From: Dehalococcoidia bacterium
Lineage (GTDB): Bacteria; Chloroflexota; Dehalococcoidia; SHYB01
Direction of reading: 5' to 3'
Assembly: GCA_034421515.1 (NCBI GenBank)
Contig: DAOUKH010000003.1
Location: 29,691-93,690 of the forward strand
DNA length: 64,000 nucleotides
This document shows positions 1 through 64,000 of the stretch, one piece after another (position 1 is the stretch's first letter; each line of letters starts with the position of its first letter). A program made the translations under genes and the position numbers. The notes beneath the pieces were generated by a model that had not been told where the DNA came from, did not search any database, and saw only the letters and a program-made list of their open reading frames with translations.

Positions 1-173
1 TGTCGCCCTCTCGTTCGTCGTAGTCATAGGAGAGCTTGTAGGTGAGGCCGCTGCAGCCGCCGCCCTGGACCGCGACGCGGAGCGCGGCGCCGGGCTTGCC
101 GTCGGCCCCGGCGAGCTTGGCCACCTGGACGGCCGCCTTCTCGGTGATCGTTATTGTGGGCGCTGGTTTCGTG
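1..173 (-). CDS. Fe-S cluster insertion protein, IscA/ErpA/HesB (A-type carrier) family; 5' part only, continues past the window start
   Basis: Minus-strand translation from ATG at 173: MQAPTKPAPTITITEKAAVQVAKLAGADGKPGAALRVAVQGGGCSGLTYKLSYDYDEREGD. It carries the G-G-G-C-S-G motif typical of IscA/SufA/ErpA; the Cys codon is TGC, not TGA. Confidence 0.7.
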
Positions 174-324
174 GGCGCTTGCATCTCAGTATCCGTCCCT
201 TACTTCCATAGGATGCGGCAAGGGGCCGCACAAATCAAGCTCTCTGCCGGCCGGGAGCAGTATGCGCGTTCGCAATATGCGCGAGGCGCGCGAGCCCCGT
301 ATCGAACGGCGGTGACTCGTCCGT

Positions 325-735
325 CTATTCCACCTTGCCCGCCTTCCAGAGACAGGCGCCGGCGGTGGCGAGGACGAGGGGGTTGAGGAAGGAAACGAGC
401 ATCCAGCCGACGTTCTGCGCGTCGGACTGCGTGTCGCCCATGAGGAGGGAGAACCAGAGCGGGAAGAAGATGATCGCGAGGGCCAGCGAGGCGTAGCAGC
501 CGACCTTGGCGGTCAGGCGGCGGACGGGGTCGGCATCGTCGGCGGTCATGCGTTTATGGGCACAGGCAACGGCGATGGCGACGAGGATGCCCGCGCCGGT
601 GATGTAGTTGAAGACGTCCCAAATCTCCTGCGGGTCGAGGGCGTCCACGTAGAAGCGGCTGAAGAGGACCTGCGCCGTGTAGAGGACGGCGTAGACGAAT
701 AGAAGGCCGCCAAGCGTTCGTTTGAGGCGGTACAT
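325..735 (-). CDS. hypothetical small membrane protein
   Basis: 136-aa ORF with about four hydrophobic helices; no recognisable family. Confidence 0.4.
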   Translation of the reverse strand: MYRLKRTLGGLLFVYAVLYTAQVLFSRFYVDALDPQEIWDVFNYITGAGILVAIAVACAHKRMTADDADPVRRLTAKVGCYASLALAIIFFPLWFSLLMGDTQSDAQNVGWMLVSFLNPLVLATAGACLWKAGKVE

Positions 736-818
736 CGCTTCATCCTCCTTCGTGGGCTCACAGCACCCTTGGGCGAGATTGAGTTTCGCGGGAGGCTTTT
801 GCTATGCTTACCTTTTCC

Positions 819-893
819 GGCGACGTAGCCAAGTGGTAAGGCGGAGGTCTGCAAAACCTCTATACACCGGTTCGATTCCGGTCGTCGCCTCCA
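819..893 (+). tRNA. tRNA-Cys (GCA)
   Basis: Cloverleaf GGCGACG...CGTCGCC-T-CCA; anticodon loop cuGCAaa; T-loop GGTTCGATTCC. Confidence 0.85.
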
Positions 894-959
894 AGACCCC
901 GCTTCCGCGCCAATGGCGGCGCGCGCAGGACTCGTGTTCCCGCCCCCGTTTGACCTCGG

Positions 960-1553
960 CTAGAACCGCCACCAGTCGAACCACTTGCCCAGGGGCATCT
1001 CCAAGAGCACGATGTCCCTGGGGTGACCCTGAAGGTCCTTGGCGTGGCCGGGGAGTGAGCCGACCCGAACGAATCCGACATACTCCGCAGCCTTAATGGC
1101 GTCGTCCTCATGATCGGAGACGGCCTCGAGGAGCAGGCGCTCGAGGCCGTGCTCGTTGGCGATGGTGGCGAGCTCGTTGAGCAAGGTGGTGCCGAGCCCG
1201 CGGTTCCGGTAGTCGTCGGCCACGGCGATCCTGATCTGCCCGATGTGGCGGCGGGCGTTGGCGCGGGACCGGTGCAGGGTGCCGTCGGCGACGATGGTGT
1301 CGCCGTCGAGAGCGATGATGGGCAGCGCGCGGTCGTAGTCCATGTCGTCGACCCAGCGCTGAATCACGACGGGCGAGGCCACGTCCTCTTTAAGGAAGAA
1401 CCGGTCCTTGGGAGAGAGCTCCTGAAAGAAGGCGAGCAGGGCGCCGGCGTCGTCCGGCTGCATGGGGCGCAGGACGATCGACGTGCCGTCCCGGAGTCCC
1501 ACCGTCTTGGGGTATGCGCTCAGGGTGTAGGTATGGGGCTTCTGTCCCGCCAT
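960..1553 (-). CDS. GNAT family N-acetyltransferase
   Basis: 197 aa; acetyl-CoA binding motif ...RNRGLGTTLL... and GNAT fold pattern. Confidence 0.75.
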   Translation of the reverse strand: MAGQKPHTYTLSAYPKTVGLRDGTSIVLRPMQPDDAGALLAFFQELSPKDRFFLKEDVASPVVIQRWVDDMDYDRALPIIALDGDTIVADGTLHRSRANARRHIGQIRIAVADDYRNRGLGTTLLNELATIANEHGLERLLLEAVSDHEDDAIKAAEYVGFVRVGSLPGHAKDLQGHPRDIVLLEMPLGKWFDWWRF

Positions 1554-1674
1554 GGCATCCTCGTCTCGTCGTCGTTGCCCGCCGCCGGGCCCGCATCACG
1601 GTACATCGGAGACGCTCCGAGGCGCAACCGCCGCTTGGGCCCGGCACACGTCCGGTGCTAGGGTTGGCGCGGCT

Positions 1675-2967
1675 ATGAGCACGGATACCGCAAGGGAGCC
1701 TGGCGACGTGCGCGGCGGCCCACCGCAACCGCGCAGATTCTTCTACGGCTGGGTGATCCTGGGCGCGGGGACCATCGCCCACGGGTTGAACGCCGCCTTC
1801 GGGATGCTTGGGCTGGGTGTCTTCTTCCTCCCCGTCCAAGAGACGTTCGGCGTTTCCAAGACAGCCCTCTCCGGCGCCTTCTCCCTCGCGCGGCTCGAGA
1901 GCGCCCTCCTCGGCCCGGTCCAGGGCTTCCTTGTAGACCGGTTCGGGGCGCGCCGGATCATGTTCGTTGGCGTGGGAATGCTGGGCGCCGGCTTCATGCT
2001 CCTCGGCGCGGCGCCCAACATCGTCTGGTTCTACGTCATCTTCGTCGGATTCATCGCCATCGGGCTGAACGTCGGGCTGGGCTCGCCCGTCTTCGCCACG
2101 GTGGTCAACTGGTTCGTGCGCCGGCGGACAAAGGCGCTGGCCCTCGTGCTTTCGGGGACGGCCCTCGCCACCCTCATCGTGCCCGGCATCGAGTGGTCCA
2201 TTGGGGAATACGGCTGGGAGCGGACCGCTCTCTATTCCGGGCTCTTCATCTGGGCCGTTGGATTCCCCATTGCCGCGCTCATGCGGTTCCGGCCCGAACC
2301 CTACGGCTATCACCCCGACGGCCTGCCTCCGGAAGAGACGCGGCCGACGACGACGGGCTTTCGGACCAGTCTCGACGGCTTCACCGTCCGCGCGGCGCTG
2401 CGCAGCCCGGCGTTCTGGCTCATCAACGGCTGCTTCGCGCTGCGGATGGCGAGCACGTCGGCGGTGCCGGTCCATCTCGTCGTCTTCCTAGTGGAAGACC
2501 TTGAGTTCAGTACGGAGCGGGGAGCGGTCTACCTCGGGCTCATTGGACTGCTCGGCCTCGGGGGCCGGTTCGCTTTCGGGATGCTTGGGGATATCGCACC
2601 CAAGCGTTTTGTGCTCTCGGCGGCGCTCCTCGTCCAGGCAGCCAGCCTCGCCGTGCTCGCCGCCGCCGACGGAAACGCGCTCGTGGTAGTGGCGTTGGTC
2701 CTCTTCGCCACGGGGCACGCCGGCGGCGGTCCGACCTACCTGGCGATCCAAGGCGAATACTTCGGCACGCGCAACTACGCCACCATCTCGGGCTTCGGGT
2801 CGACGGTGATCCTCGTCGGCGGCGTCAGCGGCCCGCTCATCGCGGGCGCGCTCGCCGACGGTTTCGACGACGGGTACCGCTACGCCTGGGCGGGGCTCGC
2901 GGTCGCGGCCCTCGTCGCAGGGGTCATCCTCGCCTTCGTCCGCGCGCCCAGACGGACGAGAGGGTGA
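1675..2967 (+). CDS. MFS transporter (oxalate/formate antiporter-like)
   Basis: About 12 TM helices and a G-rich MFS signature (GFLVDRFGARR); start placed at the internal ATG MSTDT rather than the upstream Arg-rich extension of ORF 1552. Confidence 0.75.
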   Translation: MSTDTAREPGDVRGGPPQPRRFFYGWVILGAGTIAHGLNAAFGMLGLGVFFLPVQETFGVSKTALSGAFSLARLESALLGPVQGFLVDRFGARRIMFVGVGMLGAGFMLLGAAPNIVWFYVIFVGFIAIGLNVGLGSPVFATVVNWFVRRRTKALALVLSGTALATLIVPGIEWSIGEYGWERTALYSGLFIWAVGFPIAALMRFRPEPYGYHPDGLPPEETRPTTTGFRTSLDGFTVRAALRSPAFWLINGCFALRMASTSAVPVHLVVFLVEDLEFSTERGAVYLGLIGLLGLGGRFAFGMLGDIAPKRFVLSAALLVQAASLAVLAAADGNALVVVALVLFATGHAGGGPTYLAIQGEYFGTRNYATISGFGSTVILVGGVSGPLIAGALADGFDDGYRYAWAGLAVAALVAGVILAFVRAPRRTRG

Positions 2968-2989
2968 GCGGACCTGCGGCTAGCCGCCC

Positions 2990-4684
2990 CTACCCCGCCG
3001 CCGACTCGACGCGGCGGGAGACGGGGGCGCCTTGCTCGTGGTTGTTCACGAAGCCGCGCGACTGGTTCTTTTCGGGGTCGCCGGCGAGCATGAGGCCGAT
3101 CCACTCCGGCTTGGAGAAGACGGGGACGAGCCGGTCGGGGTCGGCCGACTCGACGTAGGCGGGCGGCGCGGACCCCGACGCAGCGAGCGCGGGCAGGTCG
3201 AAGTCGTAGGTCGAGGCGCGGCGGGCGTACTCCTGCAGCCGCCGCGCGGGTATCTTCGACCGCTCGTAGAGGAACGCGCGCACGTCGTCCTTGGACATGC
3301 CGTCGCGCGCGATCACCGACGCCGTCGCCGGGCTCATCGCAAGCAGCGGACACCAGCGCCCAAAGATGGCGGCGTTGAACGACCAGTACTCGTTCTCCAT
3401 CCCGAAGACGTCGGCGAGCATGCCCAACAGGTCTTCGGCGCGGTCGCCGATCGTGTAGATCGGGGGGCTGATGCTGACCACGCTCTGCACGGTGACGACG
3501 CTCTCATTGGGCGCGAAGCCCCGGTCCATGGCAAACGTGGGCCAGCCGATCTCGCGAGCGGCGGGCTCGTTCTCCGCGATGGCCATGTTGAACGTCGCGC
3601 CGAAGGCCGCCTTGTCGCCGCTGCCCGGCGGCGTGCGCAGTCCGGCGACGTTGCGCATGTAGAGGCGGACGAAGCGCCCCACGCTGCTATTGGCGCGGTT
3701 GCCGACGCGCAGGACGCCCGCGCCGGAGGCGAAACCGAGGCGTTCGATCACCGGGCCGCCGACGATGACCAGCGGCTCCCACCCCGGCGTGCTGCCCGCA
3801 TCCTCGAGGCGGAACTCGGGGTCGGCGATGGCCTTGACCGCCGCGACGAGCACCGGCATGTACTCGGGGCGGCATCCCGCCATCACGCCGTTGACGGCGA
3901 CGCTCCACACCGTGGCGAGCCGGTTGTCGGGCGGCAGCGTGCCGAGCGGTTCGTCGGCGTCGCGCGGCGTGCGGCGGAGGAACTCCTCGACCCGGTCAAC
4001 CGTCGGCGGGACGATGGGGAGCCCGTCGGTCCAGAGGAGGGAGTCAAAGCGTTCCTGCACCGCGTCGAGCGGGCCGTGAAAGACGATGTCGCGCGGCGCG
4101 GGTTCGGACTCCTCGCCTGCCAGACCCAGCGGCTTCGAAAAGGCCTCGGTCAAATCATCGGCGAGCGCGAGCACCTTGCCGCGGAACGCCTCCGGCGAGT
4201 CAGTAGCGATGACGCCGGGGTACTCGACGTGCGGCAGCGCTTCGACGCCCAGACCGCGGGCCACGGCGGCGGCTTGGCCCTTGAACGCCGTGGCAAGGAC
4301 GGAGACCGAGGGCACGCCGGCGCGCTCCGCTTCGACGCTGGCCCGCACCACGGCGGGGGTGCAGCTCCCTCAGGAGCCGACCGCCGCGACGACGGCATCC
4401 ACCCCCAGTTCGCGGAGCGCGTCGGGGATGCCCGCCATCACCTCGCGCTCGTCGGCGCCGTGGATGTTGCCAAAGGTGTCCCAGTCGACGAAGCGCGCGC
4501 CCGGCGCCCGCTCGGCGAGGACTTCCTTCATCAGCTCGAACATGCGGTCGCCCTTGAACAGGCCGTTCCACAGGAAGCCGATGGTCTTGCCGTTCAGGCC
4601 GTTCGGCCGGGGCGCGGGACGCAGCGCGCGGCGCGCCCGGGGCGCCAGCGGCCAGACGACCTCGTACGCCGGTTCGTTCGGCAT
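2990..4684 (-). CDS. UGSC-family selenoprotein fused to a conserved partner domain; in-frame UGA (Sec) at 4370-4372
   Basis: ORFs 4370..4684 and 2990..4351 share one frame and are separated only by TGA. Read-through gives ...AVVAAVGS-U-GSCTPAVV..., the U-G-S-C motif. A hairpin follows the UGA. The C-terminal ~400 aa matches paralogs at 59070-60152 and 62675-63718 (DGLPIVPPT, AVNGVMAGC). Confidence 0.7.
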
Positions 4685-4691
4685 GACCGCG

Positions 4692-5507
4692 CTAGGGAAG
4701 GTTCGTCCAGGCGCCCGCTTCCGAGCGGACCCAGCCGCTGCTGGCGAAGGTTCCGCCGTCGACGCTCAGGGTGACTCCCGTGATGTACGACGCCATCTCC
4801 GACGCGAGGAAGACGCAGGCCCCCGCCACCTCGTCGACGGTCCCCTGCCGCCGCATGGGGACGCCCCGGTAACGGTCGGAGCCGGGCTCGGCGTGGGCCC
4901 CGAACGCGGCCGTGTGCGGCGTGTCGACAACGTCGGGGGCGATGGCGTTGACACGGATGCCGTGATCGGCGAGCTCGAGCGCCAGCGTCCGGGTGAAGTT
5001 GATCATCCCCGCCTTGCACGCCGCGTAGACGGAGAAGTTCGGCGCGGCGCGAATCCCCTCGATGCTCGTGATGTTGATGATCGACCCCTTGCGGCCGTCC
5101 TTCATCATCGCCTGCACCGCCTGCTCGGTGGGGCCGAACAGCCCGTTGAAGTTCAGGTCGATGTGCTTCTTCCACGCCGGCGGGCCGCCCAATTCCATGA
5201 ACTGCGCGTAGCGCGTGCCGCCCGCGTTGTTGACCAGGATGTCGACGCCGCCGAGCTCGCTCACCGTGCGCTCCACCAGCGAGGTCACCTGGTCGTAGTC
5301 GCGGATGTCGGTGGTGATGGCGACGCCCTTGCGCCCGAGGCCGCAGACCTGCTCGGCGACGGCGTCGCCGCGCTCGGCGATCTTGTCGGCGATCACCACG
5401 TCGGCGCCGAACTTGGCGAAGGTCAGGGCGATGCCCTTGCCGATGCCGTCGCCGCCCCCGGTGACGATCGCGACCTTGTCGGTCAACAGAATGCTCGATG
5501 GGTCCAT
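4692..5507 (-). CDS. SDR family oxidoreductase
   Basis: TGGGDGIGKG Rossmann motif and catalytic S...YxxxK (YAACKAG); stop lies 8 nt upstream of the UGSC gene start, suggesting an operon. Confidence 0.8.
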   Translation of the reverse strand: MDPSSILLTDKVAIVTGGGDGIGKGIALTFAKFGADVVIADKIAERGDAVAEQVCGLGRKGVAITTDIRDYDQVTSLVERTVSELGGVDILVNNAGGTRYAQFMELGGPPAWKKHIDLNFNGLFGPTEQAVQAMMKDGRKGSIINITSIEGIRAAPNFSVYAACKAGMINFTRTLALELADHGIRVNAIAPDVVDTPHTAAFGAHAEPGSDRYRGVPMRRQGTVDEVAGACVFLASEMASYITGVTLSVDGGTFASSGWVRSEAGAWTNLP

Positions 5508-5552
5508 GCCGCGCCTCCTCAGCCGCTTCCGGCTCCGCGCATAATACCGGAC

Positions 5553-6102
5553 ATGGGCGTGGCGATGCGCATAGAGACCGAACGCCTGGTCTTGCGCGAC
5601 TACAGAGAGGACGATTGGCGGGCCGTCCTCGAATACCAACGCGACCCTCGATGTCTGCGCTTCTATCCATGGGACCGACGGAGCGAACAGGACGCGCGCG
5701 ACTTCGTTGGGCTGTTCATGGAGTGGCGCAAATGAACAGCCTCGCCGCCGCTTTCAACTCGCCATCACACTGCGGGGCGCCGACCTGGCGGTAGGCAGTT
5801 GCGGCCTGCGCCGCAAGCCGGGCGAAGCCGGGGAAGCCGACATCGGGTACGAGGTCGCGCCGCGGCTCTGGGGCCAGGGCTATGCCACGGAGGCGGCGCG
5901 GGCGATGGTGGACTTCGGCTTCCGCACGCTTGGTCTCTACCGGCTCTCGTCTTGGTGCATCGCCGAGAACACGGCGTCGGCGCGCGTGCTGGAAAAGGCC
6001 GGCTTCAAGCTCGAAGGCAGACTGCGGGAAAACGAGTGCTTCAAGGGGCGCCGCTGGGACACGCTCCTCTACGGTCTGCTGAAAGAGGAGTGGGAACGCT
6101 GA
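5553..6102 (+). pseudogene. GNAT (RimJ/RimL-like) N-acetyltransferase interrupted by a +1 frameshift near 5729-5733
   Basis: N-terminal part MGVAMRIETERLVLRDY...FMEWRK* is in frame 0; the C-terminal GNAT core (...FQLAITLRGADLAVGSCGL...WGQGYATEAARAMVDFGF...) is in frame +1. Removing one A from the AAA run at 5729-5731 joins them. Confidence 0.6.
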
Positions 6103-6152
6103 GCGCCACCCTTCCCCCCGACACCTCGCCAATGCTATAGTGACTTTTTCAG

Positions 6153-6243
6153 GGAGGGATCGCATAGTCTGGCCTAGTGCACCCGCCTGCTAAGCGGGAG
6201 GGGTTCGCGCCCCACATGGGTTCAAATCCCATTCCCTCCGCCA
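6153..6243 (+). tRNA. tRNA-Ser (GCU)
   Basis: Acceptor GGAGGGA/TCCCTCC; anticodon loop cuGCUaa; long variable arm; 3' G-CCA. Confidence 0.85.
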
Positions 6244-6337
6244 GTAGCTGAACCTCGACGGTTCCCGAAGAAAGGATTGCGGCACAGGGGGACTCTTGTA
6301 CCCTGAAACAGGGCCGACTTTGTGACATGGATCACAA

Positions 6338-7651
6338 ATGACGACGTATCACATCTGGACCATAGGCTGTCAGATGAACGTGGCCGACTCCGAACGGCTG
6401 GCGAACGCCTTCGACCGCCTCGGCTGCGAGCCGGAGCCGGTCATGGAGCGCGCCGACGTCATCGTGCTCAATAGCTGCGTGGTGCGGCAGGGCGCCGAAG
6501 ACAAGGCCGCCGGCCGCCTCGGATCGCTCCGTGGCCTGAAGCGGGAGCACCCCGGCAAGCTGATCGGGCTCATGGGGTGCATGGTCGGCCCCGACACCCG
6601 CGACCTCGAACGCCGCTTCCCCCACGTCGACTGCTTCATGCGGCCGCAGGAGTTCGGGCCCATCGTCCGGCTCGTCGAGGCCCAGGACGGGACGTGCCTC
6701 GACACCTCGGCTCCACTCATCCCCAGCGCACCGTCCGTCGCCACCTTCATCCCGATCATCCACGGCTGCGACAAGTTCTGCACCTTCTGCATCATCCCCT
6801 ACCGCCGGGGACGGGAGCGCAGCCGCCCCATCGACGAGCTCGTCCAGGAAGCCGAGATGCTGACGGCGCGCGGCGTCAAGGAAGTCACCCTCCTCGGCCA
6901 GAACGTCGACTCTTACGGCCACGACCTCCCCGGCGCGCCCGACCTCGCCGACCTGCTCGAAGCGGTCAACGAGGTCCGCGGCCTGAAGCGCATCCGCTTC
7001 CTCACCTCGCACCCCAACGACATGAGCGACCGCATCATCGACGCCGTCGCGGGCCTGGAGAAGGTCTGCGAGTTCATCAACCTGCCGGTGCAAGCGGGGG
7101 ACGACGCCGTGCTCGAAGCGATGCGGCGCGGCTACACCCGCGAGCAGTATTTCGAGAAGGTCGACCGCATCCGCGAGGTCATGCCCGACGCGGGGCTGAC
7201 CACGGACATCATCGTCGGCTTCCCCGGTGAGACCGAGGTCCAGTTCGAGCAGACCGTCGACCTCGTCCGCCGGGTCCGGTTCGACAAGGTGCACATCGCC
7301 TCCTACTCGGTGCGGCCGGGCACGATCGCTTCCAGGAAGCAGCCCGACGACGTGCCGGCGGAGGAGAAGAAGCGCCGCAACGCCGCCCTGGAGGCGGTGC
7401 AGAACGAGATCGGTCACGAGATCAACAAGGGCTACGTCGGGCGCGAGGAGGAGGTCCTCATCGAGGACTCCAAGGACGGCCGGTGGCATGGCCGGACTCG
7501 CTCGAACAAGCTGGTGTACGTGGACGGCGGCGAGCGCTACCACGGCGAGCTGGTCGACGTGACCATCCGCGAGGCGTCGCCGTTCTCCCTGACCGGCAGC
7601 GCGCCGCGGCGACGGAGCCTGCGCTTGGAGATGGCAGGCGCCGCAAACTAA
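6338..7651 (+). CDS. miaB: tRNA-2-methylthio-N6-dimethylallyladenosine synthase (radical SAM methylthiotransferase)
   Basis: N-terminal MTTase Cys triad, radical SAM CxxxCxxC (CDKFCTFC), TRAM domain at the C-terminus. Confidence 0.9.
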   Translation: MTTYHIWTIGCQMNVADSERLANAFDRLGCEPEPVMERADVIVLNSCVVRQGAEDKAAGRLGSLRGLKREHPGKLIGLMGCMVGPDTRDLERRFPHVDCFMRPQEFGPIVRLVEAQDGTCLDTSAPLIPSAPSVATFIPIIHGCDKFCTFCIIPYRRGRERSRPIDELVQEAEMLTARGVKEVTLLGQNVDSYGHDLPGAPDLADLLEAVNEVRGLKRIRFLTSHPNDMSDRIIDAVAGLEKVCEFINLPVQAGDDAVLEAMRRGYTREQYFEKVDRIREVMPDAGLTTDIIVGFPGETEVQFEQTVDLVRRVRFDKVHIASYSVRPGTIASRKQPDDVPAEEKKRRNAALEAVQNEIGHEINKGYVGREEEVLIEDSKDGRWHGRTRSNKLVYVDGGERYHGELVDVTIREASPFSLTGSAPRRRSLRLEMAGAAN

Positions 7652-7696
7652 CGCAAGACAACGCGAGGCGAAGAGAAGAAAGGGGTCGGTGGCACG

Positions 7697-8887
7697 ATGA
7701 CCCTCGAAGTGGTGCAGGAGAAGCTCACCGTCGGGAAGGGCTGCGACGCGGACCGCTCGCTGCAAGACCTGCTCTACCGCACGGAGCTTTCGACGAAGAC
7801 CGCGTCACGGCTGCCCGGCCGGTATCTCGGCATGCCGGAAGAGGAGATGCACCGGCGCATCGCGGCGGCGCGGGCGGAGCTGGGGTCGCGCCTCGCGATC
7901 CTGGGTCACCACTATCAGCGCGACGAGATCATCCAGTACGCCGACTTCCGCGGCGACTCGTTCAAGCTCGCCCGCAGCGCCGCGGCCCACCCCGAGGCCG
8001 ACTACATCATCTTCTGCGGCGTGCACTTCATGGCCGAGAGCGCCGACGTGCTCAGCGGCCCCCACCAGAAGGTCATCCTCCCCAACCTCTCCGCGGGCTG
8101 CTCGATGGCCGACATGGCCCCCACCGAAGACGTCTTCGCCTGCTGGGACGAGCTGCAGGCCATCGAGGGCGTCGCGGACACCGTCACGCCGGTGACCTAC
8201 ATGAACTCGACGGCGGCGCTGAAGGCCTTCTGCGGCGCGAACGGCGGCGTTGTCTGCACGTCGAGCAACGCCGCCGCCGTGGTCGAGTGGGCGCTGGCGC
8301 AGTCGCCCAAGGTGCTCTTCTTCCCCGACCAGCACCTCGGCCGCAATACGGCGGTCAAGATGGGCTACTCCCCGGACGACACCGTCGTCTGGGACCCCTT
8401 CCAGCCGCTGGGGGGCAACACCGAGGACGCGCTCCGGAAGGCGACGTTCATCCTGTGGCGGGGCCACTGCTCGGTGCACAAGCGCTTCACCGTGGGGCAG
8501 ATCGAAGAGGCCCGCAAGAACTTCCCGGGCGTCAGCGTCATCGTCCACCCCGAGTGCGAGTTGGAGGTAGCCCAGATCGCCGACTACATCGGCTCGACGG
8601 AGCGCATCATCGAGACGGTCGCCGGCGCGCCCGCCGGCACCTCTTGGGCCGTCGGCACCGAGATCAACCTCGTGAACCGCCTCGCCGCCGAGCACCCCGA
8701 CAAGACCATCTTCTGCCTCGACCCGGTCATCTGTCCCTGCTCGACCATGTACCGCATCCACCCCGCCTACCTAGCGTGGGTGATCGAGGCCCTCGCCGAG
8801 GGCGAGGTCGTCAACCAGGTGTCGGTCGACGAAACGGTGACGCACTGGGCCAAGGTCGCGCTGGAGCGCATGCTCGCCACCACCTAG
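7697..8887 (+). CDS. nadA: quinolinate synthase
   Basis: 396 aa; FCGVHFMAE and other NadA signatures; N-terminally extended type. Confidence 0.9.
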   Translation: MTLEVVQEKLTVGKGCDADRSLQDLLYRTELSTKTASRLPGRYLGMPEEEMHRRIAAARAELGSRLAILGHHYQRDEIIQYADFRGDSFKLARSAAAHPEADYIIFCGVHFMAESADVLSGPHQKVILPNLSAGCSMADMAPTEDVFACWDELQAIEGVADTVTPVTYMNSTAALKAFCGANGGVVCTSSNAAAVVEWALAQSPKVLFFPDQHLGRNTAVKMGYSPDDTVVWDPFQPLGGNTEDALRKATFILWRGHCSVHKRFTVGQIEEARKNFPGVSVIVHPECELEVAQIADYIGSTERIIETVAGAPAGTSWAVGTEINLVNRLAAEHPDKTIFCLDPVICPCSTMYRIHPAYLAWVIEALAEGEVVNQVSVDETVTHWAKVALERMLATT

Positions 8888-8909
8888 CAGCCCGCGAGAA
8901 ACACGGCGT

Positions 8910-10457
8910 TTGAACGCGCACTACGACTTCGTCATCGTCGGCTCCGGCATCGCCGGGCTCTACACCGCGCTCCTCGCCTCGGAGTCGGCCAGCGTCCTCG
9001 TCCTCACCAAGGGCAGCGTCCAGGACTGCAACACGCAGTACGCGCAGGGCGGCATCGCGGCGCCCATCGGCCCCGGCGACACGCCCCGGCGGCACGCCGA
9101 CGACACCGGCCGCGCCGGGGCCGGCCTCTGCGACCCAGCCAACGTCGAGATCCTGACCCGCGACGCCCCCGACCGCATCGCCGACCTGATCCGGCTCGGC
9201 GTGCCGTTCGACTCGATGGAGGGCGAGATCGTGCTGGCGCGGGAGGGGGCGCACTCGGTGCCCCGCGTCCTGCACGCCGGCGGCGACGCGACCGGCAGAC
9301 ACATCGAGACGACGCTGCTCGACGCGGCGCGGAGCCGGGGCATCCCCATCCGCGAGTTCGCGCTGGCGTGCGACGCCGTGATCGAAGACGGCGCGGTGCG
9401 CGGCGTAGACGTGCTCGACCTCGCGACCGGCGCGTGGGAGCGGATCGGCTGCGGCCACCTCGTGCTCGCCACCGGCGGCGCGGGCCGCCTCTACCGCATC
9501 ACCACGAACTCCAGCGTGGTGACCGGCGACGGCGTCGCCCTGGGATTCCGGGCCGGCGCCGAGGTGATGGACATGGAGTTCTTCCAGTTCCATCCCACCG
9601 CCCTACGGCTGCCCGATGCTCCACCGTTCCTGACCTCAGAGGCGGTGCGCGGCGAGGGCGGCGTCTTGCTGAACGCTCGCGAACAGCGGTTCATGGAGCG
9701 CTACGCCGGCGACGGCGAGCTGGCGGCGCGGGACATCGTCGCGCGCGCCATCGTGGCCGAGATGCGGGCGACCGGCGCCGACAACGTCCTGCTCGACGTG
9801 CGGCACCTCGACCCGGGTACGGTCACCTCCCGGTTCCCCTCGATCTACCAGTTCTGCCTTCAGTACGGCCTCGACATCACCAAGGAGCCCATTCCCGTGG
9901 CCCCGGCGGCCCATTACATGATGGGCGGCCTGCGGGTGACGCCGGACGGACGGACCAACGTCCCCGGCCTCCTCGCGGCGGGAGAGACCGCGTGCACCGG
10001 CGCGCACGGCGCAAACCGGCTCGCCAGCAACTCGCTCCTGGAAACGCTGGTCTTCGCCCGGCGCATGGTCGACGAGGCCCAAGGGACGGCGACAACGCCC
10101 GTCGAAGAGCCGCCCGTCCGCCGCGAAGAGCGGCGCGTCCTGCCCGCCCGCGAGGTCGACCCGCGCGCCTATCCCGCCGCAAGCCTGGAGACGCTACAGA
10201 ACTTGATGTGGGACAACGTCGGCATCGAACGCGACGCGGATGGGCTCGCCCTCGCGGCGAACACGCTGACCGCCTGGGAAACGTCGCTCCCCGAGCCGGC
10301 CGACCGCGCCGGCTACGACCTCCGCAACGCCGTCGTCACCGCCCGCCTCATCGCCGAATCGGCCCTGGCCCGCGAGGAGAGCCGCGGCGCCCACACCCGC
10401 ACCGACTTTCCCCACACCTCCCGCGCCTGGGAGCGCCGCCTCGTCTACACGGGCTAG
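8910..10457 (+). CDS. nadB: L-aspartate oxidase
   Basis: FAD GxGxAG motif (VGSGIAGL); succinate dehydrogenase/fumarate reductase flavoprotein-like core; lies downstream of nadA. Confidence 0.9.
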   Translation: MNAHYDFVIVGSGIAGLYTALLASESASVLVLTKGSVQDCNTQYAQGGIAAPIGPGDTPRRHADDTGRAGAGLCDPANVEILTRDAPDRIADLIRLGVPFDSMEGEIVLAREGAHSVPRVLHAGGDATGRHIETTLLDAARSRGIPIREFALACDAVIEDGAVRGVDVLDLATGAWERIGCGHLVLATGGAGRLYRITTNSSVVTGDGVALGFRAGAEVMDMEFFQFHPTALRLPDAPPFLTSEAVRGEGGVLLNAREQRFMERYAGDGELAARDIVARAIVAEMRATGADNVLLDVRHLDPGTVTSRFPSIYQFCLQYGLDITKEPIPVAPAAHYMMGGLRVTPDGRTNVPGLLAAGETACTGAHGANRLASNSLLETLVFARRMVDEAQGTATTPVEEPPVRREERRVLPAREVDPRAYPAASLETLQNLMWDNVGIERDADGLALAANTLTAWETSLPEPADRAGYDLRNAVVTARLIAESALAREESRGAHTRTDFPHTSRAWERRLVYTG

Positions 10458-10462
10458 CGGCG

Positions 10463-10696
10463 CTACTCCGCCGCGACGATTTGCGTGTTGTGGCGCACCA
10501 CGACCTGCGGGTCGCCGTCCTGGTCGTAGACTGGGTTTCCCGCATCGTCCAGGACGCGGAAGATCCTCGCCACCGTGGTCTTCACGCGGACCGAGCCGCC
10601 GTCGAGGAACTTGTACTCGTTCCAGTCCTCTCGGACGATCTCGAAGTCCTCTTCCCTGGCGTTGACCTCTCTATCGCCGACGCGGATCTTCTTCAT
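10463..10696 (-). CDS. hypothetical small protein (77 aa)
   Basis: ATG at 10696; real ORF at the 3' end of the long frame 10463..11194; no family recognised. Confidence 0.35.
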   Translation of the reverse strand: MKKIRVGDREVNAREEDFEIVREDWNEYKFLDGGSVRVKTTVARIFRVLDDAGNPVYDQDGDPQVVVRHNTQIVAAE

Positions 10697-10746
10697 GGGC
10701 TTCACTGGACTCTCCCTGTTATTGGTGTGGTCCGCGCGGGAACGGT

Positions 10747-11394
10747 CTATTTCAGGCGGGCGTAGTGTCCGAGGTGGCGGAGCTTGAGCGCCTCCGGCGG
10801 CGGCGACATCTTGGCGTTGGCCCTGGAGATGCGGTCGGCTTCGTCGGGGTCGTGCTCCGACTCGTAGACGGCGAGGAAGCGGCCATACTGCTCCACCGGC
10901 TCGCATATCTCGTAGCGGGTCGCGGTGTGGTAGGCGCCGCTCGCCAGGAACTCCGAGATGTGCGTGGTGTTGTACCACTGGTTGAAATCGTCGACCGTCG
11001 CCTCGTCGTTGTAGTCGACGTTGACCAGGAGCACGCTCTTGGTCGGCTTGCCGCCGTGCGGCGAGGCGTGGAGCAAGCGGAAGGTGCCCATCAACGCGAC
11101 ATCCGACGCCGGCCGCGGGGCGTTGGGATCGGCGCTCGCGGCTAGGGCAGTCCGCAGGTCGCCCCACGCGCCCTCGACGTCCTCGCGGGGGCACTCATAC
11201 AGGGCCATGTGCGTCGCGTCCGACGGAGCACGGCCGCCGGTGCGCTCGAACCGAACGCCGGCCGTGAAGATGCCGGGATCGAGCACCTCCGGCATGTGCA
11301 CGTCGATGTACCACGCGCCCCACGCCGCGGCGTCCTCGCCATCGGCCGCGGAGTTCATCACCACGAAGGCTCCCTTGTGCTCACGTCCGTCCAT
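10747..11394 (-). CDS. hypothetical protein
   Basis: 215-aa ORF with codon usage typical of the genome; family not recognised. Confidence 0.4.
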   Translation of the reverse strand: MDGREHKGAFVVMNSAADGEDAAAWGAWYIDVHMPEVLDPGIFTAGVRFERTGGRAPSDATHMALYECPREDVEGAWGDLRTALAASADPNAPRPASDVALMGTFRLLHASPHGGKPTKSVLLVNVDYNDEATVDDFNQWYNTTHISEFLASGAYHTATRYEICEPVEQYGRFLAVYESEHDPDEADRISRANAKMSPPPEALKLRHLGHYARLK

Positions 11395-11418
11395 GCCGTC
11401 TCCTTCTGTCTCTTCTGC

Positions 11419-12612
11419 CTAGCCGCGCGGCAGTCCAAGCCCGCGCGTCGCCACGATGTTGCGCTGCACCTCGGACGTTCCGCCGCGGAGGGTGAACGAG
11501 AGGTCGTTGACGTACTCCGCGGTGGGCCAGCCATCCAGGATGGCGTACTCCGACCCCCGGTGCACCTGCCCGGCAAGCCCCATGATGCGCATCCCCACCT
11601 GCGAGATGCGCTGCGCGATCTCCGTGCCGATGAGCTTGGAGGCCGACGCCTCCTGGTTCGGTATCTTTCCCTGCGACTGCATGAAGCCGACGCGATAGGC
11701 GAGCATCCTGCCCGCGTGGTTGGCGATGGCGACGTCGGCGAGCGCGTTCTTGAGCGCGGCGGGCAGCGCCGAGCCCCCGTTCGCGGCCATCTCGCCGGCG
11801 ATCTCGACCAGCTCGTCGATGGAGCGCTGCCCTGAGGCGAACTTGGCGATCCCCGAACGCTCGAAGTCGAGCGTCGTCGCCGCCACGTACCAGCCGCGGT
11901 TCTCCTCGCCGATCATCATGTGTTTGGGCACGCGCACGTCGTCGAAGAAGACCTGGTTGAAGTAGTGCACGCCGAGGGGGTTGAGGATCGGGCGCACCGT
12001 GATGCCGGGCAGGTCCATGGGGATGAGGAAGACTGAGATGCCGCGGTGCTTCGGCGCTTCAGGGTCGGTGCGGGTGAGGAGGATGCAGCGGTTTGACCGG
12101 TGGGCGCCGCTCGTCCAGATCTTCGAGCCGTTGACCACGTAGTCGTCGCCGTCGGCCACGGCGGCGCACTGCAGCGAGGCCAGGTCCGACCCCGACCCCG
12201 GCTCGCTGAACCCCTGACAGTAGATGTGCTCGCCCGCCCGGATCGGCGGCAGGATCTCCTGCCGCTGCGCCTCCGTGCCGTGGACCATCACCGTCGGCGC
12301 GACGAGGTTGACCCCGGTGGAGAGGTCGCGCTGCGGCGCGCGGTAGTACGACTGCTCCTCGTTGTAGACCATCTGGTCGAGGACGGAGAGGCCCCTGCCG
12401 CCGTACTCCGGGGGCCAGGCCATCGTCAGCCAGCCCCGCTCGACGAGGCGCGCGGTGAAGTCGCGGATCAGGCCCCAGTACTCGTCCTCGAAGTAGGAAT
12501 CGGGATAGACGCCGCGCCACCCGTCGGGCAGGGCCTCGCGGAGGAAGCTCCGCACCTCGAGGCGGAAGTCCTCCTGCTCCTGGGTAAAGCGAAACTCCAT
12601 GCACGGCTCCAA
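11419..12612 (-). CDS. acyl-CoA dehydrogenase family protein
   Basis: 397 aa; ACAD N-terminal, middle and C-terminal domains; C-terminal FTLRGGTSEVQRNIVA motif. Confidence 0.85.
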   Translation of the reverse strand: MEPCMEFRFTQEQEDFRLEVRSFLREALPDGWRGVYPDSYFEDEYWGLIRDFTARLVERGWLTMAWPPEYGGRGLSVLDQMVYNEEQSYYRAPQRDLSTGVNLVAPTVMVHGTEAQRQEILPPIRAGEHIYCQGFSEPGSGSDLASLQCAAVADGDDYVVNGSKIWTSGAHRSNRCILLTRTDPEAPKHRGISVFLIPMDLPGITVRPILNPLGVHYFNQVFFDDVRVPKHMMIGEENRGWYVAATTLDFERSGIAKFASGQRSIDELVEIAGEMAANGGSALPAALKNALADVAIANHAGRMLAYRVGFMQSQGKIPNQEASASKLIGTEIAQRISQVGMRIMGLAGQVHRGSEYAILDGWPTAEYVNDLSFTLRGGTSEVQRNIVATRGLGLPRG

Positions 12613-12895
12613 CGCTCGGGACGGCCCGATTCTAGGCGCGGCGGCGAAAGGCGTAAAGCGGCGGGGGGGACGGGCTGTCGCTGTTGCGGTACGGACGACG
12701 CCCTACTCTGGGGCATGTGTGCAAATTGCAAGTACTACTTTCAATTTGCACGCCGTATGCAGTCGAGGGACGACGGCGCGGCGACAGCGGAGGGCTGCCG
12801 CCGACCTTGACGTCGTGTGTTAGGGTCCTGGACCGTTCGGCGCCCTCCGCCGAACAACCAGGACAAGGGCAACGGATCAGAAAGGAGCACCACAC

Positions 12896-13135
12896 ATGGC
12901 AGCTGGAGAATACGTGATCGCCCCGGGAGTGAAGGTCATTCTTGACGAAACGACGTATGGATGCCACAGCTACTGGGGATTCGGGTATGAGGATGAAGGG
13001 TATGTCTCGTTCCGCGTCCAGAGCGATGATGACGGGTGTGCCGATTTTGTGGGCGATGTAACGGCGTGGCTGCGAGAGAGGCAGGAGGCGTTCCTAGCCG
13101 AGTGGCGGACGTCTTTCCTCGAATCCATGGACTAG
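12896..13135 (+). CDS. hypothetical protein (79 aa), inside the low-GC island
   Basis: ORF with an RBS-like AGGAGCA upstream; no family. Confidence 0.3.
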   Translation: MAAGEYVIAPGVKVILDETTYGCHSYWGFGYEDEGYVSFRVQSDDDGCADFVGDVTAWLRERQEAFLAEWRTSFLESMD

Positions 13136-13169
13136 GGCCAAAGGCGCCGGAGCCGTAAAGGAGCATCGC

Positions 13170-13328
13170 ATGGGCGGAGTCCTGAGGATTCCCTTCTACT
13201 ACTGCAACGATTGCGTCGATGAGCGGCAGGTTGATGTCGAGCTATCGGAGAAGGACGAAGTGTGTCCCCGATGCGGCGAAGAGCTCGACTGGAATGACAT
13301 CTACGGCCCTCCTGCGCTAAACCCTTAG
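13170..13328 (+). CDS. small zinc-ribbon protein (52 aa, CxxC...CxxC)
   Basis: Not in the ORF track because it is under 60 aa. MGGVLRIPFYYCNDCVDERQVDVELSEKDEVCPRCGEELDWNDIYGPPALNP*; sits immediately upstream of the AIPR gene. Confidence 0.35.
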   Translation: MGGVLRIPFYYCNDCVDERQVDVELSEKDEVCPRCGEELDWNDIYGPPALNP

Positions 13329-13413
13329 CTGCAGGCCACGCGTTGACACGGCGCTGTGGACCTCCTCTAGAAGCTGCGCTAGACTGCCCCGATACCGAAT
13401 CGAGGGCAGACAT

Positions 13414-15252
13414 ATGGCGCCACGCAAGGCCGACTCGAAAGCATACAGACAAAGGATCCGGCCATTCCTCAAGGAGTGGGAGGAACGCGGCTTCTCTAAA
13501 GAATGGCAGCAGTTCCGAAATTGGTCGGTAGAGCAGGTCTTGTGGGACCAGGAACTGTCTCCGGCAGAAATCGAAGACGCTACTCAAATTGACGGGTCGG
13601 ACGACAAGGGCATCGACGCCTGGTACTTCGATGAGGATGCTGATCCACCGCGCCTTATTCTGATCCAAGCCAAAGATCAGGAGATTGGAACACGTGACTT
13701 CCCTACGCTTCTATCCGGCTTCCGGGACGTGGTCAGTGGACTAGCGAGTGGAAACGCTGCTCTACAAGAAAAGGCTGCCGCATTTCGTTTACAACCGCCC
13801 AAGTTCTTCAACCTCGAATTATATCTTACAACCTCGACCATCGCGCAGGAGGGCTACCGGCCAAAGGAAGACGGAAGTCCTGTACGTACCGAATCGGAAT
13901 TTCTCAAGGTCCTTGACAACAGCTTCGCCAAAGTCTCCTATTATGTCAGAGACATTAAGTATCTTTACGATAAGTTGCAAGTATACAACAACGCACGGAT
14001 TGGATATACCTTCCATGTCGACAAAGACGCCTTCTTCGCGTTTGAAGCAGCCAATCACAAAACTGTTTGCGCTGCTATTGCTGGCGAAGAATTAGCGGAG
14101 TTGTTTTTAAATCATCGGGAGAATCTCTTCCGGGAAAACCCTCGCTACCATCTCCGTTCCGTCACGAACGAAAGGATCAAGGGAGCCCTTCGCGAATCCC
14201 AGCCTGACTTCTTTTTATACAATAATGGGCTCACTTGCGTCGCACGAACAATCAATTTGCCAGATGGCAGTGAAGGAGACAAGGTGCGGATTGAGGTTGA
14301 GGATTTTCAAATAGTCAATGGTTGCCAAACTGTAGCATCAATATGGTCAGTATTCAAGGACAAGACGGCAAACATCAGTAAGGTCAGAGTCTTGGCAAAA
14401 ATTGTCGAAAATTCTACAGCTGGTTCGGATGCAGATGGAATGTCTATGTTGATTGCCGAACGGTCAAACACTCAAAATGCATTGAAGGCCTTCGATTGGA
14501 AGGCAAATGACAAGCGACAGCAGCGTTGGCACGCACTGCTCCAGAGAATGGACCCTCCCTGGTTTTATGAAATCAAGCGGGGTACTTGGGCAGCCCTTCC
14601 AGCATCAGACAAGGCACATTATCGCTCGGGCAAGACTACTCAAAAGGTTAGCATGAAGGAGTTGGGGCAAGCAGGCTATGCGTTCTTGGGTTATCCAGGT
14701 TCCGCGGCGGACAAGCCTCGCAACATCTTCAAAAGTGATCGTGGCGATCCGGAGGACAATCGCGATAACTTATACGACACGATATTCCATGAAGGACTTT
14801 CTGGATCGCAATTGTTGTTGCCTCATCTGGTCTTCTTGGAAGCCGACGAAATAGCGAAAAGGAAACCGACTCTCAAGCTTTCAGATGCCAAAGATGACGT
14901 ATTCCCAAGCAAGTCACTTCGTTTCCCGGCCGTGGCCATAGTTGGGCATATGCTATCCGCGCTCGCGGAGCAGAAGCAGGGCTATCTTTCTCCCGCGCAC
15001 TCCGACGAGTTGCTTCGCAATAGGACTTGGCTTCCAGAGTTCGCAAAGACAGCGTTTGACGTGCTGGAGCCTAAACTGGCTGAGGTGTCCCGAGCACCAG
15101 GTTCGGGTGGCCCTAGGCGCATCGTCAGGGGCGACAATTGGATGGGCGATGCTCCCGCGAATGCACTCAATCAGATTCGTGCTCAGCTCAGGACTGAACA
15201 GCGTCTCGGTGCTAGTGGCGAGGGAACCCTTTCCGGGTCACTGCCCTTCTAG
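13414..15252 (+). CDS. AIPR-family abortive-infection (phage resistance) protein
   Basis: 612 aa, about 50% GC against a 70% GC background; QIVNGCQT motif and overall layout of Abi-like AIPR proteins. Confidence 0.6.
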   Translation: MAPRKADSKAYRQRIRPFLKEWEERGFSKEWQQFRNWSVEQVLWDQELSPAEIEDATQIDGSDDKGIDAWYFDEDADPPRLILIQAKDQEIGTRDFPTLLSGFRDVVSGLASGNAALQEKAAAFRLQPPKFFNLELYLTTSTIAQEGYRPKEDGSPVRTESEFLKVLDNSFAKVSYYVRDIKYLYDKLQVYNNARIGYTFHVDKDAFFAFEAANHKTVCAAIAGEELAELFLNHRENLFRENPRYHLRSVTNERIKGALRESQPDFFLYNNGLTCVARTINLPDGSEGDKVRIEVEDFQIVNGCQTVASIWSVFKDKTANISKVRVLAKIVENSTAGSDADGMSMLIAERSNTQNALKAFDWKANDKRQQRWHALLQRMDPPWFYEIKRGTWAALPASDKAHYRSGKTTQKVSMKELGQAGYAFLGYPGSAADKPRNIFKSDRGDPEDNRDNLYDTIFHEGLSGSQLLLPHLVFLEADEIAKRKPTLKLSDAKDDVFPSKSLRFPAVAIVGHMLSALAEQKQGYLSPAHSDELLRNRTWLPEFAKTAFDVLEPKLAEVSRAPGSGGPRRIVRGDNWMGDAPANALNQIRAQLRTEQRLGASGEGTLSGSLPF

Positions 15253-15307
15253 CCCCTAGCCCTCCTGCGAGACTGCTACACCCTACCGCCATCCCCGTCC
15301 AGGGTGC

Positions 15308-15601
15308 CTACCCCGATACCCCATCGCAGATGATGGTGCTGCAGATGGTGCTCCTTGAGCGGATCTTCGCAAGATCCCGGTACTCCGGCGAGTTGACGAA
15401 GGCCCGGGCCTTGCCGAGGTCTCCGAACTCTATGACGACGACTCGGTCATGCGTCCGGTCGCTGTCCACGACCTCGATGATGCCCCTGCGCACCAGATAC
15501 CTGCCGTCGTGGGCCTCCACGAGCGCCCCGATTCGATTGGAGAATTGAGCGAGCAGCTCCGCGTCGGTGACTTCCATATCGGCGATCAAATACGCTGCCA
15601 T
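15308..15601 (-). CDS. DUF1330 domain protein
   Basis: 97 aa; MAAYLIADMEVTD...GRYLVRRG...VVVIEF...A..NSPEY pattern. Confidence 0.65.
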   Translation of the reverse strand: MAAYLIADMEVTDAELLAQFSNRIGALVEAHDGRYLVRRGIIEVVDSDRTHDRVVVIEFGDLGKARAFVNSPEYRDLAKIRSRSTICSTIICDGVSG

Positions 15602-15709
15602 CTCGACACCTCTCTTCTCGCTTCTATCGTAACGACGTCAATTCCGTGACACTTTTCCCGTGCCGTGCTGAACGCGCGGCGCGGCAGGCGGAACGAGATG
15701 CACGCCCCC

Positions 15710-16114
15710 CTACGGCCTGCGCCACCACGCCACGCCCGTGAGGGCGGCGGAGAAGGCGAACATCGCGAGGCCGAGCGGCACGTGGAGGGCGGAGAACCAG
15801 CGGTAGTCGACGGTGCCTTCGCCGAGGGCTTGCTGGATGGTCCAGAGGAAGGCGAGCGCGGCGGTGGCGGGGACGATCCGGGTGGCGGGGTCGAAGCCGG
15901 CGCGGAGGGCGGCGGGGAGGATGACGGCGAGGACGACGGCGAAGGAGATGCGTCCCAGCCAGAGGTGGATGTCGAGCATGGTGGCGCCGCCGCCTGAGTA
16001 GAAGCCGCCGAAGAGGAAGCCCTGGAGCAGGACGACGAGCGGCGTCAGGGTGATCAGCAGGCGGTAGAGCTTGGCGGCGGTGGGCCGACGGGCGGGGTGC
16101 GTAACGCCAATCAC
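15710..16114 (-). CDS. hypothetical integral membrane protein
   Basis: 134 aa with 3-4 TM helices. Confidence 0.4.
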   Translation of the reverse strand: MIGVTHPARRPTAAKLYRLLITLTPLVVLLQGFLFGGFYSGGGATMLDIHLWLGRISFAVVLAVILPAALRAGFDPATRIVPATAALAFLWTIQQALGEGTVDYRWFSALHVPLGLAMFAFSAALTGVAWWRRP

Positions 16115-16731
16115 GTGGGCCTCCGGCGAGTCGGTTCGGCCTCCGCGGCCTGCACCGCGTCGTCGAGAAGACGGGCGGCGCGGTCTTCGAGGGCGAGTGC
16201 TTGGGCGGCGGCACGGCCCTGGGGACTCATCTTTCGCCAGGTGCTGACAAGCACCTCGACCATGCGCGCGTCGTCGTCGAGCTGGCCGGCGAAGTCGGCG
16301 AGCTGGGTCTCCATGAAGACGAGGCAGAGGGCGTCCTCCATGGCCTGGGCGTCGGGGTCGCGGCCGAGGCCGCGCTTGCGCACGAGGTCCTGGGCTCGCT
16401 TGACCTCGGCGGCGCCGTAGCCGGCATCGGCCATGATCTCGCCGAGCGCGTCGGCGTGGAAGCGCTGGAGGGCGGTGCGCCAGCGGAGGTAGCCCTCGCG
16501 GCCGGCGGGGTAGGCATCGCGGGGATGCTCCCAGCGCCGGATGTGGTGGGCGCGGGCGGCGAGCAGGAGCAACTCGCCCGCGTCGGGGCGCAGCGCGCTC
16601 ACCCAGCGGGTCATCATCTCGGCGTGGGCGGCTTCCTTGGGACGGGGAACGCCTTCAACGGTCAGCCTGTTGGGATCGGCGGCGTTGGCGTCGTCGATGC
16701 GGCGGATGGCTTCCTCGAAGCGGGCGGTCAT
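16111..16731 (-). CDS. DUF4202 domain protein
   Basis: Start set at internal ATG (MTARFEEAIRRIDDANAADPN...LAARAHHIRRW...YLRWRTALQRFHA); the upstream part of ORF 16111..17007 overlaps hemH and is Arg/Pro-rich shadow. Confidence 0.5.
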   Translation of the reverse strand: MTARFEEAIRRIDDANAADPNRLTVEGVPRPKEAAHAEMMTRWVSALRPDAGELLLLAARAHHIRRWEHPRDAYPAGREGYLRWRTALQRFHADALGEIMADAGYGAAEVKRAQDLVRKRGLGRDPDAQAMEDALCLVFMETQLADFAGQLDDDARMVEVLVSTWRKMSPQGRAAAQALALEDRAARLLDDAVQAAEAEPTRRRPT

Positions 16732-17696
16732 GGCGCGGATGGGAGGGAGAGTTGCTCCCAGCCGGCGGACTGGACTTCGCGGGCGACGACCGCGGCGAGG
16801 GCGTCGATGAAGGGGGGCCAGGCGTTGAAGGTCTCGATGCGGGAGAGGACCAGCCCGGCCTCGTTCGCTTGCTCCGCCGCCGCCACGTCGATGTCGTAGA
16901 GGACTTCGAGGTGGTCGGAGAGGAACTGGACAGGGACGATGAGGACGCGGCCATGGCCGGCGTCGCGGAGGCCGGGGAAGAGGTCCTTGATGTCGGGCTT
17001 GAGCCACTCGACAGGCTGGTGTCCCGCGCTCTGGTAGGCCAAGCGCCAGCGGTCGCCGGCGAGCCCGCAGCGCTCGGCGGCGAGGCGGGCCGTCTCTTCG
17101 AGCATGCTGATGTAGCCGGGCTCGCGGTCGACGACCGCCTTCGGCATGCTGTGAGCGGTCATCAGGACGGGAACGCAGTCTCGTTCTTCGGGAGGCAGGC
17201 GTTCCACCGCCTGCTCAATGCGGCGCGCCAGAGCGTCGATAAAGGCGGGCAGCGTGTGCCACGAGCCGGCGACACGAACCTCGCAGCCGGCGGGCAGCGA
17301 CGCCTTGGCGGCGTCGACGGCGGTGAGATAGCCGCCCATGATGATCGGCGAGTACTGGGGCGAGAGGATGAGGCAGACCATGTGCCGCGCCCCCTCAGCG
17401 GCGAGCGATTCGAGCGCGTCGGCTATGAAGGGCGGCGCGTTGCGCATGCCGATGGCGACGCGGTAGGCCCCCTCCTCGCGCCCGTTGAGGCGTGCTTCGA
17501 GCGCCTCGGCCTGCTCGCCGGTGATGCGGGTGAGCGGCGACCCGCCGATGACGCGGTAGCGCCGCTGCATCTCCTCGACGACCTCGGCGGGCGCGGGGGC
17601 GCCGCGGATGCGTTCGAGGTAGGCGGGCACGTCGGCGATGGCGGCCGCCGAGCCGAAGCTCATGAGCACGACGCCGACCGGCGCGCCGCTCGTCAC
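16728..17696 (-). CDS. hemH: ferrochelatase
   Basis: GVVLMSFGSAA N-terminus, conserved His/Glu regions (LMTAHSMP); GTG start overlaps the hemE stop as GTGA; stop overlaps the downstream start as ATGA. Confidence 0.8.
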   Translation of the reverse strand: MTSGAPVGVVLMSFGSAAAIADVPAYLERIRGAPAPAEVVEEMQRRYRVIGGSPLTRITGEQAEALEARLNGREEGAYRVAIGMRNAPPFIADALESLAAEGARHMVCLILSPQYSPIIMGGYLTAVDAAKASLPAGCEVRVAGSWHTLPAFIDALARRIEQAVERLPPEERDCVPVLMTAHSMPKAVVDREPGYISMLEETARLAAERCGLAGDRWRLAYQSAGHQPVEWLKPDIKDLFPGLRDAGHGRVLIVPVQFLSDHLEVLYDIDVAAAEQANEAGLVLSRIETFNAWPPFIDALAAVVAREVQSAGWEQLSLPSAP

Positions 17697-18742
17697 CGGC
17701 GGCTCTCCTCGTGCACCAAGTCGACGATGCGCTTGAGGTCTTCGGGGTTGGTGTCGGGTAGGACGCCGTGGCCAAGGTTGAAGACGTGGCCGGGGCGGTT
17801 TTCGGCGCGGCGCAGGATGTCGCGGACGCCGTCGCGAATGGTCTCCCACGGCGCGAGGAGGAGGACGGGGTCGAGGTTGCCCTGGATGCCCTTGTCGTGG
17901 CCGATCCGGGCCCAGGCGGCGTCGAGGTCGACGCGCCAGTCGAGGCTCATGATGTCGCTGCCGGCGTCGCGCATCAAGTCGAGCAGCGACGCGTTCCCGG
18001 TGCCGAAGTGGATCGTTGGGATGCCGGTCTCGCGGACGGCGTCGAAGATGCGGGTCACGTAGGGCAGCACCGACGTCCGGTACTGGCCGGGACCGAGGAC
18101 GCCGACCCAGCTATCGAAAATCTGGATGATCTCAGCGCCGGCGGCGACCTGCTCGCGGAGGTAGCGGATGACGACCTCGGTGGTCTTGTCCATGAGCCTT
18201 GCCCAGAGATCGGGGCGGGCGAGCATGAGGCCCTTGGCCTTGTCGTAGTTGCGGGAGGGGCGGCCCTCGATCATGTAGCAGGCTAGGGTGAAGGGCGAGC
18301 CGGAGAAGCCGACGAGGGCGGCTCGGCCGTCGAGCTGCCGCCCGATGAGGCGGATGGCGTCGAAGAGGTAGGGGGTGGCCTCGGCTGCGTCGATGACGCG
18401 GATGGCGTCGATCTGGGCCTCGGTGCGTATGGGGTCGTGGATGATGGGGCCGGTGTCGGGCTCGATGTGGAAGGGGACGCCCATGCCCTCGAGCGGGAGC
18501 ATGATGTCGGCGAACATGACCGCCGCGTCGACGCCAAGCCGGTCGACGGGCAACAGCGTGACCTCGGCGCAGAGCTCGGGGGTCTTGGCGATGGTCAGGA
18601 TCTCGTACTTCTTGCGGAGGTCGCGGTACTCCTGGAAGCAGCGCCCCGCCTGGCGCATGAACCACACCGGGGTGGCGTCGACCTCGCGGAGGCGGCAGGC
18701 GTCGAGCATGCGCCGCGCCCCGGCCTTGGAATCCGATGTCAT
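17693..18742 (-). CDS. hemE: uroporphyrinogen decarboxylase
   Basis: PVWFMRQAGR signature; about 350 aa; start at MTSDSKAGARRML. Confidence 0.85.
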   Translation of the reverse strand: MTSDSKAGARRMLDACRLREVDATPVWFMRQAGRCFQEYRDLRKKYEILTIAKTPELCAEVTLLPVDRLGVDAAVMFADIMLPLEGMGVPFHIEPDTGPIIHDPIRTEAQIDAIRVIDAAEATPYLFDAIRLIGRQLDGRAALVGFSGSPFTLACYMIEGRPSRNYDKAKGLMLARPDLWARLMDKTTEVVIRYLREQVAAGAEIIQIFDSWVGVLGPGQYRTSVLPYVTRIFDAVRETGIPTIHFGTGNASLLDLMRDAGSDIMSLDWRVDLDAAWARIGHDKGIQGNLDPVLLLAPWETIRDGVRDILRRAENRPGHVFNLGHGVLPDTNPEDLKRIVDLVHEESRR

Positions 18743-18874
18743 CGTCGCGCCCCCATGTTCAAGACCGGCCGCAGGCCGCCGCCCATTGTAGTGCACTGGC
18801 GGGCGCGCGGCGCGGTGGGGGAATCGACCACCGTTTGCACGATAACGATACCGCTGGTAGTATCACCTCGCAGC

Positions 18875-19123
18875 ATGTCACAGAAGGAAAAACGGCTGGC
18901 GAGGGCGAAGGAGAACCCGCAGGGATTCCGATTCGAGGAACTCCTACAGCTTTACAAGGATTGGGGATTCGTAGTCGAGCCAAGCGGGAGGGGAAGCCAC
19001 TACAAGGCACAGCTGCCGGGAACCCCCGTTAGGACTAGGGTTCTCACGCGCTCAAACCCCGTGAAAAGCATCTACGTGAAGCAGGCGGTAGAGGCCATTG
19101 AAGAGGCTCAGGCGCTGTCTTGA
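18875..19123 (+). CDS. hicA: type II toxin-antitoxin system HicA-family toxin
   Basis: 82 aa; MSQKEKRLARAKENPQGFRFEELLQLYKDWGFVVEPSGRGSHYK... Confidence 0.65.
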   Translation: MSQKEKRLARAKENPQGFRFEELLQLYKDWGFVVEPSGRGSHYKAQLPGTPVRTRVLTRSNPVKSIYVKQAVEAIEEAQALS

Positions 19124-19143
19124 GGCGGGAAGGACCTTCGACG

Positions 19144-19569
19144 ATGAGCGGTGATCTTGCGCATTACGCGGCACTGCGTTATCCGGTGCTCCTGACGCGG
19201 GTATCGGACAACGACGAGGATTACTGGGCGGCTGAGTTCCCAGACTTGCCGGGCTGCCTCGCGGATGGACGGACCCCAGACGAGGCCGTGGAGAACGCGG
19301 AGGCCGCCAAGGGCATCTGGATTGAAGCCGAGCTCGAAGCAGGACGAGCGGTCCCAGAACCGGCAGGCGACCGCGACTATAGCGGCCGGTTTGTCGTGCG
19401 GATTCCCCGCTCGCTCCATCGCCGCCTTGCCCTCACTGCACAGAGGGAAGGCGTGAGCTTGAATCAGCAGGTCGTGTCGAGACTCGCGGAAACGACCGCC
19501 GCTCCGGAATCTCCACGGAAGTCCGCTGCGCCGCGACGGTACCCAGGGAGAACGGCGAAGTCGGCGTAG
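19144..19569 (+). CDS. hicB: HicB-family antitoxin (UPF0150 N-domain plus C-terminal ribbon-helix-helix)
   Basis: YPVLLTRVSDNDEDYWAAEFPDLPGCLADGRTPDEAVENAEAA motif; C-terminal RIPRSLHRRLALTAQREGVSLNQQVVSRL. Confidence 0.7.
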   Translation: MSGDLAHYAALRYPVLLTRVSDNDEDYWAAEFPDLPGCLADGRTPDEAVENAEAAKGIWIEAELEAGRAVPEPAGDRDYSGRFVVRIPRSLHRRLALTAQREGVSLNQQVVSRLAETTAAPESPRKSAAPRRYPGRTAKSA

Positions 19570-19629
19570 CCGGGTCTCAGGCCGTACTGGCGGCCACTTT
19601 ACGCCCGCCCGCGTGGTATCCTGCGCGCC

Positions 19630-21315
19630 ATGCATGACCTGCTGATTCGCAACGCGCGGATCGTGGATGGGAGCGGCGGGCCGTCGCGGTATGGCGCCGT
19701 GGCCGTCTCCGATGGGCGCGTGACCGAGACCGGCGAGGGCAACGGGCTGGCGCGGCGCGTCATCGACGCCGAGGGGCTCGTCGTCGCGCCGGGTTTCATC
19801 GACATCCACACCCACTACGACGCGCAGCTTGCCTGGGACCCGCTCTGCACGCCGTCGTGCTACCACGGCACGACGAGCATCGTGATGAGCAACTGCGGCT
19901 ACGGCATGGCGCCGGTGCGCCCCGAGGACCGCGACTACACGATGGGGACGTTCAGCTGCGTCGAGGGCGTTTCCAAAGAGACGCTGATCAACGGGCTGCC
20001 CTGGGAGTGGGAGACGCTGCCGGAGTATCTGGCCTGGCTGGAGGAGCGCGGGCTGGGGATCAACGTCGCGGCGCAGGTGGGGCACTCGGCGGTGCGCCGC
20101 TGGGTGCTGGGGCCGGAGGCCCACGAGCGCGAGGCCACCCCCGACGAGATCGCGACGATGCGCGCCATGGTGCGCGACGGCATGGACGCCGGGGCCGTCG
20201 GCTTCACCACGTCGCGCGTCGCGCACCAGAAGGGCGAGTTCGGCGAGCCGATCCCCTCCTTCGCGGCGCACGAAGACGAGCTGTTCGAGCTCGCCGGCGT
20301 CCTCCGCGACCTCGGGCGGGGCATCATCGGGATCAATCCGCGGACGAAGTCGCTGGAGTTCGTCCAAGAGGACAAGGACCAGCTCTACCAGCTCGCGGCG
20401 CGGACGGGGCGGCCGGTCAACTGGAACGAGTTCAACCAGCGGGACATCTATCCCGGCCAGTGGCGGGTGCTCCTCGACTACATGGAGCACGCCCAACAGC
20501 TCGGGGCGATGGTCTACGCGGTGATGCGCTGCCAGCGCATGGACATGCACTTCAACCTGCGCGACACGCACGCGTTCAACCGATCGAAGCTGTGGCGCGA
20601 CTTCATGGCACGGTCGACGGAGACGAAGCTCCGCGACCTCGAAGACGGGGACTTCCGCCGCCGGCTGCTCGAAGAGATGCAGCCGCGCTTCTCGCAGGGC
20701 GGGGCCGGGTTCGAGCGCCTCGCCATCGCCATCGCGGCCACCGACCGCCACCGCGGGTTCGACGGCCGCCTGGTGCGGGACGTAGCGGCCGAGACCGGCG
20801 AGGACGCCGGCGAGCTCTTCTTCCGCATCGCCCGCGAGGAGCAGCTCGAGACCGAGTTCGCCTACCACGGCGTCACCAACGGCGACGACGACGCGGTGCG
20901 GGCGATGATCGAGAGCCCGGGGACGATCATCGGCATCTCCGACGCGGGCGCGCACCTCCACACCATGTCCGGCGTCGACTACCCGACGTACTTCCTGGGC
21001 CGCTGGATACGAGAGAAGCAGGCGATGTCCTTGGAAGCGGGCGTCGCGGCGCTCACCTCGGCGCCGGCCCGGTTAGCCGGACTCGAGGGGCGCGGCGTCA
21101 TCGAGCCAGGCGCCGCCGCCGACCTCTGCATCTTCGACCCCGACACCATCGGGCCGCGGTCCATGGAGATCTGGAACGACTTGCCGGGCGGCGAGGGGCG
21201 GCACGTGAAGCGGGCCGCCGGCGTGCGCGAGGTCATCGTCAACGGCGAGGCGCTGGTCCAAGACGGCGAGCCGACCGGGGAGCTGCCGGGCCGCGTGCTG
21301 CGTCACGGACGCTAG
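19630..21315 (+). CDS. N-acyl-D-amino-acid deacylase (D-aminoacylase) family amidohydrolase
   Basis: 561 aa; GFIDIHTHYD metal-binding motif and D-aminoacylase-like layout. Confidence 0.8.
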   Translation: MHDLLIRNARIVDGSGGPSRYGAVAVSDGRVTETGEGNGLARRVIDAEGLVVAPGFIDIHTHYDAQLAWDPLCTPSCYHGTTSIVMSNCGYGMAPVRPEDRDYTMGTFSCVEGVSKETLINGLPWEWETLPEYLAWLEERGLGINVAAQVGHSAVRRWVLGPEAHEREATPDEIATMRAMVRDGMDAGAVGFTTSRVAHQKGEFGEPIPSFAAHEDELFELAGVLRDLGRGIIGINPRTKSLEFVQEDKDQLYQLAARTGRPVNWNEFNQRDIYPGQWRVLLDYMEHAQQLGAMVYAVMRCQRMDMHFNLRDTHAFNRSKLWRDFMARSTETKLRDLEDGDFRRRLLEEMQPRFSQGGAGFERLAIAIAATDRHRGFDGRLVRDVAAETGEDAGELFFRIAREEQLETEFAYHGVTNGDDDAVRAMIESPGTIIGISDAGAHLHTMSGVDYPTYFLGRWIREKQAMSLEAGVAALTSAPARLAGLEGRGVIEPGAAADLCIFDPDTIGPRSMEIWNDLPGGEGRHVKRAAGVREVIVNGEALVQDGEPTGELPGRVLRHGR

Positions 21316-21322
21316 CGGGAAC

Positions 21323-22090
21323 ATGCGTCCCAACAAGCTCAAGCAGATGTGGCGCGACGGCCGGCCCGCCAACATGGGCTGGATGAGCACGGCGGACCCG
21401 CTCATGGCCGAGACGATGGCCTACGCCGGCTTCGACGCGGTGACCCTGGACATGCAGCACGGCATGGGCATCGGCCCCGACCGCGCCGCAACCTGGCTCC
21501 AGGCCATCAGCCAGACCGAGACCGTCCCCCTGGTTCGCGTGCCGTGGAACGATCCCAGCTATATGCAGTGGGTGCTCGACGCCGGAGCCTACGGGGTCAT
21601 CGTGCCGCTGATCAGTACGCGCGAGCAGGCGGAGCGCGCCGGCGGGGCCTGCCGCTATCCGCCCATCGGCTACCGCAGCGTCGGACCCAACCGGGCGCGC
21701 ACCTACGCGGGCAACGACTACATCGAGAAGGCGAACGACGAGATCGTCTGCCTGGTGATGATCGAGCACATCGACACCATCGGGCGGCTCGACGACCTCG
21801 CCCAAGCGCCGGGCATCGACGGCTTCTACATCGGCCCGATGGACCTGGCCCAGACGATGGGCCTCGCCAACCCGGGCCGCTACGCCGACTCGAAGGAGCA
21901 CGCCGACGCCTGCCAGGCCGTCCTCGACGCCGCCAACCGCGCCGGCCTCGTCGCCGGCGTCCACTGCGGCGGCCCCGAGGAAGCCCTCGAACGCTTCGAG
22001 CAGGGCTTCCGCCTCTGCCCCATCCTCTCCGACACCCGCGCCGTCGGCTCGGCAGCCTCCGCCGCCCTCAAAGCCATCGGCCAGCGGTAG
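21323..22090 (+). CDS. HpcH/HpaI-family 2-keto-3-deoxy-acid aldolase
   Basis: 255 aa; class II aldolase (HpcH/HpaI) pattern with divalent-metal ligands (IEH..., D in FYIGPMDL). Confidence 0.75.
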   Translation: MRPNKLKQMWRDGRPANMGWMSTADPLMAETMAYAGFDAVTLDMQHGMGIGPDRAATWLQAISQTETVPLVRVPWNDPSYMQWVLDAGAYGVIVPLISTREQAERAGGACRYPPIGYRSVGPNRARTYAGNDYIEKANDEIVCLVMIEHIDTIGRLDDLAQAPGIDGFYIGPMDLAQTMGLANPGRYADSKEHADACQAVLDAANRAGLVAGVHCGGPEEALERFEQGFRLCPILSDTRAVGSAASAALKAIGQR

Positions 22091-22232
22091 GACGGCGGCT
22101 ATGGAACGTCTGCCTTCGGAGCTGGATGTTCCAGGGAGGAGTCCTCTGCGATAGCGTGGAAGGGTTGTACTTGCCTTTAGACATAGTCTATATTGGACTA
22201 TATCGGCTTGTGCGAAGAGAGGAAGGTAGACG

Positions 22233-22511
22233 GTGGCCTTACCGAAACCCAGCCGGGTTTGGACCGTGGCCGAGGCCAAGGCGCGGCTATCGGAGATCTT
22301 ACGCCTCGCCGAAGAGGAGGGCCCGCAGCGCATCGGCGCGCGTAAGTCCTTTGTGGTCGTTCCCGAGCACGTTTGGGAGTCTCAAACGCCTTCCCGGAAA
22401 CCCTTGGGCCAGTGGCTAATCGAAAACGTGCCGCGGGGTACAAACCTCGAAGTACCAGACCGGAGTTCCAACCGAGAGATTCCGTTCGTCCACGACGAAG
22501 ATGACGGATGA
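22233..22511 (+). CDS. type II antitoxin, Phd/YefM-like (VapB partner)
   Basis: VWTVAEAKARLSEIL... motif; overlaps the downstream PIN toxin gene by 4 nt. Confidence 0.6.
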   Translation: MALPKPSRVWTVAEAKARLSEILRLAEEEGPQRIGARKSFVVVPEHVWESQTPSRKPLGQWLIENVPRGTNLEVPDRSSNREIPFVHDEDDG

Positions 22512-22927
22512 GTGGCTGTCTGTTGGACACCAATGTGGTCTCGGAGTTGACAAGGGATGCTCCGGACCCACGCGTCCTGGCATTCCTGGCGGACCGGGAA
22601 GATGTATGGCTGTCGTCTGTTCTCGTCCATGAGACGGAATACGGCATACGGCTACTTCCCAGGGGAAGGCGGCGTGACCGGCTGGCTGCGATGCAGGCAG
22701 GGATCCTGTCCATCTATGCCCATCGCATACTGCCTTTAGACAGAACCAGCGCGGAGTGGGCAGCCGAATTCCGTGCCAACGCGCGGCTGTCCGGGCGTGT
22801 CGTTGAGCTTGGAGACGTGCTGATAGCCGGAATAGCCAAGGCCCATGACCTCACCGTGGCCACCCGCAATAGAGTCGATTTCGAGCCCCTTAACGTCGAT
22901 GTCGTCAACCCCTGGGAATTCTCCTAA
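22508..22927 (+). CDS. vapC: VapC PIN-domain toxin
   Basis: LLDTNVVSEL N-terminus and acidic PIN residues. Confidence 0.8.
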   Translation: MSGCLLDTNVVSELTRDAPDPRVLAFLADREDVWLSSVLVHETEYGIRLLPRGRRRDRLAAMQAGILSIYAHRILPLDRTSAEWAAEFRANARLSGRVVELGDVLIAGIAKAHDLTVATRNRVDFEPLNVDVVNPWEFS

Positions 22928-23003
22928 CCGACAGCCAGCCCCTGGGCCGTTGCTATAATGGCCGGTGCGGGCGTGGCCGGCGGCGGGCGCTCCCGCGCTG
23001 TCT

Positions 23004-24773
23004 ATGGGTACCTGGCTCCGAATCCTTGGCTATCTGCGCCCTTACCGTAAGAGCGTCGCCGCCGCCTATGTAGCCCTGATCGGGGCCACGGCCCTCTTTC
23101 TCGCGCTGCCCTTCCTCATCGGCGAGTCGATCGACCGGATCGTCGAGTCCGACGACCGCGTCACGCTCGTGATCATCGGGGCGTTGCTGCTGGGCGTGGC
23201 GGCGCTGCGCGGGGTCTTCTCCTACTTCGAGACGTACCTGCGGGAGAAGCTGGCGCAGCTCGTCGCCTACGACATGCGCAACCAGATCTTCGCGCACCTC
23301 CAACGTCTGAGCTTCGCCTACCACGACCGGCAGCAAACGGGGCAGCTGATGTCCCGCGCCACGGCGGACGTCGAGGCCATCCGGTGGTTCATCAACCTCG
23401 GCGTGCTGCGGATGTCCTACCTGGCGCTGCTCGTCATCGGCGTCTCCGCCCTGCTGCTCACCATCGACTGGCAGCTCGCCCTCATGAGCCTGAGCTTCGT
23501 GCCGTTCATCATGGTGCGCGGGTGGAGCATCAGCCGGACGCTGCGGGGCATCTGGACGCGCGCGCAGGAGTACATGGGCGAGCTCGGCATGCTGCTCCAA
23601 GAGAGCCTGAGCGGGGTGAAGGTGGTGAAGGTCTTCACCGCCGAGGGGCGCGAAGAGGCGAAGTTCGCCGGCAAGGCGCGCGAGCTCTACGACGAGAACC
23701 TCGCTGCGGTCCGGGTGCAGGCGACGAACACGCCGGTGCTGGTCTTCACCTTCGCCGCCCTCACCGTCTTCATTCTCTGGTTCGGGGGGCACCGCGTCAT
23801 CGACGGCGGGATGACGCCGGGCGACCTGACCAAGTTCATCTTGTACATGGCCATGCTGCAGATGCCGGTGCGGATGAGCGGCTTCTTGCTCAACCTGCAA
23901 TCGCGAGCGGTCTCGTCCGGTGAGCGCATCTTCGAAATCCTCGACGCCGACTCGCCGGTGCAGGACCGGCCCGGCGCGATCGAGCTCAACGGCGCGCGCG
24001 GGCAGGTCGTGATGGACCGGGTGGCGTTCGGCTACTCGGCGGCGAGCCCGGTGCTGGAAGAGATCAGCTTCACGGCGGAGCCGGGCGAGGTCGTCGCGCT
24101 GCTGGGCAAGACCGGCAGCGGCAAGAGCACCATCGTCCACCTGGTCCCGCGCTTCTACGACGCGACCGCCGGCGCGGTCACCATCGACGGGCAGGACGTG
24201 CGCGACCTGACCCTGGAGTCGCTGCGGCGCAGCATCGGCATCGTGCAGCAGGACGTCTTCCTGTTCACCGACACCATCGAGGCGAACATCGCCTACGGCG
24301 TCCCCGGGGCCGACCGGGAGCGGGTGGAATGGGCGGCGAAGATCGCCAACATCCACGACTTCATCCTGAGTCTGCCCCACGGCTACGACACGTGGGTCGG
24401 CGAGCGCGGCATCACGCTGTCCGGAGGCCAGAAGCAGCGGATCGCCATCGCGCGGACGCTGCTCATCGACCCCCGCATCCTCATCCTTGACGACTCGACG
24501 TCGAGCGTCGACACGCGCACCGAGTTCGAGATCCGCCGCGCCCTTGAGCACCTCATCGAGGGGCGGACGACGTTCGTCATCGCGCAGCGCCTCTCGACGG
24601 TGAAGAGCGCCGACCAGATTCTGGTGCTCGACCGGGGACGCATCGTGCAGCGGGGGCGGCACGAGGAGCTGCTCGAAGACGTGGACGGCATCTACCGCGA
24701 GATCTACGACATGCAGCTGCGGGCCCAGGAAGAAGCGGGGCGGCCGGCGGCGGCCGGGGAGGCGGCGACGTAA
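23004..24773 (+). CDS. ABC transporter permease/ATP-binding protein (exporter type)
   Basis: Six-TM domain plus NBD with Walker A GKTGSGKST, signature LSGGQKQR, Walker B ILILDD. Confidence 0.85.
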   Translation: MGTWLRILGYLRPYRKSVAAAYVALIGATALFLALPFLIGESIDRIVESDDRVTLVIIGALLLGVAALRGVFSYFETYLREKLAQLVAYDMRNQIFAHLQRLSFAYHDRQQTGQLMSRATADVEAIRWFINLGVLRMSYLALLVIGVSALLLTIDWQLALMSLSFVPFIMVRGWSISRTLRGIWTRAQEYMGELGMLLQESLSGVKVVKVFTAEGREEAKFAGKARELYDENLAAVRVQATNTPVLVFTFAALTVFILWFGGHRVIDGGMTPGDLTKFILYMAMLQMPVRMSGFLLNLQSRAVSSGERIFEILDADSPVQDRPGAIELNGARGQVVMDRVAFGYSAASPVLEEISFTAEPGEVVALLGKTGSGKSTIVHLVPRFYDATAGAVTIDGQDVRDLTLESLRRSIGIVQQDVFLFTDTIEANIAYGVPGADRERVEWAAKIANIHDFILSLPHGYDTWVGERGITLSGGQKQRIAIARTLLIDPRILILDDSTSSVDTRTEFEIRRALEHLIEGRTTFVIAQRLSTVKSADQILVLDRGRIVQRGRHEELLEDVDGIYREIYDMQLRAQEEAGRPAAAGEAAT

Positions 24774-26614
24774 TGCGCGGCGGGACCGGCGGAGGCATTT
24801 CCGCGATGCGGCAGGCGGTCGGCTCGAGCCGGCTGGCCGACGACGAAGAGATCCTCACTAAGCCGTTCGATAACCGGGTCATTGCGCGGCTGTTCAGGTA
24901 CGTCCGGCCGTACAAGGGGATGGCGATCATCGCCGCCGTGACGATGCTGCTCTACACCGCGGCGCTCGTCGCCGCGCCGTGGCTGGTGGCCATCGGCATC
25001 GAGCAAATCCAAGACGGCGACGGCGGCGGGCTAAACCGCACCGTCATCATCTTCATCTCCGTCGCGCTCGGCGGCTGGGCGGCGCAGTACATCCACCTGC
25101 GGGCCATGGCGCGGGTGACCCAGGGCATCCTCTTCACCCTGCGCGACGATATGTTCCGCCACCTCCACCGCCTCTCGATGAAGTTCCACGACCGGAACGA
25201 GATCGGCCGCGTCATGTCCCGCGTCCAGAACGACATTCTCAACCTGCAGGAGTTCCTCTCCACCGCCATCCTCGGAATCGCCGACGTCCTGGCGCTGGGC
25301 GGAATCCTCGTCGCCATGTTCCTCATGGAGCCCAGGCTGGCGGCGGCGACGCTCTCTGTCGTCCCCGTGCTCTTCATCGGGCTTTACTTCTGGCAGGCCC
25401 ACGCCCGCATGGCCTTCATACGGGTGCGGCAGGCCATCGCGCTGGTGAACGCCGACCTGCAGGAAAGCATCTCCGGCGTCCGGGTGGTGCAGAGCCTCAA
25501 CCGGCAGGACCGCAACTTCTCCAACTTCGACGACCTGAACGAGGCCCACCTCCAGCGGAACCTGGAGGCCGGGCGCCTCTCCGCGCTCATCTTGCCCAAG
25601 GTCGAGACGCTGATGGCGACGGCGCTTACCATCGTCGTGATCTTCGGGGGAAACCTCGTGCTCGGCGGCACGCTCGAAGTGGCCGTGCTGGTGGCCTTCG
25701 CGCTCTACATCCAGCGCTTCTTCGATCCCATCCGCAACCTGACGATGCAGTACACCGAGATGCAGCGCGCCATGGCGTCGGGGGTGCGCATCTTTGAGGT
25801 GCTCGACACCAAGGCCGACATCGTCGACGCGCCGGACGCGGTCGACCTCACCGACGTCAAGGGCGAGATCACCTTCGTGCGCGTCAGTCACCACTACACC
25901 CCCGACGTCCAGGTGCTGCACGACATCAACCTGCGCGTGCGGCCCGGCGAGACCGTCGCCCTCGTGGGCCAGACCGGCGCGGGGAAGACGACGATCACGT
26001 CGCTGATCGCTCGGCTCTACGACATCTCCGGCGGCACCATCCTGGTCGACGGCCACGACGTGCGGTCGGTGACGGCATCGTCGCTGCGGGCACGGATGAG
26101 CATGGTGCTGCAGGACCCGTTCCTGTTTTCGATGTCGGTGCGCGACAACATCCGCTACGGTCGGCCCGAGGCGACGGACGAGGAGATCGAACGCGCGGCG
26201 CGGCTCGTCGGCGCCCACGACTTCATCACCGGGCTGGAGCGCGGCTACGACACGGTGCTGCAGGAGAGGGGCGGCAACCTGAGCGTGGGGCAGCGGCAGC
26301 TCGTCAGCTACGCCCGCGCCATCGTCCGCGACCCCGCCATCCTGATCCTCGACGAGGCCACGGCGAACATCGACACGCAGACCGAGGTGCTGATCCAGAA
26401 CGCCCTCGCCCAGCTGCTCAAGGGGCGCACGTCGGTCGTCATCGCGCACCGCCTCTCAACCATCCGCAACGCCGACCAGATCGTCGTGCTGGAGGGCGGG
26501 CGCATCGTCGAGTCCGGCCCGCACGAGGAGCTGATGGCGCAGGGCGGCGTCTACCACCGCCTCTACACGATGAACTACCAGCTCGAATCCAACGGCGGCG
26601 CCCGCGTGGACTAG
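24773..26614 (+). CDS. ABC transporter permease/ATP-binding protein (exporter type), heterodimer partner
   Basis: Walker A GQTGAGKTT, LSVGQRQL, ILILDE; its start overlaps the upstream stop (TAATG). Confidence 0.85.
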   Translation: MRGGTGGGISAMRQAVGSSRLADDEEILTKPFDNRVIARLFRYVRPYKGMAIIAAVTMLLYTAALVAAPWLVAIGIEQIQDGDGGGLNRTVIIFISVALGGWAAQYIHLRAMARVTQGILFTLRDDMFRHLHRLSMKFHDRNEIGRVMSRVQNDILNLQEFLSTAILGIADVLALGGILVAMFLMEPRLAAATLSVVPVLFIGLYFWQAHARMAFIRVRQAIALVNADLQESISGVRVVQSLNRQDRNFSNFDDLNEAHLQRNLEAGRLSALILPKVETLMATALTIVVIFGGNLVLGGTLEVAVLVAFALYIQRFFDPIRNLTMQYTEMQRAMASGVRIFEVLDTKADIVDAPDAVDLTDVKGEITFVRVSHHYTPDVQVLHDINLRVRPGETVALVGQTGAGKTTITSLIARLYDISGGTILVDGHDVRSVTASSLRARMSMVLQDPFLFSMSVRDNIRYGRPEATDEEIERAARLVGAHDFITGLERGYDTVLQERGGNLSVGQRQLVSYARAIVRDPAILILDEATANIDTQTEVLIQNALAQLLKGRTSVVIAHRLSTIRNADQIVVLEGGRIVESGPHEELMAQGGVYHRLYTMNYQLESNGGARVD

Positions 26615-26633
26615 CGGCGGGCGCCCGGGGTTC

Positions 26634-27272
26634 CTACCACCGCTCCGGCTTGGTTATCACGCCCTGCCCATCCTTGACCGACAAGGGAAGTTGGCTGCGC
26701 CGCAGATGGCTCTTCCACAGCCGTTTGACGCGCGTCACTGCCTTCTGCAAGTCCTTTGGCGTGTTGGCCTTCCGGTCGGGGTTGACCACGACGATGGGCA
26801 GGCACAGCCCATCCCGAACGTACCGTATCGGAGCTGCGAGGTCGGCATCGTTCGTCACCACGATGGCCTGTTCGTAGACCCCGGTGAAGCCATCGACGAG
26901 CAGGCGCGTCGCTAGGTTCACGTCCGACCCCTTCTCCTGAGAGTCGAGCACATCGACGTATGCCGGCAGTCCCGGTACCGGCTTGGCGAGCGGGCGCGTC
27001 TTCGTCTGTGCCTGAAATCGGCCGAAGTGCGCCTCGAAGCCCGGAAGCGTCCGCAAGGCTCTGAGATACAAGATCTGTCGTCGCGGTTGATAGGGGTCGC
27101 CGGGGCGCGCAGCCAGGAGCGCGGTGAAGTAGCATATCCGATTGATCGTGTCGTTGGGGAAGAGGACCTCGGCCAGCTTGCGCAAGTCCAGCCACTTGAA
27201 CTCGGTCCCCTTCACGGCACGGTTATACAGATTGAACCCGTCGACGTAGAAGTTGGATATCAACAACGCCAC
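26634..27272 (-). CDS. NYN-domain (LabA-like) protein
   Basis: 212 aa; N-terminal acidic NYN/PIN-like residues (FYVDGFNLY...VVTNDAD). Confidence 0.65.
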   Translation of the reverse strand: MALLISNFYVDGFNLYNRAVKGTEFKWLDLRKLAEVLFPNDTINRICYFTALLAARPGDPYQPRRQILYLRALRTLPGFEAHFGRFQAQTKTRPLAKPVPGLPAYVDVLDSQEKGSDVNLATRLLVDGFTGVYEQAIVVTNDADLAAPIRYVRDGLCLPIVVVNPDRKANTPKDLQKAVTRVKRLWKSHLRRSQLPLSVKDGQGVITKPERW

Positions 27273-27392
27273 CCCTTACAAAGACAGAGACCGCCCGGAG
27301 GCGGTCTCGACCCTACCGTCGAAGGGGTAGGGGGGGATGGCTTGACTATAGGAGCTTGGCCTTGTCGTGTCAACACCAACGTGTCAGCCACC

Positions 27393-28460
27393 CTAGGCCC
27401 GGTCGGCGATGAGCCAGTAGGCATTGGGCATGCCCTCGCTCACCTCGGGCTTGCCGAAGCCGGCGTCGGCGAGCATGCGCTCGTAGTCTTCGCGGCGGCG
27501 GCACTCGCCGCCGGCCGTGCCCATCAGCAGCCCGAGCGAGTACGCCGTCGCGAACCAGCCGCGGCCGTCCATCAGCGGGTCGTCGAGGAGGAAGGCATGG
27601 ACGGCGACCCGCCCGTCGTATGCGAGCACGCCGCGCACCCGCCGCAGCAGCTCCGTCGCCCGCTCCACGGAAAACAGGTCGAGCACCATGCTGACGATGG
27701 CGAGGTCGTAGGGGCCGCCGAGCTCGATCTCGAAGGCGTCGCCGGGCAGGTAGACGACGCGGTCCGCGACATCGAGGCGGTCCGCCTCCTTCTTCGCCTC
27801 CTCCAGCACCGCCGCGCCGTCGTTGGCCCACACCTTGGCCCCGGGGTGGGCCCGCGCCATGTAGAACCCGTAGGAGCCGCCGCCGCACCCCGCATCGAGA
27901 ACGTGAAGCCGCTCCCGGTCGCGGGCCCACTCGCCGATGACGCCGAGGAGCGACTTGGCCGCGGGGCCGGCGAAGAGCAGACTCGCCCCGGCCTGGAGGA
28001 CCCACTCGTCGGTGTCTGAGTTGTCTTCGAGTTCGCCGTCGATGGGGCCGCCGGTGCGAATCCCGTCAGCGAGTCGTCCCAGGCGGTCCCATAGACGGTC
28101 GCCGGCGAAGATGCGCCGGACCCCGCCAACGTAGCCCGGTCTGCCGCTCACGAGGTGGGCCTGCGCCGACGGCGTCAGCCGGTACGTTCCATCCTCGACA
28201 ATCAGCGTCTGCAGAGCGACGAGGCCTTCAAGGAGGAGCCGGGTGGCGCGCAGGTCGGTGCCCGCTGCGGCGGCGATGGTAGTGGCGTCGGCTTGGCCTT
28301 TGGCCATGTGGTCGAAGATGCGCAGCTCGAGTCCGGCGCGCAAAACGGCGGTCCGCATGAAGGCGAGCGACATGGCGACGTAGTGCTCGGCGCGCTGCGG
28401 CTTGGCGAAGAGCTCGCGTTGGAGCGCGTCGTCGTTCGCGTCTCTTTCAGGCGGAGGCAT
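27393..28460 (-). CDS. class I SAM-dependent O-methyltransferase
   Basis: 355 aa; N-terminal dimerisation/winged-helix region and [13 protein letters not shown] motif; the rest of the 857-aa ORF in this frame is antisense shadow of the mutase gene. Confidence 0.75.
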
Positions 28461-28625
28461 GGCGTCCAGCCTATGAGCGCGCCCCGCGTTCCGCAAGGGC
28501 GGTACCCCTCCGCCCGTTTGAACCGTTGGAGGCGATTGGGTAGACTGAAGGGCGGCGCCGCAACAGAAGCGCCGAACGCTTCGCGACGCCGGCAGGGCGG
28601 CCCGCGCGGCGTTGGAGGTGGCCCC

Positions 28626-30284
28626 ATGACCACGAGACGGAAGGCCGAGGCCGATTGGCGCGAAAAGACCTACGACCCGGCGGTGAAGCGCTTCGGGGAG
28701 CGTAAGGAGTTCGCGAGCACGTCGGGCTATCCCATCGAGCCGGTCTACGGCCCCGACGGCGAGGCGAACGGCGGCTACGACGAGGACGTCGGCTACCCCG
28801 GCCAGTACCCCTACACGCGTGGCGTCCAGCCGACGATGTACCGCGGCCGGCTGTGGACCATGCGCCAATACGCCGGCTTCGCCTCCGCCGAGGAGTCGAA
28901 CCGGCGCTACCGCTACCTGCTGGAGCAGGGCCAGACGGGCCTGAGCGTCGCATTCGACCTCCCCACGCAGACCGGCTACGACTCCGACGCCGAGATGGCG
29001 CGCGGCGAGGTGGGCAAGGTCGGCGTCCCCATTTGCAGCCTGGCCGACATGGAGACCCTGTTCGACGAGATCCCTCTGGACAAGGTCACCACGTCGATGA
29101 CGATCAACGCGACGGCCCCGATCCTGCTCGCCCTCTATATCGCCGTCGCGAAGAAGCAGGGCGTGCCCGCCGAGAAGCTGGGCGGCACCGTGCAGAACGA
29201 CATCCTGAAGGAGTACATCGCGCGGGGCACCTACATCTTCCCGCCGAAGCCCTCGCTGCGACTGATCACCGACGTCTTCAAGTACTGCTCGGAGCGCGTG
29301 CCGCAGTGGAACACGATCAGCATCAGCGGCTACCACATGAGCGAGGCCGGCGCGACGGCGGCGCAGGAGCTCGCCTTCACCATCGCCAACGGCATCGCCT
29401 ACGTCGACGCGGCCCTGGAATCGGGCCTCGACATCGACGCCTTCGCGCCGCGCCTCTCCTTCTTCTTCGTGGCGCAGAAGAACTTCTTCGAGGAGGTCGC
29501 CAAGTACCGCGCCGCGCGCCGGCTCTGGGCACGGCTGATGAAGGAGCGTTACGGGGCGAAGAACCCGCGCTCCTGGCCGCTGCGCTTCCACACCCAGACC
29601 GCCGGCGTCAGCCTGACCGCGCAGCAGGTGGAGAACAACGTCGTGCGCACCACGGTGCAGGCGCTCGCCGCCGTGCTCGGCGGCACGCAGTCGCTGCATA
29701 CCAACTCGATGGACGAGGCGCTGGCCCTGCCCACCGATAAGGCGGTCACCATCGCGCTGCGCACGCAGCAGATCCTCGCCGAGGAGTGCGGCGTCGCCGA
29801 CACCGTCGACCCGCTGGCCGGCTCGTACTACGTCGAGCACCTCACCGACACCGTCGAGGAGAAGGCGAACGAGTACCTGCAGGCCATCGAGGACATGGGC
29901 GGAGCGCTGGCCGCGATCGACCGCGGCTACATCCAGCGCGAGATCCAGGAATCGGCCTATCAGCACCAGAAGAGCATCGAGGCGGGCGACACCGTCATCG
30001 TCGGCGTGAACCGCTACGTCACCGAGGACAAGGACACCCGCGACATCCTGCGCATCGACCAGGAAGCGGCGGAGCGGCAGCTCGCCCGGCTCAACCAGGT
30101 GCGGTCGCAGCGCGACCCCGCCACCGCCGAGGCCGCACTTCAGAAGGTGCGCGCCATGGCCCGGGGCTCGGACAACGCCATGCCGGTGCTCGTCGAGGCC
30201 GTCGAGAACTACGTGACGCTTGGCGAGATCTGCGACGCCCTGCGCGAAGAGTGGGGCGTCTACCGGGAGGCGATCGTCTTCTAG
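28626..30284 (+). CDS. methylmalonyl-CoA mutase family, catalytic (large) subunit without the B12-binding domain
   Basis: 552 aa; TIM-barrel catalytic domain signatures (YPYTRGV..., [18 protein letters not shown]); ends before the cobalamin-binding domain. Confidence 0.85.
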
Positions 30285-30295
30285 CCGCGCCGCCT

Positions 30296-30736
30296 ATGAC
30301 CACCGAGACGACATGGCCGACGCGCATCGCGGCCGAGAGCACGCAAGAGGGGATTATCGCCGTGCTCCGGCTGTTCGGCTTGGAGGAAGTGGCTGACCGC
30401 TTGGACTATCTTCGCGGTCTCATAGCTGACGACCCCGACGAGCCGCCGATGCATGTCGAGTCGCTGCGAGCAATGTCCCTCTTCCTCATGGGCGAACGGC
30501 AACTTCCCGAGCCGGAGATAGGAATCACCCCAGACGGCCTTATGCAGACCGAGTGGCGGACTCCGTCCAACGGCATCTTGGCCATGGAGTTCCTGCCTTC
30601 CGGCCTGGTCCGGTTCGCGGCCATCTCCTCCCCGGCCCAGCAAGGAGTCGACCGGCTGAGCCTCAACGGCACACTGCCGAAGGACGAGGCTTTGGCCGCC
30701 CTCCGGCCTTTCACCGCGCTGCTGCCTTCCACGTGA
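30296..30736 (+). CDS. hypothetical protein (146 aa)
   Basis: ATG at 30296 just after the mutase stop; no family recognised. Confidence 0.35.
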   Translation: MTTETTWPTRIAAESTQEGIIAVLRLFGLEEVADRLDYLRGLIADDPDEPPMHVESLRAMSLFLMGERQLPEPEIGITPDGLMQTEWRTPSNGILAMEFLPSGLVRFAAISSPAQQGVDRLSLNGTLPKDEALAALRPFTALLPST

Positions 30737-31164
30737 ACGGCGACCCTCTCCCCGAGGACGACCACGTCTCTCGCTACTGCAAGCCGACAAGCGTGGACCG
30801 GCAGGGGCTCCCCATGGCCGCCGCCTTCAGACTTCGGCAGGGCGAGGAATACCTCTCCGTCAACTGGGTTGAGTACTTGGGCGCGCCGGACCTTCCCGCC
30901 GCCGTCGAACGGATTCGCGACGTGTTCCGCCGGAAGAACTATGCCCTGCGAGCGAATGGGCGGTTCGCGCTGCTACAGGTCGGCGACGCTAAGACAGCCG
31001 TCCACGAAGGTGTCGGCTATGCTCTTCGCTTTGACCACCTGCCCCTCGACAACGATCAGTCCTATACCGGCGTCTTCGGGTACACTGCGGACGACTTAGC
31101 GGTGGCCGCGGAGCTTGCGGTGCTCGTCGCACCCCAGGATGTACACCATGCCGTGGCAGTTTGA
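30733..31164 (+). CDS. hypothetical protein (about 143 aa), GTG start overlapping the upstream stop (GTGA)
   Basis: VNGDPLPEDDHVSRYCKPTS...AAFRLRQGEEYLSVNWVEY...; forms a two-gene unit with 30296..30736. Confidence 0.3.
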   Translation: MNGDPLPEDDHVSRYCKPTSVDRQGLPMAAAFRLRQGEEYLSVNWVEYLGAPDLPAAVERIRDVFRRKNYALRANGRFALLQVGDAKTAVHEGVGYALRFDHLPLDNDQSYTGVFGYTADDLAVAAELAVLVAPQDVHHAVAV

Positions 31165-31210
31165 TTCGGCTGTGAGCCTGATCGGCGCGATGTTGAACAA
31201 GGAGGCCGCC

Positions 31211-31690
31211 ATGCCGAAACTCTCGTCCCTGGGCCATGTCGGTCTCTACGTCCGCGACCTGGGCCGCATGCGCGACTTCTACACCCGCGTGCTCGGCCTT
31301 CAGGTGACGGATGAGAGCGCCGAGCGCCGCATGGTCTTCCTCTCCTCGCGGCCCGACGAGGAGCACCACGAGGTGCTGCTGATCGAGCGCCGGGACGACG
31401 CCGGCGGGCCGGGACCGTCGCTACTCCAGCAGGTCGCCTTCCACGTGGAGAGCCTCGACGAGTTGCGCGGTTTCAAGCGGACGTTCGAAGACGAGGGCGT
31501 CGAGATCACCCAGACGGTCACCCACGGGAACACGGCGAGCATCTACTTCAAGGACCCCGAGGGCAACGTCCTCGAAGCCTACCACACCGTCGCCCCGACC
31601 TGGCCCCAGCCCCTCTCCGTCCCCATCGACCTCGACGTTGACGACGCGTCGGTCCTCCGCCAGATCGAGGAGGCCAAGCGGGCGGGATAA
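31211..31690 (+). CDS. VOC (glyoxalase/bleomycin resistance/extradiol dioxygenase) family protein
   Basis: LGHVGLYVRDLGRMRDFYTRVLG... and second-half motifs. Confidence 0.75.
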   Translation: MPKLSSLGHVGLYVRDLGRMRDFYTRVLGLQVTDESAERRMVFLSSRPDEEHHEVLLIERRDDAGGPGPSLLQQVAFHVESLDELRGFKRTFEDEGVEITQTVTHGNTASIYFKDPEGNVLEAYHTVAPTWPQPLSVPIDLDVDDASVLRQIEEAKRAG

Positions 31691-31700
31691 CGGGAGCACC

Positions 31701-32852
31701 ATGCAGTTCACCTACTCCGAGTCCGATCAGCTGCTCCGACGCGCCATCCGCGACTTCTCGGTGCGCGAGCTCGAGCCCGGGGCACGGGAGCGCGATGCGG
31801 CGGAGTCGTTCGACGCCGCGCTCTACCGCAAGGTCGGCGACCTCGGGCTGGCCGGCCTCGGCATCGCCCCTGAGCGCGACGGTGGGGGCGGCGGCCTGCT
31901 TCAGACAGCCATCGCCGTCGAGGAACTGGCCCGCTCCGATCCCAGCATGAGCTTGACCTTGCTCGCCAGCCTCTCGCTCGCCACCATCGGCATCGAACGG
32001 TTCGGCACCGACGCTCAGAAGGAGAAGTACGTCCCGCCCCTTGCGCGGGGCGAGGCCATCGGCGCCTTCTGCCTCACTGAGCCCAACGCGGGCAGCGACG
32101 CCGCCGCCGGCAGCACCCACGCCGCGGCCAAGGACGGCGGCCTTGTCCTCAACGGGGCGAAGACCTACATCACCAACGGCGACGTGGCCGATACGCTCCT
32201 CGTCTTCGCCACCGCCCAGCCCGGATCGCGGGCCAAGGGCGTGGTCAGCGTGATCGTGGAGGCGGGGACGCCGGGCCTCGAAGTCCGCAAGCAGCACGGC
32301 AAGCTGGGCATGCGCGCCTCCACCACCTCGGACGTCTACTTCGACGACGTCTTCGTACCCGGCGAGAACCTCGTGGCCCCCGCGGGCGACGGCTTCAAAG
32401 TCGCCATGCAGATCCTCGACGCCAGCCGCCCCATCATCGGGGCGCAGGCCGTGGGCATCGCCCAGGGCGCCTTCGACCTCGCCTTAAAGCACGTGAACCA
32501 GCGGGAGCAGTTCGGCCAGACCATCGCCGGCTTCCAGGGCGTGCAGTGGATGCTCGCCGACATGGCAACCCAGATCGAAGCGGCCCGCCTGCTGACCTAC
32601 CAAGCCGCCTCACTCCACGACGACGGCCTGCCCTTTAGCAAGCAAGCCTCGATGGCCAAGCTCTTCGCCAGCGAGACGGCCACGCGGGTCGCCGACATGG
32701 CGCTCCAGCTCCACGGCGGCATCGGCTACTTCAAGGAGAGCCCCGTCGAGCGCTACTACCGCGACGCCAAGGTCACCGAGATCTACGAGGGCACGTCGCA
32801 GATCCAGCGCCTCGTCATCTCCCGCCACGTCCTCGCCGAAGCCGGCCGCTAG
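31701..32852 (+). CDS. acyl-CoA dehydrogenase (short/medium-chain type)
   Basis: 383 aa; full ACAD domain layout; C-terminal YEGTSQIQRLVIS motif. Confidence 0.85.
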   Translation: MQFTYSESDQLLRRAIRDFSVRELEPGARERDAAESFDAALYRKVGDLGLAGLGIAPERDGGGGGLLQTAIAVEELARSDPSMSLTLLASLSLATIGIERFGTDAQKEKYVPPLARGEAIGAFCLTEPNAGSDAAAGSTHAAAKDGGLVLNGAKTYITNGDVADTLLVFATAQPGSRAKGVVSVIVEAGTPGLEVRKQHGKLGMRASTTSDVYFDDVFVPGENLVAPAGDGFKVAMQILDASRPIIGAQAVGIAQGAFDLALKHVNQREQFGQTIAGFQGVQWMLADMATQIEAARLLTYQAASLHDDGLPFSKQASMAKLFASETATRVADMALQLHGGIGYFKESPVERYYRDAKVTEIYEGTSQIQRLVISRHVLAEAGR

Positions 32853-32885
32853 CTGCAGGGGCTACTTTGGTACCATGACTACCGG

Positions 32886-33071
32886 ATGGAAACCAACCGG
32901 CAACAGGTTGTCAGACGGCTGGAGCGAGAGGGCTGGCGGTTGCGCCGCCACGGCAGAGGGCACGACATCTTCAGCCATCCCGACCGCACGGTCAGCATCC
33001 AGATTCCACGTCACAGGGATTTGGCGATTGGCACGGCCAGAGCCATAGCCCGACGAGCCGGTTGGATTTAG
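32886..33071 (+). CDS. hicA: HicA-family toxin
   Basis: 61 aa; ...VVRRLEREGWRLRRHGRGHDIFSHPDRTVSIQIPRH... Confidence 0.7.
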   Translation: METNRQQVVRRLEREGWRLRRHGRGHDIFSHPDRTVSIQIPRHRDLAIGTARAIARRAGWI

Positions 33072-33107
33072 GATGGGCGGAGTCTCCTCGACTCTGGAGG
33101 TGAAGGC

Positions 33108-33362
33108 ATGAAACGCTATCCGGGTCTCGTGGAATACGACGCGAAGGTGGGCGCCTACGGGGTGGTCTTCCCAGACCTTCCGGGCTGTTGCGCGATGGGG
33201 GAGACGTTGGAGGAACTCTACGAAAACGCGGAGGAGGCCCTGCGAGACTTCGTCGAGGTCATGATCGAGGATGGCCTGGACGTTCCCGAACCAGGTCCAT
33301 TCCACTGCCTTATCAGCGTCCCGCTAGCGAATCGTGATGCTGTGGAACCTGCCGCCTTATAG
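33108..33362 (+). CDS. hicB: HicB-family antitoxin
   Basis: 84 aa; YPGLVEYDAKVGAYGVVFPDLPGCCAMGETLEELYENAEEALRDF. Confidence 0.7.
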   Translation: MKRYPGLVEYDAKVGAYGVVFPDLPGCCAMGETLEELYENAEEALRDFVEVMIEDGLDVPEPGPFHCLISVPLANRDAVEPAAL

Positions 33363-33423
33363 GCGGCGACCGTACGGCCACGTTTCCTGTCGATCCGCTA
33401 TGCGTGGCCCCTGACTACTCCCC

Positions 33424-34524
33424 CTACAGCCCGTAAAGACCCCGCGCGTTCGACGAGACGAGCATCTCGACCTCGTCGTCGGGCACGCCCTCGAAGTCCT
33501 TCTGGATGGCCTCCATCGAATGCGGCCACGTGCTGTCGCTGTGCGGGTAGTCGTTCGACCACATGATGTTGCCGATCCCGATGGTGTGGCGCTCGCGCAC
33601 GCCGACCGGGTCCTCGATGAAGGTGCCGTAGACCTGGCGGCGGAAGTAAGCGCTGGGCATGTCGCCGATGTCCAGGTTCTGCCAGTGGCGGTGCCGCTCG
33701 TAGACGTTGTCCATCCACGGCACCATGAACGCCATCCAGCCGACGCCGCTCTCGACCGAGACGATCTTCAACTTGGGATGGCGGCGCAGCGCGCCGGAGT
33801 AGATCAGCGAGGTGATCGGCTCGGCCATCATCGCCTTGTTGCACACGATGGAGGCGAAGAGATTCTGGTTGAGGCCCGGCGTCAGCGGGTGCGCGCCGAG
33901 GTGCATGTGCGCCGGCATGTCGAGGTCGACCAGGGCCTCCCAGAGTGAGTCCCACCACGGGTGGGTGTAATTCTTGTCGGCGGGCGCCGACCACGGCCCC
34001 TCGATGTTGGGGATCGCGGGGATGAGGACGCCCTTCAGCCCCTTGTCGCGGGCCCGCTTCGCTTCCGCTGCGGCAAGCTCGGCGTCCCACGTGGGGATCT
34101 CGGCGATGCCGATGAGGCGGTCGGGAGCCACGGCGCAGAAGTCGGCCAGCCAGTCGTTGTAGGCCCGCATCAGGGCGAACCGGAGCGGCCGGTCGGCGGT
34201 CTTGAAGGTAAGCACCCCGCCGAAGAGGACCTCGGCGTCGACGTTGTCGACGTCCTGATCGACGATGCGCGCCGCCGCGTCGAAGCCGCCGCGCCGCCCG
34301 TCCTCGAAGCTCTTCGAGTCGGACTCGTAGTCCTCGTATTTGCGGCCCGCGACGGTGGAGATCAGCGAGTGCTTGGTCTCCTCGCCCTCGAAGATCATCA
34401 CTTCGTATTCGCCCCGGATCTCCGTGCGGGGAGCCTTGTCGCGGAACTCGGGGTCGGTGTACTCCTGCCACATCGAGGGGAGAGGGTTCACGTGCGAGTC
34501 CGCGGAAATGATCTTGTACGCCAT
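33424..34524 (-). CDS. amidohydrolase-2 family protein (ACMSD-like metal-dependent hydrolase/decarboxylase)
   Basis: IISADSHV N-terminus and conserved His/Asp positions (HMHLG..., ...SNDYPHSD). Confidence 0.8.
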   Translation of the reverse strand: MAYKIISADSHVNPLPSMWQEYTDPEFRDKAPRTEIRGEYEVMIFEGEETKHSLISTVAGRKYEDYESDSKSFEDGRRGGFDAAARIVDQDVDNVDAEVLFGGVLTFKTADRPLRFALMRAYNDWLADFCAVAPDRLIGIAEIPTWDAELAAAEAKRARDKGLKGVLIPAIPNIEGPWSAPADKNYTHPWWDSLWEALVDLDMPAHMHLGAHPLTPGLNQNLFASIVCNKAMMAEPITSLIYSGALRRHPKLKIVSVESGVGWMAFMVPWMDNVYERHRHWQNLDIGDMPSAYFRRQVYGTFIEDPVGVRERHTIGIGNIMWSNDYPHSDSTWPHSMEAIQKDFEGVPDDEVEMLVSSNARGLYGL

Positions 34525-34619
34525 GCCGGTTGCCGCCTTTCTCTCGTCTTGCCCGCCGGCCCTGGGCCGCGGCGCCCAAAAGCCTACCACGCCGCGCCGT
34601 TCGCTGCGCGGCCCCTCCC

Positions 34620-34680
34620 TCCCATGTAGGGGCAACCCTTGTGGTTGCCCGGGGCGGTCTCCGGGGCTCCCTAGACCGCG
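34620..34680. repeat. partial copy of the gtaggggcaacccttgtggttgccc hairpin module
   Basis: catgtaggggcaacccttgtggttgcccggggcggtctccggggctccc between two convergent genes. Confidence 0.55.
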
Positions 34681-35828
34681 TCGTAAAGCGCCTGGAGAAT
34701 CCGGCTTCGCCGCGGGTCGTCGCCCAAGCCCGCCAGGTACTGGTTCGGCGCGTAGCCGAAGCCGATGCGGGCCTCGGGGTCGGCGAAACCAAGGGAGCCG
34801 CCGTAGCCCGCGTGCCCGAACGCACGAAGACTAGGACCGAGGTTGGGCGGACGGTTGAGCTGGAAGCCGAGGCCGAACCGCATCTCTCCGCCCAGCGTCG
34901 CCTCGACGCCGTCCGAGCGCTCGACGGTGGCCCGGTCGATGGCCTCCTGGCTCAGGACGTGGACACCGTCGAGCTCGCCCCCCTCGGCCAGGGCGGCGTA
35001 CATGCGCGCCGCGGCGCGCGCGGTGGTGTGGCCGTTGGCGGCCGGAATCTCGGCGGCGCGCCACTCCCGCGTGTTCAGACTGCGGAAGGTGCCGGGCGGG
35101 TTCCCGATCGCCTTGCCTCCCAACGATTCAGGGTCGGGTCGAACGGCGTTGGGGTCGAACGGGGGCGAGAGGACCTGGGCGACGCGCCCGTCGTGCTTGG
35201 CCCCGAAGCCGATCAACCAGTCGAGGCCCAACGGCCCGGCGACCTCCTCGCGGAAGTACGTCCCCAGGCTGCGCCCGTCGATGCGCCGCACCAGCTCGCC
35301 GACGAGCCAGCCGAAAGTGAAGGCGTGGTAGCCGAACATCGTCCCCGGCTCCCACCATGGTTCGGCCCTGGCCAGGGCCGCCGTCATCGCCTCCCAGTCG
35401 AAGAGCGCCTCGGCGGGCAGCGACTCGCGCACGGCGGCGAGGCCGGACCGGTGACTCAGCACCATGTGGACGGGGATTGAGCCCTTGCCGGCTTGGGCGA
35501 ACTCGGGCCAGTAGCGGGCCACCGGCGCGTCGAAGTCGAGCTTGCCCGCGTCGGCGAGCCGGTGGGCGCAGAGCGACGCCGCGCCCTTCGTCGTGGACAT
35601 CACGCAGACGATGGTGTCGCGCTCCCAGGGGCGCGACCGCTGCTTGTCGGCGTAGCCACCCCAGAGGTCGACGACGGGCTCGCCTTCAAGGTAGACGGCG
35701 AGGGCCGCGCCGCACTCGGCGACCTCGCCGGAGCCGGACCGTGGCCGGTTAAAATTGGCGGCGAAGGCGTCGGCGACTGCGAGAAAGCGCGCGTCGACGT
35801 GGCCGTGGACCGGGACGTTGTCGCCCAT
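34671..35828 (-). CDS. serine hydrolase, beta-lactamase/esterase family
   Basis: S-x-x-K active site (MSTTKGAAS); roughly 385 aa class C-like fold. Confidence 0.8.
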   Translation of the reverse strand: MGDNVPVHGHVDARFLAVADAFAANFNRPRSGSGEVAECGAALAVYLEGEPVVDLWGGYADKQRSRPWERDTIVCVMSTTKGAASLCAHRLADAGKLDFDAPVARYWPEFAQAGKGSIPVHMVLSHRSGLAAVRESLPAEALFDWEAMTAALARAEPWWEPGTMFGYHAFTFGWLVGELVRRIDGRSLGTYFREEVAGPLGLDWLIGFGAKHDGRVAQVLSPPFDPNAVRPDPESLGGKAIGNPPGTFRSLNTREWRAAEIPAANGHTTARAAARMYAALAEGGELDGVHVLSQEAIDRATVERSDGVEATLGGEMRFGLGFQLNRPPNLGPSLRAFGHAGYGGSLGFADPEARIGFGYAPNQYLAGLGDDPRRSRILQALYDAV

Positions 35829-35833
35829 GTCGG

Positions 35834-36283
35834 CTATGACGGTAGCCCGCCGGGCCTCGTGCCCGTCGTCCACGACGCCTGCTCGATCCGCTCGGTGATG
35901 CGCCAGCCGGCCTCGGTGCGCGCGAGCTTGTCGTTGTAGTACCCGCCGACAAAGAAGACCTGCATCTCGCCCTCCTCGTCCTGCCAGCCCATGGGGTTGA
36001 AGAACATGGTGCGCGTCGTGGCGCGGTCGCCGCCAATCTCGAACTCCGTGTTGCTGACGAGGTGCTGCGTCATGACGAACATGGCGAGCACCTCGGAGAG
36101 CCACTGCTTCATCTCCGCGCGATTGCCCCGTACGTCGGGCATCGAGGAGCTGTAGTCGATCAGGGCATCCTCGGTGAAGACGTCGTCGAGCAGGTCGAAC
36201 TGCTTCGAGTCGATGGCGGTGCAGTAGCGGGTGAGCAGCCCGCTGATTTCGACACGGTCGGCAACTTCCTGGGCGTCGAGCAT
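35834..36283 (-). CDS. nuclear transport factor 2 (SnoaL-like) family protein
   Basis: 149 aa; ...LLTRYCTAIDSKQFDLL... NTF2-like pattern. Confidence 0.6.
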   Translation of the reverse strand: MLDAQEVADRVEISGLLTRYCTAIDSKQFDLLDDVFTEDALIDYSSSMPDVRGNRAEMKQWLSEVLAMFVMTQHLVSNTEFEIGGDRATTRTMFFNPMGWQDEEGEMQVFFVGGYYNDKLARTEAGWRITERIEQASWTTGTRPGGLPS

Positions 36284-36335
36284 GGCGTTCCCTCCCTAGG
36301 CGCGTCGGCCACGGTACCCGCTTTCGCCCGCCGCG

Positions 36336-37571
36336 TCACCCCTCGACGCGGTCTTTATCCTCCGTCTCGTCAGCGGCCCCGGTGCCCTCCGCCAGCGCGG
36401 CCGTGTCGGGGCGGGCCAACAGGATTGCCGCGATTGCCAGCGCCGGCAGGGCCGCCATCGCGATGATCGCGATGCGGAAGCTGTCGAACAGACCCTCAAG
36501 CGCGGCGAGCGGCAGCGGGCCGAGCGCCGCCGCGGAAATCATGATCATCACCGCCGAGCCCTGTATCCGACCCAGCCGATGGCGTCCATAGAAGTGGGCC
36601 CACATCACGCCCATCACGACCTGCGAAATGCCGGCCGACGCCCCGAGCAGCGCCGCGTAGCCGGCCGCGGCCGCCGGCGACGCCATGAACAGGCCCATGG
36701 TCACCGCCGCCGCCATCACGGTCATGCCCAGCGCGAAGATCCGCTGCGGGCCGATGCGCTCGATGAGCAGGCCGCCGGTGGAGGCCCCCATCGCCGAGGC
36801 GATGGCGAAGGCCACGAAGACCGCGGCCGCGACGTCCTCGCTGAGACCGCGCTCCTTGAAAATGGCGGTCTGGTGGAAGATCAGGCCGGTGATCACGAAG
36901 GCGGGGACGGCGAGTGGCAGAGCGAGCCGCCAGAAGGTGGGCGAGGTGAAGACCGGCCGCCGGTCGGGACCCTCACTCCGTTCCTCCGGCGGCGTTTCTC
37001 CGGCGGGCGGGGCGCCCGCGCCGTCGGGGTGCAGCCCGACCTCCTCGGGCGTGTTGCGGACGAAGAGCAGGGTGGCGGGAATCACCAGGAGCCACACCGC
37101 GATGCCGAGCACGAAGTAGGTGTCCCGCCAGCCGATGCTCTCGATGAGCGCGCGCGACACCGGCGGGAACACCGCATTCGAGGCGGAGAAGCCGAGCGAC
37201 ATGAGCGCGAAGGCCCGGCCCCGCATCACCACGAACCACTGCGCCACGAGCAGCGTCGGGTTCACGAACATCGAACCCTGCCCCAGCGCACGCAGCGCGG
37301 CGAGCGCGAAGAAGAAGCCCACGATCCCCGATGACAGCGCCATCCCGAAGCACGCCGACCCCAGCGCGGCCGCCACCAGCGCCAGGATGCGTCGTGGGCC
37401 GAAGCGGTCGGAGAGGCGGCTGACCATCGCCGCCATCAACGCGCTCACGCCCGTGCTGATGCCGTACAGCACCGAGATCGTCGTGCGCGAGATGCCGGTG
37501 TCTTCGATGATCGGGTCGATGAACGAGGAGACCCCGAACGACTGTCCCGGCCCTGAGCTGAACGCCACCAC
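36336..37571 (-). CDS. MFS transporter
   Basis: About 12 TM helices and MFS loop motifs; N-terminus may start further upstream. Confidence 0.75.
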   Translation of the reverse strand: MVAFSSGPGQSFGVSSFIDPIIEDTGISRTTISVLYGISTGVSALMAAMVSRLSDRFGPRRILALVAAALGSACFGMALSSGIVGFFFALAALRALGQGSMFVNPTLLVAQWFVVMRGRAFALMSLGFSASNAVFPPVSRALIESIGWRDTYFVLGIAVWLLVIPATLLFVRNTPEEVGLHPDGAGAPPAGETPPEERSEGPDRRPVFTSPTFWRLALPLAVPAFVITGLIFHQTAIFKERGLSEDVAAAVFVAFAIASAMGASTGGLLIERIGPQRIFALGMTVMAAAVTMGLFMASPAAAAGYAALLGASAGISQVVMGVMWAHFYGRHRLGRIQGSAVMIMISAAALGPLPLAALEGLFDSFRIAIIAMAALPALAIAAILLARPDTAALAEGTGAADETEDKDRVEG

Positions 37572-37852
37572 GAAGCCGACGGCGACGATGATCCAGCCAC
37601 GGTAGAGCTTGGGGCGCGCGATCCGCCGCCCGGCCCGGCGAGACCGGGGTGAGCGCTGAGTGGACTTGAACGGCTTGGGCAGGGCGGCTTCTCTCGGCGC
37701 GGCGGGCGTGAAGGCGCACGGTTACGATACCAGACCGATCCTTGGCACTGTCAGACGATGCTACGCCGCGAAGCAGCGAATATGTACAGACTATTGCTCT
37801 ATTATGTACTTCTAATGTACAGTAGAGCCAACACATAGGGAAGCGCTGGGGC

Positions 37853-38170
37853 TTGAAGTACCGTACCGTCATCACTTCACGGGCTGGAGAGGGCCTTCGC
37901 GGTGTCAGAGACCTTCGTGAGCAACGCAGAGTCTACCGGCGGGCGCTGGACCTGGAGGCCGAGCCACTCAAACAGGGGAAGCCACTCACGGGCGGTCTCC
38001 TAGGGTACCGGAGCATTCGTGCAGGGCAGCGTCATCGCATCCTCTACACCGTCGACGAAGGGGAGCGCGCAGTCGTCGTCGTATTGATCGGGACACGAAA
38101 GGAGGGCGACAAGGGAGATGTGTACAGAATCGCGGAACGGCTCTCCAGGCTGGGCCTTCTATCACCTTGA
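37853..38170 (+). CDS. RelE/ParE-family toxin
   Basis: ...YRSIRAGQRHRILYTVDEGERAVVVVLIGTRKEGDKGDVY C-terminal RelE signature. Confidence 0.7.
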   Translation: MKYRTVITSRAGEGLRGVRDLREQRRVYRRALDLEAEPLKQGKPLTGGLLGYRSIRAGQRHRILYTVDEGERAVVVVLIGTRKEGDKGDVYRIAERLSRLGLLSP

Positions 38171-38251
38171 ATCGTGTCGTTACCTACCCACTAGTCTCGG
38201 GTGACATGATTGGTCACCGCCCTCGAATGGGCACACGAAAAGGGAAACAAC

Positions 38252-38548
38252 ATGACAACAGATCAACTAAACAGGAAGACGGAGCGGGTCAGCATAACGA
38301 ACGCCAGGAACTCCCTGACCAAGCTGCCGGAGAAGCTTGAGCAAGACCCCGCAATCATCGAAGTGACGCGGCAGAACATCCCGGTCCTCGCCATCCTCAA
38401 TTGGGACGACTGGGAGGCGATTGTAGAGACGCTCGAGATACTGGCCGACCCGGAAGCGATGGAGCAGCTTCGTCAGTCCATCGCCGACATCGAAGCCGGC
38501 CGCGTCCAGGACCTGCGGGAGTTGGGCAAGGAGCTTGGACTCGATTAG
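38252..38548 (+). CDS. Phd/YefM-family antitoxin
   Basis: ...ITNARNSLTKL...EVTRQNIPVLAILNWDDWEAIVETLEILADPEAMEQLRQS; located downstream of the toxin. Confidence 0.7.
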   Translation: MTTDQLNRKTERVSITNARNSLTKLPEKLEQDPAIIEVTRQNIPVLAILNWDDWEAIVETLEILADPEAMEQLRQSIADIEAGRVQDLRELGKELGLD

Positions 38549-38553
38549 CCCGA

Positions 38554-39735
38554 CTACCCCCCGCCGAGGTAGTCGAGCGCCGTCGCCGCAAGGAGATGCG
38601 CCGCGGCGGGCAACACCGACTCGTCGAAGTCGAAGGCGGCGTTGTGGTGGCCTTGGGTGAGGCCGCGCGCCTCGTTGCGCGACCCCATCATGACGTAGCA
38701 GCCGGGGACGCGGTCGAGAAAGAAGGCCATGTCGTCGCCGAGCGCCGCCTGCTCGACGGAGGCGATGCTCTCGGGCCCGAGCTCGCGGGCGGCGACGCCG
38801 CGCACCAGCTCGGTCATCGCCTCGTCGTTGACCACGGGCGGCGCGAGGTACTCCGAGGTGAACTCGTAGTCGGCCCGCGCGGCAAGGCAGACGCCGCGCA
38901 CCACGTCCTCGGCGCGCTCGACGAGCGCGTCGCGCTGCGCGTGGTCGAACGTCCGCAGCGTCCCCTGCAACACCGCCTCGCCGGGAATGACGTTCCACGT
39001 CGTCCCCGCCTGGAGCGACGTGACGCTCAGGACGACGGGGCTCCCGAGGCGCGACTCGCGGCTCACCAGCGTCTGCAGAGCCAGCACGACCTGGGATGCC
39101 GCCGGGATGGGGTCGATGGTCTGATGCGGCGTCGCGGCATGGCCGCCCCGCCCCACGATCTTGATCCGCAGCCGGTCCACCGAGGCCCAGATCGGCCCCG
39201 CGCGCAGCCCGACGGCGCCGGCAGGTAAAAAATTCCACAGATGGAAGGCGAAGATGGCGTCCACCGGCGGGTCGGCGAGGACGCCGTCCTCGATCATCGC
39301 GGGGGCGCCGGCCGCCATCTCCTCCGCGGGCTGGAAGATGAACTTGACGTTCCCCGCCAGGTCGCCGCGCCGTTGGGCGAGCATCTCGGCCGCGGCAAGG
39401 ACCGCCGCGGTGTGGCCGTCGTGGCCTCAGGCATGCATCGCGCCGGCGTTGACCGACCGGTAGTCGACGTCGTTCGCCTCCTCGATGGGGAGGGCGTCGA
39501 TGTCGGCGCGGAGGGCGACGGTCTTGCCCGGCCGCGCGCCGCGCAGCAGCCCGACGACGCCGGTCTGCCCCACGCCGGTGCGCACGTCGAGGCCCAGCGC
39601 TTCGAGCCGCTCGGCGATGATCCCGGCGGTGCGCGTCTCCTTGAAGGCGAGCTCGGGGTGCGCGTGGAGGTCGCGGCGGAGGGCCACGATCTGCGGCGCG
39701 AGTGCGGCGGCCTCGTCGGCGAGGTTGGTAGCCAT
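38554..39735 (-). CDS. M20D-family amidohydrolase (hippurate/aminoacylase-like) with in-frame UGA (candidate Sec) at 39427-39429
   Basis: ORFs 39427..39735 and 38554..39384 share one frame. Joined translation reads ...RSVNAGAMHA-U-GHDGHTAAVLAAAEML...; the UGA sits at the metal-ligand Cys of the M20D MHACGHDxH motif. The rest of the protein is intact. Confidence 0.65.
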
Positions 39736-39865
39736 GAGCGGTCCTTTCCGGGGTGAGAAAGCGGCGGGCGCGGGCCGGAAAAACGCCCCTACTATGATAG
39801 AGTTAGAGCCCGGTTAGGCAAGCCGGAACGGGCCGCCGTCACAGCCGCGAAGACTTGGAGGAAAC

Positions 39866-40879
<1,014 letters not shown>

Positions 40880-40884
40880 CGCAA

Positions 40885-41070
40885 GCGGGAGCCATCCCCC
40901 TCCCGTAGGGGCACCTCTTGTGGGTGCCCGTCCCCTCCCCGGTAGGGGCGAGTCGCGACTCGCCCGCTCCCCAACACCCACCGCCCCCTCTGGGGGAGAC
41001 TGAGAGAGGGCACGCGCCGCAGGCGCGTCGGCGGTGTGGCGCCGGGAGGTCCTACCCCCTCCCCCCACCC
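40885..41070. repeat. composite palindromic intergenic repeat (copy downstream of gap)
   Basis: gtaggggcaNCtcttgtgNgtgccc hairpin module plus ccccctctgggggagactgagagagggcacgcgccgcaggcgcg module. Confidence 0.6.
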
Positions 41071-41124
41071 ATGGACACGCTACACATACACCCTAGACAT
41101 TAGTAACGGTTCTCGTTAGCATAG

Positions 41125-41409
41125 TTGGTGGTGGATCGGTTCCGAGATAGAGATGCACAGCGCCTCTTCGGCGGGCAAGGCGTTCGACGATTACCGGCCG
41201 ACATCCAACGCCGCGCTCGCATGCGGTTGCAACGTGTGGTAGCGGCTACAGCGCTCGCCGACCTTCGCCTGCCGCCGTCCCACCGGTTGGAGGCCCTTCG
41301 GGGAGATCGGGCAGGGCAACACAGCATCCGCATCAATGACCAGTGGCGCGTGTGCTTTGTCTGGACGGACCGGGGCGCAATGGAGATCGAAGTCACCGAC
41401 TACCACTGA
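41125..41409 (+). CDS. higB: HigB-like RelE/ParE-family toxin (killer protein)
   Basis: ...HSIRINDQWRVCFVWTDRGAMEIEVTDYH C-terminus typical of HigB; TTG/GTG start. Confidence 0.7.
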   Translation: MVVDRFRDRDAQRLFGGQGVRRLPADIQRRARMRLQRVVAATALADLRLPPSHRLEALRGDRAGQHSIRINDQWRVCFVWTDRGAMEIEVTDYH

Positions 41410-41421
41410 GGAGGAAAGCCT

Positions 41422-41718
41422 ATGGCCGACGCGGAACCCATCCATCCAGGAGAACATCTGGCGGAGATGTTGCAAGAGCTGGGCATCACCCAATACCGCC
41501 TTGCGAAGACGATCGGCGTGCCCCAGATCCGCATTCACGACATCGTCCACTGCCGCAGGTCGATCACTGCGGACACCGCGCTTCGGATCGGCCAAGCACT
41601 GGGAATGACGCCCGACTACTGGCTGAACCTCCAGCGGATGTACGACCTCGACGTGGCCCGCACCAAGACCGACGTCAGCGCCATCGAACCGCTCGTCGAG
41701 GCGTCCACCGTCCCCTAG
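41422..41718 (+). CDS. higA: HigA-family antitoxin (XRE helix-turn-helix)
   Basis: IHPGEHLAEMLQELGITQYRLAKTIGVPQIRIHDIVHCRRSITADTALRIGQALGMTPDYWLNLQ. Confidence 0.75.
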   Translation: MADAEPIHPGEHLAEMLQELGITQYRLAKTIGVPQIRIHDIVHCRRSITADTALRIGQALGMTPDYWLNLQRMYDLDVARTKTDVSAIEPLVEASTVP

Positions 41719-43067
41719 TGCTTGAAATGCCGCGCGCCGGTGAACACCATCGCCAGCCCCGCCGCGTCGGCGGCGGCGATGACCTCCTCGTCGCGGATGG
41801 AGCCGCCCGGCTGGACGATAGCCGTGACCCCGCCCTCGGCGGCGGCTTCGACGCCGTCGGCGAAGGGGAAGAAGGCGTCGGACGCCGCCACGCATCCCTG
41901 GGCCTCGTCGCCGGCGGCTCGCAAGGCGAGGTGCACGCTGGTCACCCGGTTCGGCTGGCCCGCGCCCATGCCGCGCAGCGCCCGCTCCTTGGTGAGCACG
42001 ATGGCGTTGGACTTCACGTGCTTCACCGCACGCCACGCGAAGGCGAGCTCGGCAAGCTCATCGGTTGAAGGAGCGCGGCCGGTGACGACCCGCCACGACT
42101 TCGGGTTCTCGGGAAGCTCGTCCGGCGTCTGCACCAGCATGCCGCCCGCCACACGCCGGTAGTCGAGCGGCGGCGGGCCTTCCGCGCCGCCCATGATCTC
42201 CAGGATGCGCAGGTCGCGCTTCTTTCGCAGCAGCGCCAATGCGTCGGTCTGGAACGAGGGGGCGATGACGATCTCGAAGAAGATCTTGCGCATCTCCTCC
42301 GCGGCGGCAAGGGTCAGCTCGCGGTTGCAGGCGACGATCCCGCCGAAGGCGGAGACGGGGTCGCCGGCGAAGGCAAGTCGGTAGGCCTCCGCCTGATTGC
42401 CGCGCGAGGCGAGGCCGCAGGGGTTGGTGTGCTTGACGATGGCGAAGGTCTGCTCCTCAAAGTCGCGGGCAACGGACCACGCCGCGTCGGCGTCGATGAT
42501 GTTGTTGTGGGAAAGCTCCTTGCCGTGCAGCTGCTTCGCCGTCGCGATGACGCCGCCCCGCGCCGGCAGCTCCTGGTAGAACGCCGACTTCTGATGCGGG
42601 TTCTCCCCGTAGCGCAGGCTCTGCAGCCGCCGCAGGCCGATGACGAGGTCGGGCCCCAGCGTGGGGTCGGAGGGGTCTTCCTCACCGCGTAGCGAGGCGG
42701 CCACCGACGCGTCGTAGGACGACACGTGCTGGAAGGCCTTGTGGGCCAGCATCCGGCGTTGGTCGAGCGAAAGCCCGCCGCCGGTCAGCGCGGTCGCGAC
42801 CCAAGGGTAGTCGTCGGGGTCGACGACCACGGCCACGGCGGCGAAGCGCTTGGCCGCGGCGCGCAGGAGCGCGGTGCCGCTGATGTCGATGTCCTCGACC
42901 GCGCCGGTGAACGGCCGCAGGTTCATCACCACGAGGCCGGACCCTTCGATCTCCTTGACCCCGACCGCCCTTCCGGCGGGAACGACGTCGAACCCGCCGA
43001 TCGTTCGCAGCCGGTCAAGGAAAACGGACAGTCCACGGTCGTCCCAAACCCCGACGATTGCCTTCAC
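41715..43067 (-). CDS. purH: bifunctional AICAR transformylase / IMP cyclohydrolase
   Basis: C-terminal AICARFT domain motifs (...ASDAFFPF..., IVQPGGSIRD); GTG start chosen at MKAIVGVWDDRGLSVF, matching the PurH MKRALISVSDKTG N-terminus; the IMP cyclohydrolase domain looks shorter than in E. coli. Confidence 0.8.
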   Translation of the reverse strand: MKAIVGVWDDRGLSVFLDRLRTIGGFDVVPAGRAVGVKEIEGSGLVVMNLRPFTGAVEDIDISGTALLRAAAKRFAAVAVVVDPDDYPWVATALTGGGLSLDQRRMLAHKAFQHVSSYDASVAASLRGEEDPSDPTLGPDLVIGLRRLQSLRYGENPHQKSAFYQELPARGGVIATAKQLHGKELSHNNIIDADAAWSVARDFEEQTFAIVKHTNPCGLASRGNQAEAYRLAFAGDPVSAFGGIVACNRELTLAAAEEMRKIFFEIVIAPSFQTDALALLRKKRDLRILEIMGGAEGPPPLDYRRVAGGMLVQTPDELPENPKSWRVVTGRAPSTDELAELAFAWRAVKHVKSNAIVLTKERALRGMGAGQPNRVTSVHLALRAAGDEAQGCVAASDAFFPFADGVEAAAEGGVTAIVQPGGSIRDEEVIAAADAAGLAMVFTGARHFKH

Positions 43068-43089
43068 GCCACGCTCCTGCCTCTCAACT

Positions 43090-43160
43090 AGCCAATCCTG
43101 TAGGGGCAACCCTTGTGGTTGCCCAGGGGTGGTCTCCGGGGAGCCACCCCGCCCCGTCCT
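43090..43160. repeat. partial copy of the gtaggggcaacccttgtggttgccc hairpin module (purH-purM spacer)
   Basis: ctgtaggggcaacccttgtggttgcccaggggtggtctccggggagcc; a near-identical copy occurs at 34625-34680. Confidence 0.55.
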
Positions 43161-44199
43161 ACCCCAGCAACACGCGCTCGTCCCCGCGCTGCTCGACGAC
43201 CTCACCAATGACGACCGCCTCGGGCGCCTGCTCCACGACCGCGCCCACGTGCTCCGGCGCGGTGAACACCGTCATCCCGATCCCCATGTTGAAGGCGCGC
43301 CACATCTCCTCGTCGGCGACGTCGCCCGCCCGCTGAATCATCCGAAAGATCTCGGGAACTTCCCACGCGGACCGGTCGAACCGCGCGGCGACCCCGTCGG
43401 GCAGGACGCGCGGCACGTTGCCGGGCAAGCCGCCGCCGGTAATGTGCGCCATGCCGCGAATCCACTCCAACGCCGGCTGCAACGGCTTCAGGTAGGAGCG
43501 GTGCGGTTCGAGGAGCGCCTCGCCCAGCGTGCCGCCAAGCGCGTCGTGGCGCTCGTCGAGCCGCGCCGGGTCGTCGTCGGTCCCCAGGGCGCGCCGGGCC
43601 AGGGTGTAGCCGTTGGTGTGCAGGCCGCTGGAGGGCAGACCCAGAATCGCGTCGCCCGGTCGAATGGCGCCGCCGTCGATGACCCCGTCCCGCTCGACGG
43701 CCCCGACGATGAAGCCGACGAGGTCGAAGTCGCCGCGCTTGTAGAGGCTGGGCAGCTCGGCGGTCTCCCCGCCGACCAGGGCGCAGTTGTTGTCGCGGCA
43801 GGCCGAGGCCACGCCCATGACGACGCGCTCGACCTGCTCGGGGTCGAGCTTGCCGATGCCGATGTAGTCGAGGAAGAAGAGCGGCTCCGCGCCGCCCACG
43901 AAGATGTCGTTGACGCAGTGGTTCACGAGATCGACGCCGATGGTGTCGAACCGCCCCATCTGTATGGCCAGCAGCACCTTCGTCCCCACGGAGTCGGTGC
44001 TGGAGACGAGCACCGGGTTGGCGTACCCGCCGAGTTGGAAGAGCCCGCCGAAGAAGCCGACACCGCCGACCACCTCAGGGCGGCGCGTCGAGGCCGCGAG
44101 TGGCTTGATGAGTGCGGCGGCCCGTTCGCCGGCGTCGATGTCGACCCCGGCGTCGGCGTAGGTCAGCGCGCCGGCGCTGCTCCCGGAACCCTTCCCCAT
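43159..44199 (-). CDS. purM: phosphoribosylformylglycinamidine cyclo-ligase (AIR synthase)
   Basis: 346 aa; PurM N- and C-domain signatures (GGLFQLGGYANPVLVSSTDSVGTK, HITGGGL). Confidence 0.9.
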   Translation of the reverse strand: MGKGSGSSAGALTYADAGVDIDAGERAAALIKPLAASTRRPEVVGGVGFFGGLFQLGGYANPVLVSSTDSVGTKVLLAIQMGRFDTIGVDLVNHCVNDIFVGGAEPLFFLDYIGIGKLDPEQVERVVMGVASACRDNNCALVGGETAELPSLYKRGDFDLVGFIVGAVERDGVIDGGAIRPGDAILGLPSSGLHTNGYTLARRALGTDDDPARLDERHDALGGTLGEALLEPHRSYLKPLQPALEWIRGMAHITGGGLPGNVPRVLPDGVAARFDRSAWEVPEIFRMIQRAGDVADEEMWRAFNMGIGMTVFTAPEHVGAVVEQAPEAVVIGEVVEQRGDERVLLG

Positions 44200-44205
44200 C
44201 GTCGG

Positions 44206-45618
44206 CTACACCGTTTCCAGCGCGAACTTGTCGAGCTCAAGCTGGACGGGAATGGGGTACCGGCCGGTGAAGCAGGCCTTGCAGAAGCGCGACCCGTTGT
44301 TCGTCGCGCCCTCGCCCTCGACGACCTTCGAGAGCCCCTCCACGCTGAGGTAGCCCAGCGAGTCGGCGCCGATGGTCCGGCGTATCTGCTCGACCGAAGT
44401 CTTCGCCGCGATCAGCTCGCTCCGGGTCGCCATGTCGACGCCGAAGTGGCACGGCCAGCGGATCGGCGGAGCGCAGACCCGCACGTGCACCTCCGCCGCG
44501 CCGGAGCGCCGGACGAGGTTCACCACGTGGGGCGTCGTCGTGCCCCGCACGATGCTGTCATCGACGAGCACGACGCGCTTATCGCGCACGACTTCCGGCA
44601 GGGGGTTGAACTTGAGCGCGACGCCGCGGTCGCGCAGCCCCTGGTCGGGCTGGATGAACGTCCGGCCCACGTACCGGTTCTTGACCAGGATGTCGCTGTA
44701 GGGAATGCCCGACTCGCGGGCGTAGCCGAGGCCGGCGGCGGTGGCCGAGTCGGGGACGCCCGTCACCAGGTCGGCCTCGACGGGATGCTCCTTGGCAAGC
44801 TGCGCGCCCATCGCCTCCCGCTGCTGGTAGATCAGCGCGTCGCCGGCCATGCTGTCGGGCCGGGAGAAGTAGATGTTCTCGAAGACGCACGAGGCGCGCT
44901 TCTTGCTCGGGGCCGCCTGCCACAGGTGGAGCCCGTTCTGGTCGATGACCAGCGCCTCGCCGGGATGCATCTCACGCTCGAGCTTGGCGCCCAGGTGGTC
45001 GAGGGCGCACGTCTCGGACGCGACGACCCATCCGTCGTTGTAGCGCCCAAAGCACAGTGGCCGGACGCCCAACGGGTCGCGGCACGCGATAAGGGCGTCC
45101 TCCGTGGCGATGGTGAGGCTGTACGCCCCCCGGAGCCGTCCCATGGCGTAGCGCACGCGCTCCTGCCAATCGTTCCCGGGAGCCGTCGCGATCATCCAGG
45201 CGATGACCTCGGAGTCGGTCGCCGTCTGGAAGACGACGCCTTCCTTTTCGAGGCCCCGCCGCAGCTCCAGCGCGTTGACCACGTTGCCGTTGTGCGCCAG
45301 GGCCAGCGGTCCCCACGGCCCCTTCACGAGCAACGGCTGCGCGTTGTGCGCCCGGCTCGACCCGGTCGTCGAGTAGCGGGTGTGCCCGATCGCGAGGTGG
45401 CCGGTGAGGCGTTCCAGGTCGTGTTCGTCGAAGGCCTGGTTCACCAGCCCCATGCTGGTATGCAGGTGAAGGCGGGAGCCGTCGCCGGTGGCGATGCCCG
45501 CGCTCTCCTGACCTCGGTGCTGGAGAGCGTAGATCCCGAAGAAGGTGATGCGGGATACGTCTTCGCCGGGGGCGTAGACGCCAAAGACGCCGCAACTCTC
45601 CTTTAGGCCTTCGAGCAC
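44206..45618 (-). CDS. purF: amidophosphoribosyltransferase
   Basis: N-terminal CGVFG Ntn-glutaminase start, PRTase motif VVLVDDSIVRGTT, C-terminal Cys cluster. Confidence 0.9.
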   Translation of the reverse strand: MLEGLKESCGVFGVYAPGEDVSRITFFGIYALQHRGQESAGIATGDGSRLHLHTSMGLVNQAFDEHDLERLTGHLAIGHTRYSTTGSSRAHNAQPLLVKGPWGPLALAHNGNVVNALELRRGLEKEGVVFQTATDSEVIAWMIATAPGNDWQERVRYAMGRLRGAYSLTIATEDALIACRDPLGVRPLCFGRYNDGWVVASETCALDHLGAKLEREMHPGEALVIDQNGLHLWQAAPSKKRASCVFENIYFSRPDSMAGDALIYQQREAMGAQLAKEHPVEADLVTGVPDSATAAGLGYARESGIPYSDILVKNRYVGRTFIQPDQGLRDRGVALKFNPLPEVVRDKRVVLVDDSIVRGTTTPHVVNLVRRSGAAEVHVRVCAPPIRWPCHFGVDMATRSELIAAKTSVEQIRRTIGADSLGYLSVEGLSKVVEGEGATNNGSRFCKACFTGRYPIPVQLELDKFALETV

Positions 45619-45734
45619 GTGTTCCTTAACTGCGCCATCGCAAGCGTACGGGCAGGAATCGAAGCCACCAGGAACGGGACTTCAGTATGTCACAACCCAC
45701 CCAACTGTCAAGCGAAACAGCCGCGATTCCCCTC

Positions 45735-45995
45735 AACGCCCTCCCCCTGTAGGGGCGATTCACGAATCGCCCGTCCCCTCTGGGCGAACACCTTAAGCCT
45801 CCCTCCCTCTGGGAGGGACTGAGGGCGGGCACGCGCCTGGCCCGTCGGCGGGCCGGTCTCCCCCCTGTCCCGCACCTTAAGCCTCTCCCCCTCTGGGGGA
45901 GACTGAGAGAGGGCGCGCGCCGCCAGGCGCGCGGCGCCCAAAGGGCGCCCTCCGGCGTCCCCTCCCCACCCAAAAGAAGAGCGCCCCTTCCGGGG
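45735..45995. repeat. composite palindromic intergenic repeat, two tandem units (between purF and oppF-like)
   Basis: ccttaagcctccctccctctgggagggactgagggcgggcacgcgcc... followed by ccttaagcctctccccctctgggggagactgagagagggcgcgcgccgccaggcgcg. Confidence 0.65.
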
Positions 45996-46026
45996 CGCCC
46001 TCGCATACAACCGAACGTCGAATGCC

Positions 46027-47073
46027 CTACACGCGGTGACAGGCCACGAAGTGGTCCTTGCCCATCTCCCGCCACTCCGGTATCTCCGCCTTGCAGACGT
46101 CGATGGCGATGGGGCAGCGCGTGTGGAAGACGCACCCCGTCGGGGGATTCAGCGGGCTCGGGACGTCGCCTTCGAGCACGATACGCTCCCGCTTCGCCTC
46201 CACCACCGGGTCGGGGACGGGGACCGCGGAGAGCAGCGCCTTGGTGTACGGGTGCAGCGGGTTCTCGTAGAGCTCGTTCCGGTCGGCGAGCTCCATGACC
46301 TTGCCCAGGTACATGACCGCGACCCGGTCGCTGATATGCCGTACGACGGCGAGGTCGTGGGCGATGAACAGGTAGGTCAGGCCGAACTGCGACTGAAGCT
46401 CTTCCAGCAGGTTGATGATCTGCGCCTGAATCGATACGTCGAGCGCCGAGACCGGCTCGTCGCAGACGATCAGGTCGGGCTGCACCGCCAGCGCCCGGGC
46501 GACGCCGATGCGCTGCCGCTGCCCGCCGGAGAACTCGTGCGGGTAGCGGTCCTTCATATGCGGGTTCAGTCCCACCGTCGTGAGCAGCTCTTCGACCCGC
46601 GCGTCCCGCTCTTCCTTCGTCTCCGCCAGGTTGTGGATGACCAGCGGCTCGCCGATGATGCCGCCCGCGGTCATGCGGGGATTCAGGGAGCCGTACGGGT
46701 CCTGGAAGATGATCTGCATCCTCTGCCGCATCGGCCGCATCTCGGCCGGACGCAGCGCGGTGAGGTCGCGCCCCTCGTAGACCACCGAGCCATCGGTGGG
46801 TTCGTAGAGCTGGAGAATGGCGCGGCCCGTAGTCGTCTTGCCGCAGCCGCTCTCGCCCACAAGGCCCAGCGTCTCGCCCCGGTTGATGTGGAAGCTGACG
46901 TCGTCGACGGCCTTGATGTCGGCGATCTTCCGCTGGAAGACGATCCCCTGCGTCACCGGGAAGTACATCTTGAGGTTGCGCACCTCAAGCAGCACCTCGC
47001 CGGTGTCGGTCGAGCGCTCGCCGTTTCCGGCGGTATCTTGCGTGACTTCTTCGGTAGCGGCTTCCTGCGTCAT
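46027..47073 (-). CDS. oligopeptide/dipeptide ABC transporter ATP-binding protein (OppF/DppF-like)
   Basis: Walker [19 protein letters not shown]-terminal oligopeptide-type extension with Cys residues. Confidence 0.85.
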
Positions 47074-48122
47074 ACGGCCCTCGGCTTTCCTTCCTCCATG
47101 TCGTACCAGCAGGCGGTCCAGTGGTCATCGGCCACGGGGAACAAAGGCGGGTTCTCTTCCTGGCAACGATCGAACGCGTAGCGGCAGCGGGGAGCGAACG
47201 GGCACCCCGCGGGAAGGTTCGAGAGGTCGGGCGGCTGCCCTTCGATCGGCACCAGCCGCTGCCTCACCGTCTCGTCGAGGCGCGGCACCGACTGCAGCAA
47301 GCCCTCCGTGTAGGGATGGTGCGGGTCGCCGTACACCTTCTCCGCTGTCGAGGTCTCGACGATGTGGCCCGCGTACATCACGTTCACCCGGTCGGCGTGG
47401 CGGGCCACGACGCCCAGGTTGTGGGTGATGATCATGATCGAGGTGTTGAACTGCTGCGCCAGCTCGTTGATCACCTCCAGCACCTGGGCCTGAATCGTCA
47501 CGTCGAGCGCCGTCGTGGGCTCGTCCGCGATGATCAGCTTGGGGTCGCACGACAGCGCCATCGCGATCATCACGCGTTGCCGCATCCCGCCGCTGAACTG
47601 GTGCGGGTAATCGTCGACCCGTCGGGCGGCGTCGGGAATACCGACGATGTCGAGCAGCTCGATGGCCCGGTCTTTGGCGGCCTTCTTGTCGAGGTTCAGG
47701 TGCAACTCCAGGGTCTCGGTGAGCTGCCGGCTGATGGTCAGCACCGGGTTCAGCGAGGTCATCGGCTCCTGGAAGACCATCGAGATCTGGTTGCCGCGGA
47801 TGTTCCGGATCTGGTCCGGCGACATCTGCACCATGTCCTGGCCCTGGAACAGGATCTTCCCGCTGACGATCTTGCCCGGCGGCTCCGGAATCAGGCGCAT
47901 CACGGAGAGGGCGCTGACGCTCTTACCCGAGCCGCTTTCCCCCACGAGGGCGAGGGTCTCGCCTTCCTTCAGGTTCCAGTTCACGCCATCGACGGCCTTG
48001 ACCACCCCGGCGTGGGTATAGAAGTAGGTCCTGAGGTCCTGGACGTCGAGGAGCATGCCGTTGGACGACGCTCCGTTGGAACCGGTCGCGGCTTCTTCGA
48101 CTGCGGCTTCGTTGTCGGCCAC
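47070..48122 (-). CDS. oligopeptide/dipeptide ABC transporter ATP-binding protein (OppD/DppD-like)
   Basis: Walker [17 protein letters not shown]; overlaps the downstream gene by 4 nt. Confidence 0.85.
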
Positions 48123-48243
48123 TTCCGACCTCCTCGCCTGGGCCTAGCGTAATCTGAGGGCGGACGCGTCCGGCGGCCGCCCGGCCCACCTTACCTTATA
48201 TCATGTTCGCGCGTAACGTGCTCGCCGTGTGGAAGTCGAGAAG

Positions 48244-48325
48244 TGGGGAAGAGGAGACTCGAACTCCTACGCCTTTCGGCACATGATCCTAAATCATGCT
48301 CGTCTGCCAATTCCGACACTTCCCC
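48244..48325 (-). tRNA. tRNA-Leu (UAG)
   Basis: Minus strand: GGGGAAG...anticodon loop uuUAGga...long variable arm...CTTCCCC-A; no encoded CCA. Confidence 0.8.
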
Positions 48326-48362
48326 ATCGCGGGCCCCGGCCCAGCGTCCGAGCCTGGCGCGA

Positions 48363-48438
48363 TGGTGAGCCGCACAGGACTCGAACCTGTAACCTACTGA
48401 TTAAGAGTCAGTTGCTCTACCAATTGAGCTAGCGGCCC
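48363..48438 (-). tRNA. tRNA-Lys (CUU)
   Basis: Minus strand: GGGCCGCTAGCTCAATTGGTAGAGCAACTGACTCTTAATCAGTAGGTTACAGGTTCGAGTCCTGTGCGGCTCACCA. Confidence 0.85.
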
Positions 48439-48519
48439 CCGGACCCACCCGGTGGAGCGCGGAGCGTAGCACACGCCTCCATACCGGTCAATCCGTTGCG
48501 CAACCCCTGTTGGCGTGGG

Positions 48520-48845
48520 TCATTTCCGGCGCCTCGCCGTAGGGGCAACCCTCGTAGACTGGCCGAACACCTTAAGCCTCCCTCCCTCCGGGAGGGACTG
48601 AGGGAGGGCACGGGCCGGGAGGTCTCACCCCTTCTCCCCACGGGAGAAGGTTGGGATGAGGGGCCCCGCGTCAACCACCGGCGCCCTAGCAAAGAACGCC
48701 GACTCGGAGCGCCATCCTCGGGCCTGTCTCCCCTCTGGCGCCCCCTTAAACCTCTCCCCCGCTGGGGGAGACTGAGAGAGGGCACGCGCCGCAGGCGCGT
48801 CGGAGGGCGGGGGCCGGGAGGACGGTATGCTTTGGGCGAGCCCCA
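48520..48845. repeat. composite palindromic intergenic repeat, two units (downstream of tRNA-Lys)
   Basis: Same modules as above: gtaggggcaaccctcgtag..., ccttaagcctccctccctccgggagggactgagggagggcacg..., ccttaaacctctcccccgctgggggagactgagagagggcacgcgccgcaggcgcg. Confidence 0.65.
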
Positions 48846-48884
48846 GGGTCGCCTGGGGTGTCGGCGAACTGAGGCAGTGACAGC

Positions 48885-50426
48885 GTGAACAGCGCCTTTT
48901 CTCAGCGATGCCAGGCGGCGCTCACCCATCCGGTGACGCTGGCCGCAATCGCAGTGCTGGTGGTGAACGACCTGGCGCTGAAGGCGCTGTGGCCGTCGCC
49001 TTGGACGACGGGCAAGCTGAGCGACCTGGCGTGGGTCGTCTTCGCATCGCCCTTGCTGGCCTTCCTGCTGTCGTTGGCTACACCCAGGAATGCTTACGCG
49101 GAGCGGGCGGTCTTCGCGGCCGCCTACATAGGGCTCCCGCTCCTGTACGCCGCGTTCAACACCCTGGAACCGGTGCATGACTGGATCTCGAGCGGGCTGG
49201 GGCTGCTGGCGGGGAGGCCGACCGGAGGGACGCCGGACCCGACCGACTCGCTGGTCATTCCCCTAGGCTTGGCGGCGGCCCTCTGGGTCTGGCGCCGCGG
49301 CGCCGCCAATCAGAGCGACGTACGCCAGCGGCTCGTCTTGCTCACTGCCGGCTTCGCCGCGTTCGCGTCGGTGGCGAGCGGCCCACCTCCTCATGAGCTT
49401 GGGGTCGTAGACGTGGGCGTGGGAGAAGACGGTGTCCTCATCGCGCGCAGTGTGGACGGTCACGAGGGCCTCGTAGAACCGGAGGGTGGCCAGCACTACA
49501 TGAGCACCGACGGCGGTTCCTCATGGGGCGATGGGGAATGGGTCGACCGAGAGATAGCGGGGGCTATCGCGTGGGGCGGGCAGACCGCGGAAACTCCGCG
49601 AGGGACCTATTCCGTCAATACGACGGGTATCGCCCTGACTAGCGATGGCACGTCGGAAACCGTCTATTCCACGGAGTTCCTGGGAGACCCTGCCAACCGG
49701 TTGCAGCATGAAGTAGCCACCAAACGATTTAGTGAGCGGATGCTAAGGTTTTCCCCGCGAAGCATCGTCTATCACGAAGCAAGCGGCAACGTGATAGCGA
49801 CCTTGGGGCTCCAGGGCGTGGTTGTGGGTGACGCCGACGAGGTCTGGCAGAGGATAGCGGTGGGGCGCTACTCGCCGACGGACTTTTCGGCGAGCGGCAA
49901 GCTGCGGACCATCTTTTCCCGCGCCGCGTTCTGGTTCACCGGACTCGCGGTCGCCGCCTCCTTGACGGCGTCGGCATTGGCATTGGCGCGCGTGGCGCCG
50001 AACTGGGCGCTGGGAAGAATCCTCTTCGCCATCGCCGCCGCCACAGCAGCCATTGTCGCCTTGCTTCTCCTCTTCTCCACCGAGACCAGCACGCCGATCG
50101 GCGAGGGGGTCCTCAGGGAACCGGACATCCTGTTCACTTTTGGAGCGGTGATGATGTTGCTCTTCTCGCTGTGGTCGGCGCTGGCCGTCGCGGCGTCGAT
50201 CTTGCCGCGGCGACAGTATCTTCTCGCGGCGTTCGTCGCTCTGCTGGCGATGATGGCGCTCTTTGCGGTGTCCTTCTTGATTGCCATCGCGCAGGAGGTG
50301 CGTACCGCCAAATTGTTCGCCTTACTCCTTGTCTTCCTGGCCGCGGTCTCGTTCTACGTCTACCTTCGGAGGAAGCTGTCGGAGGAGCAACCGGCCTTGC
50401 CGGAGGGAGGGCCGCCCAGAGGGTGA
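48885..50426 (+). CDS. hypothetical polytopic membrane protein
   Basis: 513 aa; several TM helices at both ends and a central soluble region; lies between the tRNA-Lys and the terminase module. Confidence 0.45.
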   Translation: MNSAFSQRCQAALTHPVTLAAIAVLVVNDLALKALWPSPWTTGKLSDLAWVVFASPLLAFLLSLATPRNAYAERAVFAAAYIGLPLLYAAFNTLEPVHDWISSGLGLLAGRPTGGTPDPTDSLVIPLGLAAALWVWRRGAANQSDVRQRLVLLTAGFAAFASVASGPPPHELGVVDVGVGEDGVLIARSVDGHEGLVEPEGGQHYMSTDGGSSWGDGEWVDREIAGAIAWGGQTAETPRGTYSVNTTGIALTSDGTSETVYSTEFLGDPANRLQHEVATKRFSERMLRFSPRSIVYHEASGNVIATLGLQGVVVGDADEVWQRIAVGRYSPTDFSASGKLRTIFSRAAFWFTGLAVAASLTASALALARVAPNWALGRILFAIAAATAAIVALLLLFSTETSTPIGEGVLREPDILFTFGAVMMLLFSLWSALAVAASILPRRQYLLAAFVALLAMMALFAVSFLIAIAQEVRTAKLFALLLVFLAAVSFYVYLRRKLSEEQPALPEGGPPRG

Positions 50427-50499
50427 GGCGCGACCTTGCCGCCTTCGGCCCCGTTGGCCTTGCTTCGCCCCAAAATGGATTTTCGGCCGAAATGAGCTA

Positions 50500-50550
50500 T
50501 TGACAGCCTTGTCAAGGGGGTTTATCGTTAGAGTACAGAACGTACGTTCT
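50500..50550 (+). promoter_or_regulatory. sigma70-like promoter (TTGACA-N18-TATCGT) overlapped by a Cheo-type LexA box AGAACGTACGTTCT
   Basis: TTGACAgcctTGTCAA at 50500-50515; -10 candidates TATCGT (50524-29) or TAGAGT (50529-34); perfect 14-bp palindrome AGAACGTACGTTCT at 50537-50550 matches the Gram-positive/actinobacterial SOS box GAAC-N4-GTTC. Confidence 0.45.
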
Positions 50551-50593
50551 CTAGCGGGGCGGCCCAAAACGGCCCTCCGCGCACCCGCCGAAG

Positions 50594-50630
50594 ACCCGCT
50601 CCCCGCGAGCGGGTCTCGCGGTTTAAGGGG
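50594..50630 (+). terminator. GC-rich hairpin followed by a T-tract; candidate intrinsic terminator for the 48885..50426 gene
   Basis: GACCCGCTCG-CCC-CGAGCGGGTC stem followed by tcgcggttt. Confidence 0.3.
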
Positions 50631-50636
50631 CCTGCG

Positions 50637-50712
50637 GGTCGTGAGCTTCGTGAGCGTTCGTACAGGTAGGGCGTCGTGAGCGTCGTGAGCGCCATGAGCG
50701 TTCGTGAGCGCT
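50637..50712 (+). repeat. array of six CGTGAGCG-like direct repeats at roughly 9-10 bp spacing (iteron-like)
   Basis: cgtgagct/cgtgagcg/cgtgagcg/cgtgagcg/catgagcg/cgtgagcg between the promoter and the terminase small-subunit RBS. Confidence 0.4.
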
Positions 50713-50755
50713 TTTGACATGCGCGCGCCGCGAAGGCGCGGGAGGAGGGAGTCGA

Positions 50756-51565
50756 ATGGCAAGGGGTAAGAAGGGGCCGGCGCGGACGTCGAGGCGGCGG
50801 CGAGAGATGGAGGAACGGCAGCGGGTGTTTCTGGACGCGTTGCGGCGGACCGGGGATGCGGAGGCGGCAAGGGCGTCGATCGATGTCGGCGAGTCGACAG
50901 TGCGGCGATGGAGGGGGAAGGACGATGTGTTCCGAGCCGCGTACAAGGAGGCGCAGGGAGCCAAGGGGGCGGCTCCGGAGGGGCGGCCGAAATTCACGGG
51001 GCGGAAGCGGGTGTTCCTGGATGCATTCGAGCGGGCGGGGGTAGTAGCGGCGGCGCTGCGCGCGGCGGAGGCGACGGCGAAGGATCTGCGTCGATGGGTG
51101 CGGGATGACGCGGAGTTTCTGGACTCATACGTGGAGGCAAGGGGGCGCATCCGGGCGCGGGCCGACGAGGAGACGGAGCGACGGATCGCGGCAGGGGAGC
51201 AGGTCTCGGCAGCAGGGCGGAAGCGGGTCTTCTTGAAGCATCTGGCGAGCGTGGGCACGACGACGGGAGGCTGCGAGGCAGCGGGGATCACCTTGAAGAC
51301 GCTGAAGGAGTGGCTGGAGAGGGATGAGTTCGCGGAGGCGTTCGCGGAGGCGAAGCAGCGTTTCCGGGACCACATCGAGGAAGCGATCGTGCAGCGGATC
51401 GATGAAGGGAAGAACGGAGGGCTGCTCCAATTCAAGGCGCGGGCGGAGCTTCCTGAAAAGTACGGGAAGGGGGAAAAGACCCCGCCGAAGGAGCAGGCCG
51501 GCGTGACCTGGGAGGATATCGAGCGGGCAGCGAGGGAGCCATATGACGCGACAGGAGCGTGTTAA
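50756..51565 (+). CDS. phage terminase small subunit-like protein (three HTH-like repeats)
   Basis: GGAGGAGGGA RBS upstream; three copies of R(Q/K)RVFLDAL-x-GxxxxAxxxxxVxxxTxxRWRxxDxxFxxAYxEA, the motif of small-terminase DNA-binding domains. Confidence 0.55.
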   Translation: MARGKKGPARTSRRRREMEERQRVFLDALRRTGDAEAARASIDVGESTVRRWRGKDDVFRAAYKEAQGAKGAAPEGRPKFTGRKRVFLDAFERAGVVAAALRAAEATAKDLRRWVRDDAEFLDSYVEARGRIRARADEETERRIAAGEQVSAAGRKRVFLKHLASVGTTTGGCEAAGITLKTLKEWLERDEFAEAFAEAKQRFRDHIEEAIVQRIDEGKNGGLLQFKARAELPEKYGKGEKTPPKEQAGVTWEDIERAAREPYDATGAC

Positions 51566-52931
51566 GTTTGAGCGGCGGTGTCAAGACGACCCCGCGTTCT
51601 TCTTTCGGCACGTGCTCGGCTGGACGCCGTGGGCGAAGCAGGCGGAGATCGCGCGGGCGGTGGCGGAAGCGGTGCGCGGCGCGGGCCCGCGGCGGGTGGC
51701 GGTGCGGAGCGGGAACGGCGTGGGGAAGACGGCACTGGCGGCGCGGCTGATGCTGTGGGCGCTGCAGAGCCACCCCTCGAGCGTGGTGGTGACGACGGCG
51801 CCGACGCAGCGTCAGGTGACGGAGCTGCTGTGGCGGGAGGCGCGGTCGGCGTACTACCGGGCGCGGGTGCCACTGGGCGGGGTCTTCTACGAGGGGCAGC
51901 CGCGGTGGGACTTCGGGCCGCGGCGGTACGCGATCGGGGTGAGCCCGGAGCACACCCGGCCGGAGGCGTTCCAGGGCTTCCACGCCGACCTGATCGTGTT
52001 CCTGGTCGACGAGGCAAGCGGGGTGCCGGCGGCGCACTGGGAGGCGATCAAGGGGTCGCTGCTGGCGGGGAACGCGGCAGTGCTGGCGATCGGGAACCCG
52101 ACGCGGCTGGAGGGGGAGTTCTACGACGCCTTCCACGGCCAGGCTGCCCTGTGGCGGCGGCTGCACATCTCGGCGTTCGACACGCCGAACCTGACGGGCG
52201 GCGACGTGCCGGGCCTGGTGACACCGGCGGCGGTGGCCGAGGCGGCGCGGGACTGGGGCGAGGAGAGTCCGCTCTATCAGATCCGGGTGCTGGGCGAATT
52301 TCCCTCGGCGGCGAGCCATCAGCTCATCCGCTTCGAGTGGACCGAGCAGGCGGCGGAGGCCCCGTCGGCGGGCGGCGGCTTCGCCCTCGGCGTCGACGTG
52401 GCGCGGAGCGGCGAGGACGAGACGGCGGCGGTGCTGCTGGAAGGCAACCGCCTGGCGCGCCTGCAGCGCTGGCTGGGACAGAACACGATGCGGACCGTCG
52501 CCGAGATCAAGGGCCTCGTAGACGAGCTCGGCGAGGTGGCGGTCGCGGTGGACGACGGCGGGGTCGGCGGCGGCGTGGTCGACCGGCTGCGGGAGCTGGA
52601 CGTGCGGGTCTACGCGGTGAAGTTCGGGGCGGCGGCGGATGGGCGGTCGTCGGTGCATTTCAAGAACAAGCTCGCCGAGATGTACTGGCGGCTGCGCGAG
52701 CGCCTGGAGGCTGGGACGCTGCGGCTGCCGCAGGAAGCGTCGTTGACGGGAGGCGGCAAGCTCGCGGCGCAACTGGCGCAGATCGAGTGGGAAGTCGAGA
52801 GCGACCGGGTGATCCGGGTCCACAAGCGGGGTCTGTCGGGCCACGCGCCGAGCCCGGACATCGCGGACGCGCTCGCCTTGGCGCTGGAGGCGCAGGCGCG
52901 GTCGGAGCGCGGCGCGGGCGTGTGGTTTTAG
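51543..52931 (+). CDS. phage terminase large subunit
   Basis: Walker A GNGVGKT, Walker B LVFLVDEAS; C-terminal RNase-H-like nuclease region with acidic residues; overlaps the small-subunit gene. Confidence 0.8.
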   Translation: MTRQERVKFERRCQDDPAFFFRHVLGWTPWAKQAEIARAVAEAVRGAGPRRVAVRSGNGVGKTALAARLMLWALQSHPSSVVVTTAPTQRQVTELLWREARSAYYRARVPLGGVFYEGQPRWDFGPRRYAIGVSPEHTRPEAFQGFHADLIVFLVDEASGVPAAHWEAIKGSLLAGNAAVLAIGNPTRLEGEFYDAFHGQAALWRRLHISAFDTPNLTGGDVPGLVTPAAVAEAARDWGEESPLYQIRVLGEFPSAASHQLIRFEWTEQAAEAPSAGGGFALGVDVARSGEDETAAVLLEGNRLARLQRWLGQNTMRTVAEIKGLVDELGEVAVAVDDGGVGGGVVDRLRELDVRVYAVKFGAAADGRSSVHFKNKLAEMYWRLRERLEAGTLRLPQEASLTGGGKLAAQLAQIEWEVESDRVIRVHKRGLSGHAPSPDIADALALALEAQARSERGAGVWF

Positions 52932-52944
52932 GCGCCCTGCGGGC

Positions 52945-53020
52945 GCCCGCGCGCCTGTCGGCGCGCGCCCTCTCTCTAATCTCCCCCAGAGGGGGAGAGG
53001 TTTAAGAAGGGAGAAGAGGT
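52945..53020. repeat. palindromic intergenic repeat unit (after terminase large subunit)
   Basis: gccctctctctaatctcccccagagggggagaggtttaagaag, reverse orientation of the ctctgggggagactgagagagggc module. Confidence 0.55.
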
Positions 53021-53968
53021 CTAGAGGCGGGCGAGGACTTGGTTGGCGAAGGCGTGGAGGTTGCGGAGGTGGTCGTCGGGGGTGGTCCAGGTGAAGTTGA
53101 CGCCGAGGTTGGTGAAGCCGGCCTCGGCGTAGCGGTGGACGAGCTCGCGGACGGCCTCCGGGGTGCCTTCCGGGCCCTGCGCGGCGGGGCGTTCTCCGGC
53201 CTGCCTGCCGGTGACGTGGGACCGGGCGACGAGGGAGAGGGGGTCGGGCTCGCCGAAGAAGACCTCGTAGGCGAAGTCGAGGGCGTCGGCGTCGCGGCCG
53301 CGGGCCGTCACCGCCGCCTTGATACGGGCGACGTCGCCGGCGAGGCCCGGCAGCTCGCCAACCATGGGGATCCAGCCGTCGCCGAACTCCGCGACGCGGC
53401 GTTCCGCAGCCGGGCCGCTACCGCCGATCCAGAGCGGGACGTGCGGCTGCTGATAGCACTTGGGCTCAAAGGCGATGCTGCCGAAGCGGGTGTACTTGCC
53501 CTCAAACGACGGGGCGTCGCTGGTCCAAAGCTCGCGCATCGCCGCCAGGTATTCGTCGGTGACCGTGCCGCGCTCGGCGTGGGTCAGGCCGAGGACGCGG
53601 AACTCGCCGCGCATCCAGCCGACGCCCGTCCCCACGATCAGGCGGCCCTTGGAGACCTGGTCGAGCGTCGCGATCAGCTTCGCCGTCTGCACCGGCGGAC
53701 GGTACGGGGTCACCATGACGCTGAAAACGATTCGGATGCGTTCCGTCAGGGTCGCGAGGTGCGCGCCGAGCACGAAGTTGTCGTACCAGACGGTGCTCAC
53801 CGAGGGGGCGTCGGGGCGCACCGGCATGATGATGTGCTCAGGGAGGCGGACGCCCCAGAAGCCAAGCTCCTCCGCGGCCCGCACCGACCGCGCCAGCGGC
53901 TCGATGCCGCCCCAGCGGTCGTAGGGGAAGACGGGCATGGTGAAGTTGACGGCCTTTGCCTGGGGCAT
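53021..53968 (-). CDS. LLM-class F420-dependent / flavin-dependent oxidoreductase
   Basis: 315 aa; luciferase-like monooxygenase TIM-barrel pattern (GFWGVRLPEH..., LWIGGSG). Confidence 0.7.
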   Translation of the reverse strand: MPQAKAVNFTMPVFPYDRWGGIEPLARSVRAAEELGFWGVRLPEHIIMPVRPDAPSVSTVWYDNFVLGAHLATLTERIRIVFSVMVTPYRPPVQTAKLIATLDQVSKGRLIVGTGVGWMRGEFRVLGLTHAERGTVTDEYLAAMRELWTSDAPSFEGKYTRFGSIAFEPKCYQQPHVPLWIGGSGPAAERRVAEFGDGWIPMVGELPGLAGDVARIKAAVTARGRDADALDFAYEVFFGEPDPLSLVARSHVTGRQAGERPAAQGPEGTPEAVRELVHRYAEAGFTNLGVNFTWTTPDDHLRNLHAFANQVLARL

Positions 53969-54045
53969 GGCTGCTCCGCCCTCTCTCAGTCTCTCCCAGG
54001 GGGAGAGAGGCGTAAGGTGGCTTCTCCCAGAGAGAGAGGTTTAAG
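53969..54045. repeat. palindromic intergenic repeat unit (degenerate)
   Basis: ccctctctcagtctctcccagggggagagaggcgtaagg...ctcccagagagagaggtttaagg. Confidence 0.5.
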
Positions 54046-54460
54046 GCGAGGGGCGCTCGGCGATCGCTTGCTTGATGAAGTCGGCGATTTCGTGGGTGGG
54101 GCTGCCGGGGCCGAAGATGCCGGTGACGCCCATATCGCGGAGGCGGTCGTAGTCGTCCTCGGGGATGATGCCGCCGGCGACGATCAGGGCGTCGTCCTTG
54201 CCCTGGGCTTTCAGGCCGTCGACGATGAGGGGGAAGAGCTCGAGGTGCGCGCCCGAGAGGATGCTGAGGCCGACGACGTCGACGTCCTCCTGGACCGCCG
54301 CCTCGACGATCATCTCCGGGGTCTGCCGGATGCCGGTGTAGATGACCTCCATGCCGGCGTCGCGGAGGGCGCGGGCGATGACCTTCGCGCCTCGGTCGTG
54401 GCCGTCGAGGCCGGGCTTCGCCACCAGCACGCGAATCGTATCCTTCGGCGCGCTCACCAT
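54041..54460 (-). CDS. methylmalonyl-CoA mutase small subunit (cobalamin-binding domain)
   Basis: 139 aa; B12-binding DxHxxG motif ([10 protein letters not shown]) and Rossmann-like layout. Confidence 0.85.
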
Positions 54461-54493
54461 CGTCTCACCTCCGGCGTCCGCCCCCGCCGACGC

Positions 54494-54907
54494 TTACTCG
54501 CCCTCCTCGACCGGCGTGCAGAGCTCGGTCAGCACGCCCCTCGTGGCCTTGGGGTGCAGAAAGCCGACCATGCCGGCGAGCCCCGGGCGCGAGGTCTTGT
54601 CGATGAGCCGGACGCCCCTGCGGTCCAGGTCCGCGAGCTCGGCGTCGACGTCGTGGACCTCGAAGCAGATATGGTGCAGCGACTCGCCGCGCCGCTCGAG
54701 GAACTTGGCCACGCCGCCCTCGGGGTCGGTCGGCTCGATGAGCTCGATCTCGGCGTCGCCGACGGGGATCAGCGTCGCCTTCACCTGCTGCGACTCGACG
54801 AAGACGACCTCGGTGCGGGGCAGCCCCAGCACGTCGGCGTAGTCGCCGAGCGCCTCCTCGATGTCGTGCACCGCGAGGGCGATGTGATGCAGCTTCTTCA
54901 AGTTCAT
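54494..54907 (-). CDS. mce: methylmalonyl-CoA epimerase (VOC family)
   Basis: 137 aa; HHIALAVHDIEEAL...HHICFEVHDVDAEL paired VOC motifs; adjacent to the mutase B12 subunit. Confidence 0.75.
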   Translation of the reverse strand: MNLKKLHHIALAVHDIEEALGDYADVLGLPRTEVVFVESQQVKATLIPVGDAEIELIEPTDPEGGVAKFLERRGESLHHICFEVHDVDAELADLDRRGVRLIDKTSRPGLAGMVGFLHPKATRGVLTELCTPVEEGE

Positions 54908-55006
54908 AGCGCGTCCAGCCTCTGCTCCGAGAAATGCGGGCGCTATTGTACGACACCGCGCCGAAGGCTGCCCGCGCCGCGCCGGACGGGGCGCGGCGCG
55001 GGTGGG

Positions 55007-55807
55007 TCAGAGTCCTTGGAGGGCGGCGGTGCTGAAGACGACAGAGAAGGGTTTGCAGTAGATGACGACGCTGTTGAAGGCCGAGACGTCGACGCCCGCC
55101 GGGACCGTGTAGTTCTGGTTCCCCCGGTTGCCCTTGAGTCTGCCGAGGTCGAGGTACTCGCCCTGCTTCACCTCGTCCGGCCTCGCCGGGTCGGCGTGGG
55201 AGGACAAGATCACGTGGAGCGCCGGCCCGTTCGTGACCGAGAAGTTCTCCAGGCGGAGCAGGTGGCCGCCGCCGGGCGCGGTGTAGATGATGGCCTGACC
55301 GCTGCCGCGGTGGAAGCTGTCGGCGTCCTTGAAGTCGCCCTGCTTCAGCCGCTGGACTTCGCCCTCGGAGTCGGCGGCGGCTTTCATTGCGCCCATCGCG
55401 TCGCCGGCGGCGAGCATCGACCCGGCGTCCATGGCCGCTGCTTCGGGCAGCGCCTCCCGCATCAGCGGGTCGTCGACCATGGCCATGCCGGCCATCACGC
55501 CCTCGACGTCGGCCATCTCCATGCCCTCGGGCAGCACGGCGTTGACGGCGAAGGGGAACTCCTCCTCGACCGTGACGTTGATGAACAGCGGCGATCCAAG
55601 CGACCAGCCGAGCCAGAGCGTAAGGGCCAAGATCGGGACCGAAGCGATTCCGAAGGCCACGCGGTGGCGCAGGATGACCTGGTGCCAGCCCTGCCGATAG
55701 CCGTAGGCGAGGAGGGCGGCGATAAAGGCGATGGTGAGGCCGCCGATGAGCCAGCGGTACTCATAGAGGTTGGCGAGTGCACGTTCGACGTCACCGATGG
55801 TGGACAT
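55007..55807 (-). CDS. DM13-domain protein with N-terminal TM anchor
   Basis: C-terminal GSGQAIIYTAPGGGHLLRLENFSVTNGPALHVILS...NSVVIYCKPFSVVF matches DM13. Confidence 0.55.
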   Translation of the reverse strand: MSTIGDVERALANLYEYRWLIGGLTIAFIAALLAYGYRQGWHQVILRHRVAFGIASVPILALTLWLGWSLGSPLFINVTVEEEFPFAVNAVLPEGMEMADVEGVMAGMAMVDDPLMREALPEAAAMDAGSMLAAGDAMGAMKAAADSEGEVQRLKQGDFKDADSFHRGSGQAIIYTAPGGGHLLRLENFSVTNGPALHVILSSHADPARPDEVKQGEYLDLGRLKGNRGNQNYTVPAGVDVSAFNSVVIYCKPFSVVFSTAALQGL

Positions 55808-55951
55808 GACATTCCTCCGGCGTCCGCTGCCGTTCGTGTTGCGTTCATAGGGTAATACGAAGGCGGGCCGCCGGGCGGCTCCAATGGGCGGCTAGCCGCC
55901 GTCGTCGAGCATCGGGTAGGCTGTTTCGGACGTGGAGAAGGCAGGCGACGC

Positions 55952-57433
55952 TTGAACCAGGCCCCCGGCGCGCGGCGCGTCAGCATGTGGGCGATCTATC
56001 TCATCGTCGGGGCGGGCGTCTATGTGACCTCCGCCGACTTCGGCCTGATCAACATCGCCGTTCCCACGATCGCCAGCCGCTTCGACGCGGACCTGCCGAC
56101 GATCCAGTGGGTCGTGCTCGTGCACGTGCTGGTCACCGGGGCCTTCTTGCTCCCGGCGGGGGCGGTCGGCGACGCACTGGGGAAGAAGCGACTGTTCGTG
56201 GGCGGGTTCGCCCTGTTCGCCGCCGGCTCCGTCCTGTGCGCGGTCTCGGGAAACCTGGTGCTGCTCATCGCGGCGCGCGGCATCCAGGGGATCGGCGGCG
56301 GGGTGGTCACCGGCGTCGGGTGGGCGACGCTGGTCAACTCCGCGCCGCCGGAGCAGCGCGGGCGCACGCTGGGCTTCCTGACCGGGATGGTGGCGGTGGG
56401 GATGATTTCGGGGCCGGTCTTCGGCGGCCTGCTCGTCGACGCGCTCGACTGGCGCAGCGTCTTCATCTTCACCGGCGTGCTCGCCCTGTTCGGCACGGTC
56501 TTCGCTCACTTCCGGCTCGCGGACGACACTCCCGAAGACCCTCCCAGCGTGCGGCAGCTCGACTGGCTGGGCATGGCCCTCGCCGCCGGGGCCATCGTCG
56601 GGGCGATGCTGATGTTGACCTCCGGGCCGAGGACGGGCTGGGATTCCGCCATGGTGATCGTCCCCGGCGCCGCCGCGGGGTGCGCCGTCGCCGCGCTTGT
56701 GTTCGTCGAGCTGCGCCATCCCGTGCCCATGATCGACTTGCGGCTCTTCCGCAACCGGGCCTTTTCGATGGGCAGCCTGGGGATGTTCCTCACCTTCACC
56801 ACGCTGGCGATCACGCCGGTCATGCTGCCCTTCTACCTGCAGGGCGTGCTCGAATTCTCGCCCCGCGCCGCGGGACTCATCCTGGCGCCGCAGATGACGA
56901 TGCTCGCCCTCTTCGGGCCCATCGGCGGGCGCATCGCCGACCGGGTGGGGTCGCGGTGGCCGGCGGCCGCGGGCGCCTGCTGCATGTTGGCGGCCTACCT
57001 GATCTTCACGCGGTTGGACGCCGAGACGTCCCTGCTGTTCATCATCATTCCGCTCATGCTGCAAGGGATGGGGAATGGGATGTTGGGCCCCGCCAACAAC
57101 AGCGGGATCGTGAGCTCGGTCGGGGCGGCGCGGATGGGGGTGGCGACGAGCTTCGTCAACCTGTCACGGGCGAGCGGCCTGAACGTGGGTATCGCCCTCG
57201 CGACGATCGTGATCACGCTGGGCATCACCACCATGGGCGTCGACCCCGATATCGGCGTCTTCCGTGAGGAGGGGGCCGTTCCCGACCCGCGACTCGTCGA
57301 CGGCTTCGTGGCGGGCCTGAGCAACACGTACCTCGTCGCCGCCGGTCTCATCACCGCGGCGGGGATCCTGATCGTCACCGGCATGCCCCGGCGGCGCGTC
57401 GCTGAGGGTGCGGCGGCAAAGGAAGCAGCGTAG
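55952..57433 (+). CDS. MFS transporter, DHA2 (14-TMS drug:H+ antiporter) family
   Basis: About 14 TM helices; GxLaDrxGrR-like motif (GPIGGRIADRVGSR). Confidence 0.8.
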   Translation: MNQAPGARRVSMWAIYLIVGAGVYVTSADFGLINIAVPTIASRFDADLPTIQWVVLVHVLVTGAFLLPAGAVGDALGKKRLFVGGFALFAAGSVLCAVSGNLVLLIAARGIQGIGGGVVTGVGWATLVNSAPPEQRGRTLGFLTGMVAVGMISGPVFGGLLVDALDWRSVFIFTGVLALFGTVFAHFRLADDTPEDPPSVRQLDWLGMALAAGAIVGAMLMLTSGPRTGWDSAMVIVPGAAAGCAVAALVFVELRHPVPMIDLRLFRNRAFSMGSLGMFLTFTTLAITPVMLPFYLQGVLEFSPRAAGLILAPQMTMLALFGPIGGRIADRVGSRWPAAAGACCMLAAYLIFTRLDAETSLLFIIIPLMLQGMGNGMLGPANNSGIVSSVGAARMGVATSFVNLSRASGLNVGIALATIVITLGITTMGVDPDIGVFREEGAVPDPRLVDGFVAGLSNTYLVAAGLITAAGILIVTGMPRRRVAEGAAAKEAA

Positions 57434-57457
57434 GGTAGGCTGCCAACGGAGGGGAGC

Positions 57458-58378
57458 ATGGGGAACAGTCTCGAGGGGCACGTTGCCATCGTCACGGGGG
57501 CGAGCCGCGGGATCGGGCAGGCTATCGCCGTGCGGTTCGCGGCGGAAGGAGCCGCGGTCGTTGCCGTGGGGCGGGACGAGCAGCGGCGCAACAAGGAGAT
57601 GGTGGGTTCGCTCGACGAGACCCTTCAAATGGTCCGGCAGGCCGGCGGGGCAGCCATCGCGGCGCACCTGGACTTCGAGGACCTCGATTTCGACAAGGGC
57701 CGTGTCGTGCGGCAGGCGGAGGAGGCCTTCGGGGCTTCCGTCGACATCCTGGTGAACAACGCGGCGGCGCCCCGGGAGTTCGACAACGAGGGCTTCATCC
57801 CCTTCGCGGAGATGCCCCGCGACTTCTTCCTCCGCAGCGTCGCGGTCAATCTTTGGGCGGCCTGGGACCTGGCGAAGGCGGTGATTCCCGGCATGCGGAG
57901 CCGGGGCGCAGGGTGGGTGCTGTCGATCTCTTCTTCCCAGGCCGAGCCGCGCCCCAAGCCCGGCGGCGCGACGCCCATGAACCGTCTGGGTGGCGGCTGC
58001 CTCTATGGGAGCTCCAAGGCTTTCCTGGACCGCCTGTCCACCGGCGCAGCGATGGAGCTCTTCGAGGACAACATCGCCGTCAACACCCTGGCTCCGACCA
58101 GCTTCATCGAGACACCCCTCTCCCGAGGCGTGGTGAGCAGCGTACCGACGGGCGCCGGCCGGGAGCCGCTGGAGACCTTCGCCGAGGCGGCGTTGGCGCT
58201 GTGCTCGGGCGACCCCCGCGTCTTGACGAGCCGCGTCGTGTACAGTCTCCCGCTCCTGGCCGAGCTCGACCGGCCGGTCTACACGCTGGACGGCACGCGC
58301 CTGTACGAGGGGTGGCAGCCGTCGCACGACGATCCCCGGAAGGGGCGGGCGACCTATCTGGCGGCGCTGGGGCACTAG
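57458..58378 (+). CDS. SDR family oxidoreductase
   Basis: VTGASRGIGQAIA Rossmann motif, NNAA, S...YxxxK (YGSSKAF). Confidence 0.8.
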   Translation: MGNSLEGHVAIVTGASRGIGQAIAVRFAAEGAAVVAVGRDEQRRNKEMVGSLDETLQMVRQAGGAAIAAHLDFEDLDFDKGRVVRQAEEAFGASVDILVNNAAAPREFDNEGFIPFAEMPRDFFLRSVAVNLWAAWDLAKAVIPGMRSRGAGWVLSISSSQAEPRPKPGGATPMNRLGGGCLYGSSKAFLDRLSTGAAMELFEDNIAVNTLAPTSFIETPLSRGVVSSVPTGAGREPLETFAEAALALCSGDPRVLTSRVVYSLPLLAELDRPVYTLDGTRLYEGWQPSHDDPRKGRATYLAALGH

Positions 58379-58402
58379 GATGATGACGACAAGGAGGCAG
58401 GC

Positions 58403-58915
58403 ATGGCCCACGACATGAGCGGCCGCGTGGCCCGGTTTGACGAGCTGCGCGCCAACCGGCAGGCGTTCGTCGATAGCAAGCTCCCCGGACACGAGCGGGA
58501 GAACTTCCGCATCATCGGGAAGGGGGTCACCGAAGACCCCGCCGATCGGCCCGCCATCACCGCGCCGCACGACTTCAACGTCGGCGGCATCAGGGCCAAG
58601 CCGGGCCACGGCGCGGCGTTGCACAGCCATCTGACCGTGGAGATCTTCATCCCCTTCTCCGGGCGGTGGGAGGTCTACTACGGCGACGACGGCGGGGAAA
58701 GCGTGGTCTTGGGCCCGCTGGACACCTTTTCGGTGCCGGCGGGCGTCATGCGGGGATTCCGCAACGTCGGGGACGACGAGGCGTTCCTGCTGACGATCAT
58801 CGGCGGGGCGGAGCCGGGGAAGGTCACGTGGTCGCCGGAGGTTCTCGCCGCCGCCTCGGCGTCGGGCGTCACGCGCAACGAGGCGGGGAATCTGGAGAAG
58901 GAGACGTCTGTGTAA
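58403..58915 (+). CDS. cupin-domain protein
   Basis: 170 aa; two-His cupin motif (GAALHSHLTVEIFIPFSGRWEV...). Confidence 0.65.
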   Translation: MAHDMSGRVARFDELRANRQAFVDSKLPGHERENFRIIGKGVTEDPADRPAITAPHDFNVGGIRAKPGHGAALHSHLTVEIFIPFSGRWEVYYGDDGGESVVLGPLDTFSVPAGVMRGFRNVGDDEAFLLTIIGGAEPGKVTWSPEVLAAASASGVTRNEAGNLEKETSV

Positions 58916-58924
58916 CGGCTCTGG

Positions 58925-59075
58925 TTGTGGGGGAGCGGGCGCGTCGCGACGCGCCCCTACAGGGAAGGGGCACCCCTCCCGGCCCCCGCCCTCCGACGCG
59001 CCTGCGGCGCGTGCCCTCTCTCAGTCTCCCCCAGAGGGGGAGAGGTTAAGGTGCCACCTGCGGGGGCGGTTAGGC
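58925..59075. repeat. composite palindromic intergenic repeat (between the cupin gene and the UGSC locus)
   Basis: cctacagggaaggggcaccc... plus cgcctgcggcgcgtgccctctctcagtctcccccagagggggagaggttaagg. Confidence 0.6.
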
Positions 59076-60152
59076 GGGGGCGGGCCTGATCGGGCGGCTG
59101 GTGGCCCAGCCGCCCATGTAGCCCCAGGACTGGATGCAGGCGCAGAAGCCGGCCTGGAGTCCGCCGGCCACGGTGATGAGCAGGTCTTCGGGCTTGCGCA
59201 GCACGGCGAGCATCGTGGTGTCGTCGAGGTCGTCGGGGGTTGCAGGCCAGACGTCCTCGGGCGCGCCGGCGTCCCACTGGATGCGACCGCGGTCAAGCAT
59301 GGTCTTCAGCGATACGAGGGCCCGCTCGTGGACGTGCTCCCCGATGGCCTGCTTCGACCAGCCGGCGTCGTAGAGCGGCTGGGCGACAAGGGGATTGAGC
59401 ACGAAGAAGACCTGCCCTCCGCGGCGGATGGTGTGCCAGCAGACCCGCACTTGCTCGATCATATCGAGCAAGGAGGCGTCGGGTTCGCGCGAGCCGCCGT
59501 ACTGGACGGGGCTGTCGCAGCCGATGACGGTGACGCCGCCGGCGCTGTCCACGCCGAAGTCGGCATGGAGCGGACCCCAGGGCGCGTCGGGCGACTCGCC
59601 GATGCAGTAGACGTACTTGCCGGGCGAGCCGAGGACGGACTTGTCACCCGTCTCCGGGTAGCCGCCGCCGAGCACCATCATCACGAGGCGCAGCGCCCGC
59701 CCGATCGTGGCGTTGGCGCGGTAGCCGGGCCCGAAGGCGCTGGTGCCGTAGTTGATTTCGAGGTCGTCGACGACCGGGCCGCTGACGATCACCAGCGGCC
59801 CCGCGGGGTGCGTCGTGGCCTGGAGCCCGTTGAGGTTGAAGCGCTCGTCGAGGGCGGCCTCGACGGCGGCCAGCACCACGGGGAAGTAGTCGGGACGGCA
59901 GCCCGCCATCACGGCGTTGGCGGCGACGGTCTCGATGGTGGCCACTCCCATGCGCGGCGGCACCGGCCCGAGGACCTCTTGAGGGTCGCGCCCGCTGCCC
60001 TCGACCATGCGCTCGATGAGGTCGGGGGTCGGTGGGATGATGGGCAGGCCGTCGGTCCAGCCCTTGCGGTAGAACTCCTCGATGGTCTCGATGCAGGAGT
60101 CCCAGCTATCGGCCGCGGTGAAGGTGGACGCCGCTTCGCCGGACTGGGTCAT
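59070..60152 (-). CDS. UGSC-associated conserved partner protein (paralog 2), separate gene
   Basis: MTQSGEAASTF...WTDGLPIIPPT...AANAVMAGCRPDYFPVVLAAVEA...; its ATG overlaps the UGSC gene stop as ATGA. Paralog of the C-terminal domain of 2990..4684 and of 62675..63718. Confidence 0.6.
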   Translation of the reverse strand: MTQSGEAASTFTAADSWDSCIETIEEFYRKGWTDGLPIIPPTPDLIERMVEGSGRDPQEVLGPVPPRMGVATIETVAANAVMAGCRPDYFPVVLAAVEAALDERFNLNGLQATTHPAGPLVIVSGPVVDDLEINYGTSAFGPGYRANATIGRALRLVMMVLGGGYPETGDKSVLGSPGKYVYCIGESPDAPWGPLHADFGVDSAGGVTVIGCDSPVQYGGSREPDASLLDMIEQVRVCWHTIRRGGQVFFVLNPLVAQPLYDAGWSKQAIGEHVHERALVSLKTMLDRGRIQWDAGAPEDVWPATPDDLDDTTMLAVLRKPEDLLITVAGGLQAGFCACIQSWGYMGGWATSRPIRPAPA

Positions 60153-60766
60153 GGCCGGTTTGCGGCTCGCGCGGCCGTTGGGGGCTCGGCGGATTTCGGG
60201 GTCAGCGTCCCTTCCATCAGCCATCGGACTACGCCGGGGTAGGCCGCTTCGCCCTGGGCCCGGTTGGCCTCGGCGTCGCCGAGATAGCCGGGGAGGATGA
60301 CGGGCTCGAATTCCTCGCAGCGCAGGTGGCGCCGCTTCATGAACGCCAACTGGCGGAAGACGTCGAGGATGACGACGGCGGCGGGGATGCCGTCGGTCTC
60401 GAAGGTGATCCCGTCGTGCATACAGCACGACGTGCAGGAGCCTCAGGCCCCGACGCCGATCACCATGGAGTCGACCTGCGCCTTCAGCTCCTCGTACATG
60501 TCCGGCGGGACCCGGGCCGAGAGGTTGGGCTTGCGTTTGAGGATTACTTGGTCGACGCCGTTATGTTCCTGTAGGAGCTCGCCGATGCGCTCAAGGACGA
60601 TGTGGCTGTCTTGGACGCCGTCGTCGAGCAGGCCGACGGTCTTCCCCCGGAGGGTGTCCACACGTCTGGCGAGGGAGGTTGGCTCGCGCCAGACGTGGCC
60701 GGACGGGTCGACGACGGTGATTTCTCGGTTCACGGTCTGCGCCATGGCGTTAGCCGTGCGGGTCAT
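60149..60766 (-). CDS. UGSC-family selenoprotein (stand-alone); in-frame UGA (Sec) at 60443-60445
   Basis: ORFs 60443..60802 and 60149..60421 are in one frame, separated only by TGA: ...MVIGVGA-U-GSCTSCCMHDG.... A perfect 8-bp stem hairpin (CGUCGUGC-UGUAU-GCACGACG) starts 10 nt after the UGA. Start set at ATG 60766, which overlaps the upstream hicB-like stop. Confidence 0.7.
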
Positions 60767-60996
60767 CTTGCAGCGCTTGGGGTGGGAGGGTTGAAGGTCC
60801 ACCCCTCTTTTTCCATATCGTCAATGTAAATGCGCAGGACATCGTCGGCGTTACGGATGGCATCATCCAGGGTCTTCCCAGTCGCCGCTACGCCGTCGAT
60901 ATCAGGAAAGGTCACCCAGTACATGCCCTTCTCCCGTTCTATCAGCGCGGGATATGTCAGCATGCCGTCACTCCCAACCGCAATACCTGAATGCAC
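60763..60996 (-). CDS. HicB-like (UPF0150) antitoxin-family protein
   Basis: 77 aa; ...YWVTFPDIDGVAATGKTLDDAIRNADDVLRIYIDDM... Confidence 0.55.
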   Translation of the reverse strand: MHSGIAVGSDGMLTYPALIEREKGMYWVTFPDIDGVAATGKTLDDAIRNADDVLRIYIDDMEKEGWTFNPPTPSAAR

Positions 60997-61005
60997 CGGC
61001 GGAAG

Positions 61006-61221
61006 TCACGCCTGCATCAGGCGTTCGCCCTTCGGCTCCGGAATCGGGTCGCCGAACTCTCGCGCCGTCTCAAGCCACAAGTCCATAGCCTCGTTGATGT
61101 GCACCAAGGCCGCCTCCTGCGTGTCGCCGTGGGCGGCGCAACCCGGAAGCTCGGGCACTTCGGCCACGAAGGCACCGTCTTCGTTGCTCCAATAGATGAT
61201 GATCTCGTACTTGTGCATCAT
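61006..61221 (-). CDS. hicB: HicB-family antitoxin
   Basis: 71 aa; YEIIIYWSNEDGAFVAEVPELPGCAAHGDTQEAALVHINEAMDLWLE. Confidence 0.7.
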   Translation of the reverse strand: MMHKYEIIIYWSNEDGAFVAEVPELPGCAAHGDTQEAALVHINEAMDLWLETAREFGDPIPEPKGERLMQA

Positions 61222-61475
61222 GATCCCTCTTCAAGCCGGTGTCTCAGGATGACATGACGGACCTGTCGGACCTGGTAGGGCTTGGCATGGTTGCCGTCGC
61301 GCTGCAAATTCACCCGTTCCCGGACGCCTTCTTTCCTGAAGATGTGATGACTGCCCCGCGTCCGCTCAACGAATCCTAAGCGTAGCAGGAATAGCCGCAG
61401 GTCGTCGAAGCGGACATTTGCGTCTGACCGACCGCTGAGAATCCTGTGGCGTAACTCGTTGCTGCGAGATGTCAT
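61218..61475 (-). CDS. hicA: HicA-family toxin
   Basis: 85 aa; ...LGFVERTRGSHHIFRKEGVRERVNLQRDGNHAKPYQVRQV...; overlaps hicB by 4 nt. Confidence 0.7.
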   Translation of the reverse strand: MTSRSNELRHRILSGRSDANVRFDDLRLFLLRLGFVERTRGSHHIFRKEGVRERVNLQRDGNHAKPYQVRQVRHVILRHRLEEGS

Positions 61476-61487
61476 CGCCGTCGCGCC

Positions 61488-62672
61488 CTAACCCCTATGC
61501 CCACGCCGGCGGACGTGGGCGGCGCTGAGGTCGGCGACGCTGGGGCAGCCGAGGAGGGCCAGGGCGCGGCGGAGCTCGGTGCGGAGGAGATCGAGGGCGC
61601 GGTCGACGCCGGGCTCGCCGCCGGCGCCGATGCCGTAGAGGTAGGCGCGTCCGATGGCGACGGCGCGCGCGCCGAGGGCCAGCGCCTTCGCCACGTCGGC
61701 GCCGCGGCGGACGCCGCCGTCGAGGATGACCTCGGCCCGGCCCGCCACCGACTCGACGACGGCGGGCAGCGCGTCGAGGGCCGCCGGGGCGTGGTCGAGC
61801 TGGCGCCCGCCGTGGTTCGACACGACGATCCCCTGCGCGCCGAGCGACGCCGCCCGCGCCGCATCCTCGGGGTCGAGTATCCCCTTGACCGCGAAGGGGC
61901 CGTTCCACTCGGCGATCATCCATTCCAGGTCGTCCCACGTCACCGAGGGGTCGAACTGGGTGTTGATGTACGTCCACAGCGCGGTGAGGTCGCCGCGGCC
62001 CGCGTCGCCCTGGCCCGCGACGTTGGCGAACCCGATGCGGCGACTCGTCAGGAAGTTCCACCACCACGACGGATGCAGCGCCGCGTCGAAGGCCGCCCCC
62101 AGGGTGAGCGACGGTGGGATGGTCATGCCGTTCCGGAGGTCGCGCTCCCGCTGGCCGAAGACGGGCATGTCGGCGGTGAGCATCAGGGCGTCGTAGCCGG
62201 CGTCGCGGCAGCGGCTGAAGAACTCGCGGACGAGCCCCCGGTCCTTCCAGACGTAGATCTGGAACCAGTTCGGGCCGTCGGACGCCGCGGCGAGCTCCTC
62301 GATCGACAGCGTGCTCAACGAGGAGAGCGAGTAGATCAGCCCGGCCCGGTGGGCCGACCGCGCCGCGGCGGCCTCGCCCTCGTGGTGGAAGAGCCGCGTC
62401 ATGCCCGTCGGCGCGAGCATGACCGGCATCGATACCGGCGTCCCCAGGACGGTGGTGGAGAGATCGACCGTCGACACGTCCCGAAGCACGCGGGGCAGGA
62501 GCTCGTAGTCCTGGAACGCCGCCTCGTTACGCCGCGCCGTGACCTCGTCCTCGGCGGCGCCGTCGGCGTAGTCGAACACGGCGCGGGGCAGGCGGCGCAT
62601 AGCGAGGCGGCGCAGGTCGGCGATGGAGTGGCAGCGGGCCAGCCGCGCCTCGGTGGAGAAGGGGAGCGGCAT
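61488..62672 (-). CDS. FMN-dependent alpha-hydroxy acid dehydrogenase/oxidase (LldD/glycolate oxidase family)
   Basis: Start set at MPLPFSTEAR...; FMN-binding TIM-barrel motifs (...VSNHGGRQLD..., LDGGVRRGADV); its ATG lies 3 nt after the stop of paralog 3. Confidence 0.8.
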   Translation of the reverse strand: MPLPFSTEARLARCHSIADLRRLAMRRLPRAVFDYADGAAEDEVTARRNEAAFQDYELLPRVLRDVSTVDLSTTVLGTPVSMPVMLAPTGMTRLFHHEGEAAAARSAHRAGLIYSLSSLSTLSIEELAAASDGPNWFQIYVWKDRGLVREFFSRCRDAGYDALMLTADMPVFGQRERDLRNGMTIPPSLTLGAAFDAALHPSWWWNFLTSRRIGFANVAGQGDAGRGDLTALWTYINTQFDPSVTWDDLEWMIAEWNGPFAVKGILDPEDAARAASLGAQGIVVSNHGGRQLDHAPAALDALPAVVESVAGRAEVILDGGVRRGADVAKALALGARAVAIGRAYLYGIGAGGEPGVDRALDLLRTELRRALALLGCPSVADLSAAHVRRRGHRG

Positions 62673-62674
62673 CG

Positions 62675-63718
62675 CTACCGCCGTATCGGCTTGGTGACCG
62701 ACTTGGGCGAGCCGAACGACGGCATGTAGGTCGAGTGCAGGCCGCCGTCGCCGCCGGCCACGGCGATCATCCAATAGTCCGCCGTCGGCACCATCGGGTA
62801 CATGCCGTCCACGATCAGGTCGGGGCGGGTGTCGCGGCGGCTTCTCGCGGTCGCGTGGATGCGGTCGCCGGGCAGGCGGGTGTGTTCGTGGAAGTAGCGC
62901 TTGACGTCGTCCTTCGACCAGCCCCCTTCGGCCAGGGCGCGGGCGTGGCCGGGGTTGAAGACCACCAGCGGCTCGCCGGTGAAAAGGGAGAACTGCGTGA
63001 TCGCGGGCGCGGTCATCGTCTGCGCGAAGGCGGCCATGCCGCCCTCGGCCATGACACGGTCGCCGTAGGTGCAGTTCAGCGTCGTGTTGGGCGCGATGAC
63101 GGTGACGCAGCTCTCGTCCGCGTCGAAGCCGCGTTCGACGTGGAGCGGGTCCCAGGGGCTCTCTTCTTCATTCTCGCCGAAGCACAGAGAGAATTTGCCG
63201 GGAAAGCCCTGCGTCGCCTTGTCGACCTCGCCGGGCACGGCGCCCCCGATGTTGAGCAGAATCAGGCGGACGGCCCGCCCGATCGAGGCGTTGGCGCGGG
63301 TTCCCGGCCCGAGGCACCCGGCGCCGGAGTTGATCCCGATCTCGTGGCGGATAGGGCCGTTCACAATGACGCCGACCCCCACGGGGTTGGTGGTGGTCTG
63401 GATGCTGTAGAGGAGGAACTCCTCCTCGGTCATCGCCTCGACGGCGGTGGCGACCACCGGCATGTGCTCGGGCAGGCAGCCCGCCATCACCGCGTTCACC
63501 GCGACCTTCTCGACGGTGGCCTCGGCCACCGCAGGGTGCACGACGCCGAGGACGTCGTCGGGCGCCCGACCCGACGCGGCGACCATCGCCGCGACGCGCT
63601 CCTCCGTGGGCGGCACGATGGGCAGCCCGTCGGTCATGCCGCGGGCGTGGAAATACTCGATGGCCTCGTCGTAGCCGCCCGCGGAGACGCGCGTGGAGGT
63701 GAGGTGTGGGTCGGCCAT
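62675..63718 (-). CDS. UGSC-associated conserved partner protein (paralog 3)
   Basis: MADPHLTST...MTDGLPIVPPT...AVNAVMAGCLPEHMPVVATAVEA...GAGCLGPGTRANASIGRAVRL. Confidence 0.6.
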   Translation of the reverse strand: MADPHLTSTRVSAGGYDEAIEYFHARGMTDGLPIVPPTEERVAAMVAASGRAPDDVLGVVHPAVAEATVEKVAVNAVMAGCLPEHMPVVATAVEAMTEEEFLLYSIQTTTNPVGVGVIVNGPIRHEIGINSGAGCLGPGTRANASIGRAVRLILLNIGGAVPGEVDKATQGFPGKFSLCFGENEEESPWDPLHVERGFDADESCVTVIAPNTTLNCTYGDRVMAEGGMAAFAQTMTAPAITQFSLFTGEPLVVFNPGHARALAEGGWSKDDVKRYFHEHTRLPGDRIHATARSRRDTRPDLIVDGMYPMVPTADYWMIAVAGGDGGLHSTYMPSFGSPKSVTKPIRR

Positions 63719-63723
63719 CGCGG

Positions 63724-64000
63724 CTATGCCTCGGACGCCTCGGCGGGAACGTTCACCACGCCCCGGTCAGGGACCAGGAGGGCGGCGACGGCGGCGTCGA
63801 GCGCCCGGTAGGCGATTTCGCGGACCAAGGGTTCGTCAAGCGTGTCGTAGGGGAAGGGGAGGATGACCTGGGGCAGCGCCGGCATCCCCCGGCCCTTCGC
63901 CGAGGCCGCCGCCAGGGCTTGGAAGGCCTTGGTGCTCACGGTCACCGTGGGGATGCCCTGCTTCTCGATCTCGATGCTGTCGTGGATACACCACGCGGTG
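63724..64000 (-). CDS. UGSC-family protein, 3' part only; the U/C-G-S-C motif lies just beyond the window end
   Basis: In-frame translation to the window edge: TAWCIHDSIEIEKQGIPTVTVSTKAFQAL...PQVILPFPYDTLDEPLVREIAYRALDAAV...*. It aligns with the post-UGSC region of the other two copies (CMHDGITFETDGIPAAVVILDVF...EPVILPGYLGD...). Confidence 0.5.
   Translation of the reverse strand, partial: TAWCIHDSIEIEKQGIPTVTVSTKAFQALAAASAKGRGMPALPQVILPFPYDTLDEPLVREIAYRALDAAVAALLVPDRGVVNVPAEASEA

Follow-up and report, generated by a model that had tools for sequence, protein, structure and literature searches.

A predicted UGSC-family selenoprotein fused to a conserved C-terminal domain, with split paralogues, in a Dehalococcoidia bacterium

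UGSC proteins and the systems closest to them

The UGSC-containing protein family was described by Zhang and Gladyshev (PMC1976440, PMC2398784). In metagenomes from aquatic habitats it ranks with the most abundant selenoprotein families: the GOS data contain 255 UGSC sequences, and several non-marine samples have it as their top selenoprotein family (PMC2398784). The same work reported a "UGSC/Unknown_1" fusion in 2008, proposed a thioredoxin (Trx)-like fold for UGSC and suggested that the conserved Cys of the fused domains acts in redox chemistry (PMC2398784); "Unknown_1" may or may not be the domain that we call the C-domain below. A 2026 review placed UGSC among the selenoproteins of largely uncharacterised function, and we found no experimental data on any member of the family in the literature searched. 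Cys-form proteins of ~570 aa with the same architecture as the one analysed here carry the NCBI name "UGSC family (seleno)protein". Since the family and the fusion were described in 2008 and these Cys forms are already named, the gene reported here is a new member and not a new family.

Two better-known systems serve for comparison. In the SECIS element of Escherichia coli fdhF, the upper stem starts at a distance of 11 nt from the UGA, and there is a GU in the apical loop. PrdB and GrdB act jointly with another polypeptide, which binds the substrate, and with a reductant of the thioredoxin type, and grd operons have a thioredoxin-reductase-like gene nearby.

The fused gene, its in-frame UGA and the downstream hairpin

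Within the 64-kb stretch of Dehalococcoidia DNA that was analysed (hereafter, the window), two minus-strand ORFs, 4370-4684 (104 aa, with an ATG start at 4684) and 2990-4351, lie in the same frame and are parted solely by a TGA at 4370-4372. Translation across this TGA gives DAVVAAVGS-U-GSCTPAVVRAS, so both the arrangement and the read-through to U-G-S-C claimed by the first-pass annotation were confirmed. Read in this way, the gene (2990-4684, minus strand) has 564 codons and a TAG stop and would encode a UGSC domain, a linker and the C-domain. The UGA would specify selenocysteine at residue 105, a position that aligns with Cys in homologues, and Cys108 (4361-4363, minus strand), the putative resolving Cys of the UxxC motif, is invariant in our alignments A1 and A5. 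Across the homologue alignments, C105, G106 and C108 vary little or not at all.

With C put for U, the Pfam UGSC model (PF24696) matched residues 8-182, i.e., across the TGA, at 110.8 bits against a cut-off of 25, and the isolated UGSC domain (4139-4663, minus strand) scored 114.5 bits. The NCBIfam equivalog NF041046 gave 68-72 bits, below its curated cut-off of 125; this model was matched by all 12 of the UGSC domains tested (best E = 1.4e-26). Membership in the family, as first proposed, is therefore upheld by the Pfam score and by the placement of U on the family's U/C-G-S/T-C motif. The gene further resembles described UGSC genes in having both Sec and Cys forms and a SECIS-type hairpin downstream, and differs from them in falling short of the equivalog cut-off.

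Among the best 120 homologues, 66 are continuous proteins of ~570 aa, of which 62 have C-G-S/T-C at the Sec position, in agreement with the expectation that Cys orthologues would exist. The full-length Cys homologues cover 98-100% of the 564-codon frame. The other 54 are gene calls of ~453 aa, and those inspected begin directly after the U-G-S-C motif. We found no family of homologues ending at the UGA position, an outcome that the first-pass annotation had named as contrary to its reading. Among loci fetched from several phyla, 77 of 97 UGSC domains have an in-frame TGA at the Sec position. Scans of the window, including a comparison of 20 of its ORFs with Pfam, showed no selA, selB, selD or tRNA-Sec within the 64 kb.

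A stem-loop, CCCGC-CGUGGU-GCGGG (4357-4342), stands on a lower stem of GCUG (4365-4362) and CAGC (4340-4337) on the minus strand, with its upper part starting 11-12 nt after the UGA. Judged by comparison among relatives, this structure (4337-4365) is the SECIS element of the family. Across 59 distinct Sec-form loci from many phyla, the upper stem of the corresponding CCCGC-CGUGUU-GCGGG hairpin is ~96% paired, and the closing pair is G-C, A-U or G-U; in the window it is a C-C mismatch. The codons beneath the hairpin follow the same division. The Arg codon is CGG in all 54 Sec forms and in none of five Cys forms, the Pro codon is CCC in 50 of 54 against two of five, and at least five of the six hairpin pairs are kept in 52 of 54 against one of five (Fisher p = 1.6e-4), the Cys-form control of this test being five sequences only. 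Like the fdhF-type SECIS of E. coli, the predicted element is a stem-loop that lies inside the coding region and directly follows the UGA on its 3' side, with comparable stem placement and a GU in its apical loop. It differs in that its sequence is family-specific and its upper stem in the window has only five pairs.

Folding of the sequence downstream of the UGA, which the first-pass annotation had suggested as a check, supported the structure in part. The CCCGC/GCGGG fold is the minimum-free-energy structure of a 43-nt stretch, but in this single sequence the folding energy of the hairpin at the 4370-4372 locus was no better than that of shuffled controls (z = +0.4 to +1.5). The case for a SECIS thus depends on comparison among loci and not on folding energy. 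Rfam SECIS models had no match, either in the whole window at gathering thresholds or in the two SECIS regions in E-value mode, where only chance snoRNA and miRNA matches appeared. The hairpin originally proposed, CUGCACC-CCCGCCGU-GGUGCGG at 4364-4343, has five good pairs and a 12-nt loop, is 75% paired over the 59 loci, gave z = +1.2 to +1.5 against shuffles in this sequence and competes with CCCGC/GCGGG for the same 3' arm. Thus the claim of a SECIS-like hairpin 3' of the UGA stands, since Sec forms conserve a hairpin there and Cys forms have lost it, but the register given for it is the less conserved of the two and appears the less likely.

Two other explanations of the TGA were weighed. 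Were it a true stop, the locus would have two separate protein products, one of 104 aa and one of 453 aa, the latter beginning at the GTG at 4351. Public gene calls do divide the locus in this way (P0001, 453 aa and 100% identical; in the relative L001, a pair of 104 and 454 aa), and TGA is also an ordinary stop codon in the window, e.g., at the end of the UGSC gene at 60149-60766. However, such a division would halve a single Pfam domain and lose the motif that defines the family, Cys-form homologues are continuous, and downstream synonymous codons are constrained toward the hairpin only where the codon is TGA, which together make a true stop very improbable. Even less credible, and already disfavoured, is a pseudogene or a Cys-form gene with an assembly error. 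A single nucleotide change would turn TGC or TGT into TGA, and the hairpin of this one sequence is not thermodynamically exceptional, but the same TGA is retained in independent assemblies of relatives at ~95% (L001) and ~88% (L004) nucleotide identity, and it recurs in the domain copies of other phyla counted above. Furthermore, both sides of the TGA look coding, with GC3 of 0.88 upstream and 0.92 downstream, and the window contains two more in-frame TGAs at Cys positions, each likewise followed by a hairpin. We therefore read 2990-4684 as one gene for a predicted 564-residue UGSC-family selenoprotein and not as two genes. Since public gene calls break at the UGA, the annotation of the fused protein in this lineage is wrong.

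The C-domain, its arrangements and its neighbours

The C-domain (residues 196-564; 2993-4099, minus strand) belongs to an unnamed conserved family with the motifs DGLPIVPPT and AVNGVMAGCRPEY. Its ~370 residues include invariant Arg, Asp, Glu, Asn and Trp and a single invariant Cys, Cys271 (AGC-RPEY; 3872-3874, minus strand), which each of the 51 sequences in alignment A4 has, both split paralogues of the window among them. Other conserved residues include R272, E274, N332, R337, D357, E371 and W381. At E ≤ 1e-3, homologues fall into at least 4056 representative clusters; wherever the source names a listed stand-alone homologue, the name is "hypothetical protein". Neither Pfam nor NCBIfam matched the domain, and Pfam gave nothing even at E ≤ 10, including for the two paralogues. 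Searches of PDB sequences with a single sequence and with a profile returned chance matches only (e.g., Hsp104 and myosin light chain). An AlphaFold2 (AF2) model of the window's own C-domain (pLDDT 92), in which Cys271 is predicted to sit in a short loop between two helices, had no match in a PDB fold search. That the C-domain has neither a Pfam model nor a solved structural relative is a new observation of this work.

UGSC and C-domain occur in the window as three paralogous pairs, of which one is fused and two are split. The first split pair consists of a stand-alone UGSC selenoprotein gene (60149-60766, minus strand; GVGA-U-GSCTSCC; Pfam UGSC, 131.8 bits) and a stand-alone C-domain gene (59070-60152, minus strand; 32% identical to the fused C-domain; HMM score, 293 bits), which overlap by ATGA. 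The UGSC gene has its own in-frame TGA as predicted Sec codon (60443-60445, minus strand) and a candidate SECIS, CGUCGUGC-UGUAU-GCACGACG (60432-60412, minus strand; hairpin z = -2.5), with the same geometry as that of the fused gene. In the second split pair, a stand-alone C-domain gene of 347 aa (62675-63718, minus strand) is 35% identical to the fused C-domain, and the 3' part of a UGSC gene (63724-64000, minus strand; UGSC profile positions 111-186), beginning TAWCIHD, is ended by the window edge just after the U motif. This third C-domain gene has at least 7939 homologous clusters, and among the 120 homologues listed the C-domain itself was without a Pfam match.

Fused and split forms recur elsewhere. 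Out of 114 C-domains in the fetched loci, counts that carry a query bias, 88 are fused and 11 adjoin a separate UGSC gene; of the remaining 13, most are second copies that immediately follow a fused gene. The independent split loci L082 and L084 have the gene order UGSC, then C-domain. By these comparisons, both arrangements are widespread in bacteria, and the fusion is the common, already annotated form of the subfamily. The original suggestion of a fusion/fission pair was thus correct and applies more generally; where it named one "second locus" with a separate C-domain gene, there are two such additional loci. Since the UGSC domain and the C-domain are encoded by adjacent separate genes twice more in the window, and in many genomes, they appear to form one functional unit.

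An SDR oxidoreductase gene (4692-5507, minus strand; adh_short_C2, 209 bits) lies upstream of the fused gene on the same strand, as had been noted, and its TAG stop ends 7 nt before the ATG at 4684. The same arrangement is found in L001 and L004, and the two genes are probably co-transcribed. After the third C-domain gene lies a gene for an FMN-dependent dehydrogenase (61488-62651; FMN_dh, 476.9 bits). Of 79 genome loci, 16, belonging to several phyla, have a TrxB-like gene with a CATC motif and a Pyr_redox_2 domain beside the unit; it is present neither in this window nor in ~80% of loci. In L084 such a gene lies 30 nt downstream, and in Nocardioides sediminis KCTC 19271 (L009) one stands next to a Cys-form orthologue. 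One protein, P0224, combines UGSC, C-domain and FeThRed_B, a domain that was seen in none of 80 fetched loci. The recurrence beside the unit of TrxB-like neighbours, and of one ferredoxin:thioredoxin-reductase fusion, is likewise reported here for the first time. The neighbouring genes as a group (SDR, FMN-dependent 2-hydroxy-acid dehydrogenase, MFS, ABC and TctC transporters and acyl-CoA enzymes) suggest a small organic-acid-type substrate; the ABC system at L082 is of the Leu/Ile/Val type.

Remote relatives and a possible function

Profile comparisons pointed to a relationship beyond the family. The PrdB model (TIGR04483) was matched by 10 of 12 UGSC domains over the Sec-containing region (best E = 3.7e-5), and GrdB (TIGR01917), GrdF (NF040794) or GrdH (NF040795) by 7-8 of the 12 over the same region, with best scores far below the family cut-offs (18.8 bits vs. 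300 for PrdB and 17.3 vs. 602 for GrdB). These weak but consistent similarities, together with the shared Sec-containing UxxC motif, suggest a remote relationship between the UGSC domain and the Sec-bearing part of PrdB and GrdB/F/H, i.e., of the D-proline and glycine/betaine/sarcosine reductases, a link that is new here. The partner proteins differ, since the C-domain is unrelated by sequence to PrdA/GrdE: Gly_reductase (PF09338) matched neither it nor its two paralogues at E ≤ 10. In addition, the neighbour clusters showed nothing resembling grdA, grdC or grdD, and UGSC ranges far more widely than PrdB/GrdB in taxonomy and ecology, including aerobes and freshwater Betaproteobacteria.

We propose that the UGSC domain and the C-domain would together act as a Sec/Cys-dependent redox enzyme. 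The C-domain would bind the substrate, and the U105-x-x-C108 pair would supply two electrons, leaving a selenenylsulfide to be re-reduced by a dedicated disulfide reductase. The reductant could be the TrxB-like flavoprotein at loci that have its gene alongside, or the ferredoxin:thioredoxin-reductase-type domain where it is fused; in this organism it may be an unlinked thiol system. Taken as a whole, the explanation that combines one Sec-encoding gene, its SECIS and a two-module redox unit working by such a mechanism seems to us likely.

The function of the two modules could be otherwise. The UGSC domain may be a thioredoxin-like thiol-disulfide oxidoreductase or antioxidant, with the C-domain as its client or regulator and not as a substrate-binding catalytic domain. 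UxxC is a motif characteristic of thiol oxidoreductases, both a Trx-like fold and a redox Cys in fused domains have been suggested (PMC2398784), and the occurrence of TrxB-like neighbours, with no thioredoxin genes found near the loci, would fit the UGSC domain as the thioredoxin equivalent. We regard this role as unlikely. Where a Trx-like fold had been proposed, our models predict a Rossmann/flavodoxin-like alpha/beta fold for the UGSC domain; the AF2 model of the full-length Cys homologue P0010 (pLDDT 93.8, pTM 0.93) gave generic alpha/beta matches only, all from the N-domain, in a fold search. More doubtful still than the thioredoxin-like role is a true analogue of D-proline/glycine reductase, in which Cys271 would be converted to a pyruvoyl group as in PrdA/GrdE and bind an amino substrate for attack by Sec105 and reductive C-N cleavage. 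The remote similarity to PrdB, GrdB, GrdF and GrdH around Sec, a partner domain whose one invariant Cys is preceded by Gly, and a nearby thioredoxin-reductase-like gene, as in grd operons, speak for it. However, no PrdA/GrdE model of any kind matched the C-domain at E = 10, the predicted interhelical position of Cys271 and the lack of grd-type neighbours noted above also count against it, and the family occurs in many aerobes (Streptomyces-type actinomycetes, Nocardioides). To our knowledge, Stickland-type reductases are not expected in aerobes.

Returning to the two-module redox enzyme, we would tentatively go further, as a possibility rather than a firm expectation. Together with a disulfide reductase of their own (TrxB-like, or FTR-like in fusions), UGSC and the C-domain may constitute a widespread, unrecognised class of selenium-dependent small-molecule reductases that shares a distant stock with PrdB/GrdB, has a substrate module whose fold is absent from the PDB and includes paralogues for different substrates. 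The window is a clean example with three copies, and it opens several ways of testing UGSC function: an obligate partner domain without a Pfam model, a remote link to PrdB/GrdB where a thioredoxin-like fold had been proposed, reductant partners of TrxB-like or FTR-like type that recur, and Cys-form orthologues in culturable actinomycetes and proteobacteria that could be expressed without Sec machinery.

A fused UGSC gene with an in-frame Sec codon

The fused gene (2990-4684, minus strand) comprises an ATG-initiated ORF of 104 codons (4370-4684) and a second ORF (2990-4351) that, as the first-pass annotation had claimed, share one minus-strand frame interrupted solely by the TGA at 4370-4372. 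Read-through yields a product of 564 residues (MPNEP...DAVVAAVGS-U-GSCTPAVVRASVEAERAG...AVNGVMAGCRPEY...; Sec at U105), and its two halves, with GC3 values of 0.88 and 0.92, look like coding sequence of a GC-rich genome. The SDR gene proposed just upstream (4692-5507, minus strand) was recovered as well (adh_short_C2, 209 bits) and ends 7 nt ahead of the ATG at 4684. Membership in the UGSC family was confirmed by Pfam PF24696, which, with Cys substituted for U in the query, scored 110.8 bits (cut-off 25) over residues 8-182, a stretch that spans the TGA; the stricter NCBIfam equivalog NF041046 gave 68-72 bits, under its cut-off of 125.

A search of 5.8 billion protein sequences returned 2942 matches. 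Among the best 120 of these, 66 were unbroken proteins (~561-603 aa, query coverage 92-100%), of which 62 had C-G-S/T-C at the U position, i.e., the Cys-bearing orthologues that had been proposed as a check. The other 54 were gene calls of ~437-491 aa (query coverage 75-80%); in all but two of 40 inspected, the N-terminus, '(M/V)(V/L)RA...', lay directly past the motif, which is the signature of gene callers halting at a Sec codon. Database gene calls cut the selenoprotein itself at the UGA into 104 aa and 453/454 aa (4370-4684 and 2990-4351 in the window; 9668-11365 in L001, an ENA contig; proteins P0001 and P0002), and the stand-alone UGSC genes of two further loci, L082 and L084, are likewise split there by gene callers (96 and 55 aa). 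The gene order SDR, UGSC, TGA, C-domain (the conserved domain at residues 196-564) is retained both in L001, the nearest relative (~95% nucleotide identity to the window), and in L004 (OZ253453.1, a Dehalococcoidia MAG chromosome; ~88% identity, synteny over ~13 kb), which makes a Chloroflexota bacterium of the class Dehalococcoidia the very probable source. No selA, selB, selD or tRNA-Sec gene was found within the 64-kb window, whose tRNA genes are Cys-GCA (819-893), Ser-GCT (6153-6243), Leu-TAG (48243-48325) and Lys-CTT (48363-48438). The name 'UGSC family (seleno)protein' is already applied at NCBI to several Cys forms of ~570 aa (Actinacidiphila, Chelativorans, Nocardioides), and our literature search turned up no experiments on a member of the family. 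The locus is a further member of a known selenoprotein family, its architecture being one that is common and, for Cys forms, already annotated.

A conserved SECIS hairpin follows the Sec codon

A scan of a genome collection gave at least 596 loci with relatives, 79 of which were fetched; each fused-type motif was taken and the sequence downstream folded. Nearly all Sec forms showed the consensus UGA + 11 nt + (G)CCCGC-CGUGUU-GCGGG(C). At least 5 of the 6 pairs were present in 52 of 54 Sec forms versus 1 of 5 Cys forms (Fisher p = 1.6e-4, with a small Cys control, n = 5). Against the same small control, the 3'-arm Arg codon was CGG in 54/54 Sec and 0/5 Cys forms, and the 5'-arm Pro codon CCC in 50/54 and 2/5, respectively. 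When 59 distinct Sec-form sequences were aligned without gaps, the upper stem was ~96% paired, closing with G-C (43), A-U (3) or G-U (3); the lower stem was looser, and the complete structure was 82% paired versus 27-53% in slid controls.

In the fused gene, the upper stem-loop is CCCGC-CGUGGU-GCGGG (4357-4342, minus strand), where a C-C mismatch takes the place of the closing pair, and the lower stem is GCUG/CAGC (4365-4362 and 4340-4337, minus strand); together they form the fold of minimum free energy for the 43-nt stretch. The first-pass annotation had placed a SECIS-like hairpin here, CUGCACC/GGUGCGG (4364-4343). A conserved hairpin does lie 3' of the UGA, but its best-kept register is CCCGC/GCGGG, which uses the same 3' arm; the earlier register keeps five pairs across the family around a 12-nt loop, pairs in 75% of cells, and is the less conserved and less likely alternative. 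The stand-alone UGSC gene at 60149-60766 has a hairpin of the same geometry (UGA + 10-11 nt + CGUCGUGC-UGUAU-GCACGACG), clearly stabler than shuffles (z = -2.5). No Rfam model matched the SECIS regions. The fdhF-type SECIS of E. coli has an 11-nt spacing and GU in the apical loop, and the UGSC hairpin matches it in both.

A further in-frame TGA (39427-39429) occurs in an M20-family amidohydrolase gene (38554-39735, minus strand), at the Cys site of the metal-binding motif MHA-C-GHDGH, giving MHA-U-GHDGH. GC3 is at least 0.90 on both sides, the part past the TGA matches Peptidase_M20 and M20_dimer, and an 8-bp hairpin, CCGCGGCG-GUCCU-UGCCGCGG, begins 16 nt past the UGA (z = -0.7). L081, a locus of ~90% nucleotide identity, retains the TGA. 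Database entries are truncated for close relatives only (94-98% identical); all other homologues (at most 61% identity) have full-length entries, as expected of Cys forms. Neither M20 nor amidohydrolases are listed among the families of a 2026 review of prokaryotic selenoproteins, and this TGA may encode a lineage-specific Sec replacing Cys as a metal ligand.

Pairing of the UGSC domain and the C-domain

The window holds three paralogous UGSC/C-domain pairs, all on the minus strand, one fused and two split. In the first split pair, the UGSC gene (60149-60766; GVGA-U-GSCTSCC, Sec codon 60443-60445) shares an ATGA overlap with its C-domain gene (59070-60152); in the other, a UGSC gene truncated by the window end (63724-64000) is followed by a C-domain gene (62675-63718). 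Local HMMs run over the fetched loci and the window found 114 C-domains and 97 UGSC domains, 77 of the latter with an in-frame TGA. Eighty-eight of the C-domains were fused to a UGSC domain, 11 lay no more than 700 nt from a separate UGSC gene, two were at a locus edge and 13 lacked any UGSC in that range, being mostly second copies straight after a fused gene. The proposed fusion/fission relationship is borne out by these counts and by the window's own pairs, and fusion is the usual form, no peculiarity of the source genome. Two independently fetched split loci, L082 (Dehalococcoidia MAG) and L084 (Syntrophorhabdaceae MAG), also have UGSC followed by a C-domain gene. A 2008 study (PMC2398784) already describes a 'UGSC/Unknown_1' fusion, in which Unknown_1 may be the C-domain.

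The C-domain family comprises 4056 representative clusters (E <= 1e-3), and the stand-alone type at least 7939 clusters; among the 120 stand-alone clusters listed, none had a Pfam match on the C-domain itself and every source name given was 'hypothetical protein'. Its single invariant Cys is Cys271 (codon 3874-3872), in AGC-RPEY; DGLPxxPPT, N332, R337, D357, E371 and W381 are also invariant, split paralogues included.

Several variants were seen besides. A fused gene, a C-domain-only paralogue (~420-440 aa) and a TrxB-like reductase gene recur in that order at ~10-14 kb (locus coordinates) in L033, L034, L044, L047, L058 and L059. In three proteins, P0166 (1254 aa), P0184 (1226 aa) and P0200 (845 aa), UGSC and C-domain lie behind 100-480 additional N-terminal residues, and P0184 ends in a copper-amine-oxidase N-terminal-like domain. 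Loci L067-L080 (gut/rumen Bacteroidales, Bacillota, Verrucomicrobiota and Kiritimatiellia MAGs) encode longer Cys-form relatives (640-780 aa; motif type GNGGCG(I/L)CT) whose N-terminus is hydrophobic and resembles a signal peptide or a lipoprotein leader, so this branch would be extracytoplasmic.

Reductase neighbours, remote kin and a proposed role

Clustering of neighbouring ORFs across the 79 loci showed recurrent reductase genes. A low-molecular-weight thioredoxin-reductase-like flavoprotein gene (Pyr_redox_2, CATC motif) adjoins in 16 (Actinomycetota, Acidobacteria, Alpha-/Betaproteobacteria and one Lachnospiraceae MAG), and in the split locus L084 a TrxB-like gene lies 30 nt downstream. 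SDR neighbours occur in 14 of the 79 and TctC-type binding proteins in 29, mostly in Betaproteobacteria, where the UGSC/C-domain family is abundant anyway. Neighbours in the window are SDR, MFS transporters, a cupin and an FMN-dependent 2-hydroxy-acid dehydrogenase. No thioredoxin gene was found near the fetched loci. P0224 (549 aa), a representative of the C-domain family, joins the post-Sec part of UGSC, the C-domain and a C-terminal FeThRed_B, the catalytic chain of ferredoxin:thioredoxin reductase, in a single polypeptide; this fusion is a Rosetta-stone hint to the electron source, and FeThRed_B was absent from all 80 fetched loci.

PrdB, the selenoprotein B subunit of D-proline reductase, was matched by 10 of 12 UGSC domains (best E = 3.7e-5), and GrdB, GrdF or GrdH, its glycine/betaine/sarcosine reductase counterparts, by 7-8 of 12; the query part matched was residues 40-131 or 88-154, with U105 inside. 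With a PrdB score of ~19 bits, where the cut-off is 300, the UGSC domain is not a selenoprotein B member. The similarity suggests a consistent but weak kinship with the Sec-bearing region of that family, and points to catalytic reductase selenoproteins rather than thioredoxins as UGSC kin.

We infer that the fused protein is a Sec/Cys-dependent reductase. The C-domain would bind a small substrate, to which the U105-x-x-C108 pair would donate electrons, becoming a selenenylsulfide; resetting this would fall to a dedicated disulfide reductase if one is linked and otherwise, as in the window, to the general thiol system of the cell. What the data establish is the gene structure, the Sec codon, the SECIS, the pairing of UGSC with the C-domain and the recurrence of reductase neighbours; which way the electrons flow, a catalytic part for the C-domain and the kind of substrate used belong to the proposal. 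The value of the locus lies in a well-resolved example that has one fused and two split pairs, all paralogous, and in hypotheses that render UGSC function testable: the remote PrdB/GrdB link, a C-domain without a solved structural relative, and TrxB- or FTR-like reductants.

Follow-up and report, generated by a model that had tools for sequence, protein, structure and literature searches.

Here we show that a low-GC islet in a Dehalococcoidia contig, taken in the preliminary description for a recently acquired defence cassette, dates back to the common ancestor of at least five related genomes, and that recombination at conserved junctions has exchanged its N-domain, zinc-ribbon and AIPR modules independently of one another. 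The recent event is the replacement of individual modules within an old islet. Taking the evidence together, we consider it likely that the locus is an old, positionally fixed and variable islet which carries an AbiUi-type anti-phage nuclease and an orphan two-module small protein, and which changes by piecemeal module exchange. The features of the islet are as follows, positions being those of the window, by which we mean the whole 64,000-nucleotide stretch analysed; L-numbers are contigs of relatives unless stated otherwise.

11419-12612, minus strand: acyl-CoA dehydrogenase gene, upstream flank of the islet.
12619-13192, no strand: second mosaic segment (upstream region and 79-aa ORF), unlike L171 and like L002 and L084.
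12719-12751, no strand: perfect AT-rich inverted repeat GTGCAAATTG-N13-CAATTTGCAC, a candidate hairpin or operator upstream of the small genes.
12821-12840, plus strand: palindrome-containing element TAGGGTCCTGGACCGTTCGG, a candidate promoter or operator whose end lies 56 nt ahead of the 79-aa ORF's start codon (ATG).
12896-13135, plus strand: 79-aa ORF, N-domain module of the orphan small protein, allele type A, with Shine-Dalgarno sequence GAAAGGAG.
13129-13135, plus strand: 7 nt, GGACTAG, that bring a stop codon and a frame shift relative to the fused alleles, from alignment with L002 and L084.
13170-13328, plus strand: 52-aa four-cysteine zinc-ribbon ORF, the C-terminal module, here a separate gene, with Shine-Dalgarno sequence AAAGGAG 6 nt before the ATG.
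13384-13409, plus strand: 5'UTR hairpin CTGCCCCGA-TACCGAA-TCGAGGGCAG, which pairs with the AIPR Shine-Dalgarno sequence GAGGG and is a conserved module junction.
13414-15252, plus strand: intact AIPR-family gene, 612 aa, with Pfam, PADLOC and PHROG matches.
13426-15280, no strand: segment replaced in the window lineage, from AIPR codon 5 to a point about 28 nt beyond the stop codon.
13546-13833, plus strand: predicted N-terminal PD-(D/E)xK (Mrr/FokI-like) nuclease domain, about residues 45-140.
14128-14913, plus strand: AIPR core (PF10592, residues 239-500), ParB/sulfiredoxin-like and related to DndB.
15308-15601, minus strand: DUF1330 gene, downstream flank of the islet.

The two small ORFs (79 and 52 aa), the 612-aa ORF and both flanking genes have the coordinates and sizes first described for them. 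A Logan contig assembled independently (L001, 4191 nt) reproduces window positions 12510-16700 without a difference, and the islet junctions are therefore not an artefact of a single assembly. The compositional anomaly that had drawn attention to the region also stands when set against the variance of the window. The AIPR ORF has a GC content of 0.511 and the span 12640-15300 one of 0.541, compared with 0.6825 +/- 0.0193 (minimum 0.629) for same-size windows in the rest of the 64 kb, which places the ORF about 9 standard deviations below the mean (51% against 68.2 +/- 1.9%). The lowest 300-nt windows, with GC of 0.45-0.49, occupy positions 13700-14600, and GC3 is 0.55 in the AIPR gene; the acyl-CoA dehydrogenase gene has a GC3 of 0.95, the DUF1330 gene one of 0.82, and the two small ORFs have intermediate GC3 values of 0.68 and 0.70.

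A deviation of this size, which is of the kind expected of a genomic island, speaks together with the strong AIPR family match for the reading first proposed, namely that a zinc-ribbon cofactor and an AIPR effector were acquired recently and whole by horizontal transfer as a defence cassette. As stated, this reading is largely refuted and we now regard it as quite unlikely. The islet lies at the same site, between the acyl-CoA dehydrogenase and 134-aa genes and with the same gene order, in five related genomes (L002, L083, L170, L171 and the fragment L084; flank dS up to about 0.35). The zinc-ribbon ORF and 5'UTR share 93-96% identity with those of L171, the nearest relative (flank dS 0-0.2), and so were inherited rather than having arrived with the new AIPR allele. 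The ORF list contains no integrase or transposase in the islet region, no tRNA lies within 6 kb of it (the nearest is at 6153-6243), and no credible target duplication was found, the flanking repeats (16/19 and 11/11) being at chance level and not kept in L002. Thus neither integrase, transposase, tRNA nor att-type repeats, nor absence from relatives, marks the islet as a recent genomic island or mobile element. Furthermore, the low GC shows no decay. AIPR genes lie 8-24 GC points under their own flanks in 17 loci, in every host examined, and third-position AT-to-GC and GC-to-AT changes are balanced among P0002-type alleles, the group of the resident allele (28/26, 27/26 and 18/36). Since all homologues are low in GC and there is no drift from AT to GC, low GC is a stationary trait of the AIPR clade and not the fading trace of a recent insertion. 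What survives of the cassette reading is the recent import of the AIPR allele itself, a singleton with saturated dS beside near-identical flanks.

The exchange of modules is plainest in the comparison with L171, where nucleotide identity forms a checkerboard of flanks (93-100%), N-module (32-66%), zinc-ribbon ORF with UTR (93-96%) and AIPR gene (51-70%). Identity to L002 and L171 drops from 85-96% to 50-77% at 13392-13426 and is back to 89-97% at about 15281-15366. Within the replaced segment dS is saturated (pS 0.75), against a flank dS of 0-0.34, and the window protein is 59% identical to the resident one; its allele forms a singleton cluster and the other allele is found in at least six contigs. 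In the second mosaic segment, 32-66% identical to L171, positions 12795-13094 are 92-96% identical to L002, and the N-domain has a dS of 0.73 against L171 and of 0.10-0.15 against L002 and L084. The seam at 13122-13192 matches both L002 and L171 poorly. The P0002-type alleles are equidistant (84.8-85.5% at the nucleotide level, dS about 1.0), although the distances between their hosts are unequal (flank dS 0.12 versus 0.35).

The 59% identity could in principle have another origin, if the window gene descended vertically from the resident allele and diverged in situ through an arms race or diversifying selection. The neighbour-joining tree, in which the window protein (P0001) is sister to the resident one (P0002) on the longest branch, would fit such a history, as would the first four to five codons and the 5'UTR that the two genes have in common. 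However, positive selection does not speed synonymous change, and the saturation of synonymous sites between flanks that differ from L171 by a dS of only 0-0.2 therefore tells against it. The dN/dS between the two alleles is about 0.07, which indicates strong purifying selection on the AIPR gene, the divergence is uniform over four domains (54-61%), and the segment boundaries are sharp. We consider divergence in place highly improbable, and replacement of the allele remains our preferred explanation.

The assignment of the gene to the AIPR family is borne out by PF10592, which matches at 145 bits (cut-off 25; E = 5.2e-42; residues 239-500) and also matches all 34 aligned relatives. All 61 positions that are invariant in the 34-sequence alignment are kept in the window protein. 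The QIVNGCQT motif singled out at the start is found at residues 299-306, and its Q299, V301, N302, G303, C304, Q305 and T306 are invariant among the 34 sequences and present in the window. The PADLOC model for AbiU (PDLC02357) matches the AIPR core only (E = 2.9e-28, residues 235-483 on model positions 241-454 of 537), and PHROG 1841, 'Abi alpha-like', matches residues 51-470 (E = 3.4e-38). AIPR proteins are frequent in defence-system annotations; to our knowledge, their mechanism is essentially unknown and no AIPR structure has been solved. The AF2 model of the window protein has a mean pLDDT of 86.8.

Judged from its sequence, the protein is of the AbiUi type and has three predicted parts, an N-terminal nuclease domain, a ParB/DndB-like core and a helical C-terminal region. 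The first has a predicted restriction-endonuclease-like fold with an acidic residue and a (D/E/Q)xK motif in adjacent strands; the putative motif residues are E54, D68 (GIDAW) and Q85-A-K87 (LILIQAKD), the D68...Q85xK87 motif is invariant and present in the window protein, and Mrr_cat gives weak matches in 6 of the 34 members. Where an acidic residue would be expected in the (D/E)xK motif the window has Q, which is typical of Mrr-type domains. The core is marked by the motifs NLFRxNPRY, NNGLT, QIVNGCQT (14308-14331) and WFYEIKRG. DndB is related to AIPR (PMC3506569), a kinship that holds at superfamily level only; DndB and DGQHR models from Pfam and NCBIfam give no match at E <= 0.1, and the DUF262 and DUF1524 models do not match the protein. 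A HEPN-like C-terminal domain, raised earlier as a question, was rejected: no column of the 34-sequence alignment has an invariant His, and there is thus no conserved Rx4-6H motif. The effector-like domain is instead the predicted PD-(D/E)xK domain at the N-terminus.

According to the mechanism that we propose, the protein would act as a single-polypeptide anti-phage nuclease. Its ParB/DndB-like core would bind DNA, possibly in a nucleotide-dependent manner, and the DNA-bound core would license the N-terminal nuclease to cleave. The conserved 5'UTR hairpin, which covers the AIPR ribosome-binding site, probably damps translation. RNAalifold analysis of four genomes finds the stem invariant and the loop variable, with thin covariation (one C-to-U change that keeps a G-U pair), and the stretch of approximately 45 nt ahead of the AIPR ATG retains about 90% identity across all relatives, also where the adjacent ORFs share about 60%.

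The locus belongs to a known kind. Lactococcal AbiU confers phage resistance, with delayed phage transcription (Dai et al. 2001, as reviewed in PMC13064643), and AbiUi by itself gives phage resistance and resembles FokI (PMC13064643). The window gene shares with AbiU the AIPR core, a length of about 540-610 aa and the arrangement of a single gene with a neighbouring modulator gene. Its predicted N-terminal nuclease fold resembles FokI, as reported for AbiUi. It differs in that alignment to the AbiU model is confined to the core, in its neighbours (a predicted HEPN protein, AbiUii, in the one case, an orphan N-domain protein and a four-Cys zinc ribbon in the other) and in its setting, AbiU being located on a Firmicute plasmid and the window gene on a high-GC, Chloroflexota-like chromosome, where its position is fixed; moreover, a phenotype is reported for AbiU, whereas the window clade is known here from sequence. 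AbiUi, the only tested relative, protects modestly (EOP 0.1-0.01), and the AbiU HMM shares the core alone with the window protein. Phage and satellite AIPR proteins of PHROG 1841 have the same architecture of N-terminal domain and core, and that of Salmonella phage RE2010 is 25.6% identical by tblastn over window residues 24-502. At about 25% identity, however, these proteins leave the C-terminal 140 residues of the window protein uncovered, and they occupy phage moron or hotspot positions, unlike the window gene, which lies outside any prophage. MzaE of the MZA system (NF041935; PDLC02207) likewise has the AIPR core (E = 5e-17 and 1e-12), but the NCBIfam equivalog NF041935 scores 61.6 bits against a cut-off of 1050, and the neighbours here are acyl-CoA dehydrogenase and DUF1330 genes. 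GmrSD and BrxU join a ParB-like sensor or NTP-binding module to a nuclease, to which the arrangement here is analogous. In contrast to DndB, DGQHR and DUF262 proteins (GmrSD, BrxU, SspE), the predicted nuclease is an N-terminal PD-(D/E)xK domain and not a C-terminal HNH-like one, the motif is NGCQT and not DGQHR or DGQQR, and there are no dnd or ssp modification genes in the neighbourhood. The islet also resembles the P2/P4 hotspots, in which conserved flanks enclose AT-shifted content that turns over by recombination, with AIPR among the known cargo (PMC9122126). Flanks are conserved, content recombines and composition is AT-shifted here too, but the site is chromosomal and outside a mobile element, and the type of cargo (small protein and AIPR) is constant, its alleles being exchanged module by module.

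The fixed chromosomal position amid housekeeping genes, in two separate Dehalococcoidia lineages, raises the question of whether the gene serves defence at all. It might encode a DndB-/ParB-like DNA-binding protein or a regulatory nuclease that serves housekeeping or is linked to modification, in which case low GC would reflect functional or regulatory constraint; the strong purifying selection and the relation of the core to the regulator DndB would agree with this, as would the finding of no restriction-modification or other defence genes as neighbours. The nearest toxin-antitoxin module is 3.6 kb from the AIPR locus. We nevertheless hold a non-defence role to be unlikely, because turnover of alleles, variable presence and often frameshifted copies (L083, L168, L169) typify accessory defence genes, prophages carry homologues as moron genes (PHROG 1841; Salmonella phage RE2010), the family member that has been tested, AbiUi, protects against phage, and dnd/ssp genes and a DndB HMM match are both lacking. 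For the window protein we therefore infer a function in phage defence.

The second component of the islet is a small protein whose two halves are here the 79-aa and 52-aa ORFs, a conclusion that follows from their occurrence as one chain in some relatives and as split genes in others. L002, L084 and L083 have the zinc ribbon and the N-domain joined in one chain (121-142 aa), whereas the two are separate in others, L170 and L171 among them; the assemblies of several relatives are long-read ones of low coverage (8x, 10x), and sequencing errors may be among their frameshifts and fusions. At the seam L002 and L084 read through, with ACG in place of the window ATG at 13170. The protein has a beta-rich/helical N-domain and a four-Cys zinc ribbon (its AF2 model, at pLDDT 42, is unusable). 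The 79-aa ORF is real and conserved. It shares 94-95% identity with the N-terminal half of the 142-aa fusion proteins in L002 and L084 (dS 0.10-0.15, dN/dS about 0.2) but only 60% with the 80-aa ORF found in L171 (allele type B), and it has no family match in Pfam, NCBIfam, PADLOC or PHROG. The 52-aa ORF, which the original ORF list had missed, is a genuine conserved gene. Separate versions of 49-52 aa occur on six contigs, all starting M(G/S)G(V/I)LRIP, and that of L171 is 94% identical (dS 0.129, dN 0.025, dN/dS about 0.19). The CxxC-x16-CxxC pattern (Cys 12, 15, 32 and 35) is kept in all nine zinc-ribbon sequences, with matches below cut-off to Zn_ribbon_8 in Pfam (E = 8e-4, 19.8 against 34.4) and FmdB TIGR02605 (E = 0.003, 17.7 against 31.3).

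Upstream of the small genes, the element at 12821-12840 has one copy in the window; L002 conserves it, L084 has a nearly identical sequence, and a sigma-70 consensus scan finds no promoter there. The inverted repeat at 12719-12751, present as a single copy in the window against a chance expectation of none, forms a hairpin of 10+4 bp when folded; 32 of its 33 positions are kept in L083 despite differing surroundings, and it is absent from L002, L084, L170 and L171 and has no copy in the metagenome or viral collections.

Wherever the neighbourhood can be read the small protein adjoins AIPR in the same orientation (five relatives, L084 showing only the first 84 nt of AIPR). This constant adjacency and co-orientation make it a candidate regulator or partner of AIPR, and the zinc ribbon could possibly serve as a co-factor or sensor, as first suggested. 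Other AIPR homologues lack this small protein, and the link comes from one lineage, so that the observations are not phylogenetically independent. An appreciable, if smaller, probability attaches to the small ORFs being unrelated passengers or decaying remnants with no tie to AIPR, the split between them being a pseudogenising lesion. Members of the small-protein family occur in this lineage only (a search of 5.8e9 proteins gives 3 clusters at 90% identity, to which 1.84e9 representatives add none), AIPR has a conserved upstream region of its own, the seam carries the 7-nt insertion with its stop codon, and the failure of small-gene and AIPR alleles to co-segregate argues against a tightly co-evolving pair. 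Against decay, both halves are under purifying selection (dN/dS 0.14-0.25), and the separate zinc-ribbon ORF keeps the same ATG and Shine-Dalgarno sequence on its six contigs, the nearest relative included. In L170 that ORF even has a copy of the 12821-12840 element as its own upstream element, at the same 56-nt spacing from the ATG. Against mere passage, the other AIPR genes of the class are just as regularly paired with an orphan small protein of another kind (all 27 copies lie within 670 nt).

The locus illustrates that a strong low-GC signal need not imply recent insertion, since here the site is old and the composition stationary. Its novelty is gene-for-gene allele replacement between nearly identical genomes; such a pattern is expected under the 'pan-immunity' view of defence genes and is resolved here to single genes, in a phylum that is uncultured. 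A predicted Mrr/FokI-type nuclease whose putative catalytic residues can be named, together with a ParB/DndB-like core, makes the predicted mechanism of the clade testable, and the locus provides two sets of candidate partners, small proteins that are absent from database descriptions. More speculatively, and we think this rather doubtful at present, Chloroflexota AIPR nucleases might be two-component systems with an interchangeable small partner, a sensor or inhibitor, whose alleles are reshuffled at the 5'UTR hairpin junction. If so, the partner would be the orphan N-domain and zinc-ribbon protein, as one chain or two, in the lineage of the window and the unrelated orphan 'MGLDIGI...SLPW' protein in other Dehalococcoidia, and reshuffling of partner and effector would create new combinations of specificity inside a fixed chromosomal slot.

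The drop in base composition that marked out this region in the preliminary description is real and extreme for the window. The AIPR ORF has a GC content of 0.511, and the span originally outlined 0.541, against 0.6825 +/- 0.0193 (minimum 0.629) for windows of the same size elsewhere in the 64 kb, and GC3 falls from 0.95 in the neighbouring acyl-CoA dehydrogenase gene to 0.55 in the AIPR gene. The stretch from 12510 to 16700 is identical to a Logan contig from SRR13587046. The 612-aa product was correctly assigned to the AIPR family (Pfam AIPR, 145 bits; cut-off 25) and is matched through its core by the PADLOC models AbiU and MzaE. All three ORFs of the islet lie where they had been placed, each with a Shine-Dalgarno-like sequence on its 5' side:

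12896-13135, + strand, 79-aa ORF (N-domain)
13170-13328, + strand, 52-aa zinc-ribbon ORF
13414-15252, + strand, AIPR gene, 612 aa

The islet had been taken for the recent horizontal acquisition of a cassette. Relatives of the AIPR protein and of its small neighbours led to five more contigs that share this neighbourhood, L002, L083, L170, L171 and the fragment L084, with NadA, NadB, an 80-aa gene, DUF4286 and acyl-CoA dehydrogenase to the left and DUF1330 (in some contigs), a 134-aa gene, DUF4202, ferrochelatase and UroD to the right. The small protein(s) followed by the AIPR gene occupy this site in all five, and GC is low there in all four of the longer contigs. Host relationships deduced from the flanking genes are ((window, L171), L002), (L083, L170), the dS of acyl-CoA dehydrogenase relative to the window being 0.089 for L171, 0.18 for L002 and about 0.35 for L083 and L170. 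There is no integrase or transposase ORF in the islet region, and no tRNA adjoins it, the nearest being 6.4 kb off. Direct repeats bracketing AIPR (16/19 at 13384 and 15308; 11/11 at 13306 and 15259) were rejected as target duplications, since matches of this quality are about as expected by chance in 3.2 kb, they are not conserved in L002, and one copy falls within the DUF1330 coding sequence. The shared site in five relatives, together with the missing signatures of mobility, indicates that the islet is not a recently integrated cassette. When metagenomes were searched with the acyl-CoA dehydrogenase protein, no relative exceeded 52% identity, and no further syntenic or empty sites emerged. 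The DUF1330 gene next to AIPR (15308-15601) is kept in the window, L002 and L171 and deleted in L083 (10160-10350) and L170 (7821-7850), so that the islet also varies in structure at its right-hand end.

Here we show that it is the alleles at this site that have moved, through modular recombination. L171 is the nearest relative of the window, with many 100-nt flank blocks 100% identical and a dS of 0 for the 134-aa gene, and comparison of the two gives a checkerboard of identity.

Nucleotide identity of the window to L171, by segment.
Left and right flanks (housekeeping genes): 93-100%; dS 0-0.2
12619-13192, upstream region and 79-aa ORF: 32-66%; protein 60%, dS 0.73
13193-13391, zinc-ribbon ORF and 5'UTR: 93-96%; dS 0.129, dN/dS 0.19
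13392 to about 15290, AIPR: 51-70%; protein 58.6%, pS 0.75 (saturated), dN 0.32

Against L002 the 79-aa ORF is 94% identical (dS 0.15) and AIPR 59% identical. The replaced AIPR segment begins abruptly at codon 5 and ends just as abruptly some 28 nt past the stop; its dN/dS is about 0.07 and its divergence is even over all domains. In-situ acceleration by selection is excluded by each of these features, and by saturated synonymous divergence beside near-identical flanks. Non-equilibrium base composition alone was likewise rejected as the cause of the high dS of the window allele, because the N-domain and zinc-ribbon ORFs are equally AT-shifted and show flank-like dS where alleles are shared. 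The window allele is a singleton in a collection of 15 billion proteins and the resident (P0002) allele type is found on at least 6 contigs, which argues that the window allele is the incoming one.

The resident alleles look, from their sequences, to have been exchanged as well. The alleles carried by L002, L083 and L170 lie at equal distances from one another (84.8-85.5% nucleotide identity, dS about 1.0), yet L083 and L170 are sister genomes. Non-equilibrium base composition could be a partial explanation of this high dS; the star-like distances speak against it, as do polarised third-position changes, which are balanced without an AT-to-GC excess (28/26, 27/26, 18/36). Close AIPR homologues in Dehalococcoidia MAGs each lie 8-24 GC points under their own flanks. 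The taxonomy of the closest of these homologues would place the host of the window in the Dehalococcoidia as well. Low GC in every close homologue, coupled with balanced changes, identifies it as a stationary trait of the family that provides no clock of recent arrival.

Small accessory modules in the window are marked by GC dips. A second lower-GC patch (18860-19569, about 0.59 GC) contains a hicAB-like pair, which is present in L171 and missing from L002, with HicB-like genes at the same site in L083 and L170. The remaining lowest-GC 500-nt stretches are toxin-antitoxin modules too:

upstream of HicB within 18860-19569, HicA-like ORF of ~87 aa, recognised by eye, no Pfam match
19120-19569, HicB antitoxin, 149 aa, Pfam-confirmed
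22508-22927, PIN/VapC toxin
37853-38170, ParE-like toxin
38210-38548, Phd/YefM antitoxin following it

The two small ORFs of the islet are separate in the window, L171 and L170, and fused into a 142-aa protein in L002 and L084 and a 121-aa protein in L083. The window differs from the fused allele in that seven inserted nucleotides, GGACTAG (13129-13135), bring in a stop codon and an ATG replaces ACG. Six contigs share this ATG as the start of the zinc-ribbon ORF. Since L171 is also split, the two-gene state is heritable and not a lesion confined to the window. The element GGTCCTGGACCGTTCGG is present in L170 in a second copy, upstream of the zinc-ribbon ORF, at the 56-nt spacing seen before the 79-aa ORF of the window. 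The N-domain occurs as two allele types, each known both fused and split, and both halves are under purifying selection. This pattern of fusion and fission shows two modules that work together. The family had no match in Pfam, NCBIfam or PADLOC and no convincing one in PHROG, and AF2 run with four sequences gave no usable fold (pLDDT 42). Homologues were recovered only in the same lineage, both by a word-indexed search and when 1.84e9 representatives were searched with a profile; the sole extra match, P0124, has FG-GAP-like repeats and was dismissed as spurious. A tie of the small protein to AIPR is suggested by their constant adjacency within this one lineage.

AIPR has a different small neighbour elsewhere. 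An orphan protein of 85-123 aa (‘MGLDIGI...SLPW’) is encoded 53-668 nt from AIPR in 24 other Dehalococcoidia/Chloroflexota loci (L003, L004, L006, L008, L009, L015, L016, L020-L024, L026-L029, L033, L040, L041, L085-L087, L168 and L169), for example:

L085:4441-4809, - strand, ‘MGLDIGI’ gene

It lies on either side and either strand of AIPR, and 27/27 copies found adjoin AIPR. The family has no Pfam match, is not present in the window, and is unrelated to the small protein there (hhalign probability 0.15%). The AIPR genes of these loci, some of them frameshifted, are likewise fixed in position within their lineage, beside Amidohydro_2 and luciferase-like genes. Just past the AIPR partner gene, this other Dehalococcoidia lineage has a gene with a SocA_Panacea domain and another of 130 aa (L087:3418-4419, L169:3764-4765, L026:8355-8732), which may form a module of toxin-antitoxin type at the same variable spot.

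The 5'UTR of AIPR carries a conserved hairpin that overlaps the Shine-Dalgarno sequence:

window 13384-13409, 5'UTR stem
L002:5971-5996, same stem
L083:8430-8455, same stem
L084:1110-1135, same stem

The stem has 9 bp, one bulged A and a variable 7-nt loop, retains a G-U pair through one C-to-U change and pairs with the Shine-Dalgarno GAGGG; it is possibly a translational brake. It is also the conserved junction at which modules recombine. The element GTGCAAATTG-N13-CAATTTGCAC (12719-12751), an AT-rich inverted repeat with perfectly matching arms, lies within about 108 nt missing from L002. It is kept at 32/33 positions in L083, in otherwise unalignable surroundings, is not found in L002, L084, L170 or L171, and had no copy in exact-pattern scans of metagenome and viral collections. 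A scan for sigma-70 promoters and intrinsic terminators gave nothing useful within the islet, and Rfam no credible RNA family.

The AF2 model of the AIPR protein is confident (pLDDT 86.8). In a 34-sequence family alignment, N-terminal residues D60, D64, G66-I67-D68 and Q85-x-K87 are invariant and E54 nearly so, and the model places them on neighbouring strands, the arrangement of Mrr-type nucleases; Mrr_cat gave weak matches in six family members. AIPR proteins have, in an older general statement, been said to bear an N-terminal HEPN domain (PMC3506569), and the preliminary description raised a HEPN-like C-terminal domain. With no invariant His in the alignment and no HEPN match, both fail for this clade. 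A Foldseek search of the PDB with the model returned nothing at E <= 0.001, and sequence profiles of the full length and the N-terminal 150 aa had no PDB match. AbiUi is independently reported, in a 2026 review, to be FokI-like and sufficient for resistance, its neighbour AbiUii lowering activity (PMC13064643). The PHROG 1841 alignment spans residues 51 to 470, indicating that prophage AIPR proteins have the same nuclease-plus-core architecture. Frameshift-split copies occur in L083:8460-10272 (393+232 aa), L168:6001-7837 (398 aa) and L169:5347-7173 (169+391 aa); they are either pseudogenes or long-read assembly indel errors (L083 is labelled 8x coverage, L168 65x).

The analysis establishes the domain composition, conserved catalytic-type residues and purifying selection of this member of a known gene family, together with the conserved hairpin and the modular recombination; its defence role is inferred. 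According to the model we propose, AIPR would be an anti-phage DNA nuclease whose ParB/DndB-like core may, by analogy with the logic of GmrSD/BrxU and with AbiUi, sense DNA or nucleotide state. The hairpin over the Shine-Dalgarno sequence would limit AIPR expression, and the small protein(s) may modulate or assist the nuclease. The history of the islet is accordingly corrected from a recent cassette to an old site with swapped alleles, a predicted effector domain can now be assigned to this AIPR protein, and two sets of undescribed proteins emerge as candidate partners.

Follow-up and report, generated by a model that had tools for sequence, protein, structure and literature searches.

A candidate selenocysteine metallohydrolase: in-frame UGA at the codon of the metal-bridging cysteine in bacterial M20D amidohydrolases

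Two open reading frames on the minus strand of a Dehalococcoidia contig would together encode an M20D amidohydrolase, but they are separated by a TGA that falls on the cysteine of the metal-binding motif MHACGHD. The contig was analyzed over a stretch of 64,000 nucleotides (the window), and a first, sequence-only reading of it had proposed that this UGA is a selenocysteine (Sec) codon. The locus therefore raises the question of whether the TGA is a recoded codon in a working gene, the boundary between two separately made polypeptides, or simply the mark of a broken gene or a faulty assembly, and, if it is recoded, which residue is inserted. From comparative sequence evidence we conclude that UGA 103 is very probably decoded as Sec in a functional, full-length M20D enzyme, Sec itself being predicted.

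Gene layout and family membership

Re-reading the layout gave the same joined protein that had been proposed. An ATG (39735-39733, minus strand) is followed by 102 sense codons up to the TGA at 39429-39427 and then by 290 sense codons up to a TAG at 38556-38554, in a single frame that by direct reading contains no other stop or frameshift (Table 1). Around the TGA the protein reads NAGAMHA, then the TGA, then GHDGHTAAVLAAAEMLAQ. Gene callers predict a pair of ORFs of 102 and 276 aa, the latter of which begins at Met118. The Shine-Dalgarno-like sequence and the start codon are also kept in the DNA alignment with two further contigs, L001 and L002.

Table 1. Positions of the M20D gene, its assigned active-site codons and related elements in the window.
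Feature	Position	Strand	Description and basis
M20D amidohydrolase gene, complete	38554..39735	(-)	393 codons + TAG; codon 103 is UGA; Pfam, TIGR01891 and 1ysj matches
Shine-Dalgarno-like GGAAAGGA	39742..39749	(-)	6 nt 5' of the ATG; direct reading
UGA codon 103, proposed Sec codon	39427..39429	(-)	Aligns with the metal-bridging Cys of MHACGHD
His105 codon (His of GHD), assigned metal ligand	39421..39423	(-)	Invariant in 44 Sec and 199 Cys forms
bSECIS-like hairpin CCGCGGCG-GUCCU-UGCCGCGG	39390..39410	(-)	8 bp including a closing G.U; fold, published model, covariation
Glu138-Glu139 codons (QPAEE), assigned general base and metal ligand	39319..39324	(-)	Invariant in all Sec and Cys forms
His165 codon, assigned metal ligand	39241..39243	(-)	Invariant in all Sec and Cys forms
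His364 codon, assigned metal ligand	38644..38646	(-)	39 of 40 Sec forms with a residue there; 197 of 199 Cys forms
UGSC-family selenoprotein gene	60149..60766	(-)	TGA at 60445-60443; PF24696, E 3.7e-38
Second UGSC-domain gene	2990..4684	(-)	TGA at 4372-4370; PF24696, E 1e-31

Family membership was assessed by profile searches using the 393-aa protein with Cys substituted at codon 103. Matches were obtained to Pfam Peptidase_M20 (PF01546; E 2.3e-42, residues 74-387) and to M20_dimer, the lid domain inserted into it (PF07687; E 4.1e-13, residues 189-280), and the NCBIfam model TIGR01891 'amidohydrolase' was matched at 380.1 bits against a cutoff of 153.75, which places the protein in M20D. Two narrower NCBIfam models did not claim it: the CpsA equivalog NF040868 scored 397.9 bits, below its cutoff of 500, and YgeY (NF009555) scored 29.5 bits against a cutoff of 321; nor did NCBIfam contain a matching selenoprotein model. 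The product is an M20D metal-dependent amidohydrolase of the aminoacylase or carboxypeptidase type, an activity that is predicted from these family matches. The gene neighborhood gave no functional clue, since no neighbor is common to different Sec clades; the neighbors in the window's own clade are GAPDH, toxin-antitoxin genes, and an MFS transporter.

The sequence-only reading had placed the UGA at exactly the conserved Cys of MHACGHDxH and had suggested a comparison with the closest homologs, and both the structural and the homolog alignments agree with it. In phmmer searches against solved M20D structures YxeP (1ysj) was matched at E 7e-88, with further matches to ILL2 (1xmb), 4ewt, and CsAga (6slf), and all four alignments put the TGA opposite the Cys of MHACGHD. 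Among 117 full-length close homologs with a readable motif, 116 carry Cys at the TGA position, as do the nearest full-length homologs, and Cys occupies the column of codon 103 in all 199 aligned Cys-form homologs. The one sequence of the 117 without Cys was an off-target match of the search pattern. The remaining metal-site residues of M20D are in place (Table 1), with His105 a presumed ligand as in the M20D family generally, and, should the UGA at the Cys position be decoded as Sec, it would amount to a conservative exchange of one chalcogen for another.

Conservation and distribution of the TGA form

If the TGA truly ended translation, the codons beyond it would be expected to drift. We looked at how both halves of the gene have evolved in the closest relatives. 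In a collection of 5.8 billion sequences, the two nearest protein clusters, at 98% and 94% identity to the window protein, consist of 48 and 22 distinct sequences that are called as C-terminal fragments, none of the 62 cluster members examined bearing a name. Fragment lengths are mostly 276-277 aa, with four shorter, among the 30 members listed of the 62, suggesting that the same split is common to the 70 close relatives. The next matches after these clusters are full-length Cys forms at 61% identity. The syntenic contigs L001 (ENA) and L002 (JGI) carry the same pair of 102-aa and 276-aa ORFs, and in the three-way DNA alignment with the window the TGA is present throughout, there are no indels, and the differences are mostly at third positions. 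Within this clade, Nei-Gojobori dN/dS is 0.07-0.13 for the whole gene at dS of 0.23-0.35, with values of 0.10-0.23 upstream of the TGA and 0.065-0.098 downstream. Selection is purifying both before and after the TGA; this is not a gene in decay, and the continued constraint on the 290 downstream codons indicates that the TGA does not truly end translation.

The TGA form is also found far beyond this clade. One genome per species was scanned across 185,579 species with ATGCAYGCNTGAGGNCAYGAYNNNCAY, a 27-nt degenerate pattern for MHA-TGA-GHDxH, and matches were found in 40 species genomes from at least 7 phyla. By our own estimate about one match would be expected by chance for a 27-nt motif in this collection, and the pattern is far beyond chance. 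The 40 genomes comprise about 18 Dehalococcoidia, about 10 Planctomycetota, and 6 Methylomirabilota, with single or few representatives of Armatimonadota, Ca. Fervidifonticultor, Poribacteria, Deltaproteobacteria, Bacteroidia, and Clostridia, and they span 41% to 75% GC. All 40 TGA-carrying species are uncultured bacteria. The closest genome record, the Dehalococcoidia MAG OZ220083.1, encodes a protein 97.5% identical to that of the window, and one further TGA form (L048) came from a metagenome. Outside the window's own clade, identity to the window protein is 30-69%.

These distant genes are otherwise largely intact. A second stop or frameshift is absent from 37 of the 40, although a few end at the edge of the fetched DNA, and where the DNA spans the gene end the TGA has an open frame of at least 100 codons before it and 278-300 codons after it. 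The exceptions are L006 and L018, which have frameshifts, and L008, which has a TAG 18 codons upstream; these three are counted among the 41 Sec-form loci outside the first three of the window clade. Comparisons within the other Sec clades mostly give dN/dS of 0.07-0.30 for the parts before and after the UGA, with a maximum of 0.47 in one N-terminal segment, so that homologs with the TGA are under purifying selection elsewhere, as is expected of a bacterial selenoprotein. The earlier claim of a Cys/Sec signature rather than random decay is consequently borne out by the low dN/dS, the lack of indels, and the retention of the TGA in relatives both close and very distant; relatives with only TGC and a decaying locus, the finding that it had said would count against it, is not what we see, as TGA orthologs are present and signs of decay are not.

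To place the two forms relative to each other, a rough neighbor-joining tree was built from 44 Sec forms (genes with the TGA) and 199 Cys forms, and state changes were counted by Fitch parsimony. Parsimony counts 14 state changes on this tree, and its maximal Sec clades also number 14, which suggests that the Sec forms fall into about 14 clades dispersed between Cys forms. The nearest Cys relatives of Sec forms are close, with identities of 83% (L007), 76% (L028 and L030), and 73% (L013). For the window protein the nearest is P0003, at 61% identity, whose gene adjoins a divergently transcribed GAPDH gene just as in the window and which is a positional ortholog. Dynamic exchange between Cys and Sec is typical of genuine selenoprotein families.

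The downstream hairpin and the decoding of UGA

Bacterial Sec insertion depends on a hairpin shortly after the UGA, and two had been claimed at this locus. The hairpin written as CGCGGC-GGUCCUU-GCCGCG (39409-39391) is present and conserved, but GGCC-ACGAC-GGCC (39426-39414), while present, is broken in most close relatives by a change of GGC to GGG and was rejected as a conserved element. The conserved hairpin, for which a 7-bp stem closing the 7-nt loop GGUCCUU is an alternative reading, has a UGA-to-loop spacing of 24 nt, a folding energy of -14.4 kcal/mol, and a 5-nt loop that begins with GU. According to the published bSECIS model, the apical loop is 3-9 nt long with G in its first two positions, the stem has 4-16 bp, the distance from the UGA is 16-37 nt, and the MFE is at or below -7.5 kcal/mol (PMC13188914), and the window hairpin agrees with the model on every count.

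Comparison across the Sec forms shows that the helix is maintained in two registers, numbered here from the U of UGA as 1. In class A, found in the window clade, Methylomirabilota, Planctomycetota, Poribacteria, and a deltaproteobacterium, the stem is formed by positions 20-27 and 33-40 and the loop has 5 nt, typically GGUCU. Across 26 Sec forms of this class the paired fraction of cells is 94.3%. Column shuffles give 76%, none of 500 getting as high, and slid registers 23-66%; compensatory double changes occur in 5 of 8 pairs. Class B, found in a second Dehalococcoidia clade, Armatimonadota, and Fervidifonticultor, pairs positions 18-23 with 28-33 around CGUG, GGUC, or similar; here 100% of cells are paired and 2 of 6 pairs have compensatory changes. 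The helix is kept even though the encoded peptides differ by clade (AAVLAA, AIGLMA, and VAVAMS). Thus, the bSECIS prediction advised by the sequence-only reading yields a hairpin that both fits the published model and is conserved with compensatory changes.

As a control we used 81 Cys-form genes of similar divergence, which are slightly less GC-rich than the Sec forms (0.62 versus 0.68). Of 43 Sec forms, 40 (93%) have the hairpin in full, against 6 of the 81 Cys forms (7%); the registers in this comparison derive from the Sec sequences themselves, which cluster phylogenetically. When the published model (PMC13188914) was applied without a fixed register, hairpins were found in 30/43 Sec and 7/81 Cys forms, and a stricter register-free scan gave 24/43 and 0/81. 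No convincing hairpin was seen in L009 and L033. Single-sequence MFE z-scores after the UGA were not significant (-0.56, +0.71, and -0.75 over 65 nt; -2.06 over 45 nt) because shuffles of such GC-rich sequence fold equally well; they are uninformative in DNA of this kind, which is why we turned to comparative tests. Within the window, the only Rfam matches at gathering thresholds were four tRNAs, with no hit to a SECIS family. The hairpin fits the published model as a SECIS element, is conserved with covariation, and is rare in Cys forms.

Support for Sec decoding by the organism comes from the same contig. A scan of the window for TGA codons with high-GC3 coding sequence on both flanks gave, besides the M20D site, two sites reading GA-U-GSC and GS-U-GSC. 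Both lie in genes whose proteins match PF24696 (Table 1) and also NCBIfam NF041046 'UGSC family (seleno)protein', with the in-frame TGA at the U of UGSC, in line with the earlier remark that UGSC loci mark this genome as one that uses Sec. The gene at 60149..60766 has a hairpin with loop UGUAU 18 nt downstream of its TGA, and that at 2990..4684, which encodes 564 aa with a long C-terminal extension, has one with loop CGUGGU 17 nt downstream. Two such genes on one contig indirectly imply the Sec-decoding trait, and from them we infer that the organism decodes UGA as Sec. TGA remains an ordinary stop in 6 of 45 confident window genes, which points to site-specific recoding and not to a reassigned code. 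In BSepDB, Dehalococcoidia MAGs with 46-49 selenoprotein genes rank among the bacteria richest in such genes (PMC13326102). None of the decoding genes selA, selB, selC, and selD was seen in the 64-kb window or the fetched loci: tRNA-Sec was absent from the ARAGORN predictions for the window and 42 loci, and Pfam annotation of about 36 window ORFs gave no selA, selB, or selD.

How, then, might the TGA be explained without Sec? The alternative that fares best, although it is improbable, is that the UGA is read through and the full-length enzyme made with some other residue inserted. Cys could come from a tRNA-Cys that resembles tRNA(Sec), has the anticodon UCA, and works with a SelB-like factor, a type of system reported in some bacteria, or near-cognate Trp or Cys tRNAs could misread the codon. 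This would sit well with the fact that conservation and the hairpin point to recoding and not to the identity of the residue, and with the lack of a tRNA-Sec or sel gene in the window and fetched loci; a search of PMC5424206 gave no information on UGA-to-Cys recoding. Against it, the recoded position is always a Cys position, which is the classic Sec/Cys pairing, the hairpin has GU in its loop and follows the SelB-type bSECIS model, and the two UGSC selenoprotein-family genes on the contig have hairpins of the same kind. The numbers of selenoprotein genes given for Dehalococcoidia MAGs in BSepDB (PMC13326102) point the same way. Moreover, recoding to plain Cys would bring no obvious gain over TGC, yet TGA arose or persisted in about 14 clades. 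On these grounds the insertion of Sec rather than another residue is inferred.

Still harder to sustain is a genuine stop, with an active enzyme put together from a 102-aa N-terminal polypeptide and a C-terminal one that is initiated separately. Gene callers do give two ORFs, of 102 and 276 aa, and both are under purifying selection. An ORF starting at Met118, however, leaves the Cys103 equivalent and His105 in neither fragment, or else leaves the site without its thiolate. The break is always at the Cys codon and always TGA, never TAA or TAG, in proteins that are 30-50% identical, and a conserved hairpin of SECIS geometry follows it; we know of no M20 enzyme split at this Cys codon. Finally, a pseudogene with a functionless TGC-to-TGA nonsense mutation, or a sequencing or assembly error, is the least credible reading: it needs a single nucleotide change, three distant TGA forms do have additional defects, and public annotation treats the gene as truncated fragments, but the same TGA recurs in independent assemblies (the window, the ENA and JGI contigs, 70 cluster members, and 40 species genomes), indels are absent, dN/dS downstream of the TGA is ~0.1 at dS up to 0.4, and frames remain intact with invariant catalytic residues across 30-50% protein divergence.

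A selenolate-bridged metal center and its implications

With Sec at codon 103 as the preferred reading, a mechanism can be outlined. As with the mRNAs of other bacterial selenoproteins, SelB loaded with Sec-tRNA(Sec) would be brought in by the hairpin at +20 to +40 once the ribosome reaches the UGA. In the folded protein, Sec103 would replace the Cys that bridges two co-catalytic metal ions and, together with His105, Glu139, His165, and His364, would form a selenolate-bridged binuclear center. This center would activate water for amide hydrolysis, with Glu138 acting as the general base. The Cys had been described only as a ligand of the active-site metal; that role stands, but it is refined by CsAga (6SLF), in which the Cys is described as the ligand bridging two co-catalytic zinc ions (PMC11511702). 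Because MHACGHD of 6SLF aligns with MHA-U-GHD of the window protein, Sec103 would be the bridging ligand by homology.

The pKa of Sec is lower than that of Cys, so that the ligand would be fully deprotonated, and Sec is also the softer donor of the two. On general selenium chemistry, a selenolate could change the preference, affinity, or selectivity of the site for metals, and a bridging Sec, which can be reduced again after oxidation, may resist irreversible oxidation and so protect the site.

Both the enzyme family and the Sec-insertion mechanism are standard, and comparison with known systems shows where the combination departs from them. The Cys M20D enzymes YxeP (1YSJ), ILL2 (1XMB), the S. 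aureus protein 4EWT, CsAga (6SLF), and CPSso/CpsA have the same Peptidase_M20 and M20_dimer domains and the same MHAxGHDxH, QPAEE, and His motifs, and they probably share a binuclear-metal hydrolytic mechanism with the window protein. They differ in that the bridging-Cys codon of the window gene is UGA and is followed by a SECIS-like hairpin. These homologs come from Bacillus subtilis (YxeP), Arabidopsis (ILL2), Corynebacterium (CsAga), and Sulfolobus (CPSso/CpsA).

To our knowledge, almost all known selenoenzymes are oxidoreductases, and where Sec binds a metal, as in formate dehydrogenase and [NiFeSe] hydrogenase, the metal does redox chemistry. FdhF (Mo/W) and [NiFeSe] hydrogenase (Ni) resemble the window protein in having Sec in place of a metal-ligand Cys and in coexisting with Cys homologs, but in those redox enzymes Sec is a terminal ligand, whereas in the window hydrolase it would bridge Lewis-acid metals. 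FdhF also has, like the window gene, a bSECIS with G and U in the apical loop just after the UGA (PMC13188914, PMC13582414). The UGSC family, MbdU, and SaoB/SaoC (PMC13188914) share with the window gene a Cys/Sec pair, a bSECIS, and TGA homologs elsewhere, and some recently catalogued prokaryotic selenoprotein families are suspected metal binders (PMC13188914). YgeY (NF009555) is likewise an M20-superfamily hydrolase tied to selenium biology; its link to selenium, however, is by gene neighborhood and not by Sec content, whereas Sec is proposed in the window protein itself.

The combination is undescribed in the open-access literature searched, where our searches brought up no M20, amidohydrolase, or peptidase selenoprotein. 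None appears in the 2026 review of the prokaryotic selenoproteome (PMC13188914), and no M20 selenoprotein is mentioned in the main text of the BSepDB paper (PMC13326102), in the deep-Sep paper and its supplements, or in the GOS and Olavius papers. One candidate for a prior report, PMC5658510, was set aside, as it names hippuricase and the absence of selenoproteins only separately. We consider it likely that these proteins represent the first Sec metallohydrolase, in which a bridging Sec would hold Zn, Co, Mn, or Ni in a non-redox role, with about 14 gains or retentions in at least 7 phyla.

The TGA-form family appears to be missing from current selenoprotein catalogues and is systematically misannotated as truncated fragments, which suggests that selenoproteome counts and annotation are incomplete in Dehalococcoidia, Planctomycetota, Methylomirabilota, and other uncultured groups. 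The conserved hairpins offer well-supported examples of bSECIS elements from phyla without experimentally characterized ones, and the closely related Cys forms, up to 83% identical, amount to a natural experiment on the replacement of Cys by Sec. If true, a hydrolase with Sec-bridged Lewis-acid metals would widen the known chemical uses of selenium, and a Sec form gained or kept about 14 times would point to a recurrent advantage of a selenolate over a thiolate bridge, possibly in metal selectivity or affinity under metal scarcity or in resistance to oxidative inactivation.

TGA-form genes with an extra defect, and the most divergent TGA forms

Among the TGA-form M20D genes, three distant members carry an additional defect. 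The genes in L006 and L018 each contain a frameshift, and in the L008 gene the codon for the conserved Glu/Gln of the DALPI-E motif reads TAG. These defects could reflect either real pseudogenes or errors in the assembly of the metagenome-derived genomes.

The two most divergent TGA forms are that of L009, from a member of the Bacteroidia (GC 41%), whose product is 37% identical to the window protein, and that of L033, from a member of the Clostridia, for which the figure is 30%. Neither gene has a hairpin that fits the class A or class B register or the published bSECIS model. Possible explanations are that both use another class of SECIS or that neither is a functional selenoprotein gene.

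Surroundings of the M20D gene and other loci in the window

In the window, the M20D gene and the divergently transcribed GAPDH gene are bracketed by two type II toxin-antitoxin pairs, and gene content at both flanking positions differs between the close relatives L001 and L002. On the M20D side, the adjoining gene in L001 is for a Phd/YefM antitoxin, and in L002 this place is empty; the GAPDH side is occupied by an NYN-domain gene in L001 and by MMPL and methyltransferase genes in L002.

Elsewhere, two tRNA genes are followed by a region that may be the remnant of an integrated element. For one ORF there, the phage small terminase family PF20901 is a weak match (E 2.9e-06), with no stretch passing alone. 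The head-to-tail ORF run encodes products with a DM13 domain, a glyoxalase, a B12-binding domain and a luciferase-like monooxygenase, and its first ORF stops at TGA. The window also holds two UGSC-family selenoprotein genes; in the longer product, the ~380-aa C-terminal extension after the UGSC domain had no match in Pfam or NCBIfam.

Features of the window, in window coordinates
Feature	Position	Strand	Remark
UGSC-family selenoprotein gene, 564 aa	4684-2990	-	in-frame TGA 4372-4370
ParE-like and Phd/YefM, type II toxin-antitoxin pair	37853-38170, 38210-38548	+	
HigB and HTH antitoxin, type II toxin-antitoxin pair	41125-41409, 41422-41718	+	
tRNA-Leu(tag) and tRNA-Lys(ctt) genes	48243-48438	-	
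ORFs without family match, after the tRNA genes	48873-52931	+	
Four consecutive head-to-tail ORFs	53021-55891	-	one reading frame, no spacer
UGSC-family selenoprotein gene	60766-60149	-	in-frame TGA 60445-60443

Stop-codon usage

The 45 confident ORFs of the window end in TAG (31), TAA (8) or TGA (6), and such usage, with TAG foremost, is unusual at 68% GC. Across the fetched loci (L001-L042), the preference for TAG recurs in both Dehalococcoidia clades; in the Methylomirabilota loci, TGA is the stop in 18 of 19 cases. Selenoprotein-rich Dehalococcoidia may avoid TGA as a stop codon.
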